Source: Eledone cirrhosa (lineage: Eukaryota). Taken from it: 64,000 bases of DNA. How positions within the stretch are numbered: position 1 is the stretch's first letter; each line of letters opens with the position of its first letter. Positions 1-64,000 of the stretch are shown one piece after another. The stretch covers positions 68,882,001 through 68,946,000 of the forward strand of contig OZ024743.1 of assembly GCA_964016885.1 (NCBI GenBank), written 5' to 3'. Below the pieces are notes generated by a model that did no database searches, was not told the origin of the DNA, and worked only from the letters and a program-made list of their open reading frames with translations. The translations under genes and the position numbers were made by a program.

Positions 1-187
1 AACCTTAATAACATTAACAGCACCTCTAACACTACTAGCAGTAGCTCGTGTGTTGAGTTAAATCCGAAGACTCTGACATTAAGAAATGGTGACCTTTCTG
101 AAGTTTGTACATAACAACACAGCAAGATAGCACCAGCTTTTGGGGGTTAGTAAAAAAAATATGGAATGATGAGAATAATAGTAGTGA

Positions 188-762
188 CTAGCAGATTTAC
201 CCGGCGTTGCTCGGGGTTTAGAATTATGCTAAGAATATACAGCTAGGAAGTAAAAGAAGAACATTATTTGTCCCCAACCTGTCAAAATAAGCAGAAGACT
301 TCAATAATGAATGCAAACGAATATTTAGTGCAATCTTTGTACACATAAAATTATGCTTATAATAAAGGAAAACACTGAACAGGATGTAGTTATACAAATG
401 ATTAAAGACAAAACACGTTGCACATCTGTAAAAAAAACAGACAGTTTTGCTAAAGTACAAAAAGTTGTTCAAATGAATGTGATGTTTATATTTCTGAAAA
501 GTTGGTTATCTCCCTGTTATTATAAGGATTGTCAATAAAGTTTGTTTTCTCCCTTACATCAATTTTTCTACCGATAATTTTGATATCGATTTTTTATTGC
601 TCAACGTGGGTCGATTTGAAAAATGTTTGTGATGTGACAATCTTAGCGACCTCTGCAAGGTGCACACAAAAGTTGGTCAAGTTCAGTTGGTAATTGTAAA
701 AGCCTTATGTATGCAAAGTTGTACACAGACACACATAAATCCTCGCTTTTATATATACAAAG
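188..762 (-). mobile_element. Non-autonomous Helitron-like element
   Basis: Minus strand ends in hairpin CCCGAGCAACGCCGGG followed by ...CTAG|T. The 5' region reads TATATATAAAAGCGAGG-ATTTATGTGTGTCTGTG, a typical Helitron start. The 5' boundary is approximate. Confidence 0.6.
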
Positions 763-764
763 GC

Positions 765-940
765 AATAATAATGGTGATAATAATAGTGGTGATAATAAT
801 AGTGGTGATAGTAATAGTGGTGACAATAATAGTGATAATGGTAATAGTGATAATAATAAGAATTATAATAATTGTTTCTACTTTTGGCACAAGTAGTAGT
901 TGTAGTAGTGGTGATAGTGGTAGTGGTTGTGGTGTAAGTT

Positions 941-986
<46 letters not shown>

Positions 987-1099
987 GGCGGGTGATAGTG
1001 TTTGTGGTGGTTTTGGTAGTTGTGGTTGCAGTAGTTGTAGTGGAAGATGTATAGTAGTGGTGGTCTGATAGCAGTAGTATTAATAGTGTGGTGGTGGTC

Positions 1100-1192
<93 letters not shown>
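765..1192. repeat. (TAG)n/(TGG)n/(TAA)n trinucleotide low-complexity tract
   Basis: Direct reading. Source of the poly-Thr/poly-Leu pseudo-ORFs. Confidence 0.95.
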
Positions 1193-1998
1193 AGGTAACT
1201 GAAGTACTGAATGTGAGATGGGAGGTGGGAGATCGGAGATGGAGAGAGTGGATAAATGAGGAGCAGAATGTTAGAGAGTGGGGGGAAGAGAAAGTAAAAG
1301 CGTGTAAGTATAAGGACTGAAAGAGTTGGCATGAATGGGGGAGGAATGATTTAGAGACGGTGGCAGAGGAGAGGGGAGTTAAGAAGGAGGTCGGAGACGC
1401 AGGTTGTAGATGAGAGAGGGAGATAGAGAGAGTGCATAAGAAGGGGAACAATAGATAGATTATGAGGAGTAGGATATAGAGGAGTAGGATTATATGAGAT
1501 AGGCAAAGGGAAAGATAGAGACAGAGGTAGAGAAGGGGTGGAGAGAAATAGAGAGAAAAAGATATAGGGTTTCGAATATGGAGGATAGAAGTGAGTGTAA
1601 GATAAAGGGGAAAAAGTTGAGAGAGTTAATTGGAGTAGAATTGTGGGGTCATGTGTGTGGTGTCGTATAGGTGGCCAATTGGCAGAGTCGCTAGAACGTC
1701 GCCATTCCAGGTCGATAAATGAAACTACCGATCTAGTACTGGGATCGATTATTCTTGTATATCCTATTTTCATTTACATTCTCTGATTCTATATCGTTAT
1801 TTCAAATAATTATGTTGTATTTGGACCCGGAGAGGAATGGGCAATGCCAGGTTTTAAAAAGACATTCAGAGGTCGTTAAAGTTAATAGTCACTACTAAAG
1901 CGTGATTTTGTTACTCGGAGATTTATCCATCTGTATCGTAGAGGCCTCCAAACGCGATCATTTTTCATATTGCACAATGCTTCAAGCAAGCTACAACA

Positions 1999-2051
<53 letters not shown>

Positions 2052-2053
<2 letters not shown>

Positions 2054-3417
2054 TAATAATATTATTTATACTTATATATGAGTTATATATAATTATAAAT
2101 ATGAAAGGGTAGTATGCTGTACAACCCGATTACCGGTAAGAGAAATAGGTCATTGTAAATTATCAGATTTATTACAGAGCAGAGATACAATATATAAAAC
2201 AATCATTTATTTGCTTAATACATTAAATTTCTAACGATCGTTTCTTCCAGAAATTGTCTGGATTTATCGGTGCTTACACAATGTTTAAACCTTTACTTTA
2301 CGCCCAACATCAACATTTCTATATTAACTCTAATATAAACATTTTTTAATGCTACTAACTTTTCTTATTTTACATATATTATTCGCACTAGCAGAAAAAC
2401 CACCGTACCGGTGGTTTTCTGCTAGCATGTGTAGTGTGTATATTGATATCATAGACGCATATATATGCATGTAGATATGATACATCAACTAAAATCGTAA
2501 TTGACAATATACACAGAAATTGAACGAAGTCTATGTTACACTGTCTTCAGTAATCAGTAACATAATCCACGATACATTTAAAAAAGATGGTATTATATAT
2601 AAACTGCATTAGGAGAAAATTAGCAACGGAAATATATGCGATATTTTTTATAAGTGTTATAATATAACGGTCGCTAACCGGAAGTGTTGACATTTGAAAA
2701 TTTTGAAGAAGTGAATTTTAAAGGTTTTTAAATAAGCTATAAAATATATTTAATCAACAGCCACGAAATTTAGCACATAAATTATGTAATATGCATTCAT
2801 TATTTATTCAAAGTAATCCAACTTATTTTACAAACGGGGTAAAAAAATATATTCTGGACGCAATCCCGCACTCCTTTCTTTATTATAGTTAAGATTACAT
2901 AACATTTATACATCCTATCATTACGTATCTATTTTTACCATAATGCTTGCCATTTTTAACATACTGTATGTAATAAGCTTGTTATATTCACCTTCTGCCT
3001 GATCTCACGCATGTTTTTTATTAATATTCTGTATATTTTCCTTATAACACCTTTCAATGCTATGATATCTTTTTACTGTAATATGTATTTGCTTGATATC
3101 TTTTTGCACTTGTATTACATTTATGCATAACTTCTCTATAATTTGCTTATTATAATCACTTTAAGTAATAATCTCTTCACAACATCTCCCAATATTTTGC
3201 TACCTGTTTACTATAATATCATTTTGTTACCCTTGATTTTCAATATGATGTCATTGACACTGTTCATAATATCGTACCTTAATGAATGTTCTAAAAACTA
3301 GGAATGAAATTACTTGTTTAAACATTGTGTAAGCTCCGATGATTCCAGACAATTATCTGGAAGAAATGATCGTAAGCAATTAAATGCATTAAGCAAACAT
3401 TTGATTGTTTTCTATTT

Positions 3418-3420
<3 letters not shown>
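2052..3420. mobile_element. (TA)n-flanked Penelope-type inverted element with degenerate hammerhead in both arms, interrupted by a Helitron
   Basis: ~2195-2290 is the reverse complement of ~3317-3412. The right arm reads GCT-CCGATGA-TTCCAGA..TCTGGAA-GAAA-TGATCG-TA-AGC. Confidence 0.6.
2388..2894 (-). mobile_element. Non-autonomous Helitron family H1
   Basis: Minus strand A|TCTTAACTATAATAA...GCAGAAAACCACC..GGTGGTTTTTCTG-CTAG|T. Homologous to 8160-8657 and 56515-56960. Confidence 0.8.
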
Positions 3421-3462
<42 letters not shown>

Positions 3463-3549
3463 TGTACAGATTAAAGTTTAAGCAAAGAGTGGCTGCTTTC
3501 ACCCTCTTAGGGGAAATTCTCAAATTATTAATACTATATATAGAGATAC

Positions 3550-3631
<82 letters not shown>

Positions 3632-3788
3632 TGGAATAAATGCTCTGAAATAGCGATATATATGTGAATATAGACATAGAATATTCGAAAATATTCTGTA
3701 TGTTTATAATAAACATTTTGAAGACCTAATCGCTATAGAATAGAATACGTCACGTATTACAATTAGATTCTCGATAAAAGCAAGGGAA

Positions 3789-3831
3789 GTAATCTACGCG
3801 TTTCATTCTCGTTAGAAATCATCAGGACTAC
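3789..3831 (-). ncRNA. Minimal type I hammerhead ribozyme (repeats at 4099, 4409, 4719, 5029, 5339)
   Basis: Reverse complement GTAGTC-CTGATGA-tTTCTaacgAGAAt-GAAA-CGCG-TA-GATTAC. Helix I is GTAGTC/GATTAC and helix III is the palindrome ACGCGT. Confidence 0.85.
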
Positions 3832-5854
3832 ATATCCAGTGCTTTTATCGAGAATGACACAGCTAGAGACTTATAGAATACTTAGCTGTGTACAGGAACT
3901 GGTTTGAAAGAGCGGTTGCCGGTCCGGCAGAAATTAGAAATTGGAATAAATGCTCTGAAATAGCGATATATATGTGAATATAGACATAGAATATTCGAAA
4001 ATATTCTGTATGTTTATAATAAACATTTTGAAGACCTAATCGCTATAGAATAGAATACGTCACGTATTACAATTAGATTCTCGATAAAAGCAAGGGAAGT
4101 AATCTACGCGTTTCATTCTCGTTAGAAATCATCAGGACTACATATCCAGTGCTTTTATCGAGAATGACACAGCTAGAGACTTATAGAATACTTAGCTGTG
4201 TACAGGAACTGGTTTGAAAGAGCGGTTGCCGGTCCGGCAGAAATTAGAAATTGGAATAAATGCTCTGAAATAGCGATATATATGTGAATATAGACATAGA
4301 ATATTCGAAAATATTCTGTATGTTTATAATAAACATTTTGAAGACCTAATCGCTATAGAATAGAATACGTCACGTATTACAATTAGATTCTCGATAAAAG
4401 CAAGGGAAGTAATCTACGCGTTTCATTCTCGTTAGAAATCATCAGGACTACATATCCAGTGCTTTTATCGAGAATGACACAGCTAGAGACTTATAGAATA
4501 CTTAGCTGTGTACAGGAACTGGTTTGAAAGAGCGGTTGCCGGTCCGGCAGAAATTAGAAATTGGAATAAATGCTCTGAAATAGCGATATATATGTGAATA
4601 TAGACATAGAATATTCGAAAATATTCTGTATGTTTATAATAAACATTTTGAAGACCTAATCGCTATAGAATAGAATACGTCACGTATTACAATTAGATTC
4701 TCGATAAAAGCAAGGGAAGTAATCTACGCGTTTCATTCTCGTTAGAAATCATCAGGACTACATATCCAGTGCTTTTATCGAGAATGACACAGCTAGAGAC
4801 TTATAGAATACTTAGCTGTGTACAGGAACTGGTTTGAAAGAGCGGTTGCCGGTCCGGCAGAAATTAGAAATTGGAATAAATGCTCTGAAATAGCGATATA
4901 TATGTGAATATAGACATAGAATATTCGAAAATATTCTGTATGTTTATAATAAACATTTTGAAGACCTAATCGCTATAGAATAGAATACGTCACGTATTAC
5001 AATTAGATTCTCGATAAAAGCAAGGGAAGTAATCTACGCGTTTCATTCTCGTTAGAAATCATCAGGACTACATATCCAGTGCTTTTATCGAGAATGACAC
5101 AGCTAGAGACTTATAGAATACTTAGCTGTGTACAGGAACTGGTTTGAAAGAGCGGTTGCCGGTCCGGCAGAAATTAGAAATTGGAATAAATGCTCTGAAA
5201 TAGCGATATATATGTGAATATAGACATAGAATATTCGAAAATATACTGTATGTTTATAATAAACATTTTGAAGACCTAATCGCTATAGAATAGAATACGT
5301 CACGTATTACAATTAGATTCTCGATAAAAGCAAGGGAAGTAATCTACGCGTTTCATTCTCGTTAGAAATCATCAGGACTACATATCCAGTGCTTTTATCG
5401 AGAATGACACAGCTAGAGACTTATAGAATACTTAGCTGTGTACAGGAACTGGTTTGAAAGAGCGGTTGCCGGTCCGGCAGAAATTAGAAATTGGAATAAA
5501 TGCTCTGAAATAGCGATATATATGTGAATATAGACATAGAATATTCGAAAATATTCTGTATGTTTATAATAAACATTTTGAAGACCTAATCGCTATAGAA
5601 TAGAATACGTCACGTATTACAATTAGATTCTCGATAAAAGCAAGGGAAGTAATCTACGCGTTTCATTCTCAAACATACAGAATATTTTCGAATATTCTAT
5701 GTCTATATTCACATATATATTGCTATTTCAGAGCATTTATTCCAATTTCTAATTTCTGCCGGACCGGCAACCGCTCTTTCAAACCAGTTCCTGTACACAG
5801 CTAAGTATTCTATAAGTCTCTAGCTGTGTCATTCTCGATAAAAGCACTGGATAT

Positions 5855-5897
5855 GTAGTCCTGATGATTTCTAACGAGAATGAAACGCGTAGATTAC
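5855..5897 (+). ncRNA. Minimal type I hammerhead ribozyme (repeats at 6165, 6475, 6785)
   Basis: GTAGTC CTGATGA TTTCTAACGAGAAT GAAA CGCG TA GATTAC, enclosed by the 15-bp inverted repeat ATTCTCGATAAAAGC/GCTTTTATCGAGAAT. Confidence 0.85.
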
Positions 5898-6947
5898 TTC
5901 CCTTGCTTTTATCGAGAATCTAATTGTAATACGTGACGTATTCTATTCTATAGCGATTAGGTCTTCAAAATGTTTATTATAAACATACAGAATATTTTCG
6001 AATATTCTATGTCTATATTCACATATATATCGCTATTTCAGAGCATTTATTCCAATTTCTAATTTCTGCCGGACCGGCAACCGCTCTTTCAAACCAGTTC
6101 CTGTACACAGCTAAGTATTCTATAAGTCTCTAGCTGTGTCATTCTCGATAAAAGCACTGGATATGTAGTCCTGATGATTTCTAACGAGAATGAAACGCGT
6201 AGATTACTTCCCTTGCTTTTATCGAGAATCTAATTGTAATACGTGACGTATTCTATTCTATAGCGATTAGGTCTTCAAAATGTTTATTATAAACATACAG
6301 AATATTTTCGAATATTCTATGTCTATATTCACATATATATCGCTATTTCAGAGCATTTATTCCAATTTCTAATTTCTGCCGGACCGGCAACCGCTCTTTC
6401 AAACCAGTTCCTGTACACAGCTAAGTATTCTATAAGTCTCTAGCTGTGTCATTCTCGATAAAAGCACTGGATATGTAGTCCTGATGATTTCTAACGAGAA
6501 TGAAACGCGTAGATTACTTCCCTTGCTTTTATCGAGAATCTAATTGTAATACGTGACGTATTCTATTCTATAGCGATTAGGTCTTCAAAATGTTTATTAT
6601 AAACATACAGAATATTTTCGAATATTCTATGTCTATATTCACATATATATCGCTATTTCAGAGCATTTATTCCAATTTCTAATTTCTGCCGGACCGGCAA
6701 CCGCTCTTTCAAACCAGTTCCTGTACACAGCTAAGTATTCTATAAGTCTCTAGCTGTGTCATTCTCGATAAAAGCACTGGATATGTAGTCCTGATGATTT
6801 CTAACGAGAATGAAACGCGTAGATTACTTCCCTTGCTTTTATCGAGAATCTAATTGTAATACGTGACGTATTCTATTCTATAGCGATTAGGTCTTCAAAA
6901 TGTTTATTATAAACATACAGAATATTTTCGAATATTCTATGTCTATA

Positions 6948-7016
<69 letters not shown>

Positions 7017-7435
7017 ACACATGTGTGTATGTGTGCATCTGCCTCTGTGTATGTGTTCATGCATATATTAACGAACAGTTGCGTGTTGGACCGCTGTAAG
7101 TTGTGACAATGTGTGTGGTAATTGTTTGAACAACGAAACCTTATTCGCTTGATATTAATGTATTGCAGCAAGTTAAACGTAAATGTGGAGATTCTTTCAT
7201 CATGACTTCTAATTTCATACAATTAATGATCAATTTTATGTTGATAATGAATAATATCAATAAGGATAATCTCATAGATTTTCAACAGTCACGTAATGTC
7301 GTTTCTAAAACTACGAATTGAAAATAAAAATTATATTTACTTTCTTTTAAATATCATCTTTATAATAGCATATTAAACCTTCGAAATTGTTTATTTGCCA
7401 AATGGCTTTAAACCTTATGAATTATTTAGGGTATG

Positions 7436-7640
7436 AGGACAGTGGTGGATTGCCTGAGTCTTTAGAACGAGGGATAAATGCTTACTTCTATTTGTTCCGG
7501 CATTTTATGTTCTGAGTTCGAATCCTGTCGAGATCAGCTTATCTTTCACCTTTCTGAGGTCGATTAAATAAGAATCAGTTAAGTATATAAGTCCTTCCCC
7601 CAAATGTTTCGCCTTCTTCCAATATTACAAATAATTGTGA
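7436..7640 (+). mobile_element. Degenerate tRNA-derived SINE (octopus OK-like)
   Basis: GGTGGATTG A-box-like head, GAGTTCGAATCC B-box, then CTTTCACCTT..GGTCGATTAAATAAG core shared with 24600-24998. Confidence 0.6.
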
Positions 7641-7664
7641 AGTTTATTAGAAACTGTATTTCAG

Positions 7665-8046
7665 GGTGCATTAAACTATTGCTGTGTCACCCACCAACGA
7701 AAGGTAATTTCAGCTAACTCCCACAATTTCTGTGAATTAATTTCTTTTGTTCAAAATCTTCTCTTAATGATGTGTATTGATTAAGACGAATCGTATTGAA
7801 TGATATCAATTAATCGACGTCGGTCAATGAAAGGCACGCCACATTCATTACGTTAACCTGTAAATGTTTAATTCATTCACAGAAACGAGTACCTTTAACA
7901 GAATTCTTGGGCAGAATCGGCATGACATAGTGAGCGATGAAGCTGGACCTTCAAATTACAATTACCGTCCACCAGACGGGCCATCAAACAGTTTCACATT
8001 ACCCAATTTCCCCCAAGAAAATATGACAAAAGACATTTACCCATAA
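7665..8046 (+). CDS. Candidate host exons 7665-7703 and 7883-8046 (unknown protein C-terminus)
   Basis: tttcag|39 nt|gtaatt and ttcacag| acceptor are phase-compatible and give ...CIKLLLCHPPTKETSTFNRILGQNRHD...DIYP*. No recognisable family. Confidence 0.25.
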
Positions 8047-8159
8047 TCCCCCCCCCCCCCCAGTAGGATTTGAAGCAAAACTTAATACTTATGAAGTAAA
8101 TTTCTTAAATATTCGGCTATGTCGGCGTCAGTATTTACTTTATGCGACAGTTATATATA

Positions 8160-8657
8160 CTAGCAGAAAAACTACCTTTCGGGTGGTTTTCTGCTAGCAT
8201 GTGTAATGTGCATATTGTTATTATATGCAAATATATATACATATAGATATAATACATCAAATAAAATCATAATTGACAATATACACAGAAATTGAACGAA
8301 GTCTGCGTTACACTTTCTTATGTAATCAGTAACGTAATCCATGGTACATAAAAAAGACGATATTATATATATATAAACTGCATTAGGAAAAAAATTAATG
8401 ACGGAAATATATGCATGTTTATATAAGCGATCACTAACCGGAAGCGTTGACATTTGAAAATTTTAAGAAGTGAATCTTAAAATAACCAACAAAATTATTT
8501 ATATTTACTCAAGAATTACGAAATTTAGTAGAAAAATTGTTAATATTCATTCATCATTTATTCAAAGTAATCCAAATTATTTTACAAATGGGATAAAAAA
8601 AATATATATTCTGGATGCAGTCCCGCACTCCTTTTTTTTTTATTATTATAGTTAAGA
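8160..8657 (-). mobile_element. Non-autonomous Helitron family H1
   Basis: Same TC...hairpin-CTAG termini and body as 2388-2894. Confidence 0.8.
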
Positions 8658-8867
8658 TTTTTTTAAAGACGGCAGATTGTTCCTTGAAAGTGATTTCACT
8701 ACTATTTGTAACAAGTCAAGCGACCTAGAACGATATAATCTTTAGTGACCACTGAGTATGTGGTATACTGTCTTATAGTGTAGTGTTGTTCTGGGGATTC
8801 TAGCATGGAAACAGAAAGATAAAGAAAATATTTCAAACACAATTGGTTCTTATACACTATTCTCTCT

Positions 8868-8939
<72 letters not shown>

Positions 8940-9699
8940 TCTCACTCCCTCTTCCCCACCCCCTCACTCTCTAAAAATCAAATTGTAAAGCAATATGAAT
9001 TGATGAACTTTGGTAAACATTACGTTCCTAAATGTCATGTCAGAATCTCTATATGTTCGATTTTTACAATTTTCAAACAGATTTTAGTAAATGTTGAATA
9101 CAACACAAAGGTAACAATACGAGATAAAGTGCAAGTATACTAAGCATCATCGATTACATATACATACACATACTTTATGAGCTTAATGTTTTTGTTCACT
9201 GTCACGCAGAGGAGATATTGTAGAAGTAGGAGGCTGTCAAATGACAAATAGAGAGGGGATGATTGACTAATGAAATGAAAGTGAGTGGAAGAATGAGGTG
9301 TTTATCATCAGGCACACAGTGTCAAACAGGCAAAGAGGGAGAGGAGTGAGTGAATGAGAGCATACAAATGAGAGTGGGTAATCGTGATTCTTTCGTGTTC
9401 AATCGTGTAATTTTGGAACTAATATTGTGATGCAAATATTGATAATTGCCCGTAAAGCTTTTCTCCTATTTTGTTGTAATTTCTTTTGTAAATATGGTAT
9501 CATCATTTTTAATTAAACCGTTATAACTACCACTAAAATGTTCGCCGTTGCCAGCAAACACGGGCGATAAAGAATCAACTTAAATATGGAATGATATCGA
9601 ATATAATCATCGAGAGTGTTAAGAGTTTCATTACCGAATATTTCTGTTCTTTAAATGCTGTTATTATTGATTGACAAGATTACAATTAAAAACGAATCA

Positions 9700-10345
9700 A
9701 TAAATCTCACCGCGGTCAACATGTGCCTTTCATCATTCCGAGATCGATAAATATAAAATACCAGTTAAGTATTGGGATCGATATAATCGACATTCTTCAC
9801 ATTATTGAACGCCTGTTCAAAGTTAGAAACAATTGTTGATAGACAAGATTAGAATAAAAATCCAATCAATAAATTCAACCGCGGTCAATTTTGCTCTTCA
9901 TCATTTCGATAAAGGAAAGTGCCAGTTAAGTACTGAGATCGATATAAGTGACATTCCTCAAATTACTTGATTGTTAGAATGATAGAAAAAATTGTGGATA
10001 GTCAAAAGAAAAATTAAAATCTATTCAATAGATCCTGCCAAGGTCAACTTTGCAATTCATGTTCAGGGGAAGATAAAAGAAAGTACCAGTCATGTACGGT
10101 GGTCGATGTATCATAAATAACCTCCACACAAATTGTTGATAGTGTACTCTGAATTAGAAATCGTTATTCATTGTCAAAAGTAGAATTAGAAATAAATATA
10201 AATTACGCCGAGGTCAACTTTGTCTTTCATCCATCTGTACTGGATGAAATATATGACAATACAAGGCACGTACTGTGTCAATTTAATAGCCACCGCCCAC
10301 CACTTTTAAAAAGAAATTACTGGTCAGGTACCTAAATTAGAAACC
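9700..10345 (+). repeat. Four diverged tandem copies (~165 bp period) of the SINE core/tail
   Basis: CCG(C/A)GGTCAACTTTG..TTTCATC..GATAAA..GTACCAGT motif near 9710, 9879, 10037 and 10207. Confidence 0.65.
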
Positions 10346-10496
10346 CTTAGTGATAGTCAAGATAAAAATTAAGAAATAATTATTATGGATAATAGAAATG
10401 AAACCAACACAATATTATAGTAATACTTTCCATCAGATTCAGCAAATCACGTTAAGGGTGAAAGCACTGATTCTTTCCTTAAACTTTAATCTGTTC

Positions 10497-10551
<55 letters not shown>

Positions 10552-10590
10552 ACTTGGGATTTAATTAGGCTTTTTTATCTTGTCGATCAA

Positions 10591-10634
<44 letters not shown>

Positions 10635-11049
10635 CAAGCAATCATCCCAGAGTATTACTGGTACTTTATTTTATCGACCCCCGTAAGGAGGAACGGCATA
10701 GTTAACCTCGGCGGGATTTGAACTCAAAATCAAGGGTAATCTCCTAGAAACATTAGTGTCTGCCGTTCTGTTTATATGCCAACACAAGAGCAACGGCAAG
10801 AATGTCGGAATCATTCTTGTCACATGACTTAAAGAGGCTGTTTGCATAATTTCAAATCGTATATGATTATTAATATTCGAAAAACTCAGATTTACATTTA
10901 TATATGCAGATATAATTAGAAAGTGAAAAACACAAGATATAACTATTCCATTACCACAGGCTCCAGGACCCTAGACAGTATGTTACATACGTCTAGTTCG
11001 TTCATCAGACAGAGGGATTATGAAATATATGAAAATGCGAACATATACG

Positions 11050-11082
<33 letters not shown>

Positions 11083-11502
11083 TAAAATAACATATTAAAG
11101 TTTAAGCAAAGAATCGCTGCTTTCACTCTTAACAGGATCTTCTTAAGCAAAAAAAAAGTTAATCTGTGAACGCAGAAGTAAATATTTCAAAAAACATTGC
11201 AGCCGAAGAAAGAGAGGAAGACGATATTTTGGTTCGTGGAAAGGTTCCCTGGCAAAGAACGGAAAAAAATGTATCCTTATCGAGCACTCTTTGGATTTTA
11301 GTCTTCAAATTTATTATTATTACTGTATATATATATGAAGTGTTTCCGTGGGAAAGGTAAAGGGAAGGAGACTGCTCTGTGTAGGCTACAGAGCTATTTA
11401 GTTATGTAATAAACAACATAAGACAATTATTCCATGAATCGAATAAATGTCTTATGCTGTTTATTACATAACTATATATATGTGAGTGTGTGTGTGTATG
11501 TT

Positions 11503-11534
<32 letters not shown>

Positions 11535-11556
11535 TGTATGTATGTATATATATAAC

Positions 11557-12134
11557 ATGTATCCCAGTACAACCTGTCTCATGGTCGGGTCGTTGGCGAC
11601 TAAACTGGCAACCCCACCAAGGTTTCTTGGTGAGGAGGGTGACTTTGGACATCCTGCAGGACTAAAAACAAAACCTGTCAAAGGGCAAGGGAGCTCTTAA
11701 GAGTCAATAGCCATCCAAAATCACCGGGAGAGATGACCCCTTAGCCTTTGTCAAGGCAGAATTCTAGGAGAAGGAAAACTCTGATATAACACCTGCAACC
11801 CTGATGGTATCCAATGATGTTGACTTGTTCTTCTTTTTGGTAAATATCATCTTGGTTAAGAGAGTGGGACTGGCTTTGTGCAGTGCCTTTGCTCACTATA
11901 AAAGCTTCACAGCACAGGCATTGCTTTATATCTGGAGATCTCTCTGCACTTGTCATCACATGGTACCATGGGCCCTGCACTATGTGTCAATAATGGTCAC
12001 AAGTGTAGTCTTTGTACCAGAGTTTTCAAGTCGCTGGCTGGACTAAAAAGTCACACTCGTTCAGCTCATCGGTAGGGGTTCTCCTACATGGATATAAAGT
12101 AGTGGCCGTACTCGAAAACGAGTTGGCAGCCACC

Positions 12135-12187
<53 letters not shown>

Positions 12188-12791
12188 CATATATATGTGT
12201 GTGTGTGTATGTATATATGTATCCCAGTACATCCTGTCTCATGGTCGGGTCGTTGGCGACTAAACTGGCAACCCCACCAAGGTTTTTTGGTAAGGATGGT
12301 GACTTTGGACATCCTGCAGGACTAAAAATCAAACCTGTCAAAGGGCAAAGGAGCTCTTAAGAGTCAATGGCCATCCAAAATCACCGGGAGAGATGACCCC
12401 TTAGCCTTTGTCAAGGCAGAATTCTAGGAGAAGGAAAACTCTGATATAACACCTGCAACTCTGATGGTATCCAATGATGTTGACTTTTTTCTTCTTTTTG
12501 GTAAATCATCTTGGTTAAGAGAGTGGGACTGGCTTTGTGCAGTGCCTTTGCTCACTATAAAAGCTTCACGGCACAGGCATTGCTTTATATCTGGAGATCT
12601 CTCTGCACTTGTCATCACATGGTATCATGGGCCCAGCACTATGTGTCAATATTTGTCACAAGTGTAGTGTTTGTACCAGAGTTTTCAAGTCGCTGGCTGG
12701 ACTAAAAAGTCACACTCGTTCAGCGCATCGATAGGAGTTCTCCTACATGGATATAAAGTAGTGGCCGTACTCAAAAGCGAGTTGGCAGCCA

Positions 12792-12793
<2 letters not shown>
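11557..12793 (+). mobile_element. Two tandem copies (11557-12135, 12218-12793) of a bipartite non-autonomous RTE-derived element
   Basis: RTE-type 5'UTR motif CTAGGAGAAGGAAAACTCTGA is joined to an RTE-like C-terminal C2H2 finger HKCSLCTRVFKSLAGLKSHTR (11998-12063). A TA/TG microsatellite separates the copies. A third copy is at 20405-21015. Confidence 0.65.
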
Positions 12794-12827
<34 letters not shown>

Positions 12828-12828
<1 letters not shown>

Positions 12829-13360
12829 AATAATGGAGCTGCGGCGCTGCAAATGGGTTTCATATGAAAAAGTTTGTCCTCATCAGTGGCCATCCAACCG
12901 TCGTAGGCATTTCGTCGCATTAAAGGCCATATACATCAGGTTGGTGCGTGCAACGGCTAAAAAAGTGTCGTTGGGACACGTAAATAAAGGGGACGTTAGG
13001 GTAAACAAACAAAATGGTTTAAGCAGCAGAAAGAGAGGAAGAAGGAAACAAGTCCCAGATTTCTATGAATATAAATTCAGTGGAATCGTGAACGAGAGAA
13101 TAAAGATCATCAAACCTGGTTGAAATGTGAGCAAGGAAGGAATTTCGCACAGGTCTAACGGGAGGAAGAAGGGGTCTGGTCTGCGAATTCGGTAAACATA
13201 AGTTCTGTGAAATCGCAGACGAGAGAGAGAGAGAAAAAAAATTCATGTCCGAAAAAAAAAAGTGTCCGCGAGAAAAGGATTGTGGACAGGTCAAACGGGA
13301 AGAAAGGGGAGGAGGAGAGGTAGTGACAGAGAGTGAGTGAGGGAAAGGTGAGGAAGAGGC
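12828..13360. mobile_element. (TA)n-associated interspersed repeat (family also at 17575-18232 and 31879-32915)
   Basis: Shared blocks CCTCATCAGTG, GTCGTTGGGACACGTAAATA and GAATTTCGCACAGGTCAAACGG. Confidence 0.65.
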
Positions 13361-13369
13361 TATATATAT

Positions 13370-13578
13370 AACAAAGGAATTGTGGTAAGGAACCAGATGG
13401 ACCATAACGCACCAAAAGTACTCAATACTTAGTGTAGTAGAGTGGGAAATAGGAAACAGTATGACCCCGAAGACAGAGCTCAAGCCGTTTCGACGGCTAT
13501 TTCAGAAATAGCCGACGGCTAGTCCCAGAAATAGCCGTCGAAACGGCTTGAGCTCTGCCGTCGGGGTCATACTTTTTC
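13370..13578. mobile_element. (TA)n-flanked fold-back element (family also at 25905-26092 and 53512-53640)
   Basis: GAGCTCAAGCCGTTTCGACGGCTATTTC...GAAATAGCCGTCGAAACGGCTTGAGCTC palindrome at the end of a shared ~130-bp body. Confidence 0.7.
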
Positions 13579-13611
13579 ATATATATATCTATATATATAT
13601 ATATATATATA

Positions 13612-13664
<53 letters not shown>

Positions 13665-13688
13665 ACGTATATATGTATATATATATAT

Positions 13689-14702
13689 AGGTGTTACCTC
13701 CCTTGCTGAATCCCACGAGGGGTCAGTAATAGCTACACTATCTATAGCATATTGGAGCAAAACCCGTTGAAAACACGACTGCCTTGTTCATCATCTCACC
13801 AGAAGCCCAACATTCTTTATGTAGGCGGACAGTACCTGATTTGGAGTCGCAGAAACCAATACTGGATTTTACCATCAGTCCAGGGTCCGGGAAAGTATCA
13901 ACACATATATTTTTATTGTTTGACCCGAATTACTTGGTCGTTTTGATTTTGGCTGTGCGGATGATATGTTTAACCATCATCTCAGTGTGTTTGGCCCTTA
14001 ACGTATGTTGTAGCTCTGATTCATATGATTCATCGAGCGCTTGCCACACATATCGGACGTTGATTTTCGTTAATTCCTGAGCTGAAAACGATTCTCGCTA
14101 ATTTATATTTGTATTAATCTCCAGAGTCTAGCTATTGAGCAGTTAATTTTATTGATTTTTTTCAGTTACATATATTGACTGTTGAATGGCTCTGTTATAT
14201 TTAACCATTCTGTTGAGAGCTTTAATTCGATTTGTGATATTTTGCATTCTCGCAATAATACACAACTGAATCATTCGCTTAATAGAGGTGTTACCTCCCT
14301 TGCTGAATCCCATGAGGGGTCAGTAATAGCTACACTATCTATAGCATATTGGAGCAAAACCCGTTGAAAACACGACTGCCTTGTTCATCATCTCACCAGA
14401 AGCCCAGCATTATTTATGTAGGCGGACAGTACCTGATTTGGAGTCGCAGAAACCAATACTGGATTTTACCATCAGTCCAGGGTCCGGGAAAGTATCAACA
14501 CATATATTTTTATTGTTTGACCCGAATTACTTGGTCGTTTTAATTTTGGCTGTGCGAATGATATGTTTAACCATCATCTCAGTGTGTTTGGCCCTTAACG
14601 TATGTTGTAGCTCTGATTCATATGATTCATCGAGCGCTTGCCACACATATCGGACGTTGATTTTCGTTAATTCCTGAGCTGAAAACGATTCTCGCTAATT
14701 TA

Positions 14703-14705
<3 letters not shown>
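13689..14705. repeat. 597-bp near-identical partial tandem duplication (1.7 units) between (TA)n tracts
   Basis: AGGTGTTACCTCCCTTGCTGAATCCC at 13689 and 14286. Confidence 0.92.
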
Positions 14706-14767
<62 letters not shown>

Positions 14768-14860
14768 CAGTTAAAATAGAAAACAAAAAACAAAAACAAA
14801 GCGAAGAGTGCAGTACAAAATGTTAGTATTAGGTTCACGGTTGAGAGTGGGGGGGGGGGG

Positions 14861-14890
14861 CGTTTCGGGTATAAGCCGTTCATCAGGATA
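14861..14890 (-). ncRNA. Degenerate hammerhead core
   Basis: Reverse complement TATC-CTGATGA-ACGGCTTATACCC-GAAA-CG. The 3' strand of helix I is lost in a G-run. Confidence 0.4.
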
Positions 14891-15135
14891 AAAGTGGGCA
14901 GGAAAAGAGTTCCGAGGGGGTGAGGGAAGTGGTGCAAAGACATTAAAAGAGGAAGAGAACATATATATATATAGATAAATAGTTATGTAGATGGATCGTG
15001 TAGGCAGCGTAATGATTGAATGTGAGAGGATGAGAGAAGAAAGACGGAATGAACGAAAAGAAACGGTCGAAAATAAAAATAAAATGTATAATGGAGAGAT
15101 CTGAAGACTTTAAGAGGGGAAAAAAGTAGTTTCAT

Positions 15136-15375
<240 letters not shown>

Positions 15376-15711
15376 CAGAGAGAAATAGACAGAGCGAGAG
15401 AGAGGGGCGGGGATGAAATGGAAGATAGAGAGAGAGAGAGAGAGAGAGGGGAGTTATCAATTCAAACAGACACAGAGATACATTGAAAGATAGAAGACGT
15501 AATGATGAGGAACATGTAAGGATTAGAACAGAAGATGCAAGGGTGTAAACATTTTGAGAAAACTAGGGTCAAGGATTCAGAAGTCAACATTCTACTTTCA
15601 TCCTCAGTACGCTGTCTTTACCTTCTCTTTACTGTAATAACAAATAATCTATCGATAGTTATTGAAAAAGAATCATGAAAATAGTTCGTTAAAAGACTCA
15701 GCTAGCAACAA

Positions 15712-16240
15712 TAGTTGTGGTTGGGGTGTTGTTGGTGTTGATGGTAGAAGTTGTTGGTGGTGTTGTTGTTGTTGGTGTTGTTGCTGTTGTTGGTGGTGAT
15801 GGTGGTGTTGGTGGTTGTGGTGGTGGTGGTGTTGGTGTTGGTGTTGGTGTTGGTGTTGTTGGTGTTGATGGTGGAAGTTGTTGGTGGTGTTGTTGTTGTT
15901 GGTGTTGTTGCTGTTGTTGGTGGTGATGGTGGTGTTGGTGGTTGTGGTGGTGGTGGTGTTGGTGTTGGTGGTGTTGTTGTTGTTGATGTTGTTGCTGTTG
16001 TTGGTGGTGATGGTGGTGGTGGTCTTGGTGGTTGTGGTGGTGGTGGTGTTGGTGTTGTTGGTGTTGCTGGTGTTGTTGTTAGTGTTGGTGTTGTTTTTGG
16101 TGTTGTTGGTGGTGTTGTTGGTGTTGTAGGTGATGTTGGTGTTGTTGTTAGTGTTGGTGTTGTAAGATAATTCTTGATGTTATATAGTTGTTGATTGTTG
16201 TTGTTGTTATTGGTAAAGTGTTGCTGCTGCAGGTGTTGTA
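15712..16240. repeat. (GTT/GGT)n low-complexity tract
   Basis: Direct reading. Confidence 0.95.
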
Positions 16241-16355
16241 GGCAATGTGACCGGCATTTATATATCTATATATACATATATATATAATACATATATATAC
16301 ACATGCATATATATATACATATATTTATTTATATATATACATATATGATATATAA

Positions 16356-16397
<42 letters not shown>

Positions 16398-16425
16398 ACA
16401 TATATTTGTATATATACATACATAT

Positions 16426-16483
<58 letters not shown>

Positions 16484-16549
16484 CACGCAAACATATTTAT
16501 ATATATATATATATATATAATATCGTTATATATACATATATATATATAT

Positions 16550-16605
<56 letters not shown>

Positions 16606-17043
16606 GTGTGTGTGTGCGTGTTTGTGTGTGTGTATGTGTGTGTGTATATGCCTGTCTCTTTGTGCGTGTCTGTCTGTGTGTGTATGTTTATATATATTTA
16701 CCACTATATGTGTATGTGTGCATACGATGTTAAACATACCTCGATTGGTGCACTGTCGAATGTAAACTAAATAGAAGGCCGGGTTCATGTAGTATTTCTT
16801 TTCCTTTCATGTTCTCGCGGGGAATTATTTCAATAAAGCTTTACTACTAAATAATGTTTCACATTTTCTATCATGTAAAACAGATAGAGACACATAAATG
16901 CACAGGAGCACATACTAGTACACATGTACATAAAGAAACACGCATATATATTCATATATATGTATATATGTCTATATATATATATATGGATGGATATTTA
17001 TATTCATATATGGGTATATATCTATATTCTCTCTATATGTGTA

Positions 17044-17112
<69 letters not shown>

Positions 17113-17574
17113 GTCTGGTGTTACAAGGCCAGAACAATGCAGGTTTGGAGATACAATATAAATATAAATGTTAGAGATAACGCTGACAATTAGTTTTGTT
17201 ACCTTAATTTATTCATTTTGTTACCTTAATTTATGCTGATATTTCTAGATATTGTCTCTTCGTCTGAGGAAATTAAAGGGGTTAATCCAGTGTTCGAAGT
17301 GGGTTGCTAAGTCGAGTAAAGTAGCAATTCCTTCATATATATATATTTATATATTTATTAAAATAACAGATTAAAGTTTAAGCAAAGTTTCGCTTAAACT
17401 TTAATCTGTTATTTTAATAAATATTTGCTCTATGGTTCTTATATATTTGATATATATTTATCCTTATCAAGCCCTCTTTGGATTTTAGTCTTCAAATTTA
17501 GTATTATTACTATATATATATATATATGTTTATAGACACATATACATTGGCGTATGTATGTATATATATTTGAA

Positions 17575-18231
17575 AAAAATGACGTGCTGTGTGGTTGCAT
17601 ATGAGTTACATATGAATAACATTATTCCCTCATCAGTGATCTTCCAGCCTTCATTGGTATTTCATCGCTTTAAAGACCTTATACCTCTGGTTGGTGAGAG
17701 CAACGGCTAAAGAGAGTCGTTGGGACACGTAAATAGGTGGAACGAGCGAGACAGTAACAAACAAAGATGGTAATGCAACGAAAAGTGAGGAAGAAGGAGT
17801 CAAGTCCCTGAAATCGATGAACATAAGTTCTGTGAAATCGTAGACGAGAGAATAAAGACCATCCAACCTGGTCGAAATGTGAGCGAGGAAAGAATTTCGC
17901 ACAGGTCAAACGGAAAGAAGTGATGGAGAGGGAGTAGCAGAGAGTGAGTGAATGAAAGTGTGAGGAGGATGCTAACAGAGAGAGTGACTGGCAGAGTGGA
18001 AAAAAGAAAGTGAGAGATACAGAGAAAGGGGAAGCAGTAAGAATGAAACAGACGGGTCACAGCGGAGCAAAATATATAAATGTTGAAAAAATGGCGTGCT
18101 GCGTGGTTGCAAATGGGTTACATATGAATAAAATTCGTCCCTCATCAATGCTCTTCCAGCCTTCATTGGTATTTCATCGCTTTAAAGACCACATACCTCT
18201 GGTTGGTGCGAGCAACGGCTAAAGAAAGTCG

Positions 18232-18232
<1 letters not shown>
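17575..18232. mobile_element. Partial tandem (~510-bp unit) of the 12828 family, flanked by TA
   Basis: 17575-17720 is repeated at 18085-18232. Confidence 0.75.
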
Positions 18233-18270
<38 letters not shown>

Positions 18271-18273
18271 TAC

Positions 18274-18306
<33 letters not shown>

Positions 18307-18323
18307 CTTATATATATATATAC

Positions 18324-18477
<154 letters not shown>

Positions 18478-19211
18478 GCAGGCGTCTCTTTATACCTGCA
18501 TATCGGCACGCTCGTACGCAGGTGCATGTATATATATATATGTATATATATGTATATATATATGCATTTATGTATGTATATGCGTAGGTATATGTATGCG
18601 TGTGTATGTGTATATATGTGTATGTGTGTGTTTGCATATATAATGTGTGTGTGTGTGTGTGTGTGTGTCTGTGTATATGGGTGTGGAGATCCATGATGTG
18701 TGTGTGTACATATATGATTCGGCGGGCACCTCTGGCTGTGTGTATGTATGGATATATATATGTCTGTGCTCGGCTGTACGTCTATGCCGGCTTGTCTATG
18801 TTGTTGAATTTCTATATCTTACAATTATTTCTTCCTATCAATATTATCCACAACCAGACAATTCCTTTCTATTAATTCTTTGATAAATCGTGAACTGTCT
18901 TTACTGACACTAAGAACTAGCACCTGGTCGTCCAAGCATGACGAACCCCATAAACCCCTTGCTTCCTGTGCACACCAAAGCAAGTTTTTGACTGACCAAT
19001 ATACATTCCAAAACGCACACACACACAAATCCTTAATTGCACGCGCACTCATGTAAATACCTGCAAGAATATCGGTGAATACACAACCGCATTGCTGCCC
19101 CACATATTATACCGAAATACACACATGCGCCCACACACAAAAAAGGGCCGTGCCTATATATATATCTAATCGGCCCACATACCACAACATAAATATATCT
19201 TTTGTCGCATC

Positions 19212-19303
19212 ACCTGTCTGAGGAGCAGATCGATACTGGAGTCGGGGCAATAACTATTATGGGTCACCTTGAGACAATCTTCTGCGAGATGTTCGTAACA
19301 GGT
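19212..19303 (+). ncRNA. Hammerhead ribozyme with extended helix II (GAAA mutated to GAGA)
   Basis: ACCTGT-CTGAGGA-GCAGA...TCTGC-GAGA-TGTTCG-TA-ACAGGT, with perfect 6-bp helix I and 5-bp helix II. Confidence 0.65.
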
Positions 19304-19373
19304 CGATACGCAATAAATATTTTTCGTATCTAAAAGAAACTTTTTTCGCTTTTTCTATTATATATATATATAT

Positions 19374-19924
19374 ATTAGGATTGGTGCACTTAAATAGCGA
19401 TGTATACATGAATGTATGCATAGTATATTTGGCAATATACCGTATGTTTAATTAAAAACATTTAGAAGACCATACGCTATCGGTTTTAAAGTAGTGACTA
19501 TGTCACTTACTTATTTTCGGCGAAAGAAGGGAGAGAAGCCAACAGTCAGTTTCACGCTGGTTGGCGATCATTAGAGCCAAGTACCCATGCTTCCGCCGAA
19601 ATATAGAGAAGCTAGATTCTTATAGAATTCCAGTATTAATCAGGAGCTGATTATACAGAGCGATTGCCAGTCCAGCAAAAATTAGGTATTAGGATTGGTG
19701 CTCTGGAATAGCGATGTATACATTAAAGTGTATATAGTATTTTTGGCAATATACCGTATGTTTAAATAAAAACATTTAGAAGACGTTACGCAATCGGTTT
19801 TAAAGTAGTGACTATGTCACTTACTTCTTTCCGGCGAATGAAGTAAGTAACATAGTCACTGCTTTAAAACCGATAGTCTTCTAAATGTTTTTAATTAAAC
19901 ATACGTTATATTGCCAAATATTAT

Positions 19925-19930
<6 letters not shown>
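19374..19930. mobile_element. Diverged relative of the 310-bp HHR monomer (~314 bp): 1.5 tandem units plus an inverted tail
   Basis: ATTAGGATTGGTGC at 19374 and 19688, inverted from ~19835. Degenerate HHR on the minus strand at ~19537-19578 (CTAATGA..GAAAC). Confidence 0.75.
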
Positions 19931-19988
<58 letters not shown>

Positions 19989-20087
19989 AAGCTGGCCCGT
20001 CCGGCTGGCGTTCGGTTCGGTATACCTGCCCCCACCACTCCACTGCAAAGATACCACACACCCTCCCGGGTCACATTGTCCTTCCGA

Positions 20088-20157
<70 letters not shown>

Positions 20158-20207
20158 AACTAACACATTAATTATATCTTTCTCTGTCATATCTCTCTGT
20201 TTCTCTC

Positions 20208-20252
<45 letters not shown>

Positions 20253-20360
20253 TATATATTGAAGGGAGATAAGGAAACTAAAACTGTGTTGTCATACATA
20301 TAGAGAGTGAAGAGCGACAGAGAGAGTAAAGCAGTTAAATTAAAGAGAGGGGGAATGGTC

Positions 20361-20391
<31 letters not shown>

Positions 20392-20404
20392 CATACATAC
20401 ATAC

Positions 20405-21015
20405 ATGGTGGCTGCCAACTCGTTTTCGAGTACGGCCACTACTTTATAGCCATGTAGGAGAACCCCTACCGATGCACTGAACGAGTGTGACTTTTTAGTC
20501 CAGCCAGCGACTTGAAAACTCTGGTACAAACACTACACTTGTGACAATTATTGACACATATTGCTGCCTTCATGGTACCATGTGACGACAAGTGCAGAGA
20601 GATCTCCAGATATTAAGCAATGCCTATATGCCGTGAAGCTTTTATAGTGAGTAAAGGCACTGCACAAAGCCAGTCCCACTCTCTTAACCAAGATGATATT
20701 TACCAAAAAGAAGAACAAGTCAACATCATTGGATACCATCAGGGTTGCAGGTGTTATATCAGAGTTTTCCTTCTCCTAGAATTCTGCCTTGACAAAGGCT
20801 AAGGGGTCATCTCTCCCGGTGATTTTGGATGGCCATTGACTCTTAAAAGCCTATTTGCCCTTTGACAGGTTTTGTTTTTAGTCCTGCAGGATGTCCAAAG
20901 TCACCCTCTTCACCAAGAAACCTTGGTGGGGTTGCCAGTTTAGTCGCCAACGACCCGACCATGAGAGAGGTTGTACTGGGATACATGTTACCAGTAGCAC
21001 CAACTGGTGACCTGA
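20405..21015 (-). mobile_element. Full-length copy of the bipartite RTE-derived element inserted in (CATA)n
   Basis: Reverse complement of 11557-12135 with ~30 extra 5' nt (GGTCACCAGTTGGTGCTACTGG). Confidence 0.75.
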
Positions 21016-21033
21016 CATACATACATACATACA

Positions 21034-21064
<31 letters not shown>

Positions 21065-21278
21065 GAAGTATAGATATGGGTGTGTTTGTGTATGTGTGTT
21101 TGTGTATGTGTGTATGTGGATGTGTGTGTCTGTGTTATGTTTTGATGTTATCCGGCAATTGGCGAAATCATGTGTGAAAGTATGTGTATTTGTGTGGGTG
21201 TGGGTGTGTGATGTGTATGTTTGTGCGTGTGTATGTGTGTGCGTGTGTGTGTGTGTGTGTGTGCGTGCGTGTGTGTGT

Positions 21279-21339
<61 letters not shown>

Positions 21340-21539
21340 TGTGTGTGCGTGTGTGTGTGTGTGTGTAGTTTCCCTCATTTGTATCTTTCACTCTCTGTCT
21401 CTCTAAGAAGGTTGCCTTTTGATGTATGTATTACCTGCTTGTGTGTTGACCGAATTTGAAGGAGGTTATCCTTTTGAAATAAACATACATACGACACTCA
21501 TCTCTATGTTGATATATGATATAAATAATGGGATTAATG

Positions 21540-21845
21540 AGTTAATATCTGTATACAACTACTACAATTGTACGCGATGGGGCCCACCCAAAGCCCCGGC
21601 GAACAGAATGGAGAAGGCGTTTCCTCGGAGGACGCCAAGGGAGACGCGCTGGAAAAGCTACTCCAACTCGCGGGGCTCACACCTGTGGTTGGCCAGCTCA
21701 GCGCCTATGGTGGTGAGTAAGGAGGTAGCCCTGGGGCGAGGACACCAGAAGTCTCCACTGCCAGGGGTACGACCGAAAACCTGTCGGAGAGCGACCGATA
21801 TTTGAGGAGTTTGGCGTCCCAGCCCGACGTGCAGCAGAACCTGGG
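21540..21845 (-). pseudogene. CRE-clade non-LTR retrotransposon 3' fragment (restriction-like endonuclease tail)
   Basis: ATSLLTTIGAELANHRCEPRELE, homologous to 43245-43646. Related remnants at 23590-23740(-), 27660-27920(+) and 46290-46530(+). Confidence 0.7.
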
Positions 21846-22134
21846 TATATATTGATATATTGAAGGTAGATACGGAAATTAAAAGTGTGTTGTCATATAG
21901 AGAGTGAAGAGAGACAGAGAATAAAGCAGTTAAATAATAGAGAGGGTGAAAGCGGGAGAGAGAGAGAGAGAGAGAGACGACGATCAGCTCTATAATATTT
22001 GAGAGAGAAAGGCGACCGAGAGAGTAAAGCATTTAAATTATAGAGAGAGGGAAGAGTGACGGAGAGAGTAAAGCTAAGAATCTCTAAGGAGGTATGTAGG
22101 ATACATACATACATAACATATACACACGACAGTC

Positions 22135-22202
<68 letters not shown>

Positions 22203-23016
22203 CTTTTTCCCCTGAATAAAGGAATTTTTTGAGAATGACCGGGGCAGGCCGCACTTGCTACATTTCTCCCCACCCAACCCTACTCACCGTCTCAACTCAT
22301 TACTGCTATTAACACTTTTTCAACACACCTACACCCATGCACTTATTAAAGGGGGAGAAAAGAAACCCCCACCACACCACAGACATGTTAAATCCCTATA
22401 TATAGAACAACACACCACATACACATCAGTTTGACAAGCGCACCTCAGCGTGAAAGGTCTTTCTAAAAACGAAACAATACCTCCTACGTTAACCAAGAAC
22501 TCCTAAGACCTAACCAACAACCAACAACTTAATTTATAAAATAATTTTTTTTAAGAAAAAATTTTTTTAGAATCCGGAAAAAAATTATTTCTGGATTTTG
22601 TGAAGAAAATAAATTTGTTGAAAGCACAAGTGAAGCCATTTTTTCTTCCCCCCTGTCTTAATATATATATATATTTATTGGTATAATTTGGGAGGGTCAT
22701 GCTGCCAATAAAAACACACGCACCTGGTGATTTTCACTTCATTTTATTATATATTTCCTGATGGTTGGTTGGTTGGTTCGATAACAGGATGGCTATTTAT
22801 ATATTGTCAAATCTCTTCGTCACACATTCTGTGACAACCACAATGACTAGGTTTTTACTTTCTGTCTCTCTTTTGTTCTGTCCTACACCATCTTGTTTTT
22901 GTGTGTTGTATTAACACACACAATGTACAATATCCATCCTTCTCGTTGGTTATTGATTCTGTATAGTGAGCACACTTCAAGTCAAACATACGAGAAGAAA
23001 CGTAAAATTTAGTCAT

Positions 23017-23080
<64 letters not shown>

Positions 23081-23087
23081 CTCTCTC

Positions 23088-23118
<31 letters not shown>

Positions 23119-23759
23119 ACCTCTATCTCTCTCTCTCTCTTTCTATCTATCTATATATCTATATATCTCTATCTTTCTTTCTTTGTTTCTTTGTTTGTTT
23201 GTTTGTTTGTTTCTTTCTTTCTTTCATACTCAATCGATCACACACACACATCTGTATAGTGCTCATCTTTCGAGACAGAGAGACGAGGAGAGGTGTGAAA
23301 TAAAAGTTAGAGACATGGATATGTTTCTCCATCTCATACACACATACACATACATACAGACATTTACTGTCACTTTTCCCCACTCCTATACAGGTTTTTG
23401 TTTTAGTTTATAACAAGGATACCTTTATGTAAGGGATAAAGACGTTAAGATCTGGCTGTACAGGAAAGTGGAGGAAAGGACTATAAAAGCCATAGATGAG
23501 AGGAAAAGGTGGAAATAACAAGGACTTTAGGGTCATATAAGAAATGGGGAAGAGGGGGTGATAGGGTATGGGTATACGGTGTGACTGTGTTCAGGCTGCA
23601 CCCCGTGGACAAGGCCGCAAGTGTATTTCCGCGGCCAATGGCCAGCGGCACCTTCTACAACAGACAACCCAGCTCACGGGGCTCCTTCCTCAGAAGGGCT
23701 TTGACGTTCCGATCTTGCGGGGGAGCTCAGTAGTACGGGGGCCGAGTAATATCAAGCGT

Positions 23760-24340
23760 ACAACTACGATAACATTTGACAGTAATAAGACAAAGATCAT
23801 CCCGCCGCCTTCATTTAAGAACGAAGGAGAGGTGGTCTTCCTCTGTCTGGTGGCTATGGAGAAAGAGATAATATGGTGGACTAGGTTAAAAGGCCTGAGG
23901 GCAAGCACCTTTCTCTCCGGACAACAACTCATCCCCTTCTGTAAGTACAACTTCAGAAGGAAGGTGAGAGTGGAGAGAGAGGTGCTACACCCCAGTAAAT
24001 TCGCTGAATGGTGGGTGAATGTGGCGAAAACGGCCCGGGTGAATGGGCCTTCTCTGTATATAAACCTGTAGGTTAAGGAAGATAAACAGAGGGAAGACGG
24101 GGACCCCTACAAAACGTGTTCCTGGTGTTGAGGGTTGTTCTATCCACGGGTGTAAAACAACCCCGCAGTAGCGTTACCCCCCCCCCCCCCCCACCTCTAA
24201 TGGGGATTTCAATTGTTTTATTTTTATATAGTGTATTGTTATTTATCATTGTTAAAGATTTTACGTAAAACCCTCGCCGTCACGTCTTGTAATGCCCCAT
24301 TTTGGTACGCCCCTGTGGCAATTAAAGAAAGATATCTATT
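23760..24340 (+). pseudogene. L1/Tx1-like LINE ORF2 C-terminus and 3'UTR
   Basis: VFLCLVAMEKEIIWWTRLKG...FRRKVRVEREVL..KFAEWW resembles the Tx1 ORF2 end, followed by a UTR ending AATTAAAGAAAGA. Confidence 0.5.
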
Positions 24341-24599
24341 TAATTACATATCTCTCTACATCTCCTGACAATGTACGTGTATCTATGATAGTGTGGCAGT
24401 GAATAATCCCTTCATTTGAAAATTCAAAAGTATGATGAGATATTGATTCCTGAGTCAGGCCCGATCATAGCCGATTGTACGTTGAGCTGATCGATGGTGA
24501 AAAACGGGTCACGGGTGAATAAAATATGTACAAGGAGCTAAATTGATAGCTTGTATATGCTTTATCATTATTATTTTTATAAACCATTATTATTATATA

Positions 24600-24998
24600 A
24601 GGGCGGTGAATTGGCAGTATCGGTAGAGGGTTGGACGCCATGTTTTCTAGCATAGTTACGTCCCTCTGTAGTCTAAGTTCAAATCCCGCTGAGGTTAACT
24701 TTGCCTTTCATCCTTACGAGGTCGATAAAATAAAGTACCAGTAATGTACTGGTCAATTGTTAGCCTTGTGCCTAAAGTAGAAACAATTATTATTATATAA
24801 GGGTGGTGTATTGGCAGTATCGGTAGAGGGTCGGACGCTCTGCTTTGCAGCATAGAGTTACATTCCTTTACGGACTGAGTTCAAATCCCGCCGTGGTTAA
24901 CTTTTCCTTTCATCCTTACGGGATCGATAAAAGGAAGTACCAGTAATGCACTGGTTAATTGCAGGCCTTGTGCCAAAAGTAGAAACAATTATTTTTAT
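24600..24998 (+). mobile_element. Two tandem tRNA-derived SINEs (octopus OK-like)
   Basis: GGCGGTGAATTGGCAG..GGTAG A-box, (A/G)AGTTCAAATCCCG B-box, core CTTTCATCCTTACG..TCGATAAAATAAAGTACCAG, (ATT)n tail. Other copies at 10650-10727(-), 26790-27005(-), 52345-52450(-) and 54996-55220(+). Confidence 0.85.
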
Positions 24999-25511
24999 AG
25001 TTGTATATGTGCAAAAAGAAAAAGGATAAACGAGAGAGTAAAACGATTCAATACAATGAAAATATATATTAGTTTAACGTTTGATATCGTTGGAAAATAG
25101 ACTGAAGGTTTCGGATGTGTTTCCGTCATCAGAAGAAATAAAAATAAAAATAAAAATAAATAAATAGAAAGATGGAGGAAAGTGAGAAGAGGAAGAAACA
25201 GAAAAAAATATATATATACTAGTTAAATATTAAGATTAAAATTATTTTTAAAAGACTTAGAATGTTGGTGAATACCGATATAATAGCATAACATAGATAT
25301 GCCGGCTACAGAAAGAACGAGTCTCATGATAATAAGACTGTGAGAATCTAGAAACACCAATTAAATTGTAGAATTCGTAAAATTTGCTTTACCAAACAAA
25401 CTGCCTGAACGTATGAGAAAATACTAGAATACATTATTAAAAAAAGTTGAAACTCAAAAATATTCGTGTCGATAACATGTATAAAAGAATGAATGTTCTT
25501 TATATATAGGA

Positions 25512-25623
<112 letters not shown>

Positions 25624-25674
25624 GTGATATATTATTATAGTAATTACTTATTCTCCGGTACTATTTTTACATAC

Positions 25675-25755
<81 letters not shown>

Positions 25756-25816
25756 TTTATGTATGTATGAATATATATATATACATATAATATATATATA
25801 TATATATGTGTGTCTG

Positions 25817-25904
<88 letters not shown>

Positions 25905-25905
<1 letters not shown>

Positions 25906-26092
25906 CAAAGGTTATGTGGTAAGGAACCAGATGGACCATAACGCACCCGAGTACTCAATACTTAGTGTAGTAGAGTGGGAAATAGGAAAAATAATGACCC
26001 CGACGGAAGAGCTCAAGCCGTTTCGACGGCTATTTCAGTCCAGAAATAGCCGTCGAAACGGCTTGAGCTCTGCCGTCGCGTTATACTTTTTC
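25905..26092. mobile_element. (TA)n-flanked fold-back element (13370 family)
   Basis: Palindrome centred on GACGGCTATTTC-agtcca-GAAATAGCCGTC. Confidence 0.7.
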
Positions 26093-26789
26093 TTATATAT
26101 ATATATATATATATATACATTCTTATATGCAGAAGAGAGCTGGTAAGTGAGGATGAGAGGGGAAGAGTCTTTAACCGCTAACAACAATTGTTAAACTCTA
26201 TCGGACTAAAATAGAAAAATATCATTGCAATCGTGTTGAAGCTTTAGAAAGCAACATTTCAATTTAACAATCTCCAAAATAGTATTTCCAAACAATAATA
26301 AATAGAAATTGAATATATTGAGATATAGTTATGTAAATCATTTTATTCTTTTATTCGTTTTGTCATAGACTGCTGACATATTGTGGCACCGCCTTGAAAG
26401 ATTTACAGATCATGTCCACACCTATACAAGAATTGTATATACTTCTGCGATAAGGAAAGTCTCCAATTTTTTTTCTTTTCTGTGTAGCGAGGTATTTTGG
26501 CTGCTTGGATTTTAATTTTCATTCGCTGTACTGAAATAATCGTTGTAATGAAATTCACTATAACGAGATTCTTTTATCATTGCTTTAGTAAGCTTGTGGT
26601 CATCGATGAAAAAAAAAAAATTGTTACACTGAAAAATTCGTTAAAATGGTATTCGTTATAACGGAATTTGTTTATGAGAAGAGGAGGGGTGATTAAACGA
26701 GCGTGGGGGTGGATCAGGATTGCATAGTGTACGTTTGTAAATATGGGATTTCTTGTAATGTTTACTTGTTGTCATATATAATGGTTTCT

Positions 26790-27005
26790 GGTGTAGGCAC
26801 AAGGCCAGCAATTTTGGGTGGAGGTGAAAGTCGATTAAGTCGACTCCAGAATATTACTGGTACTTTATTTTATCGATCCCCGTAAGGATAAAAGGCAAAG
26901 TTAACCTCAGTGGGATTTTAACTCAGATCATAAAGGGCCGTAACTCTATGCTGGAAAGCATGGTGTCCGATCCTCTACCGATACTGCCAATCCCCCACCC
27001 TTATA
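26790..27005 (-). mobile_element. tRNA-derived SINE
   Basis: Reverse complement of the 24600 family. Confidence 0.8.
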
Positions 27006-28078
27006 TTATGTCATATATAATGTTTGTTATAATGTAGAATAAAATAATTATCGGTATAAATGACTTATAATAATATTTCGCAGAAACAGATTAGCAAAAT
27101 TGAATAAGCGGGGTGAATGTAATAAAAGCGAGGGAGGGGGAAATCTCGAGAAAATTAATAAGCGAGTATGGGGAAAATTGGGAGATTATTCCTGAGAGTA
27201 ATTTACGGAAAATGAAGACGCACACACATATAATAGTGTGTAAGCAGTGGTTGTTCTTTTATGCATTCTGGTCGAGTGTGTGGTGGAAATAGTTTAGGTA
27301 CTATTTCTAGCATGACGAGCGGCAATTCATTGGATTTATTTTTGTTCCACCAGCAAATGTTGATGTTCTAGTTGGTGTTTGTTTTTGTTAACTCCAATTC
27401 AGCACTCATTGTATTGCAGACCGACAATCATTTGTATTCCAGATGTGACAAGCTCGTCTTTTTATTTTCCTAGTTTTACTCTATACAAAGTTTCAAGACG
27501 ATATTTTAACTATTATATAAATTGATTAAGTGATTAAAATGTGAATGAAGAGAAGAAGTTGATTAAATTAGGATAGCTACAATTGATAAATCATCATTTA
27601 TTCACAAACACTTGCCAGAGAAAGTCGCTTATACACTGAAACAAACTGTGATGTTTTCTCTTCTAATAGTCTGCAACTAATCCAAGCCCAGCTGCATTTC
27701 GGGCTAAGAAGGTTAAACTCTCCAAATAACGGTCTCTCTCCCAGAGTGCTGGTATTCTTTGTCCTAGGAGCACATCCATACTCACCAACATCGGTACGGA
27801 GTTGGCTACCAGCAGGTGTGAGCCTTGCGAACTGAAATAGCTCTTCCAACGCGTCTCCTTCATCATCCTCCGCGAAAATACCGTCTCTATTCTGTCCCCC
27901 GGGACCGCAGGGCGGCTAGCGTTTGGGCAAGTATTTGCTTATAATAGTGTTGAAACACGGCTTATCGTGGCCATTTTAAACCTGACGGACCCCATTCTTA
28001 ATCCAGGTCTAAACAGCCGAATTGTTCTACAGATGGAGATAGAGAAGAAATAAGGAGAAAGATACATATATAAATATA

Positions 28079-28656
28079 CTAGCAGGCCCGTCCGGTTGGT
28101 GCCCGGCTAGGTGTACCTGCCCGCACCACTCCACCGCAAAGATACCACACACCTTCCTGTGACACATTTTCCTTCCGACTCTCTCTCTCTCTCTCTCTGA
28201 ATAACTAACACTTTAATTGTATCTCTCTGTCTAACGGCCTATCTATCTCTTTTCCCTCCCTCTGTTTTTCTGTCTCTCTCTCTCTGTAGATGTATGTGTG
28301 TAGTTTTCCTAATCTTTCTCTAAATCTCTCTCTTTCTCTCTCTCTTTCTCTATGTGTGTGTATATATTGAATGGAGATACGGAATCTAAAACAGTGTTAT
28401 CATATAGAGAGTGGAGAGCGACAGAGAGAGTAAAGCAGTTAAATTATAGAGATGGCGAATGATCTTACATACATACATACATACATATGAAGTATAGATA
28501 TGTGTGTGTGTGTGTGTTTGTGTATGTGTATGTGTGTTTGTGTATGTGTGTATGTGCATGTGTGTGTCTGTGTTTTGTTTTGATGTTATCCGGCAATTGG
28601 CGAAATCAGGTGTGAAAGTATGTGTATTTGTGTGTGTGTCTGTGTGTGTGTGTGTA

Positions 28657-28693
<37 letters not shown>

Positions 28694-29280
28694 TTGTAGG
28701 TGTGTGTGTGTGTGTGTATGTGTGTGTGTTACTTATGCGAGCAACGACAGAAAAAGTGCGTGGGATACATACATTATTATATTCGTCTGTATTTTCGTTC
28801 TGCAACCATTATATTATGATATTTGTATCAAATGATTTTAGATGTATGTATTACCTCCTTGCCCGTCCCTCTGTTTCTCTTTCCATGTCCCTATCTCTCT
28901 CTCCTCTCTCCTCTCTGTCTCTCTCTCTCTCTTGAGATCTGTGTGTGTGTATAGTTTTCCTAATCTGTCTCTTTCACTCTCTGTCTCTCTAAGATGGTTG
29001 CCTTTTGATGTATGTATTACCTGCTGTCAGTTAAATTATAGAGAGGGTGAAAGAGGGACAGAGAGAGAGAGAGAGAGAGACGAAGCTCAGCTTTATCATA
29101 TTTGAGATTGAAGAGCGGCAGAGAGAGTAAAGCAGTTAAATTATAGACAGGAGGGAATGATATATTATATAGAGAGGGAAGAGCTACGGAGAGAATAAAG
29201 CCAAGAAACTCGAGAGAGATGTGTAGGCTACATATATACATAATACATACACACGACACTCAGCTTTATAATATTATAGA
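28079..29280 (-). mobile_element. Non-autonomous Helitron family H2
   Basis: Minus strand A|TCTATAATATTATAAAGC ... CCGGGCACCAACCGGACGGGCCTG-CTAG|T. Confidence 0.75.
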
Positions 29281-29359
<79 letters not shown>

Positions 29360-29398
29360 TAATAAAAATAATGAAACAGTTCCTTATATTAAAAAATT

Positions 29399-29534
29399 CA
29401 TCATTTTACGATCGTTTCTAGGATATATATGTGTGTGTTGGTATGTATATCATATAGATATATGTACAATTTTTACAAACCATCAGAGGGAATATACATA
29501 CCTACACATATATATGCTGTCTTCAGAAATAATG
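29399..29534 (-). ncRNA. Hammerhead ribozyme in the Penelope 3' pseudo-LTR
   Basis: Reverse complement CATTATTT-CTGAAGA-CAGCATATATATGTGT...ACACATATATATCCTA-GAAA-CGATCG-TA-AAATGATG. 8-bp helix I, palindromic helix III. Confidence 0.8.
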
Positions 29535-30306
29535 ATATTTGTTTATTGAAAAAAACAACAAAGATTTAATATAATAGGTCTGTTTGGGAACAGGTTTTGA
29601 ATTGACCAATAGAAAGGTAGTAAGTGGTCAAGATGGTAGAATAGTAGTAATGGAACTTTAATTTAGGTGTAGAGGAAGGCAGATTTCAGTTTTGAATGGA
29701 AAGAGTATAATGAATGAAAAGATTATTTTGGGGATGAAAATAGGTCAAGTCGGTAAAAGGTACACGAAAATTTGAAGTTATAAAAGAATAATGCTAATGT
29801 AAATATCTAAGGAGAATAACATTTTACGATAAATGTGTTAGTGAAAAATATCAATCTTATTTAAAATATAAGGAATTTACATCTATAAAAAGAAAATAAA
29901 TTAATTAAAGTGATAGGTATATTTATATTGATAAATGTATATCAATTCATATAGATATGATAAATAAGAATTAGATGTAATTGAAGAATGCTGTTAAAAA
30001 CGAAGGGAAAATAAAAAAATAATAATTATTATTATTTGGGGGGGGGGGGGGGTAAATTTATTAGTGAGAAATAACAAATTTATATAGATTATAAGGAATA
30101 TAGATTCATAACCAGAAATTAAAATAGTTTATATGTATACTTATCGGTATAAATTTTAGGAAAAGATTGCTGTAAAAGGGAAATAAAATTATGCAGTTCA
30201 TTAGTAGTAGAATATTAATTATAGGTTAACTAATTTAAAAAAAGTGTTATTATAATAATTTGTAAAGTGTATATTAATTAGGTTTATAATATTTAAAAGT
30301 TCTTCT

Positions 30307-31640
30307 CTATTTATGATTACATGATATAATTAATTCCTGTCGCTTATTTAATAGGATATCCTTAGATTTCATTATTTCAAAAGGTTCCTGGGAACACAAT
30401 CTACATTCATATCTATTATTCTGATAAGGGGTGGCCCTTTTGAGCACACTCCAGGTCAGGTTATAATCTATATTCCTTTTTCTATAATTATTAATTATTT
30501 CAGCTAAGGATGTTGTATTAGCTAATGTGGCATTTTTAAAACTGTGTTTGTGGGTATTAAATCTTACTTTAAATTGGTTAGAAGTAGCTCCTATATATGA
30601 ATAAGTTGAGTCCTTAGTGTTAATTTTACATTTATATACTATGTTATTAATAAGGCAATTTCCTTTTAATGGGCAATTTGCTTTGTTTCTACAGTTACAA
30701 CCTTTGGTGAATGCTGTATCAGAGGAGATAGTCAAATTAGGTGTGGAATTTTCACGACTTGTTGTATGTGAATGAGATGGTGGTTTGCTGTGGTTTATTT
30801 TAGTATTATGGTTAGTTTGATGTATTGGTGGAATATTCATGGGTTTTTTTTACATTTGTATGCATTATAGGCACTTATATTATGTTGTATATTGTTGGTT
30901 GTTGAGTAGGAGAATTTAACCGTTGATCTATTTAAAATTTGATGGTATTTATGGTTTGGCGGGAAGTTTTTCTCTGGGATAGTAAAAAATTTTTTAGGTA
31001 TATTATCTTTAATTTGTAGATTAAATGGAGCATTATACCAAGTAACTCGTCTATTACGGTTTCGATGTTGTTTATTATTTTTATAGGATGTATCCTGATG
31101 TTTATTAAGAGAATTAGTATTAGTGATTTTATTACACATATTTTTAGTTAGATCCATTGATTTAGGTGTTTTAGCCTGTTTATTAGAAATTTTGTTATTA
31201 ACATATATTGGAGTATTAGGAGGAATGGTTTTTTGAAAGTTACTATATTGTATATTAGAAGAATTAGAGAAATTAAGTTTTATGTTGGTATTTTTGGGTT
31301 TAGTGTGAGTGGCATTTAGGTGTGTATATTTCATTTGGTGTTTGTTGGTAATATTGGGTTGTATGTTTGTAGTGTTATTGGTACAAGGTATATATACTAA
31401 TTTGTTTTTGTGGCCGCTTCTAGCTAAAGCTTCGTTATAACAGGTCGCATTTTTATCAAATACATCCTGGTTAGACCAAAGGTTAGACATTTTGAGTGAG
31501 ATATTATATGCTAGGTTTTTAAGGATAGATTTAGGGTGATTAGATTGTGAGTGTATGTAATGTAAGTTTTGGTTAGGTTTATGGTAAGGTTGGTAGATAC
31601 CCGTAGATAAGTCTAATGTTATATCAAGGAAATTAACTAC
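30307..31640 (-). pseudogene. Penelope RT C-terminus plus GIY-YIG endonuclease (frameshift near 30838)
   Basis: CNCR..CPLKGNCL..NIVY..YSYIGAT..FKVRFNTH..CRLC..E..LLNKRQELI.SC.H motifs in ORFs 30837-31490 and 30307-30840. Confidence 0.88.
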
Positions 31641-31842
31641 TTTACTTGTGTTTTAAAATGTAACATCGAGACTATAATAGTCTTTGTGGAAAGTTCTAAT
31701 CAGTTTTTTATTTTTTTATATATATATATATTGTTATACATATTGTTTTAATAATATTGCCAGAAATGATAACAGAACACACTCACTGTTTGGTTGGTTT
31801 TCACTTCTGTATCTTTTAGATCTCCATAGTTAATTTATTTGG

Positions 31843-31878
<36 letters not shown>

Positions 31879-31883
<5 letters not shown>

Positions 31884-32915
31884 GAAAGAGAAGCCGGGAA
31901 TATCCTTCATCAGTGATCGACTAGCCATCATAGGTATTCCTTCGCATTAAAGACCAGATACCTCCGGCTAGCTCGAACAATAACTAAAACAAGTTATTGG
32001 GATAAAAAGAATTGGGTGGAGAAAGAGAGACAGGTGAACAACAAAAATGGTGCGGCAAAGTAAAGGGAGGAGGAATGAGAAAATCAAGTCAGTGATTCAT
32101 TTGAACATAAGAACTTGCGAACATTGACGAGAAGACAAAACACCATCCGTACCGTGCGAAAAGTGAGCGTGAAAAGAATTCCGTACTTTGGAGGAAATGA
32201 GAGAGTGTGAGCAGCAGAGATTGAGTGAGTGAAAGTATGAGGACGAGGCTAGCCGAGAGAGAGTGACTAGCAGAGGGGGAGAATGAAAGTTAGAGGGAGA
32301 AGGAGAGAGAAGTGGGAGAGAGAAAATAAGTTATTGGGATAAAAATAATTGGGTGGAGAAAGAGTGACAGGTGAACAACAAGTCTTTTTCTCTTCCCTTA
32401 CTGCTATCCTATTTTTCTCTCCCCCTTCTCTCTCCTTCTCCCTCTTACTTTCATTCTCCCCCTCTGCTAGTCACTCTCTCTCGGCTAGCTTCATCCTCAC
32501 ACTTACACTCACTCACTTTCTGCTATTCACCCTCTCTCACTTCCTCCAACTCCAGCACCGTACGAAATTCTTTTCTCGCTCACTTTTCGCACGGTACGAA
32601 TGGTCTTTCGTCTTCTCGTCAATGTTCGCAAGTTCTTATGTTCAAATGAATCACTGGCTTGATTTTCTCATTTTTCCTCTCTTTATGTTACCGCGCCATC
32701 CTTGTTCACCTGTCTCTCTTTCTCCACCCAATTCTTTTCATCACAATAACTTGTTTTAGTTATTTTTCGCGCTAGCCGGAGGTATCTGATCTTTAATGCG
32801 AAGGAATACCTATGATGGCTAGTCGATCACTGATGAAGGATAGTCCCGGCTTCTCTTTCTAATTTTTACTTCATATATATATCACATACGCAACAACACA
32901 GCACACCATTTTTCA
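31879..32915. mobile_element. ~1-kb fold-back (inverted) copy of the 12828 family between (TA)n tracts
   Basis: 31879-32330 is the reverse complement of ~32400-32862. Confidence 0.85.
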
Positions 32916-32917
32916 TT

Positions 32918-32959
<42 letters not shown>

Positions 32960-33043
32960 CGTTATTCCGGGTTGAATCGGAGGTAACCACAGTAAGTAAG
33001 GTACTCAATACATAGCAGAGTATAGCAGTTTTAATATAGATGA

Positions 33044-33092
33044 GATTCTACAGGACTAGAACTGTTTCATTCATTTGAAATCATCAGGAATC
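33044..33092 (-). ncRNA. Type I hammerhead ribozyme in a ~130-bp (TA)n-flanked island
   Basis: Reverse complement GATTC-CTGATGA-tTTCAaaTGAAt-GAAA-CAGttctagtcCTG-TA-GAATC. Confidence 0.8.
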
Positions 33093-33199
33093 ATATATAT
33101 ATTTTTATATATATATATATATATATACATATATATATTTTTATATATATATATATATACATATATATATTTTTATATATATATATATATACATATATA

Positions 33200-33271
<72 letters not shown>

Positions 33272-33782
33272 AATATATTATTCACAATAATAAAGGTAAT
33301 CCGTCTGAGAAAATGTCACAAATGTAGAAGCTCCAATAAAGATTATAAAGAATATTTCAAAGCATCTATTGTACAATTAAAGAAACGATTGACATATATA
33401 GACACAATTATTGAATGCCTAGTATCGATATTTAAATTTTGTGATGAATTTAAATATGTCGCTTTTTCTAATTATATGTTCATACATTCTTTGCAAATTA
33501 TCTCCTGTTAATATTTGATATGTTAATATATATGTCAATTATATATATGTCAGTTAATATATATATATATATATATAATAACTAGAAAAAATTTAAAAAG
33601 TTATCGCTCTACATGGCTGAATAATATAATCTGAGTTTTTCGAATATTAATAATAATATTCGATTCGTTTGCAATTATGCAAAAATCCTCTTTTTAAGCC
33701 ATGTCAGTAGAATGAGTCCACACTCTTGCTCTTGCTTTGGCATGTAAATATAACTACCGACACTAACGTGTGAGATTACATT

Positions 33783-33861
<79 letters not shown>

Positions 33862-34029
33862 CTAGGCTGGTACTTTTTATCGACGCGGAAAGAATGAACG
33901 GTGAAGTTGAACTCGGCAGGAACCAGAAAGAATCATGCAAATCATTTTCTCCTAAATTGTAACGTCTCTTCCAATTTGAAGTCTTGGTTCTGTGTTTAGT
34001 CGTAATAAAACTAAAAGTGTATATTATCT

Positions 34030-34440
34030 GTAGCTGGCACTAACCTCATCTTCCTCCGTAGCTTGCAAGTTCATATTAGTTCCTGGATATCATCAACATC
34101 CAATATTGATTTCATTAATGTACAGACCAAATATATTTCAATTTCCAGGATATACACTATTCGTGACCAACGAACAAACAAACCACACATTATTGATACA
34201 TGTCTCACATCTAGAGCAGCCGACTTCTACCCATTCATAACAGAACCTGTTCTTATGAGGTCACCCAAGCACTGCATTATCACGACTATTAAATGTATGC
34301 ACATATGACATTGTATATCCACATATCGAACACTATCATATTTCAAGTCAATTGAATGTCTACCACTGTACCATATTGATATTAACCATCCTTAGAAGCA
34401 CAAGTACATTCCCTCTGACATATCGGGAACAGCCAGCCGT
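34030..34440 (+). pseudogene. Old LINE apurinic-endonuclease remnant
   Basis: ..TIRDQRTNKPHIIDTCLTS..FYP.. resembles the APE 'PTR...ILDL.LT' block. Weak match. Confidence 0.3.
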
Positions 34441-34462
34441 ATGACTAAAACTATTCTTTTAA

Positions 34463-34683
34463 CCCTTTACCATTTAAACCGGCCATATCCGGCCAGAATT
34501 CTGTCGCCTTTTTCTGTTAAAACCGGCTGCCACTAGCCACTCATACTGATGTTAAGGTATTGTTCTCAAAATAAATAATACCAAAATCTCATAGATTCGA
34601 TATTATGTGTGATAATTATGTGGGGTAAAGCTTTTACCGTGAAAATGTAATAGTAAATATAGAATAATGTAAATAGTAAAGGG
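34463..34683. mobile_element. piggyBac-like MITE
   Basis: TTAA|CCCTTTAC ... GTAAAGGG|TTAA gives TIRs with a TTAA target duplication. Confidence 0.75.
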
Positions 34684-34708
34684 TTAAACATGTCCTTCTA
34701 TATATCAC

Positions 34709-34812
34709 GGGCAATGCCTCATGTTAGGGGCAATGAAAAGGCAATGCTTCATATTAGGGGCATTGAAAAGGCAATGCCTCATGATAGGGGCATTGAAAAA
34801 GCAATGCCTTAT
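34709..34812. repeat. 30-bp minisatellite (~3.4 copies)
   Basis: GGCAATGCCTCATGTTAGGGGCATTGAAAA repeated. Confidence 0.85.
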
Positions 34813-35211
34813 GTCCTTTAATTTGTTTGCTCGTAGCTTAATTGTAGTAGCTCCGACAATAAACACTGCCAACAACGCTTGTAGAATGTCACCCAGCCAC
34901 TGAAGTCGGGTAGCATTTACCAAGCAGCATTGCTGGACATATGCCGCTGATGATGCAAGGTGTGCATTCGAAGAGTAGACGTCGACATCGCTGGCAAAAA
35001 ATAATGAATCAGTCTGACCGGTTTCGGTTGTGTATGAGATATATCAGGGATAGTATATCGTCTTCTATTTAGTCCAGAAAGACATAATATATAGAGCCGT
35101 TACTATTTAATACTTCCCTAAAGCTTAAAATGCGAATTTGAATAAGATGGCAGATAAGTCGAAGAATTAATTACTGATCCGATAATTATTAGTAAAGTCC
35201 TTAATAGTGAT

Positions 35212-35530
35212 AAAGGTGCAGGCCCTGTGGTTACAACCTTGGGTTTGCAATTGAGAGGTTGTGAATTCCATTCTCGGTCCAGGTAGTGTTTTGGGTCCTT
35301 GAGCAAGAATCTTTATTTAACGATGCTCCAGTTTAATCAGCTGTATAAGTGATTTGCGACGTCACTGGTCCAAGCTGTATTGGTCATTGCCATTCTCGTG
35401 GACAACATTGGTAGCGTGGAGAGGCGAGACTGGATTGCATGGGTGACTGCTGGTCTTCCACAAACAAATATTTCTCAGGCTTTTGCCTAGGGGGGAAAAT
35501 GTGGGAAACCATGGTCATTCGTTACCTATT
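35212..35530 (+). mobile_element. Second tRNA-derived SINE family (degenerate; related copy at ~47530-47890 on minus)
   Basis: TGTGGTTA head followed by GTCCTTGAGCAAG..CTTTA core. Confidence 0.55.
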
Positions 35531-35797
35531 GGGTCATTGAAATAATAGTGAATATGATATACAAGTCAGATGGATTAGACGAAAGTCCACAAGTAATACC
35601 AAACCTAAATCTATCAGAGTGCTTCACCTTTTTTTCTGTTCGGCAAGGGAGTGTAAAGATATTTGCAGTGTGTATGGTTTCACAAGACGCAAGAGCTAAA
35701 TCTACTTCTACTGCAATACATATGATCTAAATTACGATTAAGTTGCTGAAGGCATACAGTTTAGCGCATTTATACACCCACATAAGTTATATATATA

Positions 35798-35869
<72 letters not shown>

Positions 35870-35941
35870 TATATGTATATATATATGTGTGTGTGTGGGT
35901 GTGGGTGTGTATGTGTGTATGTGTGTACATATATATTTATG

Positions 35942-36046
<105 letters not shown>

Positions 36047-36168
36047 TTATGTATATATATATATATACATGCATATATATATATATGAGTATATGCATAT
36101 GTATAAATATATGTATATGTAGATGTATATATATATATATATGTATGCATATATATGTATATATATTC

Positions 36169-36246
<78 letters not shown>

Positions 36247-36689
36247 AAAGCAGAATAGATGAAGATATACGTGTATGTAGGGAAATACAAACAGGAACAC
36301 AATGGAGGTATATAGATAAGTGGAGAGAGCTAGCGATGCAAACAGCAGAATTTCTCATCTGACCAGAAATGTCTCATTGATACATGATCTCCTAACAATA
36401 AATATGATATTATTTGAAGATAAATTGTCTTCTTGATTTATTACCACCTACCATGTGTCCTGCACATACATGTCTATATATGTATGTGTTTAGTGTTTAT
36501 ACATACACACATAAACGCACTTATATGTGTGTATATATATATATATATACATACACACGTATATATATACACACATATATATATATATACACATGCCTAT
36601 ATATAGAGAGACACACAAACACACTTATATGTATATATACGCACAAACATATATGTATATATACACACACAAACATATGAATATATATA

Positions 36690-37795
36690 TGTAGTTAAAG
36701 AATGAAGAGTAACATGGTGTGCTGTACAATAAGAGCTTTATTTAAAGTACTGACAATTGTTTCGTTGATCAGGTGAGTCTAGAGTTCGCTAATCGCTTGA
36801 GGTTGCATCATTCGATCTCCAATACATTATTTACCTCTAGTCAACACATCAGAGTACGTAGATATGGAAGTAATTCACTCGAGGCAAGATTTATATTGAA
36901 AAATAGCGTATAATGAAAACAATAACATCAATAATAAAACATGTATGGTAAATAGGTAGAGAAGTTACATATGTAAAAAGTAAAAAGTAAAATATAAGAT
37001 AGGTACATTAAAAAATAAGAAAATGAGTAAATGGGAAATATAAAGAAATAAATAATTGAGAGCGTGTACGTACAGAGTAGTAGTTTTTGAGTAAGTGTTC
37101 TTATAAGGATTTGTTGGTGGGTTTAGTGTTAACATGCGAAACCAGTTTCAAGATGTACATAGATACGTGTAGAGGGCCCGATAAAAGAAAAGACAATAAA
37201 TTAGAGATTAATTGGTGGATACATGTATGATATTTATGGGCTAAGGATGACGGGACATTTGATAAACGCTTGTTGTAAATGTTTTGTTGTTTGTTCAATC
37301 TTAATGGGGTTGATGCTGTTTCAGGGAGAGATGGTGAAAGAAATGTTCAGAAATTAATGATCCAGTGACCAGTGGGCCGTTTGATAGCTAATAGCAGTGC
37401 GATGGTGTGTATTCTATATGTTAAAATCTAAGTGGTTCAGTATTAATTTTGGGATTGCTGGTTCAAATCATGGTGGTTTGAAGTTTGTGATGCCTACAGA
37501 AAATAGATCTTTCTTTTTTGCTGTTAAGCAGCATCCCATCGTACCTTAAAATATGTAGTAGTTCTAAATTACAAGGCCCGCAGTGGGACATACCGTTGCT
37601 GTAGGCTTTTGCTACCGATGATTTTGACCAGCTAATCTTATATTCTAGGTTTTTGTCCTTAAGCTGCCAGATATTTTTGGCGAGCGTCGTAGAGTTCTCC
37701 AGTGCACGGTTCTTCATGGAGTGTCTGTGGACGTACCACCTTTTCTTGACGGAGTAAAACACTTCAAGAACATGTGTACCTGTCTCTATCACACC
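36690..37795 (-). mobile_element. Penelope-like 3' fragment with GIY-YIG remnant (37463-37792)
   Basis: KKRWYVHRHS..STTLAKNIWQLKD....ISW...AKAYSNG...CGPCNLE...LLNSKKE...CRH. Confidence 0.8.
36747..36857 (-). ncRNA. Hammerhead ribozyme in a Penelope pseudo-LTR (A9 mutated)
   Basis: Reverse complement GTACT-CTGATGT-GTTGA...TCAAC-GAAA-CAATTG-TC-AGTAC. Confidence 0.7.
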
Positions 37796-37802
37796 AATTC
37801 GG

Positions 37803-37857
37803 ACTGCCTGAAGAGGTCACAGCCAATGATGGTTGTCACCGAAATATATATAGCAGT
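37803..37857 (+). ncRNA. Intact-looking type I hammerhead ribozyme
   Basis: ACTGC-CTGAAGA-GGTcACAGCCAatgaTGGTTGTcACC-GAAA-TATATA-TA-GCAGT. Confidence 0.82.
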
Positions 37858-38569
37858 ACATCTTTAATAAACGAAGCCAAATTTTAAATATTTGACTTAA
37901 TTACTTTACATTACTCCGGAGTAACCAAATCAACCTGCGTACTTCGTCGAGTACTCCAATCTGCATACTGAGGTGTCGGTAAACAACCAACATATACTCA
38001 AAATGTACATATATATATATATATATATATATTCAGTTCATAATAGACCGATTAATAATCAATGTCCAGTTTGTGATTTTCAACTATTTCGCTGCCGTTG
38101 TTGCTGCTACTGTTGATGGCTGTGGTATTGCTTGTGATGGTTGTCGTATTGCTGCTGGTGCTGCTGCTTCTATTGATGATGATGATGCTGATAGCAATAA
38201 CAATCATGTTGATGAGGATGGTATTATTCTGTGATGGCGGTGTTGTGTAACAGTGTTATAGTGTGATTTAATGTTATTCTTTATCATGTCTGACAGTCTT
38301 CTCATAATCTTCCTGTACTGACTCGATACGACGCATGCGTATTCTTCAAGAGGATGCTATAAAGTTCAAGGAATATTTGGCTTCTATTTCTAGCATGCCA
38401 AGCGACTACATACGTCCTTTGTTGGTGACAGGCTACCACGGTATTTCGTCACCCTAAGGTGGTGTGGGTTTATGATAAAATGGTGGGGAATAGTGTTTTC
38501 TTATACAGGAATGGCTCGGTGTGGCGTAATAAACACGTAGTGCGGTGAAGTGTGGTGTGACGTTGCAGG

Positions 38570-40860
38570 CTACTGTAGAATGGTGTAGAGATGTGTAGTG
38601 TGGTATGGTGGTGTAGTGTTGTAGTGTGTTGTAGTTATGTGGCGTTGGTGGTAGTTGTGGTGATGGTGGTGGTGGCGGTGGTTTGGTGGTTGTGGTGGTG
38701 GTGTTGGTGGTTGTGGTGGTGGTGATGGTGGTGGTGGTGGTTGTGGTGGTGGTGGTGGTGGTTGTGGTGGTGGTTGTGGTGATGGTGGTGATGGTGGTGA
38801 TGGTTGTGGTTGTGATGGTGTTGGTGGTGGTGGTGATGGTGGTGGTGGTGGTGGTGGTGGTGGTTGTGGTGGTGGTGGTGGTGGTGGTGATGGTGGTCGT
38901 GGTTGCGGTGGTGGTGGTGGAGGTTGTGGTGGTGATGGGGGTGATGGTGGTGATGGTGGTGGTGGTTGTGGTGGTGTTGTTGGTGGTAGTGATGGTGTTT
39001 GTGGTGGTGGTGGTGGTGGTATATGTTTTCGTGGCATTTCGTCTAACATGTTTGTGTATGTATGGAACGAGGTGGTATATTAGTGCAGTGTTGTTGTGTA
39101 GTGATACAGTGATGTAGTGTGATGGTATGGTGTAATTATATAGTGTGGAGGTATAGAGGCGTAGTGTGGTGGTGTAGTGGTACAGTGTAGTGATGTAGTG
39201 GTGGTGTAGTGGTACAGTGATGTAATGGTGGTGTAGTGGTATAGTGGCGTAGTGTAGTGGTACAGTGGTGTTGTAATGGTACAGTATAGTGATGTAGTGT
39301 GGTGGAGCAGTGGTACAGTGATTTAGTGGTGGTGTAGTGGTACAGTGATACAGTGGTGGTGTAGTGGTACAGTGATGTAGTGGTGGTGTAGTGGTATAGT
39401 GGCGTAGTATAGTGATACAGTGGTGGTGTAGTGGTACAGTGTAGTGATATAGTGTGGTGTGGCAGTGGTACAGTGATTTAGTGGTGGTGTCGTGGTATAG
39501 TGATGTAGTGTAGTGATGTAGCGGTGGTGTAGTGGTTTACGATGTAGTGTGGGGACATAGTAGTGTAGTGGTGGAGTGGTGTAGCTTAGTATAATAGATG
39601 TTACAGGTATTGACTTCTACCTCATTTTGTAGACTACCAAAGTCACTATATTGAAACACTGTATGTGTGTGTGCGTCTGTGTGTGTGTGTATGTGTGTGT
39701 CTGTGTGTATGTGTGTTTGTATGTGAGTGTGTGTATGTATGTATGTGTGTGTGTATGTGTCTGTGTATGTGTGTATGTGTGTGTGTGTTTGTCTGTGTGT
39801 GTATGTGTGTATGGGTTTGTGTGTGTGTGTGTGTATGTGTATGTGTGTATGTGTGTGTATGTGTCTCTGTGTGTGTGTATGTGTGTGTATGCATGTGTGT
39901 CTAGGTGTGTATATGTGTGTATGTGTATGTGGGTCTGTGTATGTATGTGTGTATGTGTTTGTGTGTGTGTGTGTTTGTGTGTGTGTATGTGTATGTGTTT
40001 GTGAGCCTGAGTGTGTGTGCATGTGTGTGTGTATGTGTGTGTATGTATGTGTATGTGTATGTGTGTGTGTGTGTATGCGTGTGTGTGATTATGAGTGTGT
40101 GTGTGTGTGTGTGTATTATGTGTGTATGTGTGTGCGTGTGTCTGTGTGTGTGTGTGTGTGTGTGTATGGGTATGTGTATGTGTGTGTCTGTATGTGTGTA
40201 TATATGTGTGTGTATGTATGTGTGTGTGTATGTGTGAGTATGTGTATGTGAGTCTGAGTGTGTGTTTGTGTGTGTCTGTGTTGATAGGTCTCACAATATA
40301 GAGTCACTGTGTGTGTGTGTGTGTGTGTATGAGTCTACGTGTATGTGTGTGTGTGCGTGTTGGTGTGTGTGTGTGTGCGTGTGTAAATATATTGAGATCT
40401 CTCTACTTCTGGACTACAATATAGAGCCACTGTGTGTGTGTATGTGTGTGTGTGTCTGAGTGTGTGTGTCTGTTTATGTATGAGTCTACGTGTGTGTGTG
40501 TGTGTGTGCGCGTGTTGGTGTGTATGTGTGTGTGTGTTGGTGTGTGTGTGTGTGCGTGTGTTATTGAGATCTGTCTACCTTCTGGACTACCCAAAATCAC
40601 AATATTGAAATATTGTGTGTGTATGTGTGCGTGTATGTGTGCGTGTGTGTTTTAATGTTTGTGTGTCTGTGTGTGTCTGTGTGTGTATGTGTGTGTGTCT
40701 GCGTGTATACATGTCGGTGTGTGTATGTGTGTATGTTTGTGTGTGTCCGTGTATGTACGTGTCTGTGTGTGTGCATGTGTATGGGTGTATGTGTGTGTGT
40801 CTCTGTGTGTGTGTCTGTGTGTGTATGTGTATGAGTGTATGTCTGGGTATGTGTATATGT
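38570..40860. repeat. (GGT)n, GTAGTG-type and (TG)n low-complexity block
   Basis: Direct reading. Source of poly-Pro/Val and His-Thr pseudo-ORFs. Confidence 0.95.
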
Positions 40861-41158
40861 ATACGTCGGCGGCTGTCTGATAGATGTGATAGTTGTGGCA
40901 AGGTTGCTATTTAATGGAGTGGCACTGTAAAGTCCAGTAATTTTGTAAATTGGCTGAACGTCTCGCTGATGATCAGGAACAAGAGAGGGAACTACGTCTT
41001 ACTTTAACACTCTCTCCCCACACGCCTCTGTATGTCTGTCTGTCTCTCTCTCTCCCTCTCTCTCGGTGTCTCTCGATGTCTCTCTCTCTCTCCCTCACGT
41101 CTCGTGGATGATCAGGAACAAAAGAGGGAACTACGTCTTACTTTAACACTCTCTCTCT

Positions 41159-41212
<54 letters not shown>

Positions 41213-41462
41213 CTCTCTCTCTCCCCCACGTCTCGTTGATGATCAGAAACATGAGAGGAAACCCCGTCTTACTTTGACACACTATCGCCACCACTCTCTC
41301 TTTCTCTCTCCTCTCGTCTCTCTCTCTCTCTCCCCACGTCTTTCTCTCTCTCCCCCACGTCTCCCCCACGTCTCTCTCTCTCTCTGTCATTTTCTTACAC
41401 TCTTTTCTTTAACTACATTTCCTTCTTACTATCATTACATCCTATCTATCTATCACACACAC

Positions 41463-41599
<137 letters not shown>

Positions 41600-41609
41600 A
41601 TTATATATA

Positions 41610-41665
<56 letters not shown>

Positions 41666-41680
41666 ATATATATATATATA

Positions 41681-41777
<97 letters not shown>

Positions 41778-41857
41778 GTGTGTGTGATAGATAGATATGT
41801 TGATTTAAAACTGCACTATCCACAAGTGTTTTTTAGCCTTCATATCATGTTCTCCTG

Positions 41858-41924
41858 TTTTATCTGATGAAAACACAAATATTATTGCATGATGATGTTT
41901 GTTTTTGAAATGCGCATAATAAAA
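41858..41924 (+). ncRNA. Type I hammerhead in a ~180-bp island between two long (TA)n tracts
   Basis: TTTTAT-CTGATGA-AAACA...TGTTTtt-GAAA-TGCGCA-TA-ATAAAA. Confidence 0.75.
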
Positions 41925-41959
41925 TACATGGAACTCCTTTAACCATCTTTTGATCTTAT

Positions 41960-42093
<134 letters not shown>

Positions 42094-42104
42094 GCATTTA
42101 TATA

Positions 42105-42155
<51 letters not shown>

Positions 42156-42166
42156 GTGTATGCATA

Positions 42167-42197
<31 letters not shown>

Positions 42198-42202
42198 ATA
42201 TA

Positions 42203-42260
<58 letters not shown>

Positions 42261-42313
42261 TACACATATAATGCATACACATATATACATATATATATAT
42301 GTATATATGTGTA

Positions 42314-42360
<47 letters not shown>

Positions 42361-42378
42361 ATATATATATATATACAG

Positions 42379-42489
<111 letters not shown>

Positions 42490-42639
42490 TAGATATAGAT
42501 ATAGATATATAGATATATACTGTACATATATATATATAGGATGCGGATACGTGTGTGTGTCTGTGTGTACACACATATGTTTATATATTAATATATAAAC
42601 ACGAATGCACAGGTATAGTATGTATGAGAAAGTGTGTTA

Positions 42640-42900
42640 GAGAAAGTGAAAGAGAGATAGAGAGAGTGAAAGAGGGATAGTGAAAGTGAAAGAGGGATAG
42701 TGAAACTGAAAGACAGATAGTAAAAGGGAAAGAGGGATAGAGAGAGTGAAAGAGGGATAGTGAAAGTGAAAGAGGGATAGTGAAACTGAAAGACAGATAG
42801 TAAAAGGGAAAGAGGGATAGAGAGAGTGAAAAAGGGATAGTGAGAGTGAAAGAGGGATAGTGAGATTGAAAGAGAGATAGTGAGAGTGAAAGAGGGAAGG
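42640..42900. repeat. 20-bp purine-rich minisatellite
   Basis: AGAGGGATAGTGAAAGTGAA variants. Confidence 0.9.
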
Positions 42901-43234
42901 AGACAGTAATCGACAAATAAATAGAAACCTTTACATCATGAATACAATTTTTTTACACATACACACACACCACATATACAGACGTAGATATATGCGTGCA
43001 CATGCACATCTAATGTCATCTACACACACATACACCACACTTTCAGACGTAGACACGCAACCACATGCACATGAATATTGACCATAAACCTTTCAATACT
43101 GCCATTAACCCTATTAACACTAAATATTTCTTTATATGATAACATTAGACAGACAGATGGCTTTGTCTATACTGTTGTATGTCTAACAGACTCCTTGTCG
43201 ATATAAATGAGTGTCTAACAGACTGAGCATCAAG

Positions 43235-43660
43235 GCCAGACGGCATGACCATCTTCCTGTTCCGCGGTGGCATACTCTTTGTCTGGGATGCCACTTGCAG
43301 CGACACTTTCTCCAGCTGCAACCAGGTGCAGTCTGCGACTAACCCAGGTACTGCTGCACGTCGGGCTGAGGAGGCCAAACTCTCCAAGTACCGGTCGCTC
43401 TCCGACAGGTTCGGGGTCGTGCCCTTTGTAGTGGAGACTTCTGGTGTCCTTGGCCCTAGCGCTACTTCCCTATTTACCAGCATAGGCGCTGAGCTGGCCA
43501 GCCGCAGGTGTGTGCCTCGCGAGTTGGAATGGCTCATCCAGTGCATCTCCCTTACCATCCTCCAGAGTAACGCCTTCTCCATCCTGTCCGCCGGGCCTGT
43601 GGGGAGGCCAGCACGTGGGACCCCATTTACTCACCATACAGATTAATAAGTTAGAGTTAT
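43235..43660 (+). pseudogene. CRE-clade non-LTR retrotransposon restriction-like endonuclease (PD..D) C-terminus
   Basis: RPDGMT..F..G...VWDATCSDT...AARRAEEAKLSKY...F.PFVVETSGVLGP...LIQCISLTILQSNA. Confidence 0.82.
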
Positions 43661-43959
43661 TACTGAATGTGTGTCTAGCATGCTCACTGACATTTTGACA
43701 GTGTGCTTGTTTCTATGTCCCTCCCTCCATTTATCTATCCATCTATCTTCCCAGCTTACTACATGACCACGTATCGATCTAGCATTTCTCTCATCTGAGA
43801 TAAATATACTGGTATAGATATTTATATACAGGTATCTGTGGTGTATATGATTCGATTCCTCAAAGCGCCCGATGGCAACTTACTTCTCCGCTTTCAAGGA
43901 GCTTTACCCTGCTTTATAAGCTACACTATAGCAGCACGAAGGAACATGCCAATCTTTAC

Positions 43960-45025
<1,066 letters not shown>

Positions 45026-45086
45026 TATATATATATTGTGGAATAAAATAGGACGATTGGTTACTCCTTCATTACGTTTATTGGTT

Positions 45087-45171
45087 GGTGACACGCGTTT
45101 CTCCACTGATCAGCTCAAGGTTCGATCTGTATCGATGTAGCCCAACTCTGTAATCGGCGGCTCGTCAGACC
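45087..45171 (-). ncRNA. Hammerhead with long helix II (homologue at 55489-55573 on plus)
   Basis: Reverse complement GGT-CTGACGA-GCCGCCGATT...GATCAGTGGA-GAAA-CGCGTG-TC-ACC. The homologue has helix III ACGCGCGT. Confidence 0.7.
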
Positions 45172-48100
45172 CCTAACAATGGTAATCGTCCTTGTTATTT
45201 TATTTCACTATAATACACTCTGTCTAGCTCTACACCTCGACACTGAAGTGAACTTAAACATTGAGTGCCCACCCAGGTGAACCTAGAGTAACTCCAAGTT
45301 ACACTCACCGGATATATATATAGAGATACAGAGAGAGAGTGTGAGAGAGAGAGAGAGAGGGAGAGAGGGAGAGAGAGAGATAGTGTGTGTGTGTGTGTGT
45401 GAGATAGTGAGTGAGAGAGAGGGAGTATATAATGTCGACCGTGAACCGAGCGATCTCAACTTGCTAAACACAAAGGGAAATGCTTGGCGTCACTGTCAGT
45501 TTTATATCTTCCCCTATACCTACTCTGCTTCTTCTCTTGGTTAATGGTCTCCCCAATATCTGAACCGCAGCCTCTCTCTCGGTGTTTCTTTCTTTATATA
45601 TATAATGTGTCTATATTATATAGATGTACTGGGTAATTGCTGGCCTTGTGCCAAAAGTAGAAACAATTATATACATATATATATAAGCAGACACACATAT
45701 ATTATTTCCTGGTCATCTGAGGAATTAAGCACGTGTCTGTGTGTCTACGAAATTGAGTAATAGCCTCGAGTCAACCGCTTACCTACAAATACACACAGTC
45801 TCCGCCACACTTAGGTGTATATATGAGTGTATCTATGACCATAATATGTGTGTGTATGTATATAATGTATGTATGTGTGTCAGAATATAGGTGTATGTGT
45901 AAATAAATGTGTGTGTCTATCGTGTACTGCGTGTGATTAAATCACAAGTCATAATTTAAAATCAATAATGTAATTGTCTGTAGTAGTAAATTTCAGGAAC
46001 TTCTCAGTTTATTAGTGAATACTTAATAACAGAGAATCGTAGCTATTCTTTGAAGATATCACATTTCCTTTTCGATTTTCCTAACTGTCATCTTCAGAGA
46101 AACACTTTGAAAATTATTGATAAATGGAATGTAAACATTCTTTGATAACAGCATGTGAACTAAAAGACTATCTGTGGTTTCATAGATATGTTCTTTCTGG
46201 CAAATATTTCAAATACCTGTGCTTTTCTTTCCTAAAATGTTCACCATTACAATCAGGCATTCAAAAGAATAGCTAACCGACTGTTTCCTATTTGGGCTTG
46301 GTCGCTGTCGAATACATTGGTGTCCTTGATCCCCGAATTGCCGTTTTGCTCCACAAAATCGGTAGGAATGCATCCCGTGTGAGCAGGTTCTCCATTGTAA
46401 TATTCCCTATTACGATCAGTCATTCACGAGAAATACTAATCGACTGCTTCCTATTCCGGCTGGTCGATGTCGAAACCACGTGGATCCAGGGTATCCCAAC
46501 TGCCGTTTTCCTCCACAAAATCAAAAGGAATGCATCCTGTCTGAGGAAGAAGCATCGTGACGTATAATGGTTGTGGTAGCGGGTGTTGCTTGCTGTTCAC
46601 CAGTGTGCAGCTGAGATATACCACCTAAGCTACTGTAAAATTTCTGCCAGTCGATCCCCGCTTTCCATTACATTTGTTATTAATTTCTTCTCTGTTTTTC
46701 ATGTAACAATTTTATACTCACCACGTTTATCTTTCGCTGCACATTTTGGTTTTTTAATTCACAGAAAATCTTTACTCTTGGACTGTTTTTCTTGATGCAA
46801 CCGTAATTTGAGTTTCTTCCCTTGCTTCTAATAGACTCTTATAAACTTAACTTACATTTTATTCTAACCTCAATGGAAGACTTTGAAAATTTTTGATGAA
46901 TTGAATGTAGAGATCCATTGATAACATGATAACGAAAGAACTGTCAGTGGCTTCTCAATTATGTGTTTAGTGGCAAGAATGTCAACTCCCTCTACCGCAC
47001 TTCATCCAAATGATCAACACTATATTCAGTCATTTTTTAGAATGACGGGTTAATTCACCAATTCTATACACACGTCGTCTATCTCTTAAGCCCATAATGT
47101 GTTCACATGTAATATCTACTCAAGGATGATATAACCACAAAATGTAATATTTACTCTAGTACGATATAACCACAAAATTAAATTTCTTACCTTGTTTTCA
47201 ATAGCCTCACACTATCTTAAACTATGTGTTTCTCTCCAAATATATACTGCATTATTTCTTTCAAGCATTCTTGATCTAATAACATGGAGGTTTTATGTCC
47301 CGTTTGTTTTTACATAATAGTTAAACATCTATCCTGGAGCCGATAAATGTTTAGAGTGTATATAATATTTTTTCTATATCCCCAGCTTGTGAGATTGATG
47401 TAGTAGATGTGCTATTTCGACATCTGTATTCTCTAGGTCAATGTATGCTGGAAAGACATATCAGAGTGTCACAGATGTGGAAAAGAATGATGACAGCGTA
47501 CAGTTTTCTGTATAGTAATTAGAACGGAGGTGAGATACAATGTGAAAGAGAGGAAGATAAATGTTGTTGGAGATTCGTCGGTTCGAACATCGAGGGGTCT
47601 ATTTGTTTGATCAAGTGGAATACCTTGCTCAAGACATTACTGTGTAATTGTCAATGAATTCCAAAGACACTGGTACGCTTAACACAATGTTCAGGGAGAT
47701 TCATCGTGGCACGTGTGTTGCGACTGGTAATATGAATTGCAGGTACAGATCACTTTCTTTCTAACTGAGTAGACTGGAACAGCATGGAATGAAATGTCTT
47801 GCTCAAGGACGTAATGTGGTACAGGGAATCACTCGTGAATCTACGATCATGGGCCAAATACCTTAACCATTTGGCCATGTGTCTTTACGTAGGAAGAAAT
47901 AGGATTGCTGTGTCAGGTTGCGTTAGCTGTAGGATGAATGTAAGCATAGATCATGCTACATCAGATTAACAAGAGACTTTGATGTAACTTTCAGTTGATC
48001 GTTGGTGTCAATAGGTTAGTAACAATACTAAAGAGATTGTGTTTTGTTGTTGTTGTATGTTTGACGTCATCAATGTTGTTATAGCAGTATCTTCCATCAG

Positions 48101-48951
48101 AAACTTTATTCACTGCAGTACTTGCAGTTTAACTTTGCACAATACCAAACACATAAATATGGTTGTGTTGGTCAGAATCTACCAGCACAGTGTATTAAAG
48201 GCATAATTGAAATTGAGATCAAAGAAAGCAGTCAATCATGATTCCTAATCACAATCATCATCATGCTATTTTTGTTGTTATGTAAACCCGAGAGTAAGTT
48301 TTGTTTTAACAGACCCATGACACATATTTAGTAATACATAGTATCTAGGCGCCACACAGAGGTTGTTTGTTCCAGTTAGATGTCGTAATTTTCCGATAGA
48401 GTTCAAATGTGGTGATTCTACTCGGGTTACTGTATGTCGAATTCACCCACTCAAACAGCATTAAAACCTGAATATCTCGTCTACCGTAGTGACATATTAC
48501 ATTAAGGTAATATATTCTATCGTCGGAGGGCCCGAAAAGGGTCATGATCTGTGTCATTCCTCGTGATTGAGTGATAATTAAAACAGGTGAGATACTACAT
48601 AACAACTGCCATGTTGGCTCAACACCCGTGTATATATTAGTAGAGATACATCCGTTAGAATGGGTGGCTAATACACCAGTATGGTTCTCTTGTTGACTTG
48701 TCTATCTGTATACATATTCGCACATTTACCACCCATGTGTGGGCGTCTATCCACAGTGCTATATTTACTTAGAAGACGTAATAAGTAATTTGAGGAAACC
48801 CATGTGTATTAACAGATCTATTGAAATTGTTTATTTATTTCCTGTTCAAACATCGTATTCGTATTTGAATAGAGTGTTAAGCAAGACAGCCATAGTGACA
48901 AAAATCCAAACTATCAAAAACACACATTTCTATAAATATATGCACATATTC

Positions 48952-49012
<61 letters not shown>

Positions 49013-49015
49013 TTA

Positions 49016-49099
<84 letters not shown>

Positions 49100-49101
<2 letters not shown>

Positions 49102-49330
49102 GTATAAAATCAATACAATATAATTACCTCATTACCAGAGGTTTCCCGAATGAGGCGAATACGAAATACATTTTGCTCTGATACTTACATATTTCGTATT
49201 CGCCTCATTCAGGAAACCTCTGGTAATGAGGAAATTATATTGTATTGATTGTATACATTAAATTTTGCTCTGATACTTACATAGAGCACTCTTCATTTCT
49301 ATGACCTTTTCTGTTTCCAACTGAAATTTC
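49100..49330. repeat. (TA)n-flanked short fold-back
   Basis: 49100-49168 is inverted at 49190-49258. ATTTTGCTCTGATACTTACAT is directly repeated. Confidence 0.8.
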
Positions 49331-49334
49331 AATA

Positions 49335-49392
<58 letters not shown>

Positions 49393-49395
<3 letters not shown>

Positions 49396-50045
49396 TTAGA
49401 AAATATTTTTTGGAGGAGGAGATATATGAGTCAAGATACTTGTAATCTTCCACCTGATTAAGGGTGGTACCATTAAGGGTTCTGATGGGGTAGTTTGGGC
49501 TGTTTGCGCATCTGTTCACACACTCAGTCTTGGATTCGTTGAGGTACAGTCCAACACAGTTGGACGCTTGCTCTAATGACTTCAAAAGACTCTCAGCATT
49601 TTCCAGTGACCGACTGATCAATGCGATGTCGTCAGCAAAGTCAGTGTCGGTCAAGTATTTTGCTGGGTAGCGTGAGCTTCTCCTAGGTTGTAGTTGGTAT
49701 CCCCTATCCTGAATCCTATCCACAGACATGCGCAAAACATAATCCACAACAATGATAAATAGATAGATAAGGAGCAAGGGTATCGCCCTGTAAAATTCCA
49801 GCGAGGATTGAGAAAGGTGGTGTTTCCCCATCTGGGGTCAGGACAGTTGATTTGGTATCTGTATACATTACACGTATGGCCGCGATGATTTTATCAGGAA
49901 TCCCATAGAGTTGTAGAATTTCAAACATTCCCGACCTGTCAACTGAGTCGAAGGCTTTTGAAATATCAACAAAGATGAGTGCAAGGTCTAGATTGCGGTT
50001 TTGGGACTCCTCTATAAGTCGGCGAAGGCAGAGAATCTGGTCAGC
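49393..50045 (-). pseudogene. RTE-clade LINE reverse transcriptase (inverted 5' segment)
   Basis: FVDISKAFDSVDR, GILQGDTLAPYL, DTDFADDIAL, GLYLNESKT, VEDYKYLDSYI. One frameshift. Confidence 0.92.
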
Positions 50046-50535
50046 GTGCAATGACATGCACGCCATATGGACATCTCAACTTACCAACAAGCTAAAACTG
50101 GAAATATTCCAAGCAACCATTAAGCACATATTACTTTATGGATCCGAAACTTGGACACTAACATCACAACTTGAGAGGAGATTTGATGGCACATATACCC
50201 GCCTCTTAATAAGAGTGCAAAACCTATCCTGGAAACGACATCCCACCTTGTCTAAAATCTATGGCAAACTCCCTCGAGCCTCTGCCCTTCTAAAATCCCG
50301 GAGAGCTCAATTTGCTGGCCACTGTCACAGTGCCAGCAATGAAATCATATGCGCTCTCTTGCTCTGGAACCCTGACTCCAGCCTGACTAGGAGTAGAAAG
50401 CTGTCATTCCCTGACGTTATCTCTAGGGATACGGGAGTCAGCAGACAGGACCTGGGGGCAGCGATGGGGGACAGGGGATTCTGGGGCATGAGAGTGAGAT
50501 CCATCATCTCCACAGTAGTCGACGAGTGATGATGA

Positions 50536-50538
<3 letters not shown>
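50038..50538 (+). pseudogene. RTE-clade LINE C-terminus with (GAT)n tail
   Basis: ILLYGSETWTL..LE.RFDGTYTRLL..AGHC, ending in GATGATGAT then (TA)n. Confidence 0.9.
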
Positions 50539-50571
<33 letters not shown>

Positions 50572-50578
50572 TTATATT

Positions 50579-50612
<34 letters not shown>

Positions 50613-50613
<1 letters not shown>

Positions 50614-50910
50614 TGGTAAACAGAAAAGAAAATGCTGACAAATTGTTCCCAGTGAAAAATAGTTTAATTAGGAATAAGTAAAAATTAGTAATAGTATTGG
50701 TTAGTATTCAGTTTTGGTTTTAAGTTTTACCGGTTGCGCATTTCTAATGCTTTTCAAAAATAATTTTGAGATAGAGCCCCCGTGATGTTTGCTCTAATCT
50801 AATTTTTACTTATTCCTAATTAAACTATTTTTCACTGGGAACAATTTGTCAGCATTTTCTTTTCCGTTTACCAATATATTATAACTCGTGTGTTACACCT
50901 CTATTCTTTT
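50613..50910. mobile_element. (TA)n-flanked fold-back element (family also at 62149-62580)
   Basis: TTGGTAAAC.GAAAAGAAAATGCTGACAAATTGTTC is inverted at both ends. Confidence 0.8.
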
Positions 50911-51601
50911 AAATATATATATATATATATATATATACACTTATATATAAAGCTAGTTAGAGAGAGAGGGATAGAAAGAAGAAGAGAGAGAGAATGAGAG
51001 GGGGAGAATGTGTGTTTTCACACATACATACATATATATATCACGAATAAGTTAATCTAGTGATAGATGTACCTGCCGAATTTATTTATTTATTTAATTA
51101 GCTGTAACAAAAATGAACTGCCAAGGCAAACACTTTCAAATATTCTTCCCTACACAGAGAAATATGTGTAACTATTCTTATCCCGACATTTCACGACTCT
51201 TCTATGCTGATCACAGAATAACTATCTTTATGATTCTGTGTACATGTTTATATCAAAATCTATCCCAAGCCCGGGGTCCCATCACGTGGAGGTTGTCTTG
51301 GTTTTATTTGTGGTCAGTGACTTAAAATACTATCCTCCTCCGTCTTGACACGGTACCAGCTCGTCACAGAGTCCACCCCAGTTGCTTGTATTTATATCCA
51401 TTTGATGTGACTGTGAAAACATAAAATCAAATGTTCAGACCTGGAACGTGGGTGGAAATCACAATGTTTAAATTGGACAAGACCCCAGGGCGCCTCAGCG
51501 TTACACCAAGTGTTACTGATACATACATACAAACATACATGCATATGTACGCACGCACATACACATACATACATACATACATACATACATACATACATAC
51601 A

Positions 51602-51635
<34 letters not shown>

Positions 51636-51639
51636 CATG

Positions 51640-52130
51640 CCAATATAATATCAACGATTAGCGAAAAGGAGAATATTTATGCAGAACTGATGAGAAATCT
51701 GCAGAAACTCTACCCTGATTACACCTTCAGATTTATGCCTGTGATTATTCGGGCACTAGGGTACGTTAGTTACTGCCTCAATACAAATCTTGAGAAGCTG
51801 GGCTTCACAAGAACAGAAGAACACGACTAGTTAGGAAATTACAAGTACAATCCATTAATGGAACAGTAAAAATATGTAAAACATTCCAAAAAGTTTGCAT
51901 CTAATAACTGCATATACACATGTACAGATACAAAGCATATACACATGCACACATACAACTCAAAACATCCACCTCCACACATACAATAATATCCATACTT
52001 ACACATGCATGCAGACATGCAGACATATCTACTAGTTGATGTGTAAATTCCAATGAGAGAGTTTTGTATCCTATATTAGAAAGCGACTCTCTCTCTATTG
52101 GCAAACATTTGTGAAATTGTAAAACCAGAA
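51640..52130 (+). pseudogene. R4/Dong-like non-LTR retrotransposon 3' fragment inserted in (CATA)n
   Basis: EKENIYAELMRNLQKLYP....PVIIRALG...NLEKLG...LQ..SINGTVKICKTF, a REL-domain tail. Confidence 0.65.
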
Positions 52131-53259
52131 GAACATACATACATACATACATACATACATACATACATGCATACATACATACATACATACATACATACAT
52201 ACATACATACATACATACATACATACATACATACATACATAAATACATACATCCATACATACATATATAGTAACACTGAAGCAACAATCTTCAACAGAAT
52301 AAAAAGGTCAGCAACCATCTTACCTAGGTCTATGAGCAAGAAGGAAATAATTGTTTCTACTTTTGGCACAAGGCCAGCAATTGTCTCAGTGTATTACTGG
52401 TACTTTATTTTATCGACCCCGTAAGGATGAAAGGCAAAGTTAACCTCGGCATCATTAGTTTAGCCACTTATCTGGAGTAGAGATAAGGAAGAAGGACTGA
52501 TATAGATCTCTCTCCCAGGGAAATTGGAAGATCCTATTCAATGTTCGAACAAGATAAACAAAATGGATCAATGTACAGAGAAAGTTCTGCATGTACTCGA
52601 AATTACGAGACAGAGAAACATACAAGATGGCTGCTACTCGATGTCGAGTAATGCCATCGCTTGATACTGAAGCATGAGCAGCACGGCCGTGGTTTTCAGT
52701 TGTTAGATAGGTGCATATACATAAAATATATACATACACACACACATACACATACATACGTACATACATAAGCACATTCATACATACATACATATATACG
52801 CACGCACGCACGCACAAACACATACATACATACATACGTACGTACATACATACATGCATACATACATACATACATACATACATACATACATACATACATA
52901 CATGCATACATACATACATACATACATACATACATACATGGCACGCTTATATTCTATTGAATGTTTGATGATCACACTGCACATTTCTTTGAACAGTATG
53001 CGCATTTAAATAATATGAAGCATCTTTGCTATCCTGTTACCGGAAGGAATTAGCATGAAACGGAAGTAGTTTGGTGATGACTGAGACAACAATATGTGGG
53101 GAGGGGGAGGTATGTATGTGTGATGATTATGGATTTACATCAGTGCAAATTGTCATTTATTAAAAAGAGTACTCAATATATTTAGGTAGATTGAAATATC
53201 ATATATTCTGATTTCCGTTCTCACAACCACACACACAATGTACACAGACACACACGCAC

Positions 53260-53297
<38 letters not shown>

Positions 53298-53638
53298 AAA
53301 TATATATATATGAGATATTTATTTAATAATGTCTCATATAAAATAATACAACCAGTTATCCACGAAATACTGATTAGTTAGCACCCCAAACACTAAATTG
53401 GGATAATACTTAGGTATATCCTCATGTTTGTTGAGTGAGATGGAGTTGGTCGGAGTATCGCTTAAGGCTTTCTCTGTTTATGTATTGAGTATATATATAT
53501 ATATATATGCATATCGAAACGGCTTGAGCTCTGTCGTTTGGGTCTTGAACATTTTCCTATTACCCATACAACTACCCTAAGTATTGAGTACTCTGGTGTA
53601 TTATGGCCCAGGTGGTTCCTTATCACAGTTCCTTCGTT

Positions 53639-53669
<31 letters not shown>

Positions 53670-53860
53670 CAAACACCCACACTTCCACACATACATATGT
53701 AAGTAGGATTTAAACAAGGTAGAACATTCTAGAATGAAGGTGAAGGTGAAGCTAATAGAATATATTCGACATATTATTCAGGTATATATAGTCGTGGACT
53801 TAACACATCGCCCGGTCCGAACCAACCACTGTACCTTCCTCAACTTAGTTCTCTATTGTT

Positions 53861-54060
53861 NNNNNNNNNNNNNNNNNNNNNNNNNNNNNNNNNNNNNNNN
53901 NNNNNNNNNNNNNNNNNNNNNNNNNNNNNNNNNNNNNNNNNNNNNNNNNNNNNNNNNNNNNNNNNNNNNNNNNNNNNNNNNNNNNNNNNNNNNNNNNNNN
54001 NNNNNNNNNNNNNNNNNNNNNNNNNNNNNNNNNNNNNNNNNNNNNNNNNNNNNNNNNNNN
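53861..54060. other. Assembly gap (200 N)
   Basis: Run of n. Confidence 1.
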
Positions 54061-54510
54061 GGTGACCCAGCAAGAGATGATACGGTGATAGGTGCAACCT
54101 TTTCTTCAGTTCATATATAAACTATGAAAAGTATCGAAGAAGTAATGGTAAATTAATATGATTTCCTATGTTATCTGTAATAGTTTTAATCTAATTTTTT
54201 TTATGAAATAAATTCGACGGTGAACGAACTCAGTAAACGTGGTTGAAGAAGACGAAACGGAAAATTAATGACTTTTATAATAAGTTTACAGGAAATTAGA
54301 GAGTGGAGATAAAAAAACAAGATTCATACAGTAGCTGTTATATAAAGTTAACAAATACAACTATATCATCTATATATCTGCTGTATAGTTTACCTAATAC
54401 ATAACAAAATAATATAGTAATAGATTATTACTGATTCTTAATTTATTCATACCCAGTGGAATGGAAAGCAAAGTCTACTTCATTTCAGCGAGATTTTTAA
54501 CAGATTATGG

Positions 54511-54598
<88 letters not shown>

Positions 54599-54697
54599 TT
54601 TACATACATATATATATACACACACACACACACACGCACATATATATATATATATTTATATATATATATGTATGTGTCATGTGTGTGTGCGTGTGTT

Positions 54698-54765
<68 letters not shown>

Positions 54766-54995
54766 TATGTATTTATATGTATGTGTATGTATATATATAT
54801 ATATATATATGTATGTGTATGCATGTGTATATATATGTATGTATCTATGTATCTATGTGTCCATGTGTGTGCGTGCGGATGTATTGTGCACACTGTAAAT
54901 AAAGGTGAATCGAAGAGTGTTGCAGCATATGTATAAACTTTATTGGCATATTACCTTTGATTCGATATCGATCAGCTCGGGGTACAATCAATATT

Positions 54996-55220
54996 AGGGC
55001 GGTGGATTGGCAGCATCGGTAGAGGGTCGGATGCCCTGCTTTGCAGTATAGATTTACGGCCCTTTATGATCTGAGCTCAAATGCCGCCGAGGTTAACTTT
55101 GCCTTTCATCCTTACGGGGTCGATAAAATAAAGTACCAGTCACGCACTGGGGTCGATTTAATTTTTTTTCCACTCACCCAGGGTTGCTGGCCTTGTGCCT
55201 ATATAAGAAACCATTATTAC
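54996..55220 (+). mobile_element. tRNA-derived SINE inserted into an HHR-bearing inverted element
   Basis: 24600-family sequence. Flanks 54920-54985/55225-55260 are inverted relative to 55300-55395. Confidence 0.8.
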
Positions 55221-55305
55221 CGGGCCGGACTCTTCTTCATATCCGCTCAGATATGCGAATTTATATGGGTAAAGAATTTAGATGTGTAATTGCACATACA
55301 CACTC

Positions 55306-55388
55306 GCATATGTGAGGAGAAGAAGAGTCGAGACCCATCATTTCCAATTTATTCTGAGCTGATCGATATCGAAACATTTGTAATATGC
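55306..55388 (+). ncRNA. Degenerate hammerhead
   Basis: GCATAT-GTGAGGA-...GATATC-GAAA-CATTTG-TA-ATATGC. The inverted partner at ~55240 preserves GCATAT-CTGAG. Confidence 0.6.
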
Positions 55389-55722
55389 TGCAACATTAAT
55401 TTCGATTAATATATTTCGATTAATATATATATTTCTACTAGCATTTTCTATATATATATATATATATATTTCTACTAGCATTTTAAGGGGTCCGTCGAGC
55501 TGCAGATTACAGAGTCGGGTAAGATCGATACAAATCGAACCTTGAGCTGATCAGTGGCGAAACGCGCGTCACCAAGCAATAAATGTAATGAAGGGATAAC
55601 CAATCGTTCTTGTTATTTTTCCAATGTAATTACACTCTATATAGCTCTACACCTCGACACAGAAGTGAACCTAAAAATCGAATGCTCACCCGGGTGAAGC
55701 TACAGTAACTCCAAGTTACACT

Positions 55723-55785
<63 letters not shown>

Positions 55786-55789
55786 TATA

Positions 55790-56172
55790 TTAGGATTGGT
55801 GCTCTGAAATAGCGATGTATACATGAATGTATGTATAGTATATTTTATTTGGTTATACATCGTATGGTTAATTAAACACATTTAGAAGACCATATGCTAT
55901 CAGTTTTAAAGTAGTGACTATGTCACTTCTTTTCGGTGAAAGAAGGGAGAGAAGCAGACAGTCTGTTTCACGCTGGTTGGCTTTCATCATAGCCACGTAC
56001 TCCTCTGCCTTCGCCGAAAATTATAGAAGCTGGGTTCTTGTAGAATTCCAGTAATAATATGAGTTGATTATACAGAGCGATTGCCGGTCCAGCAACAATT
56101 AGGTATTAGGATTGGTACTCTGAAATAGCTATAGTATATTTGGCAATATACCGTATGTTTAATTAAAAACAT
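55790..56172. mobile_element. Relative of the 310-bp HHR monomer (1.2 units)
   Basis: Same body as 19374. Minus-strand HHR GGCT-ATGATGA-..-GAAA-CAGACTG-TC at ~55953-55995. Confidence 0.75.
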
Positions 56173-56188
56173 TATATATATATATATA

Positions 56189-57922
56189 CTAACTGAGCTA
56201 CCCTGTGATACCCGGGTATTTTGTGAAATTTACAATATATTTGGCACACATTACAACATATATGACCATTCAAATATGATTGCTGAATTTTAACCAAAGT
56301 AGGAATTAAAGCAGAATATTTATTGCATTTTGGTCAAAGTAAATCATCTAGATAAAAATATTAGTTTTTTCCAGTGTTGATTTTTTTGAATACTGCTCCC
56401 TATTACAGTCAGCATATATAATGCTTTACTCATAGATGAATCGTTAGGTATGTTGTCAGTGAAGAGGGCATGACCAAAAAAATACATTTAGATTTTTTTA
56501 TGTTTATATTTTTTATGCGGGATTGCGTACAGCTTATTTTTTTTTATCCCGTTTGTAAAATAAGTTGGATTAATTTGAATAAATAATGAATGAATATTAC
56601 ATAATTTATCTAATAAATTTCGTGGCTGTTCATTAAATATATTTTGTTTATTTAAAGATTCACTTCTTTAAAAATTCTGAAATATCAACACTTCCGGTGG
56701 CGATCGCTTAAATAAACATACTAATTTTACGTCACTAATTTACTTCTAATGCAGTTTATATATAATATCGTCTGTTTTAATGTATCATGAATTACGTTAC
56801 TGGTTACATAAATCTTCGTTCTATTTCTATGTATTATATATTGTCAATTACGATTTTATTTGATTTATCATATCTACATGTATATATACCTGCGTATAAT
56901 ATCAATATACACACTACACATGCTAGCAGAAAACCACTCGAGGGATGTTTTTTCTGCTAGTATATATAAACGCGGACACTACGTTAGGTAAAGAATCCCT
57001 CCAATCCTCCTCCCTCTCTCCTGCCGCTTTACTTTTTTTCTCTCTCTCATCTTTTATCTTTTCTTATTGTCTTTCTCTCCCCATCCGCCCCACTCCCTTT
57101 CTCTTTCTAATCTCCTCTCTTTCTCTCTCCCATCGTCTACAGAATATCGAACAATAATTAATTAAAAGATAAATAACATAGGGAGAGTTAAGAAGTGTGT
57201 AAACATAATAAATCAATAAAAGTTAATGAACGCTGGCTGCTTTCCCTCTCTCTCTCTCCCACCCCATTACTCTCTCTCTCTTTTTCCCTCTCACACCCCC
57301 CTCTCTCTACAGAATAGAGAACACAAATAAAGAAAAGATAAATAACGTGAAGGAAGCGGGAGAGTTAAAAAGTGTGTAAAAATAATAAATATATAAAAGT
57401 TAACAACGCTTGCTGCTTTCCCTCACTCTCTTTCATCGGCTTTCTCTCTCATCTCCTTACTCTCTTTCTCTCTCACATCCCCTTACTCTCTCTCTCCCAT
57501 CTCCCGCTCTCTCTCTCTCTCTCTCTCTTTCTCTTTCATCCATTACTCTCTTTCTTTCTCTCTCACATCATTTTACTCTCTCTCCCATCCACTCTCTCTC
57601 TCTCTTTCTCTCTCCTCCCCTTACTCTCTCTCCCATCTCCCACTCTCTCTCTTTCTCTCTAATCCCTTACTCTCTCTCTTTCTCTCTCCCATCCCTCACT
57701 CTCTTATCTACAGACTGGAGAACATAAACAAACAAAATGGATGATCTCTTTGATAGTCATTAGAAAATAAAATAAATTGAATTTAAATGAATTCCTTGCT
57801 TTTCAACGTAAAACTTTTTTGACCGTTACCTGTCCGAGTGTATAGTGAATACGTACATGTAATTTTGAGGTGTTTGGTCTGGTAGTTTGCTAGGTTTAGG
57901 CGGACACACAGAATCGTAAACT

Positions 57923-57930
<8 letters not shown>
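56189..57930 (-). mobile_element. Degenerate Helitron-like element with a nested H1 Helitron fragment (56515-56960, plus)
   Basis: Hairpin CCCGGGTATCACAGGG near the left end and a CACACAGA..CTTATATATA 5' signature at the right end. The nested copy ends hairpin-CTAG|T at 56960. Confidence 0.5.
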
Positions 57931-58008
<78 letters not shown>

Positions 58009-58009
<1 letters not shown>

Positions 58010-58757
58010 TAGCAGTAGTACCCAGCGTTGCCTGGGAATGTGTAAAATAATATTTGCTTTGATGAAAAGTTGTAAGATCTTAGCGACTGCGAGTTTCTTG
58101 AAAATCGGTCGTAAGGTGTAGCAAATTGCGAAATGTTGAGTGATATCGTATGGAATAGGTGGGAGGTTTTAAAAATCGTATTTTCAAGAGTTAAACGGCT
58201 GCCATGTCGTCCCTGAACAAAAAATGCAAAGTGTAAAGCTAATATAAGATGTGCAATGATAGGTTCTATCGTAGTATACAAGTTGAACCAAATAAATTGA
58301 TTTATGTGTGAGGTGGAGCCGAAGATTCTAATTTGAACGAAACGGTTCAAAAATGTGGGAGCTAGAGCCGAAAAGGCGGAAATTTGAGCGAAAAGGTGGT
58401 ATTTTCGAATATTTAAGCGGTTGCCACACTGTACCTAAACAAAAAATGCAAAATATGGCGCCATTACAGGATGTGCAATGATGAATTCTATTTAGCTTTA
58501 ACGAAATCGGTGGCAAAATGTGGGAGCTAAAGCCAAAAACATTATTTTTCGATACCTAAAAAAATATGACCCCATCCCCTATCGATTTTTATCAGCAGAA
58601 TGACTCCGGAATAAAATAAAAACGATACGCTGATATATAGAAAATCCTGCCCGATGACTACTCTATGAGTCTGTAAAGTTTCATGAAAATCGGTCGTAAG
58701 CTGTAGGCCCTATAGGTAATACACCGACACACACACACATACTTAACTTTATATATA
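58009..58757 (-). mobile_element. Non-autonomous Helitron-like element
   Basis: Minus strand 3' end CCCAGGCAACGCTGGG-TACTACTG-CTAG|T; 5' end TATATATAAAGTTAAG-TATGTGTGTG. Confidence 0.7.
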
Positions 58758-58762
58758 TACAT

Positions 58763-58851
<89 letters not shown>

Positions 58852-58996
58852 TAATATATATAAGAACAAAAGATGGTTAAAAGAGTTCCATCTTTTGTTC
58901 TTATATATTATGTATACTCCAGTCCTACAAACTGTAGAGTGCTTCTTATCCGATATCTGCATTGCTTTATTGTACTACAATAAAACTCACCTCCTA

Positions 58997-59580
58997 CATT
59001 ATATATATAAGTATGTATACGTACATACATATATGCATACAGACGTACAGTAGTATGTATATATATATATGCATAAATGCACACATATATATATATATGT
59101 GTACGTATAGATTTACCGAACATTTATTATAATGCTCGGTCTGTTTGTAAACAAACATGCCCAAGTAAGCCGTACAGTGTTTAGCAACCATCGATGCCCT
59201 TTTGTTCAACACTGACAAAGGAACGATGTACTAGTTTCAAGCTTATTAACTATCGTCAGCATCGTATACCTTCCTGCCAGATGATTGAACGTCTGAAAGT
59301 ATATACTTTCCTTATGCATATTAACCGCTGAGCAGCCTAATTGGCATATCGAGTGAGTTAATCGGCCGGGCGCACCGAAAACGATTAATGGAAAAAATGA
59401 AACGAAATTTCATTTCTTACTCTTAGTACGGCTGTTACTTAAATATAAGTATGTATACGCACATAAATATATGTATACAGACGTACAGTAGTATGTATAT
59501 ATATATACATAGATGCACACATATATATGTACGTATGGGTTTACTGAAAATTTATTGTAATGCTCGGTTTGTTTGTAAAC
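58997..59580 (-). mobile_element. ~437-bp partial tandem, a distant inverted relative of the 468-bp HHR monomer
   Basis: 59005-59150 is repeated at 59443-59580. Shared AAACGAAATT and GCAG.CTAAT..GCATA blocks. Confidence 0.7.
59223..59265 (-). ncRNA. Intact-looking minimal hammerhead ribozyme
   Basis: Reverse complement ACGATG-CTGACGA-tAGTTaataAGCTt-GAAA-CTAG-TA-CATCGT. Confidence 0.83.
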
Positions 59581-59980
59581 TCGGTATGAGTTTCAGAAGA
59601 TCACGTGAAGTAGGAAAGCAGCGATTATTTGCATAAATTTAATCTGTTATTTTAATACATATTTGCTGTATGGTTTTATATATTTTTATATATATATTAT
59701 CCTTGTCGAGCCCTGATTTTAGTCTTCACATTTATTATTATTACTATATATATATATAGTAATAATAATAAATGTGAAGACTAAAATCAGGGCTCGACTA
59801 GGTTAATATATATATATAAATATATAAAACCATACAGCAAATATTTATTAAAATAACAAACTAAAGTTTAAGCAAAGAATCGCTGCTTTCCCCTTATCGC
59901 GCTCTTCTGAAACTCATACCGAGTTTGAGAGGATCACGTTAAAGGTGAAAGCAACTATTCTTTGCCTAAACTTTAATCTG

Positions 59981-59982
<2 letters not shown>
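59578..59982. mobile_element. Doubly inverted (TA)-associated element (family fragments at 3460, 10440, 11080, 17345)
   Basis: 59578-59745 is inverted at 59757-59925, then re-inverted to 59982. Shared ATTAAAGTTTAAGCAAAGAATCGCTGCTTTC. Confidence 0.75.
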
Positions 59983-60019
<37 letters not shown>

Positions 60020-60025
<6 letters not shown>

Positions 60026-61012
60026 TTATTGCTCTGAAATAGCTATATATATATGAATGTATATATAGTGTATTTTGCAATACACTGTATGCTTAATAAA
60101 AAGAATTTTGAAGACATTATGCTATTGTTTTAGAGTAGTGACAGACTCACTTACTTTAATTTCAGCAAACAGGGGGAGATAAAAATGACAAGACCTTGTT
60201 TCTGCATTTATTGATGCTTATCAAAGCCAACTACTCCTGCCGTTTGCTGAGAACCTGGATGTTTTGGTTCTTATAGAAGTCTAGTAAATAATCAGGAACT
60301 GATTATACAGAGCGGTTGCCGGTCAAGCAAAAATTAAAAATTAGAATTGTTGCTCTGAAATAGCTATGTATATATGAATGTATATATAGTGTATTTTGCA
60401 ATACATTGTATGCTTAATAAAAAGCATTTTGAAGACCTTATGCTTTTGTTTTAGAGTAGTGACAGACTCACTTACTTTAATTTCACCAAGCAATCAGTTC
60501 TTGATTATTTACTAGAATTCTATAAGAACTAAAACATCCAGGTTCTCAGCAAACGGCAGGAGTAGTTGGCTTTGATAAGCATCAATAAATGCAGAATCAG
60601 CTTTATCTCCCCGTGTTTGCTGAAATTAAAGTAAGGTCTTCAAAATGCTTTTTATTAAGCATACATTGTATTGCAAAATACACTATATATACATTCATAT
60701 ATATATAGCTATTTCAGAGCAACAATTCTAATTTTTAATTTCTGCTTGACCGGCAACCGCTCTGTATAATCAGTTACTGATTATTTATTAGAATTCTATA
60801 TGAACCAAAACATCAAGGTTCTCAGCAAACAGGAGTAGTAGCTGGCTTTGATAAGCATCAATGAATGCAGAAACAAGGCCTTGTCAGCTTTATCTCCCCC
60901 TGTTTGCTGAAATTAAAGTAAGTGAGTCTGTCACTACTTTAAAACAATAGCATAAGGTCTTCAAAATGCTTTTTATTAAGCATACAGTGTATGCAAAATA
61001 GACTATATATAC
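60020..61012. mobile_element. Third relative of the 310-bp HHR monomer: tandem plus inverted arms
   Basis: ATTAGAATT.TTGCTCTGAAATAGC at 60020 and 60340, inverted from ~60492. HHR-like GGCT-TTGATAA-GCATcaatgaATGCa-GAAA-CAAGGCCTTG-TC-AGCT at 60844-60889. Confidence 0.8.
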
Positions 61013-61097
<85 letters not shown>

Positions 61098-61670
61098 CAT
61101 ACTATAGAGTAAAGCATGTCCAGATAATTATTTGATAACATATATACATCCTCTCTATGTATGTGTAAATATTTATATTCAATAATCTCCCATAAAGTTG
61201 AGATACAAATTTGGGCGATATTGGGCTGCGCTTTCTAGCAACCAACCATCTCGCCGTAAGCAACCAATCACACCCTTCCTGACTTGACCACTGCCACGTC
61301 ACAGTTCTCAACCATTTTGAAATCGTTTTTTGCGGGGGCCACTTCGGAAAATAATATGTCCTAGCGAGTTTATCCCTTGAAGAGCTCTAGACTCGAGTAT
61401 GAACGTTAAATAAGGTATCTCATAAGTGAGCGAAACCCAAGGGTCGGGATTTGGTGATTTAATCCTGGTATGTATATAAGCATTTCTAACATTAATTTTT
61501 ACCTAATTATGTATGGTTGACCGTATATTTCATTAATTTCAACGTGCTGTTGAAATATTGGGTAAATATTCGATAGTGGTTGCACGCGAAGACTCCACAA
61601 TAGCCTTTTATTCTTATAGCCTTGTTTAATTGATTTTTTGTGTGGTTAATTATGCTGATTGGGAGTAGAG

Positions 61671-61761
<91 letters not shown>

Positions 61762-61900
61762 TATCAAATAATTCTCTGGACATGCTCTACTCTATAGTAT
61801 TTCGCTCTGATTAATTTATTAATTCTCCATTGAGCCACATCGTGAAAAGTTGCCAAAACACATATATACCTGTGACTTTGTTTAATTGGTGTATGTGTAA

Positions 61901-61968
<68 letters not shown>

Positions 61969-62148
61969 TTTAAAGGTATGTCAAATTTATTTATAAAACT
62001 GTTTATATATTGTATTTTGTCTAAAGAGGGCATACCATATTTTTAATATTTTTAATATGATATCCCTGAAATATATATAATGAAATAAATATGGTTTTAT
62101 AAATTTAGTTTCCATTTGTTTAATATCGTATATATATATATATATATA

Positions 62149-62689
<541 letters not shown>

Positions 62690-62702
62690 CAAATATTCCT
62701 TG

Positions 62703-62756
<54 letters not shown>

Positions 62757-62764
62757 AAATATTC

Positions 62765-64000
62765 CTCTAAAAACCGGTTTGTCTGTGTGTTTACATACAG
62801 AATAGCTGGGCCGCTCACTGTAAAGCAACCAGTGAAAGACTTGGTTACACCTACATATGTATACGTGTGTGTATTCATATACACACTAGTATTTCAGTAT
62901 GCATATGTAGATGTACATTTTTAACTTAATTGTTTAAGCGTCAGTCATACAAAAGTGAGTTACAAACGAAACGAAATTTAATTTCGTTTCGTTATTTGTT
63001 TTTATCGTCTCCGCTGAACCGGTGCGTACTCACACTCTATGCAAATTAGTCTGCCCACTACTAATTTTCATAGAAAAAGCATATAACGATATGTGCTTTT
63101 ACAATTCTCCAGAAAGGCCGGTAGATAGGTAAATATTGCTGATGAGTTGTAACAACAACGAAACTAGTTCAATATTCCTTGACTGGCTTTCTGGAGAATA
63201 GGGGGAAGGTGTTCCCCCGAAAAACCAGTATGACTCTAAAAACCGGTTTGTCTGTGTGTTTACATACAGAATAGCTGGGCCGCTCACTGTAAAGCGACCA
63301 GTGAAAGACTTGGTACACCTACATATGTATACGTGTGTGTATTCATATACACACTAGTATTTCAGTATGCATATGTAGATGTACATTTTTAACTTAATTG
63401 TTTAAGCGTCAGTCATACAAAAGTGAGTTACAAACGAAACGAAATTTAATTTCGTTTCGTTATTTGTTTTTATCGTCTCCGCTGAACCGGTGCGTACTCA
63501 CACTCTATGCAAATTAGTCTGCCCACTACTAATTTTCATAGAAAAAGCATATAACGATATGTGCTTTTACAATTCTCCAGAAAGGCCGGTAGATAGGTAA
63601 ATATTGCTGATGAGTTGTAACAACAACGAAACTAGTTCAATAGTCCTTGTCTGGCTTTCTGGAGAATAGGGGGAAGGCGTTCCCCCGAAAAACCAGTATG
63701 ACTCTAAAAACCGGTTTGTCTGAGTGTTTACATACAGAATAGCTGGGCCGCTCACAGTAAAGCGACCAGTGAAAGACTTGGTACACCTACATATGTATAC
63801 GTGTGTGTATTCATATACACACTAGTATTTCAGTATGCATATGTAGATGTACATTTTTAACTTAATTGTTTAAGCGTCAGTCATACAAAAGTGAGTTACA
63901 AACGAAACGAAATTTAATTTCGTTTCGTTATTTGTTTTTATCGTATCCGCTGAACCGGTGCGTACTCACACTCTATGCAAATTAGTCTGCCCACTACTAA
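62765..64000 (+). repeat. 468-bp near-identical tandem array (at least 2.6 units, runs off window); retrozyme-like
   Basis: CTCTAAAAACCGGTTTGTCTG at 62765, ~63234 and ~63702. Confidence 0.95.
63132..63176 (+). ncRNA. Canonical minimal type I hammerhead ribozyme (second copy 63600-63644)
   Basis: AATATTG-CTGATGA-GTTGtaacaaCAAC-GAAA-CTAG-TT-CAATATT. 7-bp helix I, 4-bp helix II, palindromic ACTAGT helix III. Confidence 0.9.

What the first reader, a model, noticed from the sequence alone, without database searches (positions are those of the whole stretch)
3628..6950. 310-bp 'satellite' is a ten-hammerhead retrozyme-like array that flips orientation midway
Seen: near-identical 310-bp units (I noticed variants only at 5245 and 5721). 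Each full unit carries a minimal type I hammerhead nested in a 15-bp stem: 6 on the minus strand, 4 on the plus strand. The array is non-coding and sits in (TA)n. Established: minimal HHRs with a palindromic helix III occur in Penelope pseudo-LTRs and metazoan tandem retrozymes, cleave as dimers and can yield circular RNAs. Inference: this is a recent rolling-circle reverse transcript of a ~310-nt circRNA, copied onto both strands of a TA target by a Penelope RT in trans.
Basis: partly seen in the sequence, partly recalled or inferred. Interest (0 to 1): 0.9.

Follow-up and report, generated by a model that had tools for sequence, protein, structure and literature searches.

The report
Ribozyme repeats inserted by Penelope machinery
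This is one of roughly 1,500 scattered, very young arrays of a 310-base repeat that carries a predicted self-cutting RNA; their head-to-head layout and two fixed end points match the footprint of Penelope-type jumping genes, and the arrays were likely copied round and round from one small RNA circle, which would make a long-proposed but unshown mechanism testable.

Summary
Observation confirmed: 6.6 units on the minus strand, 4.1 on the plus strand, ten type I hammerhead motifs, (TA)n on both sides. The flip is no accident of this copy. The genome holds 4,226 exact copies of the hammerhead 31-mer. Of 70 arrays read, 59 are head-to-head; in all 23 not chosen for it, one arm ends at site A (unit 125-139) and the other at site B (157-172). 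This is the inverted copy plus 30-40-base 'tail' known from Penelope-like elements (PLEs); an autonomous PLE here shows the same layout. Inner ends are scattered and joined by microhomology. Arrays carry their own haplotype in every unit of both arms (25 haplotypes in 59 arrays), which points to one monomer template, likely a circle. Older subfamilies keep the hammerhead by compensatory changes. Not shown: cleavage, any RNA, the partner PLE. Rfam gave no hammerhead match; some long arms also grew at DNA level. Verdict: an animal retrozyme, new variant, with genomic footprints for a mechanism so far only proposed. The scan noted a similar, ribozyme-free PLE-marked array in another genome (e1-7881736).

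The parts
3535..3627 (.). (TA)n target, left flank
3628..5670 (-). left arm, 6.59 units; hammerhead-sense strand is minus; RNA-3' end at 3628 = site B (unit position 167, counting from the predicted cut)
3628..3664 (-). 37-base 'tail': unit positions 131-167, present at the end of the left arm and absent from the end of the right arm
   Evidence: same A/B offset in 59 of 59 two-armed arrays
3789..5381 (-). six hammerhead motifs, helix I starting at 3831, 4141, 4451, 4761, 5071, 5381; predicted cuts after 3795, 4105, 4415, 4725, 5035, 5345
5670..5671 (.). head-to-head junction, blunt; unit position 295 (left arm) meets 90 (right arm)
5671..6951 (+). right arm, 4.13 units; RNA-3' end at 6951 = site A (unit position 130, running into TA)
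5855..6827 (+). four hammerhead motifs at 5855-5897, 6165-6207, 6475-6517, 6785-6827; predicted cuts after 5891, 6201, 6511, 6821
5831..5919 (+). one example of the 16-bp outer stem enclosing the hammerhead (approximate bounds)
6952..6981 (.). (TA)n target, right flank, followed by (GA)n
19375..19946 (.). older relative (about 68-75% identity): minus arm ends at site B, plus arm at site A, TA on both sides
55790..56175 (-). older relative (about 64-75%), single arm ending at site B
60019..61025 (.). older relative (about 75-77%, unit about 321 bp): minus arm ends at B, plus arm at A; hammerhead core with U3-A8

Best explanation
The array is an insertion of a non-coding, hammerhead-bearing repeat family (an animal retrozyme) that was likely written into a (TA)n tract by a Penelope-like reverse transcriptase/endonuclease acting in trans, likely by rolling round one 310-nt RNA circle. 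Shown: the family, its head-to-head layout, two fixed outer ends with one per arm, scattered inner ends with microhomology, array-wide haplotypes, structural conservation of the hammerhead. Inferred steps: (1) an array is transcribed; adjacent hammerheads pair their palindromic helix III and cut; (2) a monomer is ligated to a circle, where a lone hammerhead would be largely inactive; (3) a PLE protein, probably a dimer, binds the conserved block at unit 110-212 and nicks both strands of the TA target; (4) one nick primes cDNA at site A, the other at site B, on the same RNA; (5) each cDNA runs several times round the circle and stops at a random point; (6) the two cDNA 3' ends anneal over 1-5 bases and are filled in, which gives the inversion and the tail at one end. 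Split odds: PLE-type insertion 0.9, selected hammerhead 0.85, circular monomer template about 0.65.
For: 4,226 exact hammerhead 31-mers, 0 in the reversed control; 16,740 copies of the site B block. 59 of 70 arrays two-armed, all minus-then-plus with one A and one B end; 23 of 23 among arrays not picked for a pair of ends, p=1.2e-7 for free choice. No arm ends at the predicted cut followed by TA: 0 matches against 762 B ends and 654 A ends on the plus strand alone. Microhomology in 32 of 40 clean junctions against 47% expected, p=2e-5. 25 haplotypes in 59 arrays; 12 of 14 variants private to one array are fixed on both arms, e.g. 22 of 22, 18 of 18, 17 of 17 units. 83 single-unit variants against 12 partly shared ones; 0 single-unit variants at the cut site in 606 crossings. 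Young arrays hold a median of 8 units; two older subfamilies 1-3 per arm, so arrays seem to be born long. 21 of 32 pairs of the hammerhead and outer stem change on both sides across subfamilies, including C3-G8 to U3-A8; 87.9% cells paired against 38-50% when slid. Cofolding two motifs gives the intermolecular helix III. An autonomous PLE in this genome (995-aa frame, L218) shows head-to-head arms with a short and a long end in TA (L224, L225, L227). Contigs of run X5 show 12 listed head-to-head joints at other positions and TA loose ends at sites A and B. PMC8557442 and PMC3846280 describe the inverted copy plus 30-40-bp tail; PMC11167929 shows a PLE protein extending both strands from two internal RNA sites that bound the tail.
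Against: No RNA evidence and no cleavage assay. No Rfam hammerhead match, and the monomer's lowest-energy fold does not form the hammerhead. No autonomous PLE sharing the unit's sequence was found in any PLE locus held. Long arms show repeated partial variants that a single circle cannot give: L205/L206 (45 units; a linked pair of changes in 9 units), L047, L049 (including one change at unit position 1 in 2 of 22 units), L050. L200 and L211 carry a one-unit variant at nearly the same distance from the 3' end on both arms, as a linear template would give; L065 is mixed at position 276 (9 of 13). In PMC11167929 uncut linear RNA was the main substrate in vitro; in 10.64898/2026.07.22.740005 only 1 of 9 predicted retrozyme dimers cleaved. 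Young arrays were sampled from the first 115 Mb of one contig, plus the window.
Confidence: 0.6

Rival explanations
1. Same PLE insertion, but the template is a linear, uncut multimer transcript of a source array, or the insert is short at birth and each arm then grows by DNA-level tandem duplication. The circle, if it exists, is a by-product.
For: Partial variants repeated within long arms, including a 7-unit spacing in L049; one-unit variants at matching offsets on both arms in L200 and L211; uncut RNA is the main in-vitro substrate in PMC11167929; Li et al. 2026 favour local amplification after insertion.
Against: Private haplotypes fixed over up to 22 units on both arms, and nested haplotypes, need repeated one-unit bottlenecks. 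Single-unit variants outnumber shared ones 83 to 12. Older subfamilies have shorter, not longer, arrays. Selection on a dimer-type hammerhead is better explained if monomers are the mobile form (inference).
Confidence: 0.25
2. The template is a cut linear monomer, and the RT makes multimers by jumping from its 5' end to a 3' end.
For: Also gives a one-unit bottleneck. Insertions at unit position 3 exist as array-wide variants in 4 arrays.
Against: No single-unit scars at the cut site in 606 crossings; inner ends are not piled at the cut site (2 of 114 within positions 308-3).
Confidence: 0.06
3. A LINE or other non-PLE RT mobilises the repeat by 3'-end priming with occasional twin priming.
For: Twin priming with microhomology is known from L1 (recalled); LINE fragments lie in the window.
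Against: No poly-A or simple tail, no ends at the RNA cut site, inversion in 59 of 70 arrays, and a strict two-site tail that the papers read describe as specific to PLEs.
Confidence: 0.05
4. Ordinary satellite DNA spread by recombination, or an assembly artefact from fold-back reads; the hammerhead is chance.
For: Rfam blank. The window's own junction 5670/5671 was not among the 12 joints listed.
Against: Dispersed arrays with fixed A/B ends and different junctions; junctions are not fold-backs (6 of 58 within 10 bases of symmetry, p=0.2); joints seen in contigs of another run; covariation.
Confidence: 0.03

Closest known systems
Animal non-LTR retrozymes (Cervera and de la Pena 2020, PMC7229834; Li et al. 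2026, 10.64898/2026.07.22.740005)
   Same: Tandem units of 150-450 bp, low GC, non-coding, one type I hammerhead per unit; U-U at the base of helix II as in axolotl HHR_Amex2; PLEs in the same genome. Those papers propose circRNA templates and PLE mobilisation.
   Different: In the text I read neither reports head-to-head two-armed arrays, fixed A/B ends, the tail, or array-wide haplotypes ('inverted', 'orientation', 'target site' have 0 occurrences in PMC7229834). Their RNA circles were shown; here they are not.
EN+ Penelope-like elements (PMC8557442, PMC3846280, PMC11167929, PMC4209133)
   Same: Inverted 5'-truncated copy, tail at one end only, (TA)n targets, hammerhead with palindromic helix III, ends lying 125-172 bases past the hammerhead cut; U3-A8 core variant as in Cercyon.
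   Different: No RT/GIY-YIG frame; many complete short units per arm rather than a partial tandem; no sequence link to any PLE family sampled here; local PLE family 2 has a 63-base tail.
L1 twin-priming inversions (recalled, no call)
   Same: Two cDNAs primed from the two target strands and joined by microhomology.
   Different: Here both priming sites are fixed and internal, inversion is the rule, and each arm is longer than one unit.

Membership tests
animal non-LTR retrozyme | tandem repeats of 150-450 bp, low GC, no coding frame | tested here: met
   310 bp, 34.5% GC, longest frame 59 codons
animal non-LTR retrozyme | type I hammerhead in every unit | tested here: met
   10 of 10 full motifs; covariation; note Rfam models do not match
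animal non-LTR retrozyme | dispersed multi-locus family, no LTR/PBS/PPT layout | tested here: met
   arms abut TA directly. PBS and PPT were not searched separately.
animal non-LTR retrozyme | self-cleavage in vitro | not testable with these tools
   only folding predictions
animal non-LTR retrozyme | expressed as monomeric circular RNA | not testable with these tools
   no RNA run available; indirect haplotype evidence only
PLE-type insertion | inverted 5'-truncated copy joined head-to-head | tested here: met
   59 of 70 arrays
PLE-type insertion | 30-40-bp tail on one end only | tested here: met
   A (125-139) versus B (157-172) in 59 of 59; commonest pair 130/165
PLE-type insertion | AT-rich or (TA)n target | tested here: met
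   51 of 57 two-armed arrays have at least 4 alternating TA bases on both sides
PLE-type insertion | target-site duplication | tested here: inconclusive
   not discernible in TA tracts
autonomous PLE | RT plus GIY-YIG reading frame | tested here: not met
   no frame of 200 codons in L041-L060; unit non-coding
derivative of a named PLE family | unit homologous to the pLTR of an autonomous element | tested here: inconclusive
   none found among families sampled; the genome holds more PLE families than were read
Rfam hammerhead families | score at gathering threshold | tested here: not met

The most novel reading that the evidence does not exclude
A viroid-sized RNA circle is spreading through this animal genome now. 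A PLE dimer primes twice on the same circle and rolls, so each array is a DNA recording of one RNA molecule; changes made to that molecule, possibly including A-to-I editing (7 of 24 array-wide substitutions are A>G against 2 of 68 single-unit ones; position 276 in helix I switches midway along an arm in L065), are written into the genome. The family would give the first genome-scale proof of rolling-circle retrotransposition of a retrozyme and explain the PLE inversion and tail as obligatory two-site priming.
Probability: 0.35. Interest if true: 0.85.

Novelty: new variant of a known kind. Interest (0 to 1): 0.65.

Why it matters
Two open questions meet here. Retrozyme papers propose that a PLE copies circular RNA into tandem DNA, on co-occurrence and similarity alone; PLE papers list the origin of the inverted copy and tail as unresolved. 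This family shows the PLE footprint on a retrozyme in hundreds of near-identical, recent insertions, with a strict rule (one arm per priming site) and per-array haplotypes that work as molecular barcodes. A 310-nt RNA, a TA target and intact PLE frames in the same genome make a compact in-vitro test.

Tried and rejected
DNA search of the genome with the unit returned nothing, not even itself; the pattern search worked. Rfam: no hammerhead. Sequencing runs: no RNA holder listed. Runs X1 and X2 each gave one 340-letter contig (310+30), which a circle or a tandem array would both give; X23 gave 0 laid reads; run kinds and organisms are coded, so I draw nothing from these. Partner search: PLE family at window 30.3-31.7 kb, a second Neptune-like family with intact 840-970-codon frames, PLE family 2, 3' regions of 20 other PLE fragments read by eye, and 60 loci of older subfamilies: no shared sequence. 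Retrozyme copies beside PLEs in L143, L161, L267 and L284 are separated by TA, and in L062 by an assembly gap: treated as independent insertions. L220 joins a PLE-2 arm directly to an older-subfamily arm; one case, also explicable by a deletion. Pfam found no family in five PLE frames. Fold-back self-priming (PMC3846280) is not favoured. Absence of array-wide variants in the 12 core positions is not significant (p=0.34). Strand bias of single-unit variants T>C versus A>G fell from p=0.02 to p=0.07 with wider end margins; divergence did not correlate with array length (p=0.29). No polymerase III box found by simple patterns. The first junction tally was distorted by haplotype variants and was redone.

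Full report
1. Observation. The window holds two arms of a 310-bp repeat, 3628-5670 reading on the minus strand and 5671-6951 on the plus strand, joined bluntly and flanked by (TA)n. Only positions 5245 and 5721 differ from the unit. Each full unit carries GTAGTC-CTGATGA-helix II-GAAA-CGCG-TA-GATTAC, a type I hammerhead layout, six times on minus and four on plus, inside a 16-bp stem. Such a motif arose in 2 of 5000 shuffles; the unit folds with z=-5.2. Rfam does not recognise it and the monomer's lowest-energy fold is not a hammerhead. Two motifs cofold with ACGCGU as an intermolecular helix III, the dimer form described in PMC4209133 (passages). Below, unit position 1 is the base after the predicted cut.

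2. A large young family. The window lies in a 3.0-Gb animal assembly; one PLE homolog at 48% identity is named from an octopus, so a cephalopod host is a weak inference. The hammerhead 31-mer occurs 4,226 times, a looser block near site B 16,740 times. End-plus-TA patterns give 762 B ends and 654 A ends on the plus strand (minus-strand counts are inflated by repeated listing), so about 1,500 arrays by doubling. Single-unit variants run at 3.4e-4 per base.

3. Architecture. I read 70 arrays: the window and 69 from the first 115 Mb of contig C1 (L205 and L206 are one array; of L055, which shows the array twice around a gap, the second copy was counted; L041, with four pieces, was scored by its outer arms). 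59 have two arms, all minus then plus; 11 have one arm (9 ending at A, 2 at B, one of these beside an assembly gap). In all 59 one arm ends at site A (125-139) and the other at site B (157-172). 35 were picked because they had both ends and are no evidence; among the 9 picked by hammerhead hits and the 14 picked by one end, 23 of 23 are mixed (p=1.2e-7 under free choice). No arm ends at the cut site. Inner ends are spread over the unit. Of 58 junctions, 31 show 1-5 shared bases, 1 shows 16, 8 are blunt, 18 have extra bases; microhomology exceeds chance, and junctions are not fold-backs. Contigs of run X5 show other head-to-head joints and TA ends at both sites; the window's own junction was not among those listed.

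4. This is the PLE footprint. PMC8557442 (passages) and PMC3846280 (passages) describe an inverted 5'-truncated copy and a 30-40-bp tail at one end, with (TA)n bias. PMC11167929 (parts 1-2 of 4) shows a PLE protein nicking and extending both strands from two internal RNA sites that bound the tail, with a predicted dimer. As a control in this genome, PLE family 2 (995-codon frame with RT and GIY-YIG motifs read by eye, own hammerhead) has head-to-head arms with a short and a long end in TA in L224, L225 and L227, tail 63 bases. Two older subfamilies of the repeat keep the same two ends, and the region around them is the best-conserved part, as expected of a protein-binding site (inference).

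5. The hammerhead is under selection. In 11 aligned sequences from four subfamilies (four rows are close variants), 21 of 32 pairs change on both sides; 87.9% of cells pair, against 74% in shuffles and 38-50% when partners are slid. C3-G8 becomes U3-A8 in one subfamily, a swap known from Cercyon PLEs; helix III stays palindromic or nearly so with other letters. Caveat: I drew the structure from the young unit and the sequences are related. In the young family, array-wide changes in the motif fall at position 7, loop II, the U-U pair (restored in 10 arrays) and helix I wobbles.

6. One template per array. 59 arrays with enough cover show 25 haplotypes built from 27 array-wide variants; 12 of the 14 private ones are fixed on both arms, the other two being covered on one arm only. 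Each array therefore passed through one unit, and both arms came from it. A circle gives this directly. End-to-end jumping on a cut monomer should leave scars and pile inner ends at the cut; neither is seen. Against a pure circle: 12 partly shared variants, plus those in the 45-unit arm of L205/L206, show later DNA-level duplication in some long arms; L200 and L211 share a one-unit variant at matching offsets on both arms. Older subfamilies have 1-3 units per arm against a median of 8 units per young array, which fits birth as long arrays followed by shrinkage better than slow growth.

7. Mechanism. Transcription, dimer cutting, circularisation, two-site priming by a PLE on both strands of a nicked TA tract, rolling synthesis, and annealing of the two cDNA ends. 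The DNA outcome is shown; every RNA and protein step is inferred. That PLE RTs lack RNase H, and the L1 twin-priming model, are recalled, not from calls. The partner was not found among the PLE families sampled; L220 is one direct PLE-2/older-subfamily junction.

8. Relation to print. PMC7229834 (passages and Discussion) shows animal retrozyme circles and proposes PLE RTs making tandem cDNA; PMC4209133 proposes circles as templates for more-than-unit copying; 10.64898/2026.07.22.740005 (parts 1-3 of 5; supplements not seen) links retrozymes to pLTRs by distribution and phylogeny. The idea is thus in print. Seven searches found no description of this family, of two-armed retrozyme arrays with a tail, or of array-wide haplotypes; the library lacks most subscription papers, supplements were not read, and repeat databases could not be searched. 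The scan's own notes hold nothing for this genome and one similar ribozyme-free case elsewhere, which I did not check.

9. Verdict. Real, and a retrozyme by every feature testable here; new in that its insertion scars tie it to PLE enzymes and to a one-unit template. New variant of a known kind; interest 0.65.

Noticed in passing
window 62765-64000, continuing in L111 to about 3220: A second tandem hammerhead family, 468-bp unit, plus strand only, palindromic helix III CTAG; not similar to the 310-bp unit.
   Followed up: partly
window 29350-31652 (-): 5'-truncated Neptune-like PLE (RT thumb, GIY-YIG) whose 3' region has a hammerhead-like motif with a helix II of about 100 bases, read by eye; 61,911 first-look candidates genome-wide.
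   Followed up: partly
window 32960-33100 (-); L062, L065, L075, L107, L212, L221, L238: Another abundant short hammerhead element in TA tracts with the same U-U base of helix II, also seen head-to-head with short and long ends (L065).
   Followed up: partly
window 59230-59270 (-); L116, L134, L151: A further hammerhead family with CTAG helix III.
   Followed up: no
unit position 276; L035, L052, L065, L066, L067, L208, L211: A>G at a UAG in helix I recurs on several haplotype backgrounds and is mixed within L065 and L067; A>G is over-represented among array-wide changes (7 of 24 versus 2 of 68, p=0.001). RNA editing or selection for G-U pairs could both explain it; polarity is against the window's unit.
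   Followed up: partly
L220:1521-2995: Direct head-to-head junction between a PLE family 2 arm and an arm of the 321-bp older subfamily.
   Followed up: partly
L205-L206 (G000:C1:97461500-97476500): 15-kb array with a 45-unit arm and irregularly repeated linked variants.
   Followed up: partly
L148-L167, L218-L227: Many PLE copies with long stop-free frames (about 700-995 codons), in at least two families; fragments of several more families lie in the flanks.
   Followed up: partly
The 310-bp unit is held at 66-100% of its words by 20 runs under 18 coded organism labels in 17 studies; whether this means related species, carry-over or transfer cannot be told.
   Followed up: no
L161:5920-6426, L143/L168: A 312-bp subfamily at about 95% identity with short arrays and the same ends.
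   Followed up: partly

Follow-up and report, generated by a model that had tools for sequence, protein, structure and literature searches.

A non-coding tandem array with type I hammerhead motifs as a probable non-LTR retrozyme insertion of Penelope type

Results

The window analyzed here, one continuous stretch of DNA of 64 kb, ends within a tandem array of 468-bp units, which we interpret, with a probability of roughly 0.8, as a single insertion from an abundant family of non-LTR retrozymes, here regarded as non-autonomous retroelements of Penelope type. Every non-LTR retrozyme feature that is testable was observed in the array: tandem units, a hammerhead in two consecutive units, non-coding sequence, a self-paired monomer and many copies. 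Assignment to the retrozyme type is very probable, and movement by a Penelope-like enzyme is only slightly less so. That the mover belongs to the Hydra clade is somewhat better than an even guess, and we give a similarly cautious edge to measurable self-cleavage of the dimer, which is predicted from folding. The original prediction of a retrozyme-like array with a real type I hammerhead is upheld by covariation, fold stability and family abundance. The anatomy of the insertion in turn supports retro-insertion, because a fixed 3' end at (AT)n is accompanied by a short inverted copy at the 5' side. The coordinates of the relevant features are collected in Table 1.

Table 1. Features of the array, its insertion site and related elements within the 64-kb window
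Feature	Position	Strand	Basis and remarks
Unit 1, 469 bp	62765..63233	+	Repeat detection, unit alignment
Unit 2, 468 bp	63234..63701	+	Repeat detection, unit alignment
Unit 3, at least 299 bp; window edge precedes its hammerhead	63702..64000	+	Repeat detection, unit alignment
Type I hammerhead, copy 1	63132..63176	+	Core from 63139; U17 at 63169; motif scan, Rfam alignment
Type I hammerhead, copy 2	63600..63644	+	Core from 63607; U17 at 63637; motif scan, Rfam
Long closing stem around hammerhead, 63105-63122 with 63182-63198	63105..63198	+	Folding z -6.2; family variants keep pairs
Short G/C hairpin behind hammerhead	63200..63217	+	Folding; two pairs change on both sides in family
13-bp hairpin	62965..62993	+	12 nt upstream of family 3' end; candidate reverse-transcriptase signal (putative)
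Defined 3' end of family insertions	63003..63005	+	(AT)n after 63005 in family contigs
13-nt inverted copy of 62993-63005, adjoining TA run	62683..62695	-	Exact reverse complement
11-nt match to 63171-63181 (just behind predicted cut)	62692..62702	+	Overlaps inverted arm by 4 nt
Second, shorter junction copy	62753..62766	.	9-nt inverted arm and 9-nt match to 63171-63179
(TA)n microsatellite holding left junction; presumed target	62580..62753	.	Sequence, repeat detection
Relative of 468 family, about 1.2 units, intact hammerhead	58999-59532	-	C3 at 59259, A17 at 59229
310-bp array, identical units, inverted at 5670/5671	3628-6960		Both ends in (TA)n
5'-truncated, frameshifted Hydra-type Penelope-like element	29360-31720	-	RT thumb, CxCx5C linker, GIY-YIG; (TA)n at 3' end

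Organization of the array

Repeat detection in the 64-kb window places the array at 62765-64000, with a period of 468, 2.6 copies and 98% matches, in agreement with the near-identical 468-bp tandem units first proposed (see Table 1 for the unit lengths). The array continues past position 64000, which is the window edge, and the start of the insertion lies upstream of 62765, at about 62683 or 62753. Pairwise differences among the three units number 5, 5 and 3, so that the units are about 99% alike, and none of these differences is shared in a nested manner. With units about 1% apart and no nested differences, the units look like copies of equal age; this near-equal divergence fits a circle or a homogeneous parent array as template equally well. 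The three units also hold many common differences from the family majority.

The GC content of the 468 unit is 38%. The longest ATG frame in a trimer of the unit encodes 20 amino acids, and an 84-aa stop-to-stop frame on the minus strand of the unit has no Pfam match, which agrees with the absence of coding capacity claimed earlier. The hairpin that was likewise claimed recurs once per unit, at 62965-62993, 63433-63461 and 63901-63929. A blastn comparison of the unit with the whole window found no element parts outside 62580-64000. There is no tRNA gene in the 64-kb window and no match to a sigma-70-type promoter, a model that says nothing for an animal sequence. Pattern scans for the element gave no match in metagenome contigs or viral contigs.

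Hammerhead motif and its predicted folding

The conserved hammerhead core (CUGANGA, GAAA, UH), located at a three-way junction, is intact in both copies. The expectation of a hammerhead in each unit therefore holds for units 1 and 2 and not for unit 3, which ends at the window edge before the motif. In copy 1, stem I has 7 bp, stem II has 5 bp and helix III has 1 bp followed by a palindromic CUAG loop; the predicted cut lies at 63169/63170, after U17, and the motif is consistent with the cut after 63169 that had been predicted from the start. In copy 2 a G at 63643 reduces stem I to five pairs and a mismatch, so the 3' strand of stem I that was quoted for every copy applies to copy 1 and not to copy 2. 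Helix III consists of A15.1-U16.1, capped by the CUAG palindrome; alone it would form 1-2 pairs, and in a double hammerhead it is predicted to form 6 pairs, with a cross-pair probability of about 0.48. The cut triplet, GUU, satisfies the NUH rule. According to the available portion of PMC3138052, GUU is among the cleavable NUH sites, and GUC and GUA are the fast natural triplets. The literature accessible to our search contained no evident case of a natural U17 hammerhead. Describing this hammerhead as textbook was an overstatement, given a helix III of 1-2 pairs and a U at N17.

The same motif scan found no motif in 60 simulated 64-kb windows. The Rfam model HH9 matches both copies, with E-values of 4e-6 and 1e-5 and scores of 33.8-35 bits, under its gathering score of 52; at the gathering level Rfam gave no match anywhere in the window. 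The core agrees in full with the HH9 consensus, and the internal loop and A-rich loop 2 align to it in part. With this score, the hammerhead is not a member of HH9 proper. Many microRNA matches at the Rfam E-value level were discarded as hairpin and TA artefacts. Loose matches to the hammerhead pattern at 37808 and 41864 have low-complexity stems and are probably due to chance.

The whole monomer folds with a z-score of -12, and none of 100 shuffles was as stable; the energy of the circle is -164.5 for the plus strand and -147.0 for the minus strand. An internal loop lies above stem I, inside the closing stem 63105..63198. A misfold of the lone motif is predicted to be more stable than the active fold by 7.6 kcal/mol. 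When the natural dimer (63105-63668) is folded as a double hammerhead, the predicted energy is -203.7 kcal/mol, compared with -186.7 kcal/mol for two single hammerheads and -205.5 kcal/mol for the unconstrained minimum. The double hammerhead is thus favored over two singles by 17 kcal/mol in the model, a gap that is due in part to cross-pairing of the direct repeats and that comes from energies which leave out tertiary contacts. On these predictions the motif should work mainly as a dimer, and a single-motif assay could therefore be falsely negative. With U17 the palindrome grows to 8 nt, and as a result this base is predicted to pair with A14 in the partner copy in the unconstrained dimer minimum; such pairing may slow cleavage.

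Related arrays within the window

About 3.5 kb from the array lies a relative of the 468 family (58999-59532) that is 60% identical over 585 columns, a level reached by none of 100 shuffles. Its hammerhead is found at the matching place and has the same CUAG loop. The hammerhead of this relative, at 59259, has no Rfam match.

The second array, with 310-bp units, is built in a similar way on a larger scale. Its inverted arm consists of 1.3 kb of tandem units, its hammerhead strands point outward, and its two ends differ by a tail of 28-38 nt. In each unit there is a type I hammerhead whose stem II has a U-U pair at its base; the loop is a palindromic CGCG and N17 is A. The minimum-energy fold of the dimer is predicted to be a double hammerhead. 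With its identical units, GUA triplet and double hammerhead as minimum-energy fold, the 310-bp array is at least as good a candidate for an active ribozyme, and the first place given to the 468-bp array in this respect is not borne out. The two families had also been described as dissimilar; this is correct at the level of blastn and fails for the local alignment over the hammerhead and closing stem, which scores above all 100 of 100 shuffles.

Older relatives of the 310-bp family, about 70-80% similar, occupy 19374-19947, 55781-56173 and 60014-61000. All three start at the same end against (TA)n and two are inverted; their hammerheads are degenerate or were not found.

Family abundance and covariation

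One unit was compared with the contigs of four public sequencing runs. In run X1, from organism A, 1024 contigs align to the unit. In most bins their depths add up to roughly 2 to 7 x 10^5, which is a depth and not a copy number. The 468 family is very abundant. Tandem joints, at which the sequence goes back 468, occur in all four runs.

Among 40 of the 74 variants, 16 are unpaired and 24 fall at paired positions; the pair is kept in 20 of these 24, against 12.8 expected, and broken in 4, as counted on a structure derived from the same sequences. None of the same 40 variants falls on the 12 invariant core positions. Among the variants listed, four pairs change on both sides, including 63147/63158 in stem II. 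In run X6 both stem II changes, and also C17, are supplied by one contig (depth 30.8). A second comparison took in the motif of the 310-bp array, that of the relative at 58999-59532 and the two copies, four motifs in all. Of 12 pairs, 8 differ on both sides, compared with 0 of 500 shuffles and with slid controls of 0-1. The covariation supports, without proving, selection on the hammerhead fold; it falls short of proof because four sequences are few and the structure was taken from them.

One position departs from the family in copy 1 alone, which has an A at 63182 that restores pairing with a minority T at 63122. At 63182 every contig of X1 has T instead, and the A could be a private compensation, a hairpin repair or a sequencing error.

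Run X21 is a RAD library, and its allele shares are not family frequencies. Its read ends at 62978, 62980, 63047, 63063 and 63399 were considered as element ends or as a 42-nt tail and were rejected; we take them for restriction ends, since each lies at an AATT site.

Twelve organisms besides A contain 22-39% of the sampled words of the unit (63170-63700). In organisms B and C there are pieces about 97% identical, with tandem joints and at much lower depth; a copy in organism B is 97% identical over 205 nt. Such near-identical copies in other organisms may reflect horizontal spread, with close kinship as the simpler reading.

Ends of the insertion

The (AT)n follows directly after 63005 in at least six contigs of X1 and at least one of X6. 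Relative to this 3' end, the hairpin stops 12 nt upstream and the cut site is 164 nt downstream. The inverted arm at the left of the array stops at the same place, and its 11-nt core is unique in the window apart from the array. Contig ends and inverted arm are two independent views, and together they point to one 3' end. It had been suggested that a TA flank and an inversion be sought in the next window; both are already visible at the left end of the array. An inverted 5'-truncated copy is given as a hallmark of Penelope-like elements (PLEs) in the accessible text of PMC8557442, and internal initiation on both target strands has been shown in vitro for an anole PLE (PMC11167929). The left end, by its sequence, looks Penelope-made.

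The left junction can also be compared with the cut site. The 11-nt match behind the inverted arm begins just past the predicted cut, and the second junction copy (62753-62766) enters unit 1 through a 2-nt overlap, with about 55 nt of the unit skipped. In a test that was post hoc, concerned one locus and used unit 1 as reference, 0.07% of 55,669 7-mers of the window yield an 11-nt match of this kind at any place in the unit, and 0.10% yield a match within 7 nt behind the cut (a chance of about 0.001); unit 2, with its G variant, lacks the match. The 310-bp array has no junction at its cut site in either of its two arms, which join 16 nt upstream and 90 nt downstream of it, and RNA ends of the anole PLE were not seen at the cut site (PMC11167929). 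We offer only as a tentative, rather doubtful reading that the left junction is a genomic footprint of in vivo ribozyme cleavage, left by Hydra-clade PLE copying. On this view the enzyme would begin within the RNA behind the hairpin, proceed through several units and halt where the hammerhead had left a 5' end. Either a linear multimer, cut in part, or a circle that had been opened again would serve as template. U17, by allowing the cut site to pair with A14 in the dimer, would have been selected as a brake on cleavage, so that templates of several units persist. If true, the anatomy of the insertion would connect a retrozyme with a named PLE clade, and the pure rolling-circle model would have to be amended.

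The identity of N17 raises a different possibility, namely that the ribozyme is now weak or silent, that uncut multimeric transcripts are copied by the PLE enzyme, and that the hammerhead is an inherited pLTR feature for which cutting is not required any more. U17 accounts for about 98% of X1 depth; C or A occurs in the remaining 2% and in the older relative. The extended palindrome with its U17-A14 pair in the dimer fold points the same way. The anole PLE hammerhead is moreover dispensable for insertion in vitro, where catalytic mutants are no hindrance, and the lack of RNA ends at its cut site fits as well (PMC11167929). We nevertheless find this possibility unlikely, because the core is untouched in the 40 listed variants (of 74), stem II shows a compensatory change, GUU is listed as cleavable in the available part of PMC3138052, and the 5' junction matches the cut site.

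The insertion ends also bear on a purely DNA-level origin, in which a satellite or minisatellite was born once from a PLE terminal repeat and grew by unequal exchange, with no RNA step here. Local amplification from a pLTR has been proposed by Li et al. (bioRxiv 2026.07.22.740005, in the accessible text), and the differences from the family majority that are common to the three units would suit this origin, as homogenization can also give them. However, several contigs, from two organisms, share the same 3' end against (AT)n, the inverted arm stops at the same 3' end, and the window holds many short dispersed TA-flanked elements of like build, which indicates repeated retro-insertion. Selection on RNA pairing also needs an RNA step. 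We consider a satellite of this origin improbable.

The retro-insertion that we prefer has some outward features in common with a non-autonomous TA-targeting DNA element (MITE- or Helitron-like), of which the arm would be a terminal inverted repeat and the hammerhead a passenger. DNA transposons commonly target TA and carry short terminal inverted repeats; the hairpin 12 nt from the 3' end presumably resembles a Helitron end signal. An element of this type is nonetheless very improbable, since the inverted arm of the 310-bp array is 1.3 kb of tandem units and the ends of that array differ by 28-38 nt, as in PLEs, which have a 30-40 bp tail at one end. The covariation of the hammerhead also speaks against a passenger.

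Candidate Penelope-like partner and other elements in the window

The window contains a single PLE, decayed and broken, at 29.4-31.7 kb. Besides a YIG motif it has the features that define the Hydra clade, namely the CxCx5C linker and the CxxC and CxH motifs. Its best database match is P0005 (E 8e-27), and 2 of 221 candidates passed 1e-10; P0005 carries RWK, DKT and the RT active-site DD. Near 29410-29490 this PLE has a degenerate hammerhead-like motif. A comparison of the unit with the 3' region of the PLE gave a score of 35, and 56 of 100 shuffles scored as high. The unit thus has no detectable similarity to this 3' region, and a Hydra-clade partner is only a candidate. According to the accessible text of PMC8557442, canonical hammerheads and insertion into (TA)n are the rule in almost all Hydra families. 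Naiad and Neptune elements also favor microsatellites, according to the available portion of the preprint by Craig et al.

Comparison of the unit with three other TA-flanked elements found no similarity. A lone hammerhead-like motif at 61372-61450 (+), with U3, a long stem II, a 4-bp helix III and C17, lies within an insert (61106-61790) that is flanked by TA and has short inverted ends. The segments 59635-59868 and 62143-62547 are fold-back elements, TA-flanked or TA-centered, the former with a degenerate hammerhead-like core in both arms. A frameshifted fragment of a LINE-type reverse transcriptase at 49280-50075 (-), whose match to Pfam RVT_1 (E 1e-6) is below the cut-off, reaches as far as a TA run.

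Discussion

Proposed mechanism

The features described above can be arranged into a putative sequence of events. Read-through transcription would yield a multimeric plus-strand RNA, in which neighboring hammerheads would pair via the helix III palindrome and cut slowly after U17. The products would be 468-nt monomers and partly cut multimers. A host ligase could then close the monomers into circles, in which the lone hammerhead would be unstable; RtcB is an in vitro precedent for the axolotl and mussel (PMC7229834, as far as its accessible text goes). The reverse transcriptase and GIY-YIG endonuclease of a TA-targeting PLE, most likely of the Hydra clade, would nick (TA)n, and copying would begin at an internal position of the RNA, 12 nt past the hairpin, rather than at the site of cleavage. 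Copying of a circle or a multimer would give the tandem array, and a second priming on the other target strand would give the 13-nt inverted arm with its 4-nt overlap. The accessible text of bioRxiv 2026.07.22.740005 reports cleavage in vitro for one of nine predicted Xenopus retrozyme dimers, and base rates therefore counsel caution with regard to cleavage.

Which enzyme moves animal retrozymes, and whether a circle or a multimer is the template, are questions on which this family bears. It combines inverted arms and a TA target with a start site fixed at 164 nt from the cut, and it has a candidate partner clade; both ends of many copies could test the mechanism without bench work. The U17 majority, with C17 and A17 relatives, forms a natural series for asking whether a slower ribozyme favors spread.

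Comparison with known systems

Animal retrozymes are already known and their link to PLEs has been proposed; the array is a further member of that kind. Like the metazoan non-LTR retrozymes described in the accessible text of PMC7229834, it has tandem non-coding units below 50% GC with one type I hammerhead each, a strongly self-paired monomer, a high copy number and PLEs in the same genome. Unlike them, it has a unit of 468 nt, compared with 150-450 in that text. RNA circles and cleavage have been shown for metazoan retrozymes there, whereas both are putative for the array. Further differences from those retrozymes, as that text describes them, are its inverted arm, its targeting of TA and a 3' end that is internal and fixed. 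Our search of the accessible literature found no description of TA targeting, inverted arms or cut-site junctions in retrozymes, although such cases may be contained in the supplementary material of PMC7229834 and of the 2026 preprint. The array also agrees with the definition of Li, Clavereau and Pollet as given in the available text of bioRxiv 2026.07.22.740005, since it has two consecutive units with a complete type I hammerhead and a length within 51-972 bp.

The closest parallels in the hammerhead itself are HHR_Amex1 of the axolotl and satellite 2 of the newt, which share a helix III of one pair with a palindromic tetraloop and for which dimer cleavage is expected (PMC7229834 and PMC4209133, in their accessible portions). 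According to the same portions, HHR_Amex1 cleaves poorly alone and well as a dimer. Unlike these hammerheads as described there, the motif has U at N17, and stems I and II of 7 and 5 bp in place of the canonical 6 and 4.

In its insertion anatomy the array resembles Hydra-clade and other EN+ PLEs as portrayed in the available text of PMC8557442, with (TA)n targets, a tandem and inverted 5'-truncated structure, and a sense-strand hammerhead; unlike these PLEs, the 468 element has no ORF. The PLE link drawn by Li et al., in the available text of their preprint, is based on co-occurrence and pLTR similarity, mainly in vertebrates, whereas the link suggested here comes from the anatomy of the insertion.
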